UHGV virus genome: UHGV-0383075
Direction: 5' to 3' (one strand)
Length of the DNA stretch: 10,197 nt
Origin: a virus
Part shown: one piece after another, positions 1 to 10,197 of the stretch
Layout of the letters: every line of letters starts with the position of its first letter
How positions within the stretch are numbered: position 1 is the first letter of the stretch
Program-made: the position numbers and the translations under genes
Notes under the pieces: generated by a model
Databases searched by the model: none
What the model saw: only the letters and a program-made list of their open reading frames with translations
Told to the model about the DNA's origin: nothing

Positions 1-10
1 CCTAATAAAA

Positions 11-37
11 AACCGCGTTTACACGCGGTTTTTATTT
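11..37 (+). terminator. Intrinsic (rho-independent) terminator, possibly bidirectional
   Basis: Perfect 8-bp stem AACCGCGT (11-18) / ACGCGGTT (23-30) with loop TTAC, followed by TTTATTT (31-37) and preceded by an A-tract (6-10). It lies directly upstream of the RBS (GAGGTG ~38-43) of the first tail gene. Confidence 0.55.
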
Positions 38-48
38 GAGGTGACGGC

Positions 49-1422
49 ATGGATTTTTCTCATATTTCTTCGTACCTATCCTCTGATTCTCGAAGTGGCT
101 GGCGTGAAAAGCTACTTGAAGCATCATTTCGAGGTGTGCCGTTTAAGGTTGAAGAAGAAAGTGCGGGAACCGGTCGCCGTGTGGAAACACATGAATACCC
201 GAACCGCGACAAGCCCTATACCGAAGATCTGGGAAAAGTCACTTTCCGCCCGTCCATCACAGCTTATGTGGTGGGAGATGACTGCTTTGACCAGCGCGAT
301 CGCCTGATTGACGCGCTGAATAAACCCGGTCCCGGCACGCTTGTCCACCCGACATATGGTGAGCTGAAAGTCTGTGTTGACGGGGAAGTTCGGGTCAGCA
401 CATCGAAAAGTGAAGGGCGTATTGTCCGCTTTGACCTGAAGTTTGTCGAAGCAGGAGAACTCTCTTACCCCACATCAGGTGCGGCGACGGCGCAGACGCT
501 GATGTCATCCTGTTCTGCACTGGATGACTGCATCAGTGACAGCTTCAGCGGTTTCAGTATCGATGGTGTGGCGGATTTCGTGCAGAACGACGTTATCGGT
601 AATGCCAGCATAATGCTGGGGTATGTTTCTGATGCGATGAAAGTGGTGGATTCTGCCGTATCGGATGCCGCCAGGCTGTTGCAGGGGGATATCTCGGTAC
701 TTCTGCCGCCGCCATCGTCAGGCAAAAATTTCGTTGAGCAGGTGCAGAAAATGTGGCGTACCGGGAAACGCCTTTATGGTAACACCAGCGACCTGGTCAC
801 CATGATCAAAACGCTTTCCGGTGTCAGCCTCGGCAGCGATCTGCAACCGCGCGGCGTCTGGAAAACGGACAGTAAAACCACCGCCACGGCGACGCAGCAG
901 CGTAACGTGGTTGCCAGCACCCTTCGTACGACCGCAATCAGCGAAGCGGCGTATGCCGTCACCCTATTGCCTGCGCCAACAACTTCCGCGGTGATGCAGA
1001 ATGCCGCAGTGGGGCCGTCAACAACACCCGCGCAGAGCACCGGCTGGCCTTCCGTCACGCATCCGGCACTGGACAATGCACCAGCGGTGAAAAACACGGT
1101 TGATCTGCCAACGTGGGAAGAACTGACTGACATTCGCGACACACTGAATACGGCAATTGATAAGGAGTTGTCCCGTACAACCAGTGATGCGCTGTTTCTG
1201 GCGCTGCGCCGGGTGAAAGCAGATCTGAATGCGGATATCAACACGCGCCTTGAACAGTCTGCACGGATCATTCAGCGCACACCGGATGAGGTTTTACCCG
1301 CGCTGGTGCTGGCGGCGACCTGGTTTGATAACGCGGCGCGTGACGCGGACATTATCCGGCGTAATGCCATTACGCATCCCGGCTTTGTGCCGGTGATCCC
1401 TCTGAAGGTGCCAGTGCAATGA
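49..1422 (+). CDS. Mu gp43 (N)-like tail protein, DNA circulation protein family
   Basis: 457-aa ORF with GAGGTG RBS 5 nt upstream of the ATG. The N-terminal pattern ASFRGVPF.V...GRRVETHEYPNRDKPYTEDLGK matches my recollection of the DNA-circulation N-terminal domain of Mu N. It sits immediately before a gp44-like gene as in Mu, and its stop overlaps the next start (ATGA). Confidence 0.65.
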   Translation: MDFSHISSYLSSDSRSGWREKLLEASFRGVPFKVEEESAGTGRRVETHEYPNRDKPYTEDLGKVTFRPSITAYVVGDDCFDQRDRLIDALNKPGPGTLVHPTYGELKVCVDGEVRVSTSKSEGRIVRFDLKFVEAGELSYPTSGAATAQTLMSSCSALDDCISDSFSGFSIDGVADFVQNDVIGNASIMLGYVSDAMKVVDSAVSDAARLLQGDISVLLPPPSSGKNFVEQVQKMWRTGKRLYGNTSDLVTMIKTLSGVSLGSDLQPRGVWKTDSKTTATATQQRNVVASTLRTTAISEAAYAVTLLPAPTTSAVMQNAAVGPSTTPAQSTGWPSVTHPALDNAPAVKNTVDLPTWEELTDIRDTLNTAIDKELSRTTSDALFLALRRVKADLNADINTRLEQSARIIQRTPDEVLPALVLAATWFDNAARDADIIRRNAITHPGFVPVIPLKVPVQ

Positions 1423-2498
1423 ACGATAACGTCACGCTACGGGTAAATGGCCGGGAGTGGAATGGCTGGACATCGGTGCGCATCGGTGCCGGTATTGAAC
1501 GGCTGGCGCGGGATTTCAGTGTGGAGATCACCCGCCAGTGGCCGGGAGATGAGGGTATCACCACGCTTCAGCCGCGCATTAAAAACGGTTCAAAAGTGGA
1601 AGTGCTGATTGGTGATGAGCTGGTGATCACCGGCTGGGTGGAGGCGACTCCCGTTCGTTACGATGCCCGTTCGGTCAGCACCGGTATTGCCGGACGCAGT
1701 CTGACCGCTGACCTGATTGATTGTGCAGCCGAACCGACACAGTTTAACGGACGATCGCTGGTACAGATTGCGCAGGCGCTTGCTGCGCCTTTCGGCATTG
1801 AGGTGGTGAACAGCGGTGCGCCGTCGGGTGTTATTCCTGATGTCCAGCCTGATCACGGTGAAACGGTGATCGAGGTGATCAACAAAATACTCGGTCAGCA
1901 GCAGGCACTGGCTTACGACGATCCGCACGGCAGGCTGGTGATTGGCGGTATTGGCTCAACGCGGGCACATACCGCGCTGGTACTTGGGGAAAACATCCTT
2001 TCCTGCGATACGGAGAAGAGTATCCGGGAGCGGTTTTCAGTTTACCAGGTGGCGGGGCAGTGTGCCGGAAACGACGATGATTTCGGTGAGGCCACCACCA
2101 CCGCGCTGCGGGCCCGCACAGAGGACGCATTTATTGCCCGTTACCGTCCGATGTATATCAGGCAGACAGGGCAGGCTACGGGGGCAGGCTGTATTGCCCG
2201 TGCTGACTTTGAAGCCCGACAACGGGCGGCGCGGACGGATGAAACCACCTATGTGGTGCAGGGCTGGCGACAGGGTAACGGTACGCTGTGGCAGCCCAAC
2301 CAGCGGGTGATTGTCTTCGATCCGGTCTGTGGTTTCGACAATACCGAACTGCTTGTCTCGGAAGTCACGTTTACTCAGGACCAGAACGGCACCCTGACGG
2401 AAATCCGTGTCGGCCCGCCTGATGCTTATCTGCCTGAACCCGAAGCCCCCGGCGCGCGGAAAAAGAAAAAAGCCAGAGTACAGGAGGACCCGTTCTGA
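1419..2498 (+). CDS. Mu gp44 (P)-like baseplate hub protein (phage late control D / gpD-like family)
   Basis: 359-aa ORF in the Mu-order position after the gp43-like gene. Start overlaps the upstream stop (ATGA) and its stop overlaps the next start (TGATG). Size and position fit the baseplate hub; family assignment is by synteny and size rather than an explicit motif. Confidence 0.55.
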   Translation: MNDNVTLRVNGREWNGWTSVRIGAGIERLARDFSVEITRQWPGDEGITTLQPRIKNGSKVEVLIGDELVITGWVEATPVRYDARSVSTGIAGRSLTADLIDCAAEPTQFNGRSLVQIAQALAAPFGIEVVNSGAPSGVIPDVQPDHGETVIEVINKILGQQQALAYDDPHGRLVIGGIGSTRAHTALVLGENILSCDTEKSIRERFSVYQVAGQCAGNDDDFGEATTTALRARTEDAFIARYRPMYIRQTGQATGAGCIARADFEARQRAARTDETTYVVQGWRQGNGTLWQPNQRVIVFDPVCGFDNTELLVSEVTFTQDQNGTLTEIRVGPPDAYLPEPEAPGARKKKKARVQEDPF

Positions 2499-3046
2499 TG
2501 AGTACGATTGAAGCCATGCAGCGACAACTCCTCGGCCTGATTGGGCGGGCAGTGGTGAAAAGCATCAGTGCCGCCACGAAATGTCAGACCGTGGATGTGT
2601 CCCTGATTGCCGGTGAACCCAAAGCCGGGGTTGAACATCTTGAACCCTACGGTTTTACCGCAAGGGCAAACAGCGGTGCGGAAGCGGTGGTGTTGTTTCC
2701 GGATGGCGACCGTTCTCATGCGGTGGTTGTTACGGTGTCGGACCGGCGCTACCGCCTGAAAGGGCTGCAGACGGGTGAGGTGGCTGTCTATGACGATCAG
2801 GGGCAGTCCGTGACGCTGACCCGGGAGGGGATCGTGGTGGACGGTGCTGGTAAAACGATCACGTTTCGCAATTCACCTAAAGCACGTTTTGAAATGGACC
2901 TGGAAGTGACAGGACAGGTGAAAGACCTGTGCGACTCCGGCGGCACCACCATGTCAGCGATGCGGCTTGCCTATAACGGGCATCGTCACAGAGAGAACGG
3001 TCAGGGCAGTAACACCGACAAACCTGATAAAGCGATGGAGGCATGA
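2498..3046 (+). CDS. Mu gp45-like baseplate assembly / spike protein (gpV-like)
   Basis: 182-aa ORF, translationally coupled on both sides (TGATG upstream, ATGATGG downstream). Size and position match Mu gp45; assigned by synteny. Confidence 0.5.
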   Translation: MSTIEAMQRQLLGLIGRAVVKSISAATKCQTVDVSLIAGEPKAGVEHLEPYGFTARANSGAEAVVLFPDGDRSHAVVVTVSDRRYRLKGLQTGEVAVYDDQGQSVTLTREGIVVDGAGKTITFRNSPKARFEMDLEVTGQVKDLCDSGGTTMSAMRLAYNGHRHRENGQGSNTDKPDKAMEA

Positions 3047-3471
3047 TGGAACTGTGGCTGACGGTGAACGGTAAACGCACCTGCGCCAGCGCACCGCTGG
3101 ATCCGCTGACCCGCGCCGTGGTGATTTCCCTGTTTACCTGGCGGCGGGCGGAGCCTGATGACAATGCCGACGTCCCGATGGGATGGTGGGGGGATACCTG
3201 GCCTGCGGTACAGAATGACCGTTACGGCTCCCGACTGTGGCTGCTTCAGCGCAGCAAACTGACCAATCAGCTGGTGCAGACGGTAAGGGGGTATATCCGC
3301 GAATGCCTGCAATGGATGATTGATGACGGCGTGGTGTCCCGTATTGATCTGGATATCCGCCGCACCGGGATTAATGAACTGGGTAACAGTATCACTCTCT
3401 GGCGTCGTGACGGACCGGTAATGATTTCTTTTGATGATCTGTGGAGTGCGATAACGCATGGCGGACAGTGA
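3043..3471 (+). CDS. Mu gp46-like baseplate protein (GP46 family)
   Basis: 142-aa ORF between the gp45-like and J-like genes, overlapping both neighbours. Size and position are as for Mu gp46. Confidence 0.5.
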   Translation: MMELWLTVNGKRTCASAPLDPLTRAVVISLFTWRRAEPDDNADVPMGWWGDTWPAVQNDRYGSRLWLLQRSKLTNQLVQTVRGYIRECLQWMIDDGVVSRIDLDIRRTGINELGNSITLWRRDGPVMISFDDLWSAITHGGQ

Positions 3472-4516
3472 ATTTCAGCGCCCGACGCTGGCAGAAAATA
3501 TCAGTATGCTCCGTAACGATTTATTCGCCAGGCTGGACGTCAGCGACACGCTCCGGCGCATGGATGAAGACGTGCGGGCAAAGGTGTATGCGGCGGCGCT
3601 GCATACGGTTTACGGTTACATCGATTATCTGGCAATGAACATGCTGCCTGACCTGTGCGATGAGTCCTGGCTGGCGCGACATGCTGCGATGAAACGGTGT
3701 CCGCGCAAGGGGGCCACGGCTGCCAGCGGGTATATGCGCTGGGAAGGTGTCAGCGATGGCCTGAAGGTGACCGCCGGGAGTGTTATTCAGCGCGATGACC
3801 TGGTTCAGTACACGGCAACTGCTGATGCAACCAGCTCCGGTGGTGTCCTGCGCGTGCCGATCGCCTGCTCAAGTGCAGGCGCGGTCGGTAACGCTGACGA
3901 CGGTACGGCATTAATCCTGGTCACGCCGGTGAATGGTCTGCCGTCTTCCGGTGTTGCAGATACCCTGACTGGCGGATTCGATACTGAAGATCTGGAAACG
4001 TGGCGCGCCCGCGTCATTGAGCGGTATTACTGGACGCCTCAGGGCGGGGCTGATGGGGACTATGTTGTCTGGGCTAAAGAAGTGCCCGGCATTACCCGTG
4101 CATGGACATACCGCCACTGGATGGGAACGGGGACTGTCGGTGTGATGATTGCCGGCAGTGACCTGATTAATCCCATTCCGGAAGAATCAACGGAAACGGC
4201 AGCAAGACAACATATCGGGCCACTGGCCCCGGTGGCAGGCTCTGATTTGTATGTATTCAGGCCGGTGGCACATACGGTGGATTTTCATATCCGCGTGACG
4301 CCGGACACACCAGAAATACGGGCTGCCATTACCGCGGAGTTGCGTTCGTTCCTGCTGCGTGATGGTTATCCGCAGGGAGAACTGAAGGTGTCACGTATCA
4401 GTGAAGCGATTTCCGGTGCGAACGGGGAATACAGCCATCAGTTGCTTGCACCGGCAGACAATATCTCCATTGCAAAAAATGAACTGGCGGTACTGGGGAC
4501 GATTTCATGGACGTGA
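3458..4516 (+). CDS. Baseplate J-like protein (Mu gp47-like)
   Basis: 352-aa ORF, typical length for Baseplate_J proteins, located between gp46-like and gp48-like genes and overlapping the downstream gene by 10 nt. Confidence 0.6.
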
Positions 4517-5091
4517 CAAACGATGATTACATCCGTCTGTTGTCGGCACTGTTGCCCCCCGGTCCGGCGTGGTCAGCCAGCGATCCGTCGATTGCCGGTG
4601 CGGCACCGTCATTAACCCGCGTTCATCAGCGTGCGGATGCCCTGATGCGGGAGCTGGATCCGCGCACCACCACCGAACTGATAAATCGCTGGGAGCGTCT
4701 GTGCGGCCTGCCGGATGAATGTATTCCCGCTGGGACACAGACCCTTCGCCAGCGTCAGCAACGGCTGGATGCGAAGGTTAACCTGGCGGGTGGCATCAAC
4801 GAGGATTTTTATCTTGCACAGCTTGCTGCCCTGGGCAGACCAGATGCCACCATCACGCGATACGACAAAAGCACCTTCACCTGCTCATCGGCCTGTACTG
4901 ACGCTGTGAACGCGCCGGAATGGCGGTATTACTGGCAGGTCAACATGCCAGCCGCCGCCAACACCACCTGGATGACATGTGGCGACCCCTGCGATTCCGC
5001 ACTGCGTATCTGGGGGGACACCGTTGTCGAATGTGTGCTTAACAAACTCTGCCCGTCGCATACCTACGTAATTTTTAAATATCCGGAGTAA
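4507..5091 (+). CDS. Mu gp48-like / YmfQ-like tail protein (DUF2313-type)
   Basis: 194-aa ORF, the same length as E. coli e14 YmfQ as I recall it, positioned immediately upstream of the tail fiber gene as in Mu-type tail modules. Confidence 0.55.
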
Positions 5092-5094
5092 TCC

Positions 5095-6141
5095 ATGCAT
5101 CGTATAGACACGAAAACCGCGCAGAAGGATAAGTTCGGCGCTGGTAAGAACGGTTTTACCCGTGGTAACCCCCAGACCGGCACGCCTGCCACCGATCTGG
5201 ATGATGACTACTTTGACATGTTGCAGGAAGAGCTTTGTGGCGTTGTTGAGGCATCCGGTGCCAGTCTGGAGAAGGCGCGGCACGACCAGCTGCTTACCGC
5301 ACTTCGTGCGCTGCTGTTAAGCCGCAAGAATCCGTTTGGCGATATCAAATCGGATGGCACTGTGCAAACGGCTCTCGAAAACCTTCAATTGCGAGAATCA
5401 TTCACAGGTGTGGTTGGTCAGGCCGTTAACCAGAAAATGAGCGTGGCAATAGCGTCGGCATCAGCAACATTCACCGCTGACCAGGTTATTGTTGGTGAGT
5501 CATTATCTGGCAAGCAGTACCGTGTAAGTTCGGTAAGCGAAACTATCAACCTCACCACGACTGGGGCGGGCGGGATGGATACAGGAGCAGCCCCTGCCAG
5601 TGGTTGGGTTGCTATTTACCTTATTTACAACCCAACGACCAACACCTCAGCATTACTTGGTGTTAACACGACAACCGTCGTTGCGCCTACAGTCTACGGC
5701 GGTGCAAACATGCCAGCGGGATATACGGCGAGCGCACTCGTATCCGTCTGGAGAACAACAAGCGGCTCTTTGCTTCTGAATGGGTACCAGCGAGGTCGAA
5801 AATTTTGCATCCCGCGTGTAGATGTACTGACCACAAGCAGTAACCCAGGACCATACTCACCAATCCCTCTTAGCGCAGCCGTACCGCTAAACGCTATAGC
5901 AGCGAGTGGTTACGCATTCTGTAACTCAGGCTCTGGTTCTGGGTTTGCGGTTTTGTCTGTCGGGTCTGATGCAAATGGGCTTGGGTATTTTCAGGTGTAT
6001 GCCGGGCTGGTTGGTTCGCTAGGGAGCGATATCTATTTTGAGAATACCCTCGCTGAACCTCAAAAACTTTACTACACGTTTACCTGGACAACGCCAGCAG
6101 TGTCAAATGCCACCATTGGGATAAGCGGTTATACGATCTAA
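5095..6141 (+). CDS. Tail fiber protein (Mu S-like conserved N-terminal region with divergent distal region)
   Basis: 348-aa ORF starting 3 nt after the gp48-like stop. The C-terminal two thirds are rich in Gly/Ser/Thr/Asn/Ala as in fiber distal domains. Base composition changes from GC-rich to AT-rich at about nt 5330-5350. Confidence 0.6.
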
Positions 6142-6148
6142 GGAGTGA

Positions 6149-6337
6149 ATGATGTCTGTTGTATATGTGCAGTTCTCGGATGAAAAAGAAACAGAAATCG
6201 TCTCTGTTTTTGCATCTCCAGCCGACCCGGATTACTACCATTTTCTTGGTGAAGTTGATGAATCTGATGAGAGATTGACAAACTTTTGGAAGCAATTCCC
6301 TCAGCATGGATTAGGATCTGGATCCTCCACGCCCTGA
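6149..6337 (+). CDS. Small hypothetical protein downstream of tail fiber (possible fiber chaperone remnant or cargo gene)
   Basis: 62-aa ORF (61 aa from the ATG at 6152) with a strong AGGAG RBS at 6141-6145. It is acidic, AT-rich, and sits where a tail fiber assembly gene would be expected, but it is too short and I do not recognise it as a Tfa protein. Confidence 0.35.
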   Translation: MMSVVYVQFSDEKETEIVSVFASPADPDYYHFLGEVDESDERLTNFWKQFPQHGLGSGSSTP

Positions 6338-6370
6338 ATGGGGCGCACTGGATAAAAAGTTTCCGGTCGG

Positions 6371-6416
6371 AGATAAATGAAACCGCAGCCACGTCGTATG
6401 CAAGAACGTGCTGCGG
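6371..6416 (-). terminator. Candidate terminator hairpin downstream of the dinI-like gene
   Basis: Imperfect stem CCGCAGCCACGT (6383-6394) / ACGTGCTGCGG (6406-6416) with an 11-nt loop. On the minus strand it is followed by a T-rich run (complement of 6371-6382, TTTCATTTATCT). The plus-strand tail is weak (TTGG). Confidence 0.3.
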
Positions 6417-6484
6417 TTGGCTGGTGAACTTCCGATAGTGCGAGTATTGAATGATTTCCAGCCGTTACCGATTTTACGTGTTAA

Positions 6485-6733
6485 TTAGTGAACAAACCAC
6501 TCGTCAGCAGATTCCCAGGTATCTTTCAGAGTCTCCTGAACAAAAGTTTTTGCAGAATCCTTATCTGCGGTGCGTGTAACAGAAAGGCCATCGTTGCTGG
6601 TGGCTTTTACGATCACCTCTACATCGTCATAACGTTTACTGATGCGTCGGGTTAATTCTTCCTTTAACGCATCCACAGCACCGGTTGGCATTTTAGTCAT
6701 TTTTTCTTTGGCTATGCAGATTTCAATACGCAT
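6485..6733 (-). CDS. dinI: DinI-family DNA damage-inducible protein
   Basis: 82-aa ORF beginning MRIE.CIAK...GA.DAL..EL.RRI and ending [16 protein letters not shown], which closely parallels E. coli DinI (about 81 aa) as I recall it. GAGGGA RBS 5 nt upstream of the ATG, with LexA boxes directly upstream. Confidence 0.85.
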
Positions 6734-6746
6734 AAAAGTCCCTCTA

Positions 6747-6766
6747 TACTGTGTTTGTATACAGTA
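6747..6766 (-). promoter_or_regulatory. LexA box 1 (SOS operator)
   Basis: TACTGT-GTTTGTAT-ACAGTA, a perfect CTGT-N8-ACAG palindrome with TA flanks as in the E. coli LexA consensus, sited between the candidate -10 and the RBS of the dinI-like gene. Confidence 0.75.
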
Positions 6767-6768
6767 TT

Positions 6769-6798
6769 ATTTTTAACTGTATGGATAAACAGTGTCAA
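6769..6798 (-). promoter_or_regulatory. Candidate sigma70 promoter of the dinI-like gene
   Basis: On the minus strand there is a consensus -35 TTGACA (complement of 6793-6798, overlapping the int stop codon), a 17-18 nt spacer containing LexA box 2, then an A/T-rich -10 (TAAAAA/AAAAAT, about 6769-6775), followed directly by LexA box 1. Confidence 0.45.
6776..6795 (-). promoter_or_regulatory. LexA box 2 (SOS operator) abutting the int stop codon
   Basis: AACTGT-ATGGATAA-ACAGTG, again CTGT-N8-ACAG, 9 bp from box 1. It lies in the spacer of the candidate dinI promoter. Confidence 0.55.
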
Positions 6799-7892
6799 GA
6801 GGTCTTATTTCTGCTCCTTTGGAGCTCTTCAAAACGATTATGTAAAGATTTCGGATACAGTTCGGTATATACCTGCCATAGCACGTTTAATGAACGATGC
6901 CCTGTAACCTGGGCGACTTCCTCAATACTAAAACCAGCCTCAAATAAGCGACTTGCCCCTTCTCTACGCAAATCATGGTATCGCAGATCTTTAATACCTA
7001 ATTTGCTTCTTACCCTCTGGAATCCCGCAGTAACAGAAGTGCTGTTATATGGAAAAATGAATTCTGATTTTTTGGGTTGTCGTTGGACGATATCCCAGGC
7101 TTCCCCAAGCAAGGCTACTTTCATATGGTTGCCTTCCTTTTTACGTGGATCTTTCCTGTCTCTTACGAGTATGGATTTTTGTTCCTGATCGAGATCCTCC
7201 CATCGTAATCGGCATACTTCACCGATTCGCATACATGACCACACAGAAAATTTGAGGATATCAACGAACGGAATTTTTGAGCATTTATGTGTAGATCGTT
7301 GTTGAAGACCTTCAATGAGCATGTCCAGTTCATCAGATGCCGGTCTACGATTACGACGATTTGATTTACCAATTAAACCAAGTTTAAGTAGATATGGACG
7401 AGCGGCTTTTGCTGGGTTTGATGTGTAATTAATTCCATATACAGGTTTGGCAGCATCCAGAACACTGCCAAGATAACTAACATCGTGGCTAACTGTAGCT
7501 GGACCTGCACCAGCGTTGTTTCTTAGCCTGCAATGTTCAATTACGTCATTTTCTGTCAGTTCAGATAGTTTGATCGCGGAGATGTCACTATCCATAAGCA
7601 GTTCCAGCACATATCTTTTAGTACGGCCTGCTTTACCTCCGGCATTTGGGTCATTTAAATATTTGTGTAGTAAGTCACGGACTGTAAGTCCGTCAACTGC
7701 ATTTGATGATGGAATGCCATATAGATCTAATTCCATCACTTTCTGTGTGCCCCATGTTTTGGCATGAGCATGTTTAGGGAATGTTTTGCTTTCCCTGTAA
7801 GTGATAACACCTTTTTCTTTGATAATCACATTACAGCGATAGCGTGGTGTGCCATCGGATTTTAGTCGTTTCTCTATGTTATAGTACGCCAT
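6795..7892 (-). CDS. int: Tyrosine-type site-specific integrase with N-terminal arm-type DNA-binding domain
   Basis: 365-aa ORF with GAGG RBS 7 nt upstream of the ATG. C-terminal catalytic signatures are present: ...RIGEVCRLRWEDLD..., ...LRYHDLRREGASRL..., ...GHRSLNVLWQVYTELY. The N-terminal stretch IEKRLKSDGTPRYRCNVIIKEKGV..SKTFPKHAHAKTWGTQ resembles the arm-binding domain of phage and island integrases. Confidence 0.85.
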   Translation of the reverse strand: MAYYNIEKRLKSDGTPRYRCNVIIKEKGVITYRESKTFPKHAHAKTWGTQKVMELDLYGIPSSNAVDGLTVRDLLHKYLNDPNAGGKAGRTKRYVLELLMDSDISAIKLSELTENDVIEHCRLRNNAGAGPATVSHDVSYLGSVLDAAKPVYGINYTSNPAKAARPYLLKLGLIGKSNRRNRRPASDELDMLIEGLQQRSTHKCSKIPFVDILKFSVWSCMRIGEVCRLRWEDLDQEQKSILVRDRKDPRKKEGNHMKVALLGEAWDIVQRQPKKSEFIFPYNSTSVTAGFQRVRSKLGIKDLRYHDLRREGASRLFEAGFSIEEVAQVTGHRSLNVLWQVYTELYPKSLHNRFEELQRSRNKTS

Positions 7893-7911
7893 TACACGAC
7901 CTCGTTATTTC

Positions 7912-7948
7912 GGGTTCCCATAAAACGTGGGAACCTGTGCGGGAACCT
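7912..7948. repeat. GGGAACC repeat cluster A: 8-bp inverted repeat plus a direct copy, 20-55 bp upstream of the int start
   Basis: GGTTCCCA (7913-7920), 7-bp spacer TAAAACG, TGGGAACC (7928-7935), then a further direct copy GGGAACCT at 7941-7948. Confidence 0.6.
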
Positions 7949-8125
7949 AACGCGAGAAAAATAGCCTGAAATGTTCAAAAATGCACGATAATCATGAAGC
8001 ACAAAAAATTAATCAAACCAGCGTGATGCCTGAAAAAACTGGTGTTTACTGGAATTCTCGGTTTAGCATTGCTCCTATGCTCGATAGGATGTACCGTTTT
8101 TTAAAAACAACTAGTTATACACTTT

Positions 8126-8147
8126 GTGGGAGCCTATTGGGAACCTG
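8126..8147. repeat. GGGAACC repeat cluster B: two direct copies
   Basis: GGGAGCCT (8128-8135) and GGGAACCT (8139-8146). The 10-mer TGGGAACCTG at 8138-8147 is identical to 7928-7937 in cluster A. I did not see this motif elsewhere in the window. Confidence 0.55.
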
Positions 8148-8160
8148 AAGTTTTGCTCTT

Positions 8161-8180
8161 TCTATTCATATCTATTCATA
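8161..8180. repeat. Perfect 10-bp tandem direct repeat TCTATTCATA x2
   Basis: Exact duplication at 8161-8170 and 8171-8180, about 25 bp upstream of the candidate -35 of the toxin operon. Confidence 0.6.
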
Positions 8181-8204
8181 AAGCACCATTTGCTGCCTTA
8201 TCTG

Positions 8205-8266
8205 ATTGACCAAAAACAACCGCGGTTATAGACTTTGCTCCAAATAGCTAAGGCTATTGCTTAGTA
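8205..8266 (+). promoter_or_regulatory. Candidate promoter and operator-like imperfect palindrome for the 8288-9278 operon
   Basis: -35 TTGACC (8205-8210), 18-nt spacer, -10 TAGACT (8229-8234). Downstream is an imperfect inverted repeat TAgCTAAG (8245-8252) / CTTAGTA (8260-8266), then GAGG RBS (8279-8282) 5 nt before the ATG at 8288. Confidence 0.3.
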
Positions 8267-8287
8267 AGTAAAACAGTTGAGGTTGCC

Positions 8288-8827
8288 ATGAATCCGTTTA
8301 ACGCCATTACTTTTGCTGCATTGTGCGGGCCTCTGGCTTGTCCTGCTGCTATGGCGCAGGAGTTCATCATCCAGCCAGCCCCTGTGATTGCTAAACCTTT
8401 TGAGTACTCTCCTTCTGTTGAGGAATTCTCACGCAGAATGGAAGAGGGTAAGGAGATCTTGCAAAAGTTAACAATTGCAGCAGATGACTACTATATCTGT
8501 TTGATTGATCTTAATAGCCAAGATGCTCGCGAGTTTGTTTCCAAAAACGGGACAGATACGACAGAGGCATGCGAAATGTTCCTGCGTGCTTTTGAAGAAG
8601 AAGTGAAGCGTACAATTGAATCGCCTCTGCCTGAATTTATCAGGTCAGAACTGAAGGTTTACTGGCGTCATATTGCTAAAGCTCGCTCATCTGTCACTCG
8701 CCTTAACAATTACATAAAGAGCATATTTAAAGAAACTGTTACGTTTAGCGGGCGCGCGGATCTTGCTGGAATTGCAGCACTAGCTAGTCACACATCAAAT
8801 AAGCTAAAATCGATGCAATTTCACTAA
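8288..8827 (+). CDS. Hypothetical 179-aa protein, first gene of a two-gene operon with a YafO-like toxin (candidate non-canonical antitoxin or partner)
   Basis: ORF with GAGG RBS and a stop 16 nt before the next start. It has a hydrophobic N-terminus (MNPFNAITFAALCGPLACPAAMA) lacking the basic n-region of a typical signal peptide, then an acidic, probably helical body. I recognise no family, and it is about twice the size of Phd/YefM/YafN-type antitoxins. Confidence 0.5.
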   Translation: MNPFNAITFAALCGPLACPAAMAQEFIIQPAPVIAKPFEYSPSVEEFSRRMEEGKEILQKLTIAADDYYICLIDLNSQDAREFVSKNGTDTTEACEMFLRAFEEEVKRTIESPLPEFIRSELKVYWRHIAKARSSVTRLNNYIKSIFKETVTFSGRADLAGIAALASHTSNKLKSMQFH

Positions 8828-8843
8828 CCGATAGCGGACGACC

Positions 8844-9278
8844 ATGCATCTAGAAGTCTCTATTAATCCAGAAACTAGAGCTGAATTTTTTGATGAAGTT
8901 TTTCTCAAATTCCCGGAGCTAGAGTCTTCTATCATTGATGATTTCAAGAGATACAAAGCAACCGGTGAGCTTCCGCATTATTTCGGTAGGGACGTTGCGT
9001 ATACTCAGCCCTATGGTGCTTTTCGGGCTGGGTTGATGCATATCCATCTTTGTCTACCGCCAAACAAGTTTCCCGAGAAACTTCCACAACCGGATAGGGT
9101 CTGCAAGAAAGGTGATCCTGATAATGATGCTTGTCTTGTGTATGTCCAAGGTGAGCTTTATGAGAATAAATATTCACTCATTGCTATTATGTATCCCGAT
9201 GCACATGAAAAAGCAAGAAAACATGATGTGATGAGCTATCTGGCGCGAATTGCCCAGAATTATAAAGATGAAAACTAA
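8844..9278 (+). CDS. YafO-family toxin homolog (putative ribosome-dependent mRNA interferase)
   Basis: 144-aa ORF. Segments DFKRYKATGELPHYFGRDVAY, MHIHLCLPPNKFPEKL and ACLVYVQGELYENKYSLIAIMYPDAHEKARKHDVM align by eye with E. coli YafO (DFISYKRDGVLPDTFGRD, VAHIHLANENNPFPPQL, AHLVYCQGAFDEQAWLLIAILKPEPHKLARDNNQM, recalled from memory). An intrinsic terminator follows directly. Confidence 0.6.
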   Translation: MHLEVSINPETRAEFFDEVFLKFPELESSIIDDFKRYKATGELPHYFGRDVAYTQPYGAFRAGLMHIHLCLPPNKFPEKLPQPDRVCKKGDPDNDACLVYVQGELYENKYSLIAIMYPDAHEKARKHDVMSYLARIAQNYKDEN

Positions 9279-9298
9279 CCCGCCGAAGCGGGTTTTTT
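9277..9298. terminator. Bidirectional intrinsic terminator between convergent operons
   Basis: Hairpin AACCCGC-CGAA-GCGGGTT (9277-9294) followed by TTTTTT on the plus strand. The minus-strand side is also T-rich downstream (complement of 9260-9276). It lies between the YafO-like stop (9276-9278) and the PrtN-like stop (9305-9307). Confidence 0.7.
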
Positions 9299-9304
9299 GT
9301 GAGA

Positions 9305-9577
9305 TTAGTTATTTATTTTCCTATTTGTTCTTACCCTCTCCCATTCAATTCTGCCTTCTTCACGCCGTTTATCTATATATTCAGCAAGATCCTGAATGTT
9401 GATGCAGCGCTTTGCTTTCTGTGATGTACCAACACGATAAGTCGGGATCGGCAATTGGCATGCATTTGCTTTCGCTTCTGCTGTGTTAGGGCTCATACCG
9501 AAATACTTTTGGCATACAGCTGACAGCTCAATGTTTGGGGTATTGAATTCAGCCATCAGTAAAAACAAGGTGTTCAT
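9305..9577 (-). CDS. PrtN-family (pyocin activator-like) DNA-binding protein; possible excisionase or early regulator
   Basis: N-terminus MNTLFLLMAEF...VCQKYFG...LPIPTYRVGTSQKAKRCINIQDLAEYIDKRREEG matches the PrtN-family pattern (MNT.FLLMAQ...VC..YF...LP.P..R...SQKA....LQDLA.YID.RR) as I recall it. I prefer the ATG at 9577 (GGAG RBS 6 nt upstream) over the GTG at 9604 listed in the ORF track. Confidence 0.6.
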   Translation of the reverse strand: MNTLFLLMAEFNTPNIELSAVCQKYFGMSPNTAEAKANACQLPIPTYRVGTSQKAKRCINIQDLAEYIDKRREEGRIEWERVRTNRKINN

Positions 9578-9613
9578 AATTTTCTCCATCAAAACCGGCT
9601 GCACCCGGGAAAA

Positions 9614-10186
9614 TCATAATTCTGTGCTGGTGGCAGGAATTAGTTTCTGCCAGATAGCGGAAACATATTTTGCCTGATGACGGGCATCAGCCAGGGCGTT
9701 GTGCCGTTCGCCATCGAAAGGCATGTCCATTTTTGGGTCGAATCCGATGGAACGCCCAAGCGTAACGATCGTGCGTACATCGTGGTCATTCCAGTACGCC
9801 CACGGGCAGATTTGTCCTGCTCGCTCGTAAGCTCCACGTAAAATTACGTTGTCGAAGGTGGCCCCGTTACCCCAGACTTTTAAATATTTTGTATTGTCTG
9901 CATGCTGATTAATGAAATGGCTCAGTTCAGAGAGTGCATCGCTGATCGACAAAGTATCATCAATACAGATTGCAGCTCGTGCTTCAGAGCTCTGTTTCAA
10001 CCACCACAGGATGGTATCGCCGTCAGGTGTAGCTCCTTGCTTCATAGCACTGTCCAGGCTAACAACCGTATAGAATTCTTGTCCGATGTCTCCGGTTTCT
10101 GGAGTGAAGAACACCGCGCCAATGGAAACGATCGGTGCATCCTTATTTTTCCCCATCGTCTCAAGGTCGATCATTAAGTTGTTCAT
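9614..10186 (-). CDS. DEDDh-type 3'-5' exonuclease (DnaQ-like fold), phage early-region exonuclease
   Basis: Exo I motif MIDLETMG (D-x-E), Exo II region VWGNGATFDNVIL, Exo III motif HNALADARH. GAGGTG RBS at 10192-10197. The ATG at 10186 is the likely start; the track's 10189 is a GTG one codon upstream. Confidence 0.65.
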   Translation of the reverse strand: MNNLMIDLETMGKNKDAPIVSIGAVFFTPETGDIGQEFYTVVSLDSAMKQGATPDGDTILWWLKQSSEARAAICIDDTLSISDALSELSHFINQHADNTKYLKVWGNGATFDNVILRGAYERAGQICPWAYWNDHDVRTIVTLGRSIGFDPKMDMPFDGERHNALADARHQAKYVSAIWQKLIPATSTEL

Positions 10187-10197
10187 CACTTCACCTC

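What the first reader, a model, noticed from the sequence alone, without database searches (positions are those of the whole stretch)
6140..6800. Sharp compositional boundary and unusual gene order: tail fiber end directly adjacent to the dinI-int cargo, with no tail fiber assembly gene or invertase
By eye, GC content drops from roughly 55-60 percent in the tail genes to roughly 35-45 percent from about 6150 onward. In e14- and Mu-type tail modules the fiber is normally followed by a tail fiber assembly gene and often an invertible segment with a Pin/Gin invertase, and none is recognisable here. The int gene reads leftward toward the tail module. That fits either a circular phage map (tail, cargo, int, early genes) or the junction of two separately acquired elements. 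Either way 6150-6480 is a likely recombination scar.
Basis: partly seen in the sequence, partly recalled or inferred. Interest (0 to 1): 0.5.

Follow-up and report, generated by a model that had tools for sequence, protein, structure and literature searches.

The report
Fixed tail-fibre cassette replacing invertible segment
This is the end of the tail-gene block of an ordinary mosaic E. coli temperate phage, where a switchable host-range segment and its invertase were replaced by a single fixed fibre tip plus a 62-residue gene that looks like a cut-down tail-fibre chaperone.

Summary
The GC step is real: 57.2% in the Mu-type baseplate genes, 50.9% in the distal fibre part and about 43% from ORF62 onward, with the best change-point at 6028. 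The same step occurs in relatives, so it is a module boundary, not a special event.

The window is an SfV/SKA5-like phage that integrates into dusA, caught in its excised form. attP lies at about 8069-8084, to the right of int. The tail, dinI, int order is therefore one circular phage map, not two elements.

Close relatives carry an invertible segment (two fibre tips, two Tfa genes) and a Pin invertase between the same flanks. Here they are replaced by a BcepMu-gp52-type fibre tip and ORF62.

Three scars remain:
- Half of a pix-type crossover site at 5372-5397; homology to relatives stops at its central TT.
- The last 11 codons of pin at 6346-6380.
- 37 unassigned bases at 6309-6345.

"No assembly gene" is only partly right. 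ORF62 belongs to a family that sits directly downstream of this fibre type. In longer members it is the N-terminal domain fused to Caudo_TAP, Phage_tail_APC or DUF4376 chaperone domains.

Overall this is ordinary mosaicism, plus a testable annotation for an uncharacterised small protein family.

The parts
49..5091 (+). Mu-type tail/baseplate genes (gp43/DNA circulation, gp44, gp45, gp46, gp47, gp48/YmfQ homologues); the high-GC module (57.2%)
   Evidence: ORFs. Pfam Phage_Mu_Gp48. 97-98% DNA identity to SfV, SfII, SfIV and SKA5 up to 5385. GC.
5095..6141 (+). Tail fibre gene (348 aa). The constant baseplate-attachment part is 5095-5385. The variable distal, receptor-binding part is 5386-6141.
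   Evidence: PHROG tail fibre families: the N-terminal part matches phrog_1396 and the distal part matches phrog_11518 positions 571-811 of 812. The distal part is 41-59% identical to fibres of BcepMu gp52, Yersinia YeP1-3, and Burkholderia, Ralstonia and Pseudomonas phages. AF2 gives pLDDT >90 for aa ~110-348, all beta.
5372..5397 (+). Degenerate pix/gix-type 26-bp crossover site: CTCTCGAAAACC TT CAATTGCGAGAA. The left half and central TT are identical to the functional-looking site of SKA5. The right half matches 8 of 12.
   Evidence: Alignment. Homology to SKA5, CX12, AR0055, SfV and others stops at 5385, the central TT. The SKA5 site is one arm of a 20-nt inverted repeat bounding a 1.8-kb segment next to its invertase. 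The window has no consensus match at <=3 mismatches and no inverted partner.
6149..6337 (+). ORF62: a stand-alone homologue of the N-terminal (fibre-specific) domain of modular Tfa-type tail-fibre chaperones. The core is residues 1-52. The tail after residue 53 is junction-derived and variable.
   Evidence: phrog_20339, E 4.5e-15. 191 clusters in the family. Found directly downstream of the homologous fibre domain in 9 of 12 phage loci and in every enterobacterial locus fetched that shows the gene upstream of it (L002, L005, L007, L008, L013, L015-L017). Fused to DUF4376, Caudo_TAP or Phage_tail_APC in longer members. In L026 the fusion protein follows a full-length homologue of this fibre. 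AF2 predicts beta-beta-beta-alpha with pLDDT 88-93 over residues 1-50.
6309..6345 (.). Junction filler of unassigned origin. It supplies the last 9 codons and the stop of ORF62.
   Evidence: Homology to argW-type prophages (L002, L016, L017) ends at 6305-6308. Homology to pin-carrying relatives starts at 6346-6349. No similarity to pin alleles above shuffled controls. The same 37 nt occur in L005-L008, L014 and L015.
6346..6380 (+). Fossil 3' end of a Pin-family serine invertase gene (reads ..ALDKKFPVGDK-stop; relatives read ..TLYKKFPVGDK-stop)
   Evidence: Alignment. The 97% homology block to CX12 starts 35 nt inside its annotated recombinase pseudogene. tblastn gives 82-90% identity over the last 10-11 residues and nothing else of Pin.
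6381..6418 (.). Strong hairpin (AACCGCAGCCACG...CGTGCTGCGGTT) between the late operon and dinI. It is a likely transcription terminator: T-rich tail on the minus strand, and the 3' hairpin of the CssrB model on the plus strand.
   Evidence: Fold gives -34.8 kcal/mol over 6370-6484, z = -2.8. Partial Rfam CssrB match limited to this hairpin, 28.7 bits against a gathering score of 76. Conserved in all dinI-carrying relatives.
6485..6733 (-). dinI (DinI-like RecA-filament modulator), an SOS-controlled accessory gene
   Evidence: Pfam DinI, E 1.1e-19. phrog_189. LexA boxes upstream.
6747..6794 (.). Two LexA-box-like sites upstream of dinI: 6747-6766 is a perfect TACTGT-N8-ACAGTA; 6775-6794 has 2 mismatches.
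6795..7892 (-). Tyrosine integrase of the dusA-targeting type
   Evidence: Pfam Phage_integrase, E 1.1e-20. 97% identical relatives lie directly next to dusA in E. coli CX12.
7981..8084 (+). Phage-borne copy of the 5' end of dusA, ending at the attP core (about 8069-8084)
   Evidence: The translation matches the DusA N-terminus and diverges at 8084. Prophage-derived phage records end at 8083/8084 or begin at 8069/8083.

Best explanation
What the interval is: 6140-6800 is the right-hand end of the late (tail) operon of an SfV/SKA5-like temperate myophage of E. coli that integrates into dusA. The phage is seen in its excised, circular-map configuration.

The GC drop: it is the standing boundary between three modules with different histories. 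These are the Mu-type tail genes (57%), the exchangeable fibre-tip cassette (about 50%) and the lambdoid accessory/integration genes dinI-int (about 43%). Relatives show the same boundary.

What changed in this lineage: in most relatives the space between the constant part of the fibre gene and dinI holds a Pin-type invertible host-range switch. That switch has two alternative fibre tips, two Tfa chaperone genes, two inverted 26-bp crossover sites and the pin invertase. Here it has been replaced by a fixed, single-specificity cassette: a fibre tip of the BcepMu-gp52 type (two predicted beta-sandwich domains) plus a 62-codon gene.

What is shown directly: the replacement left one crossover site whose outer half and core are intact but whose inner half has decayed (5372-5397). 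It also left the last 11 codons of pin (6346-6380) and 37 bases of unknown origin (6309-6345).

What is inferred:
- ORF62 is the fibre-specific partner of this tip. It corresponds to the variable, fibre-binding N-terminal domain of modular Tfa chaperones, without their conserved C-terminal trimerisation domain. It probably binds the distal head of each fibre chain to help it fold or to cap it.
- The most recent event was an illegitimate join between the 3' end of ORF62 and the 3' end of pin. The cassette came from an argW-type SfV-like phage in which an acyltransferase follows it. The pin end belonged to a dusA-type phage.
- The resulting block (5381-6477), scar included, has since moved into at least one unrelated myovirus backbone.
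For: Module boundary:
- GC and GC3 values and the change-point. The same pattern appears in SKA5, YeP1 and L017.

One phage, circular map:
- SKA5 is collinear except for the cassette. CX12 carries the prophage in dusA. The dusA mimic and record ends fall at 8069-8084.

Switch in relatives:
- SKA5 has fibre, tfa, tfa', fibre-tip' and DNA invertase, bounded by a 20-nt inverted repeat 1803 nt apart. pinE or recombinase genes lie next to dinI in many E. coli genomes.

Scars:
-.

Not an assembly artefact:
- A separate 1316-bp assembly is 100% identical across 5439-6754.
- Several E. coli assemblies share 5381-6477 at 89-95%.

Cassette origin:
- L016 and L017 are 96.6-97.5% identical to window 118-6308 and then continue into acyltransferase, int and yfdC.

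ORF62:
- phrog_20339. 191 clusters at E <= 0.001. Of the best 150, 111 are 49-88 aa and 36 are 109-208 aa with the domain at the N-terminus.
- Among those 36: 10 Phage_tail_APC, 9 Caudo_TAP and 6 DUF4376 C-terminal domains, located at residues about 50 to the end.
- The Ralstonia phage Hyacinthe protein is ORF62-domain plus DUF4376, downstream of a homologous fibre.
- In L026 a full-length fibre homologue (38% identity, E 4e-63) is followed 10 nt later by an ORF62-domain plus Caudo_TAP protein.
- Synteny holds in 9 of 12 phage loci.

Literature:
- Tfa chaperones consist of a variable N-terminal fibre-binding domain plus a conserved C-terminal oligomerisation domain. DUF4376 is that C-terminal domain (PMC7882524, PMC9608196, PMC7289586).
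Against: - No experiment bears on ORF62.
- It lacks the conserved C-terminal domain that current models hold responsible for trimerising the fibre.
- Three of 12 phage loci with a related fibre domain show no detectable ORF62 homologue.
- The pix-site coincidence at 5385 may only reflect a protein domain boundary where functional chimeras are selected, not invertase action.
- The direction and order of the exchange events are inferred from shared breakpoints, not dated.
- The origin of 6309-6345 is unknown.
Confidence: 0.75

Rival explanations
1. ORF62 is not a chaperone. It is either an inert leftover of a two-domain Tfa that lost its C-terminal domain, or a small protein with an unrelated role such as a lysogeny or exclusion factor. 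On this reading the fibre tip folds on its own or with host chaperones.
For: - No Caudo_TAP, DUF4376 or Phage_tail_APC domain in ORF62.
- No structural match to solved chaperones.
- The fibre distal region is predicted with very high confidence as a monomer of globular beta-sandwiches. This would fit a head that needs less help to trimerise.
- 3 of 12 related phage loci lack a detectable homologue.
- The C-terminal tail of ORF62 differs between contexts, so part of it is junction-derived.
Against: - The short form is the majority state of a family of 191 clusters, with a conserved about 50-residue core (V7, F9, F21, D40 and R42 are nearly invariant) in hosts from Burkholderia to Escherichia. 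A decaying fragment would not show this.
- It stays directly downstream of the homologous fibre domain across very different phage backbones.
- Its domain is fused to three different Tfa-type C-terminal domains.
Confidence: 0.25
2. The boundary is the junction of two separately acquired elements lying side by side: a tail-module remnant next to an independent dinI-int island.
For: - The sharp GC difference.
- int reads towards the tail genes.
- The dinI-int block is also found in siphoviral lambdoid phages such as mEp460, cdtI and Stx phages.
- The fibre cassette also occurs in other contexts without dinI.
Against: - SKA5, a sequenced phage genome, has the same tail, dinI, int and early-gene order.
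- Integrated relatives have dusA immediately beyond int, so tail genes and int belong to one prophage.
- The window itself continues across attP into xis, exo and other early genes.
- There is no host DNA or att site between fibre and dinI.
Confidence: 0.04
3. The odd junction at 6309-6380 is an assembly chimera.
For: - No complete E. coli RefSeq genome holds the whole 4500-8300 arrangement.
- Exact-pattern scans of the viral and metagenome collections found no further copy.
Against: - A separate Logan assembly contig is 100% identical over 5439-6754, spanning the junction.
- Independent NCBI E. coli assemblies carry ORF62 contiguous with 6309-6477.
Confidence: 0.02

Closest known systems
Escherichia phage SKA5 (OR670062) and dusA-integrated SfV-like prophages of E. 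coli (for example strain CX12)
   Same: 97-98% DNA identity over window 118-5385 and 6379-8147. Same order: baseplate genes, fibre, dinI, int, dusA mimic, early genes.
   Different: They carry about 2.9 kb between the fibre constant part and dinI: variable fibre tip, tfa, tfa', alternative tip and a DNA invertase. The window has a different tip plus ORF62 in 0.96 kb, and only 35 nt of the invertase.
Din-family invertible host-range switches (e14 P region/Pin, Mu G segment/Gin, P1 C segment/Cin)
   Same: The constant/variable joint of the fibre gene lies at a 26-bp crossover site. The window keeps the outer half-site and the central TT. The invertase gene once lay just upstream of dinI.
   Different: No invertase, no second site, no alternative tip, no Caudo_TAP gene. 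The system is locked to one specificity. The site consensus used for the scan is from my own knowledge of hix/gix/cix/pix sites.
Modular Tfa-type intermolecular fibre chaperones (TfaMu/gpU, lambda Tfa, Pam3 gp25, Alteromonas V22 gp27, Campylobacter CJIE1 DUF4376 protein)
   Same: The gene lies immediately downstream of the fibre. The ORF62 domain occupies the position of the variable, fibre-binding N-terminal domain and is found fused to Caudo_TAP, Phage_tail_APC or DUF4376 C-domains in relatives. It is predicted to be a small, mainly beta domain, as reported for the N-domains of TfaMu and gp25 (PMC9608196).
   Different: ORF62 has no C-terminal helical or oligomerisation domain at all. There is no detectable sequence or fold similarity to solved Tfa N-domains.
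Burkholderia phage BcepMu gp52 fibre with downstream acyltransferase gp53; Yersinia phages YeP1-3; argW/yfdC-integrated SfV-like prophages of E. coli (L016, L017)
   Same: Homologous distal fibre domain (45-47% identity in BcepMu and YeP1, 94-99% in L017 and L016), followed at once by an ORF62-family gene.
   Different: In those phages an O-antigen-type acyltransferase follows on the opposite strand or next in line. The window lacks it, and ORF62 runs into the pin fossil instead.
dusA-specific integrase elements (PMC4482086)
   Same: The integrase lies next to an attP that carries a replacement dusA 5' end. Relatives are inserted at the 5' end of dusA.
   Different: None of note. This part is a typical member.

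Membership tests
Din-family invertible fibre switch (Pin/Gin/Cin type) | Serine DNA invertase gene adjacent to the segment | tested here: not met
   Only the last 11 codons survive at 6346-6380. No other Pin similarity anywhere in the window. No resolvase-type Pfam hit among the window ORFs scanned.
Din-family invertible fibre switch (Pin/Gin/Cin type) | Two 26-bp crossover sites in inverted orientation bounding the variable segment | tested here: not met
   One site at 5372-5397 with 4 mismatches to the consensus. No match at <=3 mismatches and no inverted repeat in 5000-6500. SKA5 has the pair.
Din-family invertible fibre switch (Pin/Gin/Cin type) | Alternative fibre C-termini and Tfa genes on the opposite strand | tested here: not met
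   tblastn with SKA5 Tfa, Tfa' and the alternative tip gives only chance-level hits.
Tfa-type tail fibre assembly chaperone (Pfam Caudo_TAP / Phage_tail_APC / DUF4376) | Conserved C-terminal assembly/oligomerisation domain | tested here: not met
   ORF62 has no Pfam or NCBIfam hit. It is 62 aa, and the family core ends at about residue 52.
Tfa-type tail fibre assembly chaperone (Pfam Caudo_TAP / Phage_tail_APC / DUF4376) | Gene immediately downstream of the fibre gene, co-varying with the fibre's distal domain | tested here: met
   7-nt gap after the fibre stop. An ORF62-family gene lies directly downstream of the homologous fibre domain in 9 of 12 phage loci and in every enterobacterial locus fetched that shows the upstream gene (L002, L005, L007, L008, L013, L015-L017).
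Tfa-type tail fibre assembly chaperone (Pfam Caudo_TAP / Phage_tail_APC / DUF4376) | N-terminal domain homologous to that of proteins carrying a bona fide Tfa C-domain | tested here: met
   36 longer family members carry the ORF62 domain at residues 1-~50. Among them are 10 Phage_tail_APC, 9 Caudo_TAP and 6 DUF4376 C-domains, many above the Pfam cut-offs. See also Hyacinthe and L026.
Tfa-type tail fibre assembly chaperone (Pfam Caudo_TAP / Phage_tail_APC / DUF4376) | Physical binding to the fibre tip, and requirement for fibre folding | not testable with these tools
   Needs co-expression, pull-down or a multimer structure prediction. Only single-chain prediction was available.
SfV-like temperate myophage (Mu-type tail, lambdoid early region) | Mu gp43-gp48 homologues in order, followed by the fibre | tested here: met
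   ORF map. Phage_Mu_Gp48. 97-98% identity to SfV, SfI, SfII and SfIV over 118-5385. Gp45, GP46 and Baseplate_J Pfam labels on the near-identical L016 genes.
dusA-targeting integrase element | Tyrosine integrase next to an attP with a dusA 5' mimic; relatives inserted at the dusA 5' end | tested here: met
   family described in PMC4482086
DinI family | DinI domain; SOS (LexA) control | tested here: met
   PF06183, E 1.1e-19. A perfect LexA-box consensus at 6747-6766 and a second site at 6775-6794. Regulation itself was not tested.

The most novel reading that the evidence does not exclude
ORF62 represents a widespread, so far unannotated class of single-domain tail-fibre chaperones or tip caps (phrog_20339; 191 clusters at 50% identity in phages of Escherichia, Yersinia, Burkholderia, Ralstonia and Pseudomonas). 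They would consist only of the fibre-binding N-domain of a Tfa protein and would work without the C-terminal trimerisation domain that current models treat as the active part. A bolder add-on is that the recurrent joints at the crossover-site core reflect invertase-mediated swapping of whole tip-plus-chaperone cassettes between unrelated phages.
Probability: 0.45. Interest if true: 0.45.

Novelty: new variant of a known kind. Interest (0 to 1): 0.3.

Why it matters
For the question asked, the answer is mostly deflationary. The GC step and the tail, dinI, int order are normal features of a mosaic temperate phage, and the missing genes were lost through a traceable cassette replacement.

Two things are of practical use:
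- The exact breakpoints (5385, 6308/6309, 6345/6346) show that a switchable two-specificity host-range system can be converted into a fixed one. They also show that the new block, scar included, then spreads to other phage backbones. This bears on predicting host range from prophage sequence.
- A 50-60-residue protein family currently labelled 'unknown function', and left unannotated in BcepMu, gets a specific testable role as the partner of one fibre-tip type. Anyone expressing such fibres for diagnostics, engineered pyocins or host-range engineering would need to co-express it, since missing chaperones are a common cause of failure.

Tried and rejected
- I searched 6338-6484 and the whole window for degraded Tfa, alternative fibre tip or invertase using the SKA5, CX12 and AR0055 proteins. 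Only the last 10-11 residues of Pin were found.
- I aligned the 37-nt filler 6309-6345 to three pin alleles on both strands. Scores equalled shuffled controls, so its origin remains unknown. An apparent match to the 'EQWAQAG' region of pin that I noticed by eye was rejected on this test.
- Exact-pattern scans for the junction in viral contigs, and for junction plus dinI in metagenome contigs, found nothing.
- Foldseek of the fibre model against the PDB gave only weak beta-sandwich, CBM-like and toxin-domain hits (TM normalised by query <= 0.21). A weak Pfam G7C_C hit (E 0.006, below cut-off) was not pursued. 'Glycan-binding head' is therefore only a suggestion.
- I had suspected that PGAP's 'stfP pseudogene' label in strain 720632 was an annotation artefact. 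The ORF list shows the gene is really broken there.
- dN/dS on close ORF62 relatives was abandoned because there are too few substitutions.
- The Rfam CssrB hit at 6358-6415 covers only a terminal hairpin and is far below the gathering score. Relatives give no hit at gathering threshold.

Full report
**Observation**

The composition claim holds.
- GC is 57.2% over the baseplate genes (49-5091) and 54.6% in the constant part of the fibre gene (5095-5385).
- It is 50.9% in the variable part (5386-6141), 42.9% in the next ORF (6149-6337), 43.4% in dinI, 41.7% in int and 43.1% over 6149-10197.
- GC3 falls from 0.58-0.65 to 0.33-0.41.
- A two-segment likelihood fit places the best single change-point at 6028. 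Positions within 2 lnL units span 5887-6061, and the gain over a uniform model is 88.8 lnL units.

The gene-order claim also holds as worded. After the fibre stop at 6141 there is a 62-codon ORF, 147 non-coding bases, then dinI and int on the minus strand. Pfam finds no Caudo_TAP gene and no invertase ORF, and neither does tblastn with the corresponding proteins of the closest phage.

**What the window is**

- Positions 118-5385 are 97-98% identical to the Mu-type tail/baseplate block of Shigella phages SfV, SfI, SfII and SfIV and of Escherichia phage SKA5.
- From 6379 onward the window is again 98% identical to SKA5 (dinI, int, a short 'tRNA-dihydrouridine' ORF), and it matches SKA5 again over 9325-10197 (part of xis and the exonuclease gene, 92%).
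- In E. coli CX12 the same dinI-int block lies directly next to dusA.
- The window carries an ORF (7981-8148) whose first ~35 residues are those of DusA and which diverges at 8084.
- Phage records derived from prophages end at 8083/8084 or begin at 8069/8083.
- The window therefore crosses attP (about 8069-8084). It represents one phage in its excised, circular-map form, with a dusA-type integrase of the kind described in PMC4482086.

**The GC step is not specific to this window**

SKA5 goes from 57.5% (tail genes) to 47-50% (variable fibre and tfa genes) to 43-44% (pin, dinI, int). YeP1 and the argW-type prophage L017 behave likewise. The step is a standing boundary between modules with different histories. 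It is not the mark of the event that removed the invertase.

**What normally sits here**

Between the same flanks SKA5 has a variable fibre tip, tfa, an oppositely oriented tfa' and alternative tip, and a DNA invertase. A 20-nt inverted repeat, 1803 nt apart, bounds the segment. This is a typical Pin/Gin-type host-range switch. Many E. coli genomes have pinE or a recombinase remnant next to the same dinI. None of 5,426 complete E. coli genomes contains the window's arrangement over 4500-8300. Only one, strain 720632, has the window's fibre tip, and there it is a decayed copy.

**Breakpoints and scars**

Left side:
- Homology to SKA5, CX12, AR0055 and the Shigella phages stops at 5385.
- That base is the second T of the central dinucleotide of a 26-bp crossover site.
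- SKA5 reads CTCTCGAAAACC-TT-GGTTTGGGAGAA. The window reads CTCTCGAAAACC-TT-CAATTGCGAGAA at 5372-5397.
- The outer half and core are intact. The inner half keeps 8 of 12 positions. There is no match to the site consensus at <=3 mismatches and no inverted partner.

Right side:
- Homology to pin-carrying relatives resumes at 6346-6349.
- In CX12 this is 35 nt inside the annotated recombinase pseudogene.
- The window reads ..ALDKKFPVGDK-stop where relatives read ..TLYKKFPVGDK-stop.
- The last 11 codons of pin therefore survive at 6346-6380.
- A strong hairpin follows at 6381-6418. It is conserved in all dinI-carrying relatives and probably acts as a terminator.

Between the two:
- Homology to argW-type prophages carrying the same fibre and small ORF ends at 6305-6308.
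- The 37 bases at 6309-6345 match nothing I could identify and resemble pin no better than shuffled sequence.

**The junction is not an artefact, and the block is mobile**

- A separate 1316-bp assembly is 100% identical over 5439-6754.
- Several E. coli draft genomes carry window 5320/5381-6477 at 91-95% identity. That block comprises the fibre tip, ORF62, the filler, the pin fossil and the hairpin.
- In those genomes the block sits in a different myovirus backbone (Pam3_gp18, Sheath_initiator, Baseplate_J and Phage_Wedge1 labels) next to torT, without dinI.
- Related copies lie in two further contexts.
- In argW/yfdC-integrated SfV-like prophages (L016, L017) the late region is 96.6-97.5% identical to the window up to 6308. 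It then continues into an acyltransferase and a different integrase.

The simplest history, which is inferred, is as follows. An argW-type cassette (fibre tip, small ORF, acyltransferase) was joined illegitimately, just after codon 53 of the small ORF, to the 3' end of pin in a dusA-type phage. The product is the window's arrangement, and the new block has since been passed on. The divergence of all cassette types at the crossover-site core is older. It may reflect invertase-site recombination, or only the protein's domain boundary.

**The small ORF**

- ORF62 matches phrog_20339, a family of unknown function (E 4.5e-15).
- An exhaustive profile search finds 191 clusters at E <= 0.001. Of the best 150, 111 are 49-88 aa, 36 are 109-208 aa with the match at their N-terminus, and 3 are long repetitive proteins that I regard as spurious.
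- The core is about 50 residues (consensus YVQFSD..E..I...F.SPQDP..Y.NLGEV...D.R...F), followed by variable tails.
- The window's copy has an intact core. Only its last nine residues come from the junction.
- tblastn shows the homologue directly downstream of the homologous fibre domain in BcepMu (where it is unannotated, between gp52 and gp53), in YeP1-3 and in Burkholderia and Ralstonia phages. The HMM scan below adds Paraburkholderia phage IPK and the Pseudomonas phages Orisa03 and PPpW-3.
- An HMM scan of all fetched loci finds it in 9 of 12 phage loci that have the fibre domain, and downstream of the fibre in every enterobacterial locus that shows the upstream gene (L002, L005, L007, L008, L013, L015-L017).
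- Among the 36 longer members there are 10 Phage_tail_APC, 9 Caudo_TAP and 6 DUF4376 hits. These always lie C-terminal to the ORF62-like domain, and many are above the Pfam cut-offs.
- In Ralstonia phage Hyacinthe the protein after the homologous fibre is ORF62-domain plus DUF4376.
- In metagenomic locus L026 a fibre homologous to the window's over its whole length (38% identity, E 4e-63) is followed 10 nt later by an ORF62-domain plus Caudo_TAP protein.

[quoted passage not shown] It identifies DUF4376 with that C-terminal domain (PMC7882524, PMC7289586, PMC9608196). ORF62 is therefore the stand-alone counterpart of the fibre-binding domain. AF2 predicts a compact beta-beta-beta-alpha unit with pLDDT 88-93 over residues 1-50 and a disordered tail. 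It has no significant match among solved structures.

**The fibre tip**

AF2 gives pLDDT >90 for residues ~110-348, all beta and organised as sandwiches. Foldseek returns only weak similarities to carbohydrate-binding modules and toxin receptor-binding domains. An O-antigen-type acyltransferase regularly accompanies this tip in BcepMu, Burkholderia phages, YeP1 and the argW-type prophages. Together these suggest, weakly, a glycan receptor.

**How it most likely works**

- Late transcription runs through the baseplate genes, the fibre and ORF62, and probably stops at the 6381-6418 hairpin.
- The fibre's conserved N-terminal ~97 residues attach it to the Mu-type baseplate. The distal beta-sandwich head recognises the receptor.
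- ORF62 binds that head during or after folding (inferred). With no invertase and only one decayed site, host range is fixed.
- dinI is a separate, leftward gene that is probably SOS-controlled. A perfect LexA box lies at 6747-6766 and a second site at 6775-6794.
- int follows, facing attP.

**Rivals**

- ORF62 may be inert or have another role (confidence 0.25). It lacks the domain thought to do the trimerising, and three related phages lack a detectable copy. Its conservation, synteny and repeated fusion to Tfa C-domains argue the other way.
- Two juxtaposed elements (0.04) and an assembly chimera (0.02) are contradicted by the data above.

**Novelty and verdict**

Mosaic SfV-like phages, exchange of fibre tips at the invertase crossover site, dusA integrases and DinI morons are all established. 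The first two points rest on my own knowledge of the SfV and Mu/P1/e14/p15B literature. The finding as posed is therefore ordinary and explained. What is new in a modest way has two parts. One is the precisely mapped conversion of an invertible switch into a fixed cassette that then spreads with its scar. The other is the assignment of an unannotated small-protein family to the fibre-binding half of Tfa chaperones. Interest 0.3; new variant of a known kind.

Noticed in passing
window 6747-6766 and 6775-6794: A perfect LexA-box consensus (TACTGTGTTTGTATACAGTA) and a second 2-mismatch box lie between the int stop and the dinI start. The phage dinI is therefore probably SOS-induced.
   Followed up: partly
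window 7981-8148 (attP core about 8069-8084): The phage carries a copy of the dusA 5' end that matches DusA for ~35 residues and diverges at 8084. Prophage-derived phage records start or end at 8069-8084. The window therefore spans attP and is the excised form.
   Followed up: yes
window 6358-6415: There is a partial match to the Rfam sRNA family CssrB (Shigella): 28.7 bits against a gathering score of 76. It is limited to the terminal hairpin; 129 model positions are missing. Relatives with intact pin give no hit at gathering threshold.
   Followed up: partly
L005-L008 (E. coli draft genomes), locus positions ~5172-6327; also L014, L015: A different myovirus prophage next to torT carries window 5320/5381-6477 at 89-95% identity. 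That block is the fibre tip, ORF62, the filler, the pin fossil and the hairpin. It has no dinI, and homology stops 8 nt before the dinI stop codon. L015 has the block (up to window 6494) upstream of an island with RadC, antirestriction and CbtA/CbeA genes.
   Followed up: partly
L009 (BcepMu) 2532-2732, between gp52 and gp53: BcepMu has an unannotated ORF62-family gene (MELLNVQFSDDTETSIISVF...; phrog_20339, E 2.6e-23) between its tail fibre and acyltransferase genes.
   Followed up: yes
L002, L016, L017, L009, L010, L011, L023, L025: This fibre tip and its small ORF are regularly followed by an Acyl_transf_3 (O-antigen acyltransferase-like) gene in Burkholderia, Yersinia and E. coli phages. 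Ralstonia phage Hyacinthe and phiE131 have a GDSL/SGNH hydrolase there instead. The window has lost this partner.
   Followed up: partly
window 8288-9278: A 179-aa protein with a hydrophobic N-terminus (phrog_8416, unknown function) is followed by a YafO-toxin-family protein (PF13957, E 1.9e-21). They lie just right of attP. Related phage records label the pair YafM/YafO.
   Followed up: no
L002 (E. coli 720632) 5716-6940: The only complete E. coli genome with this fibre tip holds a decayed copy. The fibre reading frame is broken into pieces, and an IS1 truncates the tail module upstream.
   Followed up: yes
window 9305-9604: The excisionase candidate belongs to the PrtN/pyocin-activator Pfam family (PF11112, E 4.4e-24) and to the PHROG excisionase family phrog_1300.
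   Followed up: no

What the first reader, a model, noticed from the sequence alone, without database searches (positions are those of the whole stretch)
6734..6800. Tandem LexA boxes controlling a phage-borne dinI homolog, with the promoter overlapping the integrase stop codon
Two CTGT-N8-ACAG operators sit 9 bp apart, with box 1 a perfect match to the E. coli-type palindrome. A consensus -35 TTGACA straddles the int stop codon, and box 2 occupies the promoter spacer. This predicts tight SOS repression and induction of a DinI-like protein from the mobile element. DinI modulates RecA filament activity, so a phage-encoded copy could tune SOS or prophage induction timing. Being convergent with int also allows transcriptional interference with the 3' end of int.
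Basis: partly seen in the sequence, partly recalled or inferred. Interest (0 to 1): 0.55.

Follow-up and report, generated by a model that had tools for sequence, protein, structure and literature searches.

The report
SOS-controlled phage dinI gene cassette
A temperate E. coli phage carries a small self-contained gene cassette for a DinI-like RecA-binding protein whose promoter holds two LexA repressor sites; the sites are real and conserved, but this kind of DNA-damage-inducible phage gene is already known.

Summary
Two exact CTGT-N8-ACAG sites lie at 6749-6764 and 6777-6792 and are the only ones in the window (0.07 expected by chance). Both score like recA or sulA operators. A TTGACA -35 (6798..6793) contains the integrase stop codon TGA (6797..6795). 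One box fills the promoter spacer and the other covers the predicted start site.

The errors: the boxes are 12 bp apart, not 9. And dinI (6733..6485) and int (7892..6795) are both on the minus strand, so they are tandem, not convergent.

The 82-aa protein is a true DinI homologue (Pfam 1e-19, PDB 1GHH 4e-13). Its model best matches the two DinI structures, and all eight RecA-contact residues are kept or conservatively replaced.

The promoter, boxes, gene and terminator hairpin form a portable cassette. It occurs in many prophages, behind unrelated upstream DNA. In 16 divergent copies, 11 of 12 CTG/CAG positions are invariant (P about 1e-6).

LexA-controlled phage dinI genes are already documented (Gifsy-1/2/3, PhiKO2, Serratia OS31). 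This is a new member of a known kind; the only modest new point is the conserved two-operator layout.

Side observation: the 3'UTR is an unannotated two-hairpin element found in about 75% of complete E. coli genomes.

The parts
6795..7892 (-). dusA-type tyrosine integrase gene (365 aa). Its stop codon TGA (6797..6795) lies inside the dinI -35 hexamer.
   Evidence: ORF list and translation. Pfam Phage_integrase 1.1e-20. 99.8% identical to the integrase beside dusA in the ETEC H10407 prophage.
6793..6798 (-). -35 hexamer TTGACA of the dinI promoter
   Evidence: Promoter scan gives TTGACA-18-AAAAAT, 10 of 12 matches. Four of the six hexamer positions, plus one in the 3-bp gap before box 2's CTG, are invariant in 16 divergent cassettes. 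The mEp460 GenBank record annotates a promoter at the same place.
6777..6792 (-). LexA box 2 (minus strand CTGTTTATCCATACAG), filling the -35/-10 spacer and abutting the -35
   Evidence: Exact CTGT-N8-ACAG. PWM 21.8 bits. CTG and CA are invariant and the G is at least 90% conserved across 16 cassettes.
6769..6774 (-). -10 hexamer AAAAAT (18-bp spacer). The alternative is TAAAAA at 6775..6770 with a 17-bp spacer.
   Evidence: Promoter scan. An A-rich block is conserved at this position.
6749..6764 (-). LexA box 1 (minus strand CTGTATACAAACACAG; the 20-mer keeps the full TACTGT/ACAGTA arms), covering the predicted transcription start
   Evidence: Exact match. PWM 22.5 bits, comparable to recA and sulA. 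CTG and CAGT are invariant across 16 cassettes.
6739..6744 (-). Shine-Dalgarno sequence GAGGGA, 5 nt before the ATG
   Evidence: Read directly from the sequence. One G is invariant in the alignment.
6485..6733 (-). dinI-like gene (82 aa)
   Evidence: Pfam DinI 1.1e-19. PHROG 189 'RecA filament binding protein DinI' 5.7e-31. phmmer to PDB 1GHH/7YWA 3.7e-13 over the full length. The AF2 model (pLDDT 77) has 1GHH and 7YWA as its top two Foldseek hits, probability 1.00, TM 0.64-0.68.
6373..6476 (-). dinI 3'UTR, a two-hairpin element. Hairpin 1 has stem 6463..6458 / 6424..6419, and its loop carries the 21-mer CAUUCAAUACUCGCACUAUCG (6453..6433). Hairpin 2 is a 14-bp stem (6418..6381) followed by UUUCAUUU (6380..6373) and is the likely intrinsic terminator.
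   Evidence: RNA fold -33.3 kcal/mol, z = -3.3. Covariation occurs in both stems across 86 distinct copies. Homology to other cassette-bearing phages ends at about 6380. Hairpin 2 in antisense is the terminator of Rfam CssrB.

Best explanation
Window 6798..6373 (minus strand) is a self-contained, SOS-inducible accessory gene cassette (a 'moron') of a temperate dusA-integrating E. coli phage.

Parts: a sigma-70 promoter with a consensus -35 and a weak A-rich -10, two LexA operators, a Shine-Dalgarno sequence, an 82-aa DinI homologue and a terminator hairpin.

Proposed working:
- In an undamaged lysogen, one host LexA dimer sits in the promoter spacer and abuts the -35. A second covers the start site. 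Together they shut the promoter.
- DNA damage activates RecA, LexA cleaves itself and the promoter fires.
- The DinI-like protein then binds in the groove of the RecA filament, as E. coli DinI does. That is the same groove used by LexA, UmuD and S24-type phage repressors.
- It would thereby modulate filament stability and co-protease activity. The likely effect on the phage is on the threshold or timing of cleavage of its own S24-type CI repressor.

Shown here: the sequence features, their conservation, the DinI fold and the conserved contact residues.

Inferred: LexA binding, damage induction, RecA binding and any effect on induction.
For: Operators:
- The only two exact sites in the window, with 0.07 expected by chance.
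- PWM scores of 22.5 and 21.8 bits, against 9.2 for the next best site.
- They are the only boxes scoring at least 13 bits on this PWM in about 25 kb of the closest phage, SKA5, and in relatives.

Promoter geometry. The mEp460 record annotates the same promoter.

Phylogenetic footprint:
- The layout -35 / box / -10 / box is kept in 16 cassettes from Escherichia phages, Erwinia, Mixta and others. Protein identity falls to 56-60% in these.
- 11 of 12 CTG/CAG positions are invariant, while box centres and flanks vary. Hypergeometric P = 1.5e-6.

Portability:
- Homology starts at the -35 behind unrelated upstream DNA.
- It ends after the hairpin.

Protein:
- DinI family by Pfam, PHROG and PDB searches, and by predicted fold.
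- The RecA-contact residues of E. coli DinI are L13, L21, W71, W77, F78, E24, E69 and D76 (PMC9926225). They align with M15, L23, W73, W79, F80, E26, D71 and E78.

Precedent:
- The Gifsy-1/2/3 dinI homologues are LexA-controlled and damage-induced (PMC3121763, PMC8072944).
- Klebsiella dinI is LexA-bound by ChIP (PMC10907235).
- The PhiKO2 and Serratia OS31 din-like genes carry LexA boxes (PMC7556043).

Relatives carry an HTH + Peptidase_S24 CI repressor.
Against: - There are no binding or expression data for this cassette.
- The -10 is weak (AAAAAT or TAAAAA) and the start site is only predicted.
- Box-to-box spacing varies from 24 to 29 bp among cassettes. This argues against strict cooperative contact between the two LexA dimers.
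- Non-polar deletions of Gifsy dinI homologues had no significant effect on prophage induction (PMC3121763). The benefit to the phage is therefore unproven.
- The window does not include the immunity region, so the S24 repressor is known only from close relatives.
Confidence: 0.85

Rival explanations
1. The main product of the cassette is RNA. The conserved two-hairpin 3'UTR (6476..6373) would be released as a 3'-end-derived regulatory RNA under LexA control, as DinR is from Klebsiella dinI mRNA. The DinI protein would be secondary.
For: - Against a cassette with 72% protein identity, third codon positions are only 42% identical. The 3'UTR is 73% identical and the 21-mer loop is kept exactly.
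- The element follows the 82-aa DinI genes, divergent MsgA-like DinI-family genes and other contexts, on at least 120 viral contigs.
- Both stems covary.
- It occurs in 4064 of 5426 E. coli genomes, mostly unannotated.
- DinR is a precedent (PMC10907235).
Against: - Other cassette members (PhiR12_2, P-EibC, BP-4795, Erwinia/Mixta) have unrelated 3'UTRs with their own terminators. The element is therefore not tied to the two-box promoter.
- There is no Rfam family on this strand.
- Complementarity to the ftsZ initiation region is no better than for shuffled sequences.
- The 21-mer's invariance across the copies is partly an artefact of searching for that exact sequence.
- It could simply be a shared terminator or recombination module.
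Confidence: 0.1
2. The DinI-like protein acts as an induction factor or antirepressor for the phage repressor (Tum-like or Gifsy-like logic), not as a RecA modulator.
For: LexA-controlled antirepressors are linked to DinI sequences in phage 186 (Tum) and in the Gifsy operons (PMC3121763). The PHROG 189 profile is 151 positions long and the protein matches only its C-terminal half (positions 71-149), the layout a Tum-length protein would show.
Against: - The protein is only the 82-aa DinI domain and has no extra N-terminal half.
- In 186/PSP3 and Gifsy, antirepressor activity maps to the non-DinI part or to a separate gene.
- No second ORF lies between dinI and the terminator.
- Relatives have a cleavable S24-type CI, which needs no antirepressor.
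Confidence: 0.05
3. The LexA-bound operators directly after the int stop codon act mainly as a roadblock or conditional terminator for int transcripts. int and dinI would then be co-transcribed only during SOS.
For: int and dinI are tandem, separated by 61 bp with no terminator between them. In the prophage, int is cut off from the early operon by attP and must use its own promoter.
Against: The identical promoter-operator module occurs without any upstream int in most other phages, so the operators were not selected for this role. No int promoter was detected in 7893-7980 by the consensus scan.
Confidence: 0.05
4. The two palindromes are chance matches, or are operators of a phage-encoded regulator rather than host LexA.
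For: Relatives encode a 108-aa protein consisting of a LexA DNA-binding domain only, which might use the same sites.
Against: Chance is excluded. The sites fit the host LexA consensus as well as recA and sulA do. A phage LexA-like protein would add to host LexA control, not replace it.
Confidence: 0.02

Closest known systems
E. coli chromosomal dinI (LexA regulon; DinI structures 1GHH and 7YWA)
   Same: Same protein family and fold. RecA-contact residues are conserved. The C-terminal motif WESAD(D/E)WF is shared. The promoter is repressed through a LexA box near the start site.
   Different: About 49% identity. The protein is 82 aa rather than 81, with small indels. It is phage-borne and portable. 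It has two strong operators (in the spacer and at +1), whereas chromosomal-type dinI promoters show one box at about -39.
Gifsy-1/-2/-3 prophage dinI homologues of Salmonella (dinI-gfoA/gftA-irsA operons)
   Same: Prophage-encoded DinI homologues under direct LexA control and induced by DNA damage (PMC3121763, PMC8072944).
   Different: The Gifsy genes encode 77-aa proteins (about 42% identity) in the nin region. They have a single box that appears to overlap the -10, and they are the first gene of an operon that also encodes the antirepressor. The cassette here is monocistronic, lies between the tail genes and int/att, has two boxes, and has no antirepressor ORF.
DinI-like genes of PhiKO2 and Serratia phage OS31
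   Same: A din-like gene downstream of the tail genes, in the opposite orientation, with a LexA box about 14 bp before the start. The PhiKO2 gene is reported to be LexA-regulated (PMC7556043).
   Different: One box is described for each of those genes. I did not align their sequences here.
Coliphage 186 Tum (LexA-controlled p95)
   Same: A LexA-controlled phage gene with a DinI-like domain.
   Different: Tum is 146 aa and has an N-terminal antirepressor half. The protein here is the DinI domain alone.
Dual LexA operators of lexA, recN, ydjM and colicin genes
   Same: More than one LexA box in a promoter, generally linked to tighter or delayed induction.
   Different: The colicin boxes overlap and the two lexA boxes lie 21 bp apart, start to start. 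Here the centres are 28 bp apart (24-29 bp among relatives) and bracket the -10 hexamer.

Membership tests
DinI family (PF06183) | Profile match above the curated threshold over the whole domain | tested here: met
   Pfam 70.9 bits against a 24.2 cut-off, E = 1.1e-19, profile positions 1-63 of 63. PHROG 189 5.7e-31.
DinI family (PF06183) | DinI alpha/beta fold | tested here: met
   phmmer to 1GHH/7YWA 3.7e-13, residues 1-81. The single-sequence AF2 model (pLDDT 77) has order strand, short helix, helix, strand, strand, then two C-terminal helices. Its only hits at E <= 0.001 are 1GHH and 7YWA (TM 0.64-0.68).
DinI family (PF06183) | RecA-groove contact residues (hydrophobic pocket plus acidic patch) | tested here: met
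   L13, L21, W71, W77, F78, E24, E69 and D76 (PMC9926225) align with M15, L23, W73, W79, F80, E26, D71 and E78. Five are identical and three conservative.
DinI family (PF06183) | Binds and stabilises RecA filaments and modulates co-protease activity | not testable with these tools
   Needs biochemistry.
E. coli-type LexA regulon | Operator matching TACTGT-N8-ACAGTA | tested here: met
   Two exact CTGT-N8-ACAG sites, scoring 22.5 and 21.8 bits, within the range of the 28 input operators (13.1-26.9).
E. coli-type LexA regulon | Operator overlaps the promoter core | tested here: met
   Box 2 lies in the spacer and box 1 directly after the -10 of the only good promoter match (10 of 12) in this stretch. 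The start site is predicted, not mapped.
E. coli-type LexA regulon | Operators conserved in orthologous promoters | tested here: met
   11 of 12 CTG/CAG positions are invariant in 16 divergent cassettes, P = 1.5e-6.
E. coli-type LexA regulon | LexA binding in vitro or in vivo, and LexA-dependent damage induction | not testable with these tools
   Shown only for homologues: Gifsy dinI (PMC3121763, PMC8072944) and Klebsiella dinI (PMC10907235).
Phage moron (autonomous accessory cassette) | Own promoter and own terminator flanking one gene | tested here: met
   Promoter. A 14-bp hairpin plus U-tract follows the gene, and its stem covaries. Both are predictions.
Phage moron (autonomous accessory cassette) | The same cassette occurs in different genomic contexts | tested here: met
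   It lies behind int in the window, in 1720a-02, mEp460 and SKA5. It lies next to att or to unrelated DNA in Stx phages, BP-4795, P-EibC and PhiR12_2. Homology begins at the -35.
Gifsy-type dinI-antirepressor operon | Antirepressor gene co-transcribed downstream of dinI | tested here: not met
   The terminator hairpin begins 66 nt after the stop codon. There is no dinI-sense ORF of 25 aa or more in between.
Tum-type antirepressor | N-terminal antirepressor half fused to the DinI domain (about 146 aa) | tested here: not met
   The ORF is 82 aa and aligns end to end with the 81-aa DinI.

The most novel reading that the evidence does not exclude
This phage lineage may carry a coordinated set of genes for manipulating the SOS response:
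- a dual-operator, high-threshold dinI cassette;
- an S24-type CI repressor;
- in close relatives, a LexA DNA-binding-domain-only protein that lacks the cleavage domain and so might re-occupy LexA boxes after host LexA is destroyed.

In addition, the conserved two-hairpin dinI 3'UTR element is unannotated and present in about 75% of E. coli genomes. It might be a LexA-controlled regulatory RNA derived from the mRNA 3' end.

Together these would let the prophage set its own induction threshold and reshape the host damage response.
Probability: 0.12. Interest if true: 0.6.

Novelty: new member of a known kind. Interest (0 to 1): 0.3.

Why it matters
Prophage dinI copies are very common in E. coli. 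The 1.7-kb int-dinI query matched 5387 of 5426 complete genomes, typically at 2 places and at up to 11. That count includes the chromosomal dinI. One genome-wide study listed a prophage DinI-like gene among loci associated with the emergence of quinolone resistance (PMC10575684).

If these copies are released together on DNA damage, they raise the cellular dose of a protein that occupies the RecA filament groove. That could shift SOS mutagenesis, Stx-phage induction and antibiotic responses.

The practical gain here is modest:
- a precise map of the cassette, ready for testing;
- evidence that its two-operator layout is conserved;
- correction of the strand error.

Tried and rejected
- **Convergent transcription with int:** rejected. 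Both genes are on the minus strand.
- **Gifsy-like operon with a downstream antirepressor:** rejected. A terminator follows dinI and no ORF lies between.
- **DinR-like targeting of ftsZ by the 3'UTR:** duplex energies are no better than for shuffled sequences, with fractions 0.70 and 0.28.
- **Rfam:** no family on the dinI-sense strand. The only hit is a sub-threshold CssrB match on the opposite strand, which turned out to be a shared terminator hairpin.
- **Other LexA boxes in the window or in relatives' early regions:** none scoring 13 bits or more. The YafO-like module at 8288-9278 has no LexA box.
- **Literature:** full-text searches found no description of this cassette's double operator and no occurrence of the 3'UTR 21-mer. 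The library lacks most subscription journals, so absence is weak evidence.
- **First viral-contig scan with the single protein:** it returned only near-identical copies. Diversity came from tblastn against phage records and from a profile scan of species genomes.
- **Heterology index:** not computed, because the published Lewis matrix was not available. A PWM built from remembered operator sequences was used instead.
Full report
**What is in the sequence**

Read on the minus strand, the region runs as follows:
- the end of int, ...AAG ACC TCT TGA;
- the stop codon TGA (6797..6795), embedded in TTGACA (6798..6793);
- CTGTTTATCCATACAG (6792..6777);
- TTAAAAATAATA;
- CTGTATACAAACACAG (6764..6749);
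- TATAGAGGGACTTTT;
- ATG (6733), opening an 82-codon ORF that ends at 6485.

The pattern CTGT-N8-ACAG occurs exactly twice in the 10,197-bp window, both times here. Chance expectation is 0.07, and none of 200 shuffles reached two matches.

I built a position weight matrix from 28 E. coli LexA operators. It scores the two 20-mers at 22.5 and 21.8 bits. The next best site in the window scores 9.2 bits. The best score in 300 shuffled windows is 19.1 bits. On the same matrix recA scores 22.7 and sulA 23.0.

The consensus promoter scan finds TTGACA-18-AAAAAT here, with 10 of 12 matches.

- The boxes are separated by 12 bp as 16-mers, not 9 bp. As 20-mers the gap is 8 bp, and the centres are 28 bp apart.
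- int (7892..6795) and dinI (6733..6485) are both on the minus strand. dinI lies 61 bp downstream of int and runs in the same direction. The proposed convergent transcription and interference with the 3' end of int cannot occur. What dinI does converge on is the plus-strand tail-fibre operon (ORFs 5095-6141 and 6149-6337).

**Genomic setting**

The window is from a temperate phage.
- It has Mu/SfV-like baseplate and tail genes at 49-6141.
- The right-hand side carries a dusA-type integrase, an excisionase-like PrtN-family gene and an exonuclease.
- The closest phage record is Escherichia phage SKA5, at 97% identity.
- The same dinI-int module is 99.8% identical in the ETEC H10407 chromosome. 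There the order is tail genes, dinI, int, dusA.
- The module also occurs in the lambdoid phage mEp460. That record already annotates a promoter at this exact spot.
- It also occurs in Phi1720a-02, whose integration into dusA has been shown experimentally (PMC6328086).

The window is in the excised (attP) configuration. A phage-borne dusA 5' fragment starts at 7981. The sequence GCTCCTATGCTCGATAGGA (8071-8089) matches the published attB core in 16 of 19 positions.

**The protein**

- Pfam DinI gives 1.1e-19 over the whole profile.
- PHROG 189, 'RecA filament binding protein DinI', gives 5.7e-31.
- phmmer against PDB sequences finds E. coli DinI (1GHH and 7YWA) at 3.7e-13, aligned end to end.
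- A single-sequence AlphaFold2 model has mean pLDDT 77. Its elements run strand, short helix, helix, strand, strand, then two C-terminal helices. The two DinI entries are its only Foldseek hits at E <= 0.001, with probability 1.00 and TM 0.64-0.68.
- The cryo-EM study of RecA-DinI names the DinI residues L13, L21, W71, W77 and F78 (the pocket for RecA F203) and E24, E69 and D76 (the acidic patch) (PMC9926225). In alignment A1 these correspond to M15, L23, W73, W79 and F80, and to E26, D71 and E78. Five are identical and three conservative.

Binding to the RecA filament groove is thus a well-founded inference. It has not been tested.

**A portable cassette**

Among 56 near-identical copies from viral contigs, some have completely different upstream DNA. 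In those, homology begins at the -35.

More divergent copies came from tblastn against phage records. I examined Stx1/Stx2 phages, 1720a-02, PhiR12_2, P-EibC and BP-4795, with protein identity down to 60%. All show the same layout: TTGA(C/T)A, a box in the spacer, AAAAAT, and a second box at -33..-14 from the ATG. Only 1720a-02 has int upstream, as the window does (as do mEp460 and SKA5). In Stx phages the cassette sits about 220 bp from the att duplication.

A profile scan of species-representative genomes found the layout again in Erwinia tracheiphila, E. tasmaniensis, Mixta tenebrionis, M. mediterraneensis and others (56-72% protein identity). Judged by eye from their translations, neighbouring ORFs in these loci look phage- or island-like (BRO-type antirepressor, Arc/Mnt-like repressor, tail fibre), or the locus lies beside an smpB-like gene.

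In an alignment of 16 such promoters, the invariant columns are:
- four of the six -35 positions (TTGA), plus the A two bases before box 2's CTG;
- CTG and CA of box 2, with the G at least 90% conserved;
- an A in the -10;
- CTG and CAGT of box 1;
- one further A inside box 1;
- one Shine-Dalgarno G;
- the TG of the start codon (one copy starts with GTG).

The box centres and the flanks vary. Eleven of the twelve CTG/CAG positions are invariant, giving a hypergeometric P of 1.5e-6. This is the footprint expected of functional LexA operators.

Other dinI promoters differ. Chromosomal-type dinI promoters, the 77-aa Gifsy/nin-region class and Klebsiella phage P18-100 each have one strong box. Box spacing in the two-box class ranges from 24 to 29 bp. 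What is conserved is each box's position relative to the promoter hexamers, not helical phasing between the boxes.

The two dinI boxes are also the only boxes scoring 13 bits or more in about 25 kb of SKA5 and in related prophage ends. In those same loci the host lexA operators were recovered as positive controls, although those two operators were among the 28 used to build the matrix.

**The downstream end**

Sixty-six nucleotides after the stop codon, a 14-bp hairpin (6418..6381) is followed by UUUCAUUU. The 120-nt 3' region folds at -33.3 kcal/mol, z = -3.3. Homology to mEp460, H10407 and most relatives ends at about 6380. Other cassette members carry different 3'UTRs, and several of these also end in a GC-rich hairpin followed by a T-run. 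No dinI-sense ORF lies between dinI and the hairpin.

The unit is therefore monocistronic: promoter, operators, gene, terminator. That is a classical moron. It is unlike the Gifsy dinI-antirepressor-irsA operons.

**Most likely mechanism**

1. LexA represses the promoter from two positions: in the spacer next to the -35, and over +1.
2. RecA-stimulated LexA cleavage derepresses it.
3. The DinI-like protein occupies the RecA filament groove.

That groove is shared by LexA, UmuD and lambda-type CI (PMC9926225). Close relatives of this phage have an HTH + Peptidase_S24 CI repressor. The plausible phage-level role is to modulate the threshold or kinetics of its own induction and of host SOS functions. 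Two strong operators would be expected to lower basal expression and may delay induction.

Steps 1 to 3 rest on sequence, comparison and precedent. None was tested here. In Gifsy prophages, non-polar dinI deletions had no significant effect on induction (PMC3121763), so the size of any effect is uncertain. I put 0.85 on 'LexA-repressed, SOS-inducible DinI moron' and about 0.6 on RecA-filament binding as the protein's activity. The benefit to the phage remains open.

**Comparison with what is known**

- LexA-controlled phage or prophage dinI genes are documented for Gifsy-1/2/3, with a functional promoter replacement and damage induction (PMC3121763, PMC8072944).
- PhiKO2 and a Serratia phage have a din-like gene downstream of, and opposite to, the tail genes, with a LexA box 14 bp upstream (PMC7556043).
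- Tum of phage 186 is a LexA-controlled fusion of an antirepressor and a DinI domain.
- Klebsiella chromosomal dinI is bound by LexA in ChIP (PMC10907235).
- Prophage DinI-like genes are routinely listed as cargo (PMC6456863, PMC10575684).

I found no paper that describes the conserved two-operator promoter of this 82-aa subfamily. The searchable library omits most subscription journals. The finding is a new member of a known kind, with a modest architectural twist. The overlap of the -35 with the int stop codon is a by-product of where the cassette landed.

**Things seen on the way**

The dinI 3'UTR (about 6476..6373) is a discrete two-hairpin element.
- It follows the 82-aa DinI genes, MsgA-like DinI-family genes and unrelated contexts.
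- Both stems covary.
- Against a cassette whose third codon positions are only 42% identical, the 3'UTR is 73% identical.
- The element matches 4064 of 5426 complete E. coli genomes and is almost always unannotated.
- Rfam has nothing on this strand. The antisense of the terminator hairpin is the 3' end of CssrB.
- A DinR-like pairing with ftsZ is not supported.

Relatives also encode a 108-aa protein that is a LexA DNA-binding domain only. It is 43% identical to LexA residues 1-86 and its recognition helix is largely kept. It might occupy the same boxes without being cleavable. That gene lies outside the window.

**Verdict**

- Novelty is low, and interest is about 0.3.

Noticed in passing
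window 6373-6476 (minus strand): The dinI 3'UTR is a discrete two-hairpin element of about 100 nt with a conserved 21-nt loop sequence (CAUUCAAUACUCGCACUAUCG, 6453..6433). It occurs after the 82-aa DinI genes, after MsgA-like DinI-family genes and in other contexts, on at least 120 viral contigs. It matches 4064 of 5426 E. coli genomes, mostly unannotated. Both stems covary. No Rfam family covers this strand, and it shows no ftsZ complementarity.
   Followed up: partly
window 6375-6415 (plus strand); L101:2868-3047: A sub-threshold Rfam hit to CssrB (RF02799, model positions 141-180, 27.7 bits). The terminator of this Shigella sRNA is the antisense of the dinI terminator hairpin. A full CssrB copy lies 1.1 kb beyond a dinI cassette in E. 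coli ECMA0423. The hairpin appears to be a shared, possibly bidirectional, terminator module.
   Followed up: partly
window 7981-8148, core 8071-8089: A phage-borne 5' fragment of dusA (MHDNHEAQKINQTSVMPEKTG...SIAPMLD) together with the attP core. The window is in the excised configuration. In the prophage, int-dinI ends up beside a dusA gene rebuilt with a phage-derived N-terminus, and is separated from xis and the early operon.
   Followed up: partly
window 8288-9278 (plus strand): A two-gene module next to attP: a 179-aa ORF of unknown function (PHROG 8416), followed by a YafO-toxin family protein (Pfam 1.9e-21). A promoter-like site lies at 8206-8234. It may be a toxin-antitoxin or defence cargo. 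There is no LexA box, although chromosomal yafO belongs to the SOS-regulated dinB operon.
   Followed up: partly
L334:3485-3811 (SKA5); L335:20072-20398 and the same position in L336-L339: Close relatives encode a 108-aa protein consisting only of a LexA DNA-binding domain (PF01726, 2.9e-19). It is 43% identical to E. coli LexA residues 1-86, with recognition helix RSVNAAVEHL against RSPNAAEEHL. It lies between dam and rusA and lacks the cleavage domain. It might bind LexA boxes, including the dinI operators. It lies outside the window.
   Followed up: partly
L335-L340 (prophage left ends): The dusA integration site places these prophages about 4-5 kb from the host lexA-dinF genes. This is probably coincidence.
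   Followed up: no
window 6142-6380: Between the tail-fibre gene and the dinI terminator, the window has a short 62-aa ORF (6149-6337, PHROG 20339, unknown function). SKA5 and H10407 instead carry tail-fibre assembly genes and a DNA invertase there. The homology breakpoint at about 6380 coincides with the end of the dinI hairpin.
   Followed up: no

What the first reader, a model, noticed from the sequence alone, without database searches (positions are those of the whole stretch)
7893..8287. Clustered GGGAACC repeats flanking an AT-rich spacer upstream of int: candidate arm-type integrase sites or attachment region
The motif occurs as an inverted pair plus a direct copy at 7913-7948 and as two direct copies at 8128-8146, about 200 bp apart, including an identical 10-mer (TGGGAACCTG). 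The integrase has an arm-binding-type N-terminal domain, and such enzymes recognise short repeated arm sites arranged around the crossover core. If both arms are present, this window would derive from an unintegrated or intact attP-containing genome, with the crossover core in the AT-rich 7950-8125 stretch. Alternatively the repeats are operators for a regulator of int or of the toxin operon.
Basis: seen in the sequence. Interest (0 to 1): 0.6.

Follow-up and report, generated by a model that had tools for sequence, protein, structure and literature searches.

The report
Integrase arm sites flanking dusA attP
The clustered GGGAACC repeats are very probably the accessory ("arm-type") binding sites of a phage integrase that inserts into the bacterial dusA gene, and they flank the true crossover point; this is an ordinary kind of element, but these sites seem not to have been described for this integrase family.

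Summary
Four exact GGGAACC copies and one GGGAGCC copy lie within 233 bp, against about 1.1 copies expected by chance in the whole 10-kb window.

The window is the unintegrated (attP) arrangement of an mEp460/phi1720a-02-like E. coli phage whose tyrosine integrase targets the 5' end of dusA. Comparing attP, attB, attL and attR puts the crossover in ATGCTCGA (8077-8084).

Relative to the core, the repeats sit at -158 (inverted), -142, -130, +57 and +68. Homology between phages carrying different cargo ends right after the last repeat.

Relatives with integrases 35-99% identical keep this architecture and spacing, but the repeat sequence changes by lineage:
- GGGGTGCT
- GGTGTAC
- GGGGTAC
- GTAGCAA
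- and others

Both copies in a locus change together, and residues of the integrase N-terminal domain (three β-strands plus a helix) track the repeat class.

This is a new member of a known kind, lambda-style arm sites. Binding has not been shown biochemically. Interest is moderate.

The parts
6795..7892 (-). int: tyrosine integrase of the dusA-specific family. Predicted N-terminal three-strand-plus-helix domain (residues 2-58), core-binding domain and catalytic domain.
   Evidence: Pfam PF00589 E=1e-20, residues 189-346. 100% identical over residues 1-364 to the Int of phage 1720a-02. AF2 model pLDDT 86. N-domain model pLDDT 91.
7913..7919 (-). P-arm site, inverted copy (GGGAACC on the - strand), 158 nt left of the core A codon and 21 nt from the int start codon.
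   Evidence: An inverted copy sits at -157/-158 in YeP2 and L131 and in most Enterobacterales loci. It is nearly invariant among 41 close variants, while the adjacent spacer varies.
7929..7935 (+). P-arm direct site 1 (GGGAACC), at -142 from the core.
   Evidence: In 39 of 42 dusA loci the first direct copy lies 141-146 nt from the core.
7941..7947 (+). P-arm direct site 2 (GGGAACC), at -130 from the core, 12 bp after site 1.
7955..7995 (.). Phased A-tracts (AAAAAT / GAAAT / AAAAAT / GATAAT, period about 10-11 bp) between the arm sites and the dusA' start. Candidate bending or RDF-binding segment (inferred).
   Evidence: Read from the sequence. Relatives carry 3-4 tandem CAATTCA-like repeats at the same place.
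7981..8148 (+). Phage-borne substitute dusA 5' fragment. 7981-8084 replaces the host dusA 5' end after integration. The frame then runs on into the P' arm and stops at 8148.
   Evidence: Translation and alignment to K-12 dusA. RefSeq annotates homologous stretches as partial DusA.
8077..8084 (.). Crossover block ATGCTCGA, identical in attP and attB. The 7-bp overlap lies within it. It is flanked by the inverted TCCTA/TAGGA (8074-8078 / 8085-8089), which are candidate core-type sites.
   Evidence: Four-way attP/attB/attL/attR comparison. A 7-base core was reported for the same integrase in PMC6328086. A 21-bp family motif is described in PMC4482086.
8105..8117 (+). IHF-consensus-like AAACAACTAGTTA between the core and the P' sites (candidate only).
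   Evidence: One mismatch to WATCAANNNNTTR. Not enriched in the window. A similar match is at the same offset (+34) in mEp460 and YeP2.
8128..8134 (+). P'-arm direct site 1 (GGGAGCC, one mismatch), at +57 from the core.
   Evidence: The P'1 copy is also the degenerate one in C5a and BcepMigl.
8139..8145 (+). P'-arm direct site 2 (GGGAACC), at +68 from the core. Homology with phages that carry other cargo ends at 8145-8147.
9305..9604 (-). PrtN-family protein, the probable recombination directionality factor (RdfN-like excisionase).
   Evidence: Pfam PF11112 E=4e-24. RdfN was shown to be the RDF of dusA-specific elements in PMC8409611.

Best explanation
The region 7913-8147 is the complete attP site of a temperate phage that integrates into the 5' end of dusA. 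The GGGAACC repeats are arm-type (accessory) sites, read by the small N-terminal domain of the phage integrase. The integrase's other two domains act on the core at 8077-8084. Three sites lie in the int-proximal P arm (-158 inverted, -142, -130) and two in the P' arm (+57, +68). Bending of the intervening DNA lets arm-bound integrase molecules reach the core and build the recombination complex with attB in dusA. Candidates for that bending are the phased A-tracts at 7955-7995 and an IHF-like site at 8105-8117. After integration, the three P sites stay with int and the rebuilt dusA gene (attR). The two P' sites go to the other prophage end (attL). Excision then also needs the PrtN-like factor encoded at 9305-9604. 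What is shown: the repeats, the attP form, the crossover position, and the conserved geometry with co-varying repeat sequence. What is inferred: that Int's N-domain is the binder, that bending proteins take part, and that the P-arm sites, only 21-55 bp from the int start codon, may also let Int damp its own expression.
For: - Clustering is far above chance.
- attP x attB gives attL and attR with the exchange in ATGCTCGA. This matches published mapping for the identical integrase (PMC6328086).
- Homology among phages with different cargo (window, mEp460, SKA5, GPEC1352) stops right after the last repeat, at 8145-8147.
- The architecture recurs with a different motif in each lineage. Examples are YeP2 GGGGTGCT at -157/-142/-130/+56/+67, C5a GGGTGAC, Vibrio element GGGGTAC, GP4/BcepMigl/F1Pa GTAGCAA, and the non-dusA relatives Kp4882-1 and SS2019XI.
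- The two upstream direct copies have an 11-12 bp period in 65 of 77 species loci.
- The distance to the core is 141-146 nt in 39 of 42 dusA loci, and 152-155 (one helical turn more) in the other three. The distance to the int ATG varies from 19 to 53 nt, and the dusA' leader from 13 to 30 codons.
- The copies evolve in concert: 7.6 of 8 identical within a locus against 3.7 of 8 between loci.
- Among close relatives, substitutions fall in the spacers and not in the repeats.
- Residues of strands 2 and 3 track the motif class.
Against: - There is no biochemical evidence of binding.
- Pfam finds no arm-binding domain. The best result is a sub-threshold Arm-DNA-bind_4 match at E=0.19 in a homologue.
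- Foldseek finds nothing significant for the isolated N-domain.
- The PrtN-like RDF travels with Int (87% identical in mEp460). Covariation alone therefore cannot say which of the two proteins reads the repeats.
- The association between N-domain residues and motif class is confounded by shared descent.
- The inverted copy is absent in Vibrio-type relatives, so that site is not universal.
Confidence: 0.8

Rival explanations
1. The repeats are binding sites for the PrtN-like recombination directionality factor (excisionase), not for Int.
For: RDFs often bind tandem direct repeats with about one-turn spacing in att arms (established knowledge). The RDF gene co-travels with int, so the covariation fits either protein. 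RdfN is essential for excision in this family.
Against: The same motif is present in both arms at lambda-like distances. In well-studied systems RDF sites lie in one arm, between the arm sites and the core. Other tandem repeats or phased A-tracts occupy that inner position here and are better RDF candidates. Int has a predicted separate small DNA-binding-type N-domain whose strand residues track the motif.
Confidence: 0.08
2. The repeats are purely transcriptional operators, for Int autoregulation or for another repressor of int, of the substitute dusA or of the downstream toxin genes. They have no architectural role in recombination.
For: The P-arm copies lie 21-55 bp upstream of the int start codon, in the divergent int/dusA' intergenic region. 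An inverted pair resembles a dimer operator. Int autoregulation through att-proximal sites is known in other phages (from memory: P4).
Against: The distance to the int ATG is not conserved (19-53 nt), whereas the distance to the crossover is. A second pair lies beyond the core in the P' arm, and the conserved module ends right there. No sigma-70-like promoter was found at 7893-7980 on either strand. The only candidate, 8206-8234, lies outside the repeats.
Confidence: 0.06
3. The inverted pair 7913-7935 acts as an RNA or DNA hairpin (leader structure or terminator), and the other copies are incidental.
For: The + strand can form an 11-pair stem, -22 kcal/mol, z = -2.1.
Against: There is no terminator-like site and no Rfam match. 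The int-strand fold is not better than shuffles (z = -0.3). Relatives break the pairing, for example GGTCCCC opposite GGGAGCC in L092 and L138, and Vibrio-type loci have no inverted copy at all. A hairpin does not explain the direct copies or the P' pair.
Confidence: 0.02
4. The repeats are chance matches or relics of dusA-derived sequence, with no function.
For: In the odd GPEC620 junction the last repeat aligns next to dusA-like sequence (GGTGACC in dusA).
Against: 0 of 200 shuffles reach the observed count. The copies evolve in concert across about 70 species. Spacing is fixed.
Confidence: 0.01

Closest known systems
Bacteriophage lambda attP (arm-type sites P1, P2, P'1-P'3 bound by the Int N-terminal domain, with IHF/Xis/Fis sites)
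   Same: - A heterobivalent design is inferred: short repeats, unrelated to the core, lie in both arms.
- The overall span is about 235 bp (-158 to +75), like lambda's roughly 240-bp attP (from memory; 240-bp complex in PMC4880445).
- The N-domain is predicted as a three-stranded sheet plus helix.
- A separate small RDF is present.
- Full-length lambda Int is a structural match.
   Different: - The site count and layout are reversed, with 3 sites in P (one inverted) and 2 in P'.
- int is transcribed away from attP with its 5' end adjacent, so the P sites sit in the int upstream region.
- The core lies inside a protein-coding gene, and the P arm carries a substitute gene 5' end.
- The RDF belongs to the PrtN family, not the Xis family.
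- There is no detectable sequence similarity to the lambda N-domain or to lambda arm sites.
dusA-associated integrases and their att sites (Farrugia et al. 2015, PMC4482086; Durand et al. 2021, PMC8409611; phi-Stx2dact/1720a-02, PMC6328086)
   Same: The integrase is the same (100% identical to 1720a-02 Int). The 21-bp/7-bp core in dusA codons APMLD is the same. The substitute dusA 5' end and the PrtN-like RDF are also shared.
   Different: Those papers describe only the core repeat. The word 'arm' does not occur in any of the three main texts. No paper in the library pairs dusA with arm sites of this integrase. The flanking repeats, their geometry and their lineage-specific sequences are added here.
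P4-type and P2/186/HP1-type integrase att sites
   Same: In these systems int lies next to attP, repeated arm sites are present on both sides, and in P4 Int binds near its own promoter (from memory).
   Different: The integrase lineages, targets (tRNA genes or intergenic sites) and repeat sequences differ. No homology test was made here.

Membership tests
Arm-type Int-binding sites of a heterobivalent tyrosine integrase (lambda paradigm) | Short repeated sequence, different from the core sequence, present in both arms of attP around the crossover | tested here: met
   Three copies lie left and two lie right of the mapped crossover 8077-8084.
Arm-type Int-binding sites of a heterobivalent tyrosine integrase (lambda paradigm) | Arrangement and spacing conserved next to homologous integrases, while the repeat sequence co-varies with the integrase lineage | tested here: met
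   Ten attP-form loci and about 70 species loci were compared. Fixed offsets are -142/-130 and +57/+68, or shifted by whole helical turns. Motif classes differ by lineage.
Arm-type Int-binding sites of a heterobivalent tyrosine integrase (lambda paradigm) | Integrase carries a separate N-terminal arm-binding domain (three-stranded sheet plus helix) | tested here: inconclusive
Arm-type Int-binding sites of a heterobivalent tyrosine integrase (lambda paradigm) | Int N-domain binds the repeats, and the repeats are required for integrative or excisive recombination | not testable with these tools
   This needs EMSA or footprinting and attP mutagenesis.
dusA-specific integrase (DAI) recombination module | Integrase gene adjacent and divergent to the 5' end of dusA, with the crossover in the conserved motif at dusA codons A-P-M-L-D | tested here: met
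   attR loci run int, P arm, then full dusA (L090, L010 and others). The attL locus is L003 and attB is K-12. The exchange lies in ATGCTCGA.
dusA-specific integrase (DAI) recombination module | Element supplies a replacement 5' end for dusA | tested here: met
   7981-8084 encodes MHDNHEAQ...RFSIAPMLD, in frame with host dusA in attR.
dusA-specific integrase (DAI) recombination module | PrtN-family recombination directionality factor (RdfN) | tested here: met
   9305-9604 (-) matches PF11112 at E=4e-24. The role is defined in PMC8409611. Its function in this phage was not tested.
Transcriptional operator of int | Fixed position relative to the promoter or start of the regulated gene, overlapping a recognisable promoter | tested here: not met
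   The distance to the int ATG varies from 19 to 53 nt across relatives. No promoter-like site was found at 7893-7980. This does not exclude a secondary autoregulatory role.
Intrinsic terminator or structured RNA | Stable stem conserved through compensatory changes, a U-tract, or an Rfam match | tested here: not met
   Pairing is broken in L092 and L138, and Vibrio-type loci have no inverted copy.

The most novel reading that the evidence does not exclude
The dusA-integrase family would carry a readable recognition code. A small AP2-like N-domain, through its strand 2 and strand 3 residues, specifies a 7-8-bp arm motif. That motif has been swapped many times (at least 10 motif classes) while a rigid attP geometry stayed fixed (-158/-142/-130/+57/+68, changing only by whole helical turns). 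The P-arm sites would do double duty: they would build the recombination complex, and they would also let Int throttle its own gene in the divergent control region next to the rebuilt dusA gene. If true, arm specificity could be predicted and re-engineered from sequence alone.
Probability: 0.3. Interest if true: 0.5.

Novelty: new member of a known kind. Interest (0 to 1): 0.4.

Why it matters
- dusA-specific integrases mobilise prophages (including Shiga-toxin phages), genomic islands and SGI1-like resistance elements in hundreds of species. So far only their 21-bp core has been described.
- Defining the full attP gives the minimal functional site for integration vectors and for prophage-boundary annotation. 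In this window it spans about 235 bp, 7913-8147.
- It also explains why the mosaic boundary with cargo genes falls exactly at 8147.
- The many lineage-specific motif/N-domain pairs at fixed geometry form a natural data set. It can be used to study how heterobivalent integrases change arm specificity without losing their target.

Tried and rejected
- **tRNA target.** No tRNA or tmRNA gene is present in the window, so this is not a tRNA-targeting integrase.
- **Junction downstream of int (6340-6480).** Rejected. That region holds a DinI-like gene with LexA boxes, and all comparative junctions lie upstream of int.
- **Pfam and PDB sequence searches for an arm-binding domain.** These found nothing at threshold.
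- **Foldseek on the isolated N-domain.** Uninformative.
- **Promoter and terminator scan of 7700-8400.** It gave no site in the int/dusA' intergenic region. My manual search for -10/-35 elements was also inconclusive.
- **IHF consensus search.** Not enriched; kept only as a positional candidate.
- **Finding attL (P' arms) within the 10-kb flanks of the 80 species loci.** This failed because most elements are longer. It gave only chance hits and matches inside the int coding sequence. P' arms were instead taken from attP-form phage records and from records whose two ends could be joined.
- **IMG/VR scan.** It returned mostly near-identical copies, useful only for within-lineage variation.
Comparing RDF divergence did not help, because the two genes co-travel.

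Full report
**1. The observation**

Exact GGGAACC occurs five times in the window, four of them within 233 bp:
- 7913-7919 on the minus strand
- 7929-7935 on the plus strand
- 7941-7947 on the plus strand
- 8139-8145 on the plus strand

The expected count for the whole window is 1.1, and none of 200 shuffles reached five.

The repeat finder aligns four direct 10-mers, [G/T][T/C]GGGA[A/G]CCT, at 7927, 7939, 8126 and 8137, with spacings of 12 and 11 bp. It confirms the identical TGGGAACCTG at 7928 and 8138, and the perfect inverted pair 7913-7920/7928-7935. The copy at 8128-8134 is GGGAGCC, one mismatch from the motif.

**2. What the locus is**

The window holds these genes:
- Tail and baseplate genes.
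- A DinI-like gene (6485-6733, minus strand).
- A tyrosine integrase (6795-7892, minus strand).
- To the right of the finding, a 179-aa ORF, a YafO toxin and a PrtN-family protein (9305-9604, minus strand).

Positions 7700-8147 match lambdoid E. coli phages (mEp460, SKA5, Lys8385Vzw) at 97-99% identity. Records cut out of lysogens match only up to 8084.

In E. coli genomes, the stretch under and right of int is annotated as partial DusA. The integrase is 100% identical over residues 1-364 to that of phage 1720a-02, also called phi-Stx2dact. That phage was shown experimentally to integrate about 100 bp into dusA, with a seven-base core, and to regenerate attP on induction (PMC6328086). It therefore belongs to the dusA-associated integrase family (PMC4482086).

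**3. The crossover**

I aligned four sites:
- the window (attP);
- K-12 dusA (attB, L004);
- a lysogen's left junction (attL, L003);
- right junctions (attR; L090, L010, L017).

The alignment gives a clean reciprocal exchange. attL has the host sequence up to ...GCACCAATGCTCGA, followed by the window's TAGGATGTACCGTTTT. attR has the window's ...GCTCCTATGCTCGA, followed by the host's CTGGACGGACAG.

The exchange therefore lies in the 8-bp identity block ATGCTCGA, 8077-8084. This block codes for M-L-D of the conserved A-P-M-L-D of DusA. The block is flanked by the inverted TCCTA/TAGGA, which are plausible core-type sites (read from the sequence).

It rebuilds the gene after insertion, as described for this family.

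The window carries both arms joined, so it is in the attP arrangement. That means either an unintegrated genome or the junction of tandem prophages. Only one complete E. coli genome holds the same junction, and there in a variant form.

**4. The repeats relative to the core**

Counting from the A codon of APMLD (8071), the sites lie at -158 (inverted), -142, -130, +57 and +68.

The window, mEp460 and GPEC1352 carry three different gene sets to the right of attP. Their similarity ends at 8145-8147, immediately after the last repeat. This is what one expects if the last repeat marks the functional edge of attP.

**5. Comparative test: attP-form relatives**

I fetched attP-form relatives from phage records, and 80 loci from one genome per species. 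Every attP-form relative has the same layout built from a different short sequence:

| Element (Int identity to window) | Motif | Positions or note |
|---|---|---|
| Yersinia phage YeP2 (69%) | GGGGTGCT | -157(inv)/-142/-130/+56/+67 |
| Pseudoalteromonas phage C5a (54%) | GGGTGAC | -142/-131/+67, with a degenerate +56 copy |
| Vibrio element 1F53_PE004 (56%) | GGGGTAC | same offsets once the duplicated core of the joined ends is removed |
| Ralstonia GP4, Burkholderia BcepMigl, Pseudomonas F1Pa (about 35%) | GTAGCAA | P' pair at +77/+88 in all three; P-arm pair at -153/-141 (GP4) and -152/-140 (BcepMigl), about one or two helical turns further out; F1Pa's P-arm copies are inverted at -163/-142, plus a direct copy at -99 |
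| Kp4882-1 and SS2019XI (52% and 32%; targets other than dusA) | GGGGTGC and GTGTAAC | a pair in each arm |

**6. Comparative test: species loci**

- Across the species loci, the two direct copies upstream of int have a period of 12 bp in 46 loci and 11 bp in 19 loci.
- In 42 loci with a recognisable dusA core, the first copy lies 141-146 nt from the core in 39, and 152-155 nt from it in the other three.
- In the same loci, its distance to the int start codon ranges from 19 to 53 nt. The substitute dusA leader ranges from 13 to 30 codons.
- The two copies within a locus are 7.6/8 identical on average. Copies compared between loci are 3.7/8 identical.
- Among 41 close variants of the window's own lineage, substitutions fall in the spacers. 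The three P-arm repeats are essentially invariant.

The constraint is therefore on the repeats and on their distance to the crossover, not on their distance to int.

**7. The reader protein**

Pfam sees only the catalytic domain of Int. A homologue gives a sub-threshold Arm-DNA-bind_4 match, E = 0.19.

AlphaFold models, of the full protein and of residues 1-65, predict strands at 2-10, 16-26 and 29-38 and a helix at 41-58, with pLDDT of about 91. From established knowledge, this is the topology of the lambda and Tn916 integrase N-domains and of AP2 DNA-binding domains.

- Foldseek on the isolated domain is uninformative.
- The full model matches full-length lambda Int over all domains.
- Residues in strands 2 and 3 sort with the motif class. 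Examples: TVGVK..GKYIYREN with GGGGTGCT (including distant, non-dusA relatives); NVIIKEKGVITYRES with GGGAACC; TVGIK..GKHLHRET with GGTGTAC; SVSIK..GKRIFNES with GGTGTCC.

This fits sheet-in-groove recognition, although shared descent is a confounder.

**8. Mechanism**

The best-supported model is a lambda-style heterobivalent integrase.
- N-domains hold the five arm sites.
- The intervening DNA is bent. Candidates are the phased A-tracts at 7955-7995 and an IHF-like site at 8105-8117. That site recurs at the same offset in mEp460 and YeP2 but is not statistically significant.
- The catalytic domains exchange strands in ATGCTCGA with dusA.
- Excision needs the PrtN-like factor, as shown for this family (PMC8409611).

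The P-arm sites lie 21-55 bp from the int start codon, so Int may also limit its own expression. No promoter could be identified there, and this step is inference only.

**9. Rivals**

- **RDF binding to the repeats.** This cannot be excluded by covariation, because the RDF co-travels with Int. The presence of the motif in both arms, and better RDF candidates in the inner P arm, argue against it.
- **A pure operator role.** This is contradicted by the spacing data and by the P' pair.
- **A hairpin or terminator.** This is contradicted by the absence of a terminator or Rfam match and by pairing that is broken or absent in relatives.
- **Chance.** This is excluded.

**10. Novelty**

The three papers that define this att system describe only the 21-bp/7-bp core and never mention arms. 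Full-text searches that pair dusA with arm-type or arm-site terms find nothing relevant.

The library is limited to open-access papers, so a description elsewhere cannot be ruled out. The kind of element is classical, so I rate this a new member of a known kind, of moderate interest. Its value lies in defining the full attP for a widespread integrase family and in the unusually clear set of co-varying motif/N-domain pairs.

Noticed in passing
window 6747-6766 and about 6776-6795: Two LexA-box-like sites, TACTGTGTTTGTATACAGTA and AACTGTATGGATAAACAGTG, lie between the start of the DinI-like gene (6733, - strand) and the int stop codon. They suggest an SOS-controlled phage DinI homologue directly downstream of int.
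   Followed up: no
L158, L166, L168, L175 (Vibrio loci); L139, L156, L163 (non-dusA relatives); L170 (F1Pa): In these relatives a LexA-box-like palindrome (for example CTGTATATATATACAG) lies inside the P arm, between the arm repeats and the substitute dusA start. In F1Pa it lies beyond the P' arm. This hints at SOS control of int or dusA' in some lineages. The window's P arm has none.
   Followed up: no
L002 (E. coli GPEC620 chromosome) 6181-6630, aligned to window 7880-8300: This attP-like junction on a chromosome has about 37 nt of extra host-type dusA sequence to the right of the core, and its P'1 copy is replaced by dusA-like sequence. It may be a hybrid site from tandem or sequential lysogeny. 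It is the only complete E. coli genome that covers the whole query.
   Followed up: partly
One IMG/VR contig among L010-L089 (listing): The window-type P arm and dusA' are joined after ...CCTATGC to unrelated DNA (GTGGCTGGGCGCACAG...). This is probably integration at a secondary, non-dusA site. Two other contigs have host-type sequence left of the core, which looks like gene conversion.
   Followed up: no
window 8288-8827 and 8844-9278: A 179-aa ORF with no Pfam match and a signal-peptide-like N-terminus sits 16 bp upstream of a YafO-family toxin gene. That is where the antitoxin would be expected, so the pairing is unusual. A sigma-70-like site lies at 8206-8234.
   Followed up: no
window 7955-7995; L007, L136, L143 and others at the same relative position: Phased A-tracts with a 10-11 bp period occur in the window. 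Vibrio, Shewanella and Pseudoalteromonas relatives have 3-4 tandem CAATTCA(A/G)-like repeats between the arm sites and the dusA' start. These are candidate RDF-binding or bending elements.
   Followed up: partly
L113, L117-L125, L139, L142, L145, L156, L163, L171-L173: Close integrase relatives (53-64% identical to the window's Int; SS2019XI in L171 only 32%) lack the dusA fragment next to int, yet keep the paired repeats. This implies that target switching occurred while the arm architecture was retained. Their targets were not identified.
   Followed up: no
int coding sequence at about +140 in GGGGTGCT-lineage loci (e.g. L094, L096); about +190 in L158, L166 and L168: Motif-like pairs occur inside int itself. 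In the GGGGTGCT lineages TGGGGTGCT encodes the conserved K-T-W-G-A, so this is probably a coding coincidence.
   Followed up: no

What the first reader, a model, noticed from the sequence alone, without database searches (positions are those of the whole stretch)
8288..9278. Two-gene operon: YafO-family toxin paired with an unrecognised 179-aa partner instead of a small YafN/Phd-type antitoxin
The downstream gene (8844-9278) has clear by-eye similarity to the YafO toxin over three conserved blocks. Canonical yafNO has a roughly 95-aa Phd/YefM-fold antitoxin upstream. Here the upstream gene encodes a 179-aa acidic protein with a hydrophobic N-terminus that resembles no antitoxin family I know. 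The pair is separated by 16 nt, has its own promoter-like elements and an operator-like palindrome, and ends at a strong terminator. It sits in AT-rich cargo DNA between an integrase and the early PrtN/exonuclease genes, a position where temperate phages often carry defence or addiction modules. This could be a new toxin-antitoxin or abortive-infection pairing.
Basis: partly seen in the sequence, partly recalled or inferred. Interest (0 to 1): 0.8.

Follow-up and report, generated by a model that had tools for sequence, protein, structure and literature searches.

The report
Phage YafO toxin with signal-peptide partner
A temperate phage carries a small two-gene cassette in which a YafO-type RNA-cutting toxin always follows an unannotated helical protein that looks exported, so the presumed antidote would leave the compartment where the toxin acts.

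Summary
Window 8288-8827 encodes a 179-aa protein (A). Sixteen nt downstream, 8844-9278 encodes a 144-aa YafO-family protein (T; Pfam PF13957, E=2e-21). The pair has a sigma-70-like promoter, an inverted repeat just after the -10 and a terminator.

A is unrelated to YafN/Phd and matches no Pfam, NCBIfam or PADLOC family. It belongs to a very small family (23 representatives among 1.84 billion proteins). Every member examined is followed by a YafO-clade gene 2-21 nt downstream. Every phage-borne toxin of this clade with readable upstream DNA has an A-type partner. This holds in E. coli, Salmonella, Pantoea, Serratia, Photorhabdus and Pseudomonas aeruginosa phages, at unrelated genome positions.

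The "hydrophobic N-terminus" has the pattern of a Sec signal peptide: K/R, a hydrophobic run of about 12 residues, Pro, then Ala-x-Ala. The pattern persists across the family while the sequence changes. A variable linker and an acidic helical bundle follow.

The cassette is therefore a conserved phage moron that looks like a toxin-antidote or abortive-infection module, but its partner breaks the type II antitoxin pattern. How an exported protein would restrain a cytoplasmic RNase is unresolved. No experiment exists. I rate it a new variant of a known kind, of moderately high interest.

The parts
8206..8234 (+). sigma-70-like promoter (TTGACC, 17 nt, TAGACT)
   Evidence: Consensus scan. Homologous -35/-10 elements lie at the same distance from the partner gene in Phytobacter, Enterobacter and Pantoea copies. 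It is a consensus match only; the transcription start is not mapped.
8243..8258 (.). inverted repeat AATAGC-taag-GCTATT, 9 nt after the -10, at about the predicted transcript 5' end
   Evidence: The arms change in concert in related cassettes (GATAAC/GTTATC, CTATAGC/GCTATAG, TAAGC/GCTTA), and unrelated inverted repeats occupy the same position in remote clades. Operator versus 5' mRNA hairpin is undecided.
8279..8282 (+). Shine-Dalgarno GAGG, 5 nt before the partner gene start
   Evidence: Read from the sequence. GAGGT is conserved in front of the ATG in all close homologues.
8288..8827 (+). partner gene A (179 aa): signal-peptide-like N-terminus, variable linker, helical bundle
   Evidence: ORF. 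PHROG 8416 only. AF2 pLDDT 80, helices 44-175. Family of 22-23 clusters.
8288..8356 (+). codons 1-23 of A: Sec-type signal-peptide-like segment (MNPFNAITFAALCGPLACPAAMA, predicted cleavage before QEF)
   Evidence: The n-h-c pattern with Pro at -5 and Ala-x-Ala at -3/-1 is shared by the family. It is under protein-level constraint, shown by synonymous changes. No dedicated predictor was available.
8844..9278 (+). toxin gene T (144 aa), YafO family
   Evidence: Pfam PF13957 E=1.9e-21. 36% identity to K-12 YafO. HIH, LVYxQ and PxxH..R motifs conserved. AF2 pLDDT 95. Best PDB fold matches are HigB2, HigB1, YafQ, RelE and ParE.
9277..9294 (.). bidirectional intrinsic terminator shared with the convergent PrtN/excisionase-like gene
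   Evidence: 7-bp GC-rich stem, 4-nt loop, T-runs on both strands.

Best explanation
The region is a self-contained, horizontally mobile two-gene cassette that temperate phages carry as a lysogen-expressed accessory module.

T is a YafO-type (RelE/ParE-superfamily) mRNA endonuclease that keeps the family's conserved motifs, so it is probably active and toxic.

A is the dedicated partner of this toxin clade. It belongs to a small unannotated family with three parts: a Sec-type signal peptide, a length-variable linker and a mostly acidic helical bundle. It has no DNA-binding domain.

I take A to be T's cognate antidote or controller. It is translated first and more efficiently: it has a strong SD, whereas T has a weak SD, often a GTG start, and lies 2-21 nt downstream.

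Because A carries an export signal, it could meet T only as a precursor in the cytoplasm or at the inner membrane. My proposed mechanism is that export, rather than proteolysis, makes the antidote short-lived. When synthesis stops, through phage-induced shut-off or loss of the element, the precursor pool drains. T is then freed, cleaves mRNA and arrests the cell, giving abortive infection or addiction.

Shown: the anatomy, the family assignments, the strict linkage, the co-divergence and the signal-peptide-like pattern.

Inferred: toxicity of T, neutralisation by A, actual export, the trigger and the defence role.
For: - Toxin identity: Pfam YafO above threshold. Motifs shared with K-12 YafO. 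Confident model whose best PDB matches are RelE-superfamily toxins.
- Linkage, A to T: every A homologue examined has a PF13957 gene 2-21 nt downstream.
- Linkage, T to A: 33 of 33 more distant viral loci, and every closer locus with upstream DNA, have an A-family partner.
- Context hopping. The cassette is found at a dusA-proximal prophage end. It is found between the tail tube/chaperone and tape-measure genes next to arc/ant genes. It is found inside a baseplate cluster and downstream of CI-like repressors. It is also found in a non-phage chromosomal site.
- Co-divergence: Spearman 0.84 between A and T identities, and A diverges faster than T in 99% of comparisons. Antitoxins are generally held to evolve faster than their toxins (my own knowledge, not tested here).
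- No other antidote candidate: no tandem repeats or Rfam RNA, and the spacer is too short for another gene.
- In 52 E. coli genomes with a match I saw no toxin-only copy; the cassette is complete in 48.
- Signal-peptide pattern. A crude rule that flags it mostly picks genuine exported proteins among 105 background ORFs.
- No DNA-binding or known antitoxin domain.
Against: - An exported protein and a cytoplasmic RNase would occupy different compartments, and I know of no type II antitoxin with a signal peptide.
- Export was inferred with a home-made heuristic, not a validated predictor.
- This window's clade lacks the usual K/R in the n-region.
- In the close clade the N-terminal 32 residues are more conserved (78%) than the toxin (73%). 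That is odd for a mere export signal.
- Neither protein matches any PADLOC defence model.
- The family is absent from 72,556 plasmids, where addiction modules usually abound.
- No experimental data were found for this clade.
Confidence: 0.42

Rival explanations
1. Two-compartment module without direct A-T binding. A is genuinely exported and works in the periplasm or envelope, for example in superinfection exclusion or as an envelope sensor. T is a cytoplasmic effector restrained in some other way, such as low expression, intrinsic inactivity until triggered, or a host factor. The genes travel together because the two activities complement each other.
For: The signal-peptide pattern is conserved across the whole family while the sequence is not. 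The hydrophobic run (median 12 residues, maximum 19) is too short for a membrane anchor. A variable linker is followed by a folded bundle. The cassette sits in lysogen-expressed moron and immunity regions where exclusion genes live. T has a weak SD or a GTG start.
Against: Strict adjacency with 2-21 nt spacing persists down to 38% toxin identity, with tight co-divergence. That is more than expected for functionally separable genes. A YafO-type RNase with intact motifs, co-transcribed from a constitutive-looking promoter, would need an antidote, and none other is conserved. A soluble periplasmic protein has no evident way to signal to the cytoplasm.
Confidence: 0.25
2. A conventional cytoplasmic type II toxin-antitoxin pair with a new antitoxin fold. 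The hydrophobic N-terminus is not an export signal. It would be a toxin-binding helix or a built-in protease degron. The palindrome would be the operator bound by the A-T complex.
For: The gene order, spacing and expression signals fit the classical pattern. An inverted repeat overlaps the predicted transcription start, and its arms co-vary between loci. The N-terminal 32 residues are the most conserved part of A in the close clade. This clade has no K/R in the n-region.
Against: In remote homologues the N-terminus shares only the n-h-c physico-chemical pattern, including Pro near -5/-6 and Ala-x-Ala, while the toxin stays 50-66% identical. That is how signal peptides evolve, not how binding helices evolve. 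No DNA-binding domain is detectable and the bundle is acidic. Inverted repeats in other clades are unrelated in sequence, which fits an RNA hairpin as well.
Confidence: 0.2
3. Not a toxin system. T would be a domesticated or regulatory RNase, or inactive. The pair would serve the phage's own biology, for example host mRNA turnover or envelope remodelling.
For: No experimental toxicity data exist for this clade. T is near-neutral or acidic, which I consider unusual for ribosome-binding RelE-type toxins (my own knowledge, not tested). The cassette is absent from plasmids.
Against: Residues invariant across the family, including K-12 YafO, are retained. The cassette has its own promoter and terminator, and moves between unrelated phage positions and a non-phage site. 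That is moron or toxin-antitoxin behaviour, not core phage function.
Confidence: 0.08

Closest known systems
E. coli K-12 yafN-yafO (type II toxin-antitoxin in the dinB operon)
   Same: The toxin belongs to the same Pfam family (PF13957), with 36% identity and shared HIH, LVYxQ and PxxH..R motifs. The partner-first gene order and tight spacing are also shared.
   Different: The partner is 179 aa, all-helical and signal-peptide-bearing, and unrelated to the 97-aa Phd/YefM-type YafN. The toxin scores below the NCBIfam YafO equivalog cut-off (75.8 against 153 bits) and has about 12 extra N-terminal residues. The cassette is phage-borne, whereas a close-relative pattern scan for K-12-type YafO found none in IMG/VR.
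ToxM, a BECR-fold toxin fused to a transmembrane and periplasmic domain (Gerdes 2025, PMC11980606)
   Same: A RelE/ParE-superfamily toxin module with a component predicted to reach the membrane or periplasm. [quoted passage not shown]
   Different: In ToxM the toxin itself carries the membrane and periplasmic parts, and the antitoxin is cytoplasmic. Here the toxin is a plain soluble protein, and the partner carries a cleavable-looking signal peptide.
Lambda rexA-rexB (lysogen-expressed two-gene abortive-infection module next to cI)
   Same: A two-gene prophage module in immunity or moron regions, with one envelope-directed and one cytoplasmic protein. In Pseudomonas and other phages the cassette lies downstream of a CI-like repressor. 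The RexAB comparison rests on my own knowledge, not on a test here.
   Different: There is no sequence or fold relationship. RexB is a polytopic membrane protein and RexA is not an RNase. Neither A nor T matches any PADLOC model at E<=1.
SecM-SecA type export-monitoring upstream ORFs
   Same: An upstream ORF of about 170-180 aa with a signal peptide lies immediately before a gene whose output must be controlled. This is an analogy from memory only and suggested the export-coupled idea.
   Different: A is a well-folded, conserved helical domain (pLDDT about 90 over residues 50-150). No arrest motif was identified and nothing was tested.

Membership tests
YafO toxin family (Pfam PF13957) | Match to the family HMM above the curated gathering score | tested here: met
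   76.5 bits against a cut-off of 25, E=1.9e-21, covering profile positions 1-100 of 101.
YafO toxin family (Pfam PF13957) | Orthology to E. coli K-12 YafO (NCBIfam equivalog PRK09885) | tested here: not met
   75.8 bits against a cut-off of 153. 36% identity. It is a family member, not an equivalog.
YafO toxin family (Pfam PF13957) | RelE/ParE (BECR) fold | tested here: inconclusive
   AF2 model pLDDT 95. The best PDB Foldseek matches are HigB2, HigB1, YafQ, RelE and ParE, but E is only 0.018-4 and TM is 0.33-0.57. No YafO structure has been solved.
YafO toxin family (Pfam PF13957) | mRNA cleavage and growth arrest when expressed alone | not testable with these tools
   Needs expression and RNA-end mapping. 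Only conservation of invariant residues is shown.
Type II toxin-antitoxin module | Bicistronic operon, partner first, short or overlapping spacer, mobile as a unit | tested here: met
   16-nt spacer here and 2-21 nt elsewhere. Own promoter and terminator. At least five unrelated genomic contexts.
Type II toxin-antitoxin module | Antitoxin with a DNA-binding domain (RHH, HTH, Phd/YefM, AbrB) for autoregulation | tested here: not met
   No Pfam or NCBIfam domain in A or in 31 family members. hhalign against YafN gives probability 3%. Only generic helical-bundle fold matches.
Type II toxin-antitoxin module | Cytoplasmic protein antitoxin that binds and neutralises the toxin | not testable with these tools
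The signal-peptide-like N-terminus argues against a purely cytoplasmic partner.
Type II toxin-antitoxin module | Operator palindrome at the promoter | tested here: inconclusive
   An inverted repeat lies at 8243-8258 just after the -10, with co-varying arms. It could equally be a 5' mRNA hairpin, and no binding protein is identified.
YafN / Phd-YefM antitoxins | Sequence or profile similarity to YafN | tested here: not met
   hhalign probability 3%. No Pfam PhdYeFM hit.
Sec (signal peptidase I) exported proteins | n-region, hydrophobic core of 7-15 residues, helix breaker, small residues at -3 and -1 | tested here: met
   A heuristic places a compliant site after residue 23 in almost all close and mid-range members. 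Median uncharged run is 12 residues. 20 of 31 members have K/R in the n-region, but this window's clade has none. It is a crude rule, not SignalP.
Sec (signal peptidase I) exported proteins | Actual export and cleavage | not testable with these tools
   Needs PhoA fusions, fractionation or N-terminal sequencing.
Bacterial lipoproteins | Lipobox [LVI][ASTVI][GAS]C | tested here: not met
   Cys13 is preceded by A-A-L, and Cys18 is replaced by Gln in most homologues. There is no consistent lipobox in the family.
Known anti-phage defence systems (PADLOC-DB 2.0) | Match to any component model | tested here: not met
   No hit for A or T at E<=1.

The most novel reading that the evidence does not exclude
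An export-coupled toxin switch. The antidote of a cytoplasmic RelE-superfamily RNase is a Sec substrate, so its residence time in the cytoplasm sets toxin activity. That residence time depends on ongoing synthesis and on Sec and proton-motive-force status. The prophage module would then fire when an infecting phage shuts off host expression or perturbs the membrane. The unusually conserved signal segment of the enterobacterial clade would double as the toxin-contacting or rate-tuning element. This would be a new way of making an antitoxin labile, and the first toxin-antitoxin pair with an exported antitoxin.
Probability: 0.18. Interest if true: 0.85.

Novelty: new variant of a known kind. Interest (0 to 1): 0.62.

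Why it matters
YafO-type toxins in prophages are routinely reported as orphan toxins. One example is the P. aeruginosa prophage vB_PaeS-D14C in PMC10449497. Its upstream 'hypothetical protein' belongs to this partner family.

Recognising the conserved partner turns these orphans into a defined two-gene module. The module occurs in about 1% of complete E. coli genomes and in Salmonella, Citrobacter, Pantoea, Serratia, Photorhabdus and Pseudomonas phages.

If the partner really is exported and still controls the toxin, it breaks the rule that type II antitoxins are cytoplasmic, protease-labile DNA binders. It would also link toxin activation to the secretion machinery or envelope state.

If the partner does not control the toxin, the cassette is a case of a RelE-family RNase kept silent without a recognisable antidote.

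Either outcome can be reached with simple kill-rescue, localisation and phage-plating experiments.

Tried and rejected
- Complex prediction: I built 15 paired A-linker-T sequences (alignment A2).
- The afdb50 fold library was unavailable.
- A PDB sequence search with the A profile gave nothing significant (EnvC at E=0.27).
- RNA antitoxin (type I or III): no tandem repeats in or beside the cassette apart from a 2x10-nt repeat at 8161-8180, and no Rfam match (isrK at E=0.19, far below threshold). Rejected.
- Lipoprotein reading of Cys13 or Cys18: no lipobox. Rejected.
- Uncleaved transmembrane anchor: the hydrophobic runs (median 12 residues) are too short. Disfavoured.
- Alternative start at Met22: the upstream codons show synonymous variation with conserved amino acids, and a conserved GAGGT precedes ATG1. 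Rejected.
- A-T fusion by read-through or frameshift: spacer lengths vary in frame between loci. Rejected.
- Plasmid carriage: no tblastn hit for A in PLSDB.
- K-12-type YafO in viral contigs: none found with close-relative patterns.
- Literature: searches for YafO with 'signal peptide', 'periplasmic antitoxin', YafM and dusA prophage toxin-antitoxin systems found no study of this pair. The Photorhabdus toxin-antitoxin survey (PMC13617665) lists YafO as a toxin class, but its tables are not held as text, so I could not see whether this partner was tested.
Full report
WHAT IS THERE

The window carries two same-strand ORFs exactly as reported. A is at 8288-8827 (179 aa). T is at 8844-9278 (144 aa), 16 nt further on.

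- Upstream lie a sigma-70-like promoter (TTGACC-17-TAGACT, 8206-8234) and a 6+6 inverted repeat (AATAGC-taag-GCTATT, 8243-8258) at about the expected transcript start.
- A strong GAGG sits 5 nt before the A start codon.
- A 7-bp GC-rich hairpin with T-runs on both strands (9277-9294) ends the unit. It is shared with the convergent PrtN-family gene.
- T has no comparable Shine-Dalgarno here and starts with GTG in many relatives.
- GC is about 0.42-0.46 against about 0.52 in the adjacent tail genes.

THE TOXIN

- T matches Pfam YafO_toxin (PF13957) at 76.5 bits against a cut-off of 25.
- It does not reach the NCBIfam equivalog score for K-12 YafO (75.8 against 153 bits).
- It is 36% identical to K-12 YafO over 117 residues.
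- An alignment spanning this clade and K-12 YafO keeps F34, Y37, L43-P44, F47-G48, D50, H66-I67-H68, L98-V99-Y100, Q102, E107, P118, H121 and R125 invariant.
- AlphaFold gives a very confident model (pLDDT 95). Its best PDB matches are HigB2, HigB1, YafQ, RelE and ParE, though with weak statistics (E from 0.018, TM 0.33-0.57).
- No YafO-family structure has been solved.

I therefore treat T as a genuine, probably active member of the YafO branch of the RelE/ParE superfamily. It is not the K-12 orthologue.

THE PARTNER

- A has no significant match in Pfam, NCBIfam or PADLOC. Its only hit is PHROG 8416, 'unknown function'.
- It shows no relationship to YafN (hhalign probability 3%) or to any solved structure by sequence.
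- The word-indexed search of 5.8 billion proteins found 22 clusters, all from Enterobacterales.
- A full profile search of 1.84 billion representatives found only 23. The family is very small.
- AlphaFold (pLDDT 80) predicts an N-terminal helix (residues 6-24, pLDDT 60-70), a low-confidence linker, and a bundle of long helices (44-175, pLDDT about 85-93).
- Scanning 31 diverse members against Pfam gives no recurrent family.

THE N-TERMINUS LOOKS LIKE A SIGNAL PEPTIDE

In this window the N-terminus reads MNPFN-AITFAALCGPLA-CPAAMA|QEF.

Mid-range and remote homologues have different sequences but the same plan:
- a short n-region with K/R in 20 of 31 members;
- an uncharged hydrophobic run of median 12 residues (maximum 19);
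- a Pro about five or six residues before a small-x-small motif, most often A-x-A, followed by Q, E or D.

Examples are MKTTLSICAAALSMALSSPNVLA|RE, MRTIIAATVTALGIHLAQPAALA|HE, MKMNPLLKHCFAAILSGGILSVPSYSLA|DV and MARTKIPFSKVAMLSLALSVSTSCAQLAAA|TP.

The hydrophobic runs are too short for a transmembrane anchor, and there is no lipobox.

I applied a crude rule (hydrophobic window plus the -3/-1 rule) to 105 long background ORFs from the fetched loci. Besides the family, it flagged nine proteins. At least six of these are obvious exported or membrane proteins: an outer-membrane factor, a porin, lipoproteins and an MFS transporter.

The segment is translated and under protein-level selection. Codons 1-33 show abundant synonymous variation with conserved residues, and GAGGT precedes ATG1 in all close copies.

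Caveats:
- No validated predictor was available.
- This window's clade lacks K/R in the n-region.
- Within that clade the first 32 residues are more conserved (78% mean pairwise identity) than the toxin (73%), the helical domain (54%) or the linker (22%). That hints at a sequence-specific role beyond export.

LINKAGE

Every A-family gene I could place is followed by a PF13957 gene 2-21 nt downstream:
- four species genomes: Phytobacter, Enterobacter, Pantoea and Candidatus Pantoea multigeneris;
- Serratia and metagenomic contigs;
- two of the most remote family members.

The reverse also holds. All IMG/VR loci holding a toxin of this clade with upstream DNA available carry an A-family gene. 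This covers the loci and 33 of 33 more distant loci, with hmmsearch E from 1e-15 to 1e-79. The Photorhabdus copies carry a 186-aa ORF 3 nt upstream of the toxin, which I did not score against the A profile.

A and T identities co-vary (Spearman 0.84 over 105 comparisons), and A is the faster-evolving partner in 99% of them.

The cassette occupies unrelated positions:
- the dusA-proximal prophage end in E. coli;
- an arc/ant-type island between the tail tube/chaperone and tape-measure genes;
- inside a baseplate cluster in Photorhabdus;
- downstream of CI-like repressors in Pseudomonas and other phages;
- a non-phage chromosomal site.

Fifty-two of 5,426 complete E. coli genomes match the cassette. 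It is complete in 48, at 99.4% identity or more, and I saw no toxin-only copy. The exact A protein occurs on at least 1,000 contigs from E. coli, Salmonella, Citrobacter and E. albertii, always as 'hypothetical protein'. A has no tblastn match in PLSDB plasmids.

REGULATORY ELEMENTS

In the Escherichia, Enterobacter and Pantoea clade, the promoter hexamers and an inverted repeat 42-50 nt before the ATG are conserved in position. The repeat arms change in concert (AATAGC/GCTATT, GATAAC/GTTATC, CTATAGC/GCTATAG, TAAGC/GCTTA). Other clades have unrelated inverted repeats at similar distances.

This fits either an operator with co-evolving half-sites or a 5'-terminal mRNA hairpin. A has no DNA-binding domain, is mostly acidic and looks exported. 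I therefore lean towards the hairpin, but this is inference.

INTERPRETATION

A YafO-type RNase with intact motifs, co-transcribed from a constitutive-looking promoter in a lysogen, needs restraint. The only conserved neighbour is A, and there is no sign of an RNA antitoxin. The gene order, spacing, translation signals, faster partner evolution and cassette mobility are those of a toxin-antidote module.

I therefore commit to A being T's cognate controller (confidence about 0.4). The signal peptide forces a non-standard mechanism: contact as a precursor or at the membrane, with export possibly supplying the lability that proteolysis supplies in classical systems.

The main rivals are:
- a two-compartment module without direct binding (0.25);
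- a conventional cytoplasmic pair whose N-terminus is not an export signal (0.2);
- a non-toxic function (0.08).

COMPARISON WITH WHAT IS KNOWN

- yafNO of E. coli K-12 shares the toxin family but not the partner.
- A 2025 survey of RelE/ParE toxins lists YafO (about 1K sequences, antitoxin-first order). It presents ToxM, a toxin fused to membrane and periplasmic domains, as the first possible membrane-associated type II toxin-antitoxin complex. It does not describe a signal-peptide-bearing partner (PMC11980606).
- Reports of 'orphan' YafO toxins in P. aeruginosa prophages (PMC10449497) concern this module. Phage vB_PaeS-D14C carries an A-family 'hypothetical protein'.
- Automatic annotation has labelled the pair 'YafM antitoxin / YafO toxin' in GenBank PV340560.1, and 'YafO/YafM' appears in a Pectobacterium genomics paper (PMC10991766). 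This appears to be guilt by association. I found no experimental or analytical study.

VERDICT

The cassette is a real, conserved, phage-borne YafO module. Its obligate partner is a new, apparently exported protein family. I rate it a new variant of a known kind. Interest is moderately high because it conflicts with the standard picture of type II antitoxins and can be tested directly.

Noticed in passing
window 7981-8148 (+), with the integrase at 6795-7892 (-): A phage-borne copy of the 5' end of dusA (attP region of a dusA-integrating phage) lies between the integrase and the cassette. In lysogens the host dusA 5' stub, A and T lie on one strand, so the host dusA promoter reads towards the cassette. 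The window itself shows the excised, circular or tandem junction. One chicken E. coli chromosome has the same junction.
   Followed up: partly
window 8161-8180: A perfect direct repeat, TCTATTCATA x2, lies between the dusA fragment and the cassette promoter. It may be an integrase arm-type or IHF-type site. It was not examined further.
   Followed up: no
window 9305-9604 (-): The 'PrtN pyocin activator' family ORF (Pfam E=4e-24) matches PHROG 1300, annotated as excisionase (E=2.5e-40). It sits next to the att end, so it is more likely the phage excisionase than a pyocin regulator.
   Followed up: partly
window 8288-8383 (A residues 1-32) and homologues: In the enterobacterial clade the signal-peptide-like N-terminus plus the following QEFIxQPAP is more conserved (78%) than the toxin (73%) and lacks the usual K/R. 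This is unusual for a plain export signal.
   Followed up: partly
window 8822-8827 (A C-terminus) and homologues: The last residue of the partner is an invariant His (..F/L-H-stop) in most of the family, 8-16 nt before the toxin start codon. The reason is unknown.
   Followed up: no
[not shown]
   Followed up: partly
L007 6001-7004; L064 4001-5022; L149 2437-3438; L147 3501-4492: The same cassette is inserted in an arc/ant (immI-like) island between tail and tape-measure genes, inside a Photorhabdus baseplate cluster, and downstream of a CI-like repressor in Pseudomonas phages. These are classic moron positions.
   Followed up: partly
window 6485-6733 (-) and 9614-10189 (-): A DinI-like gene lies next to the integrase. 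An Rv2179c-like 3'-5' exonuclease (Pfam E=8e-76) lies at the start of the early leftward genes.
   Followed up: no
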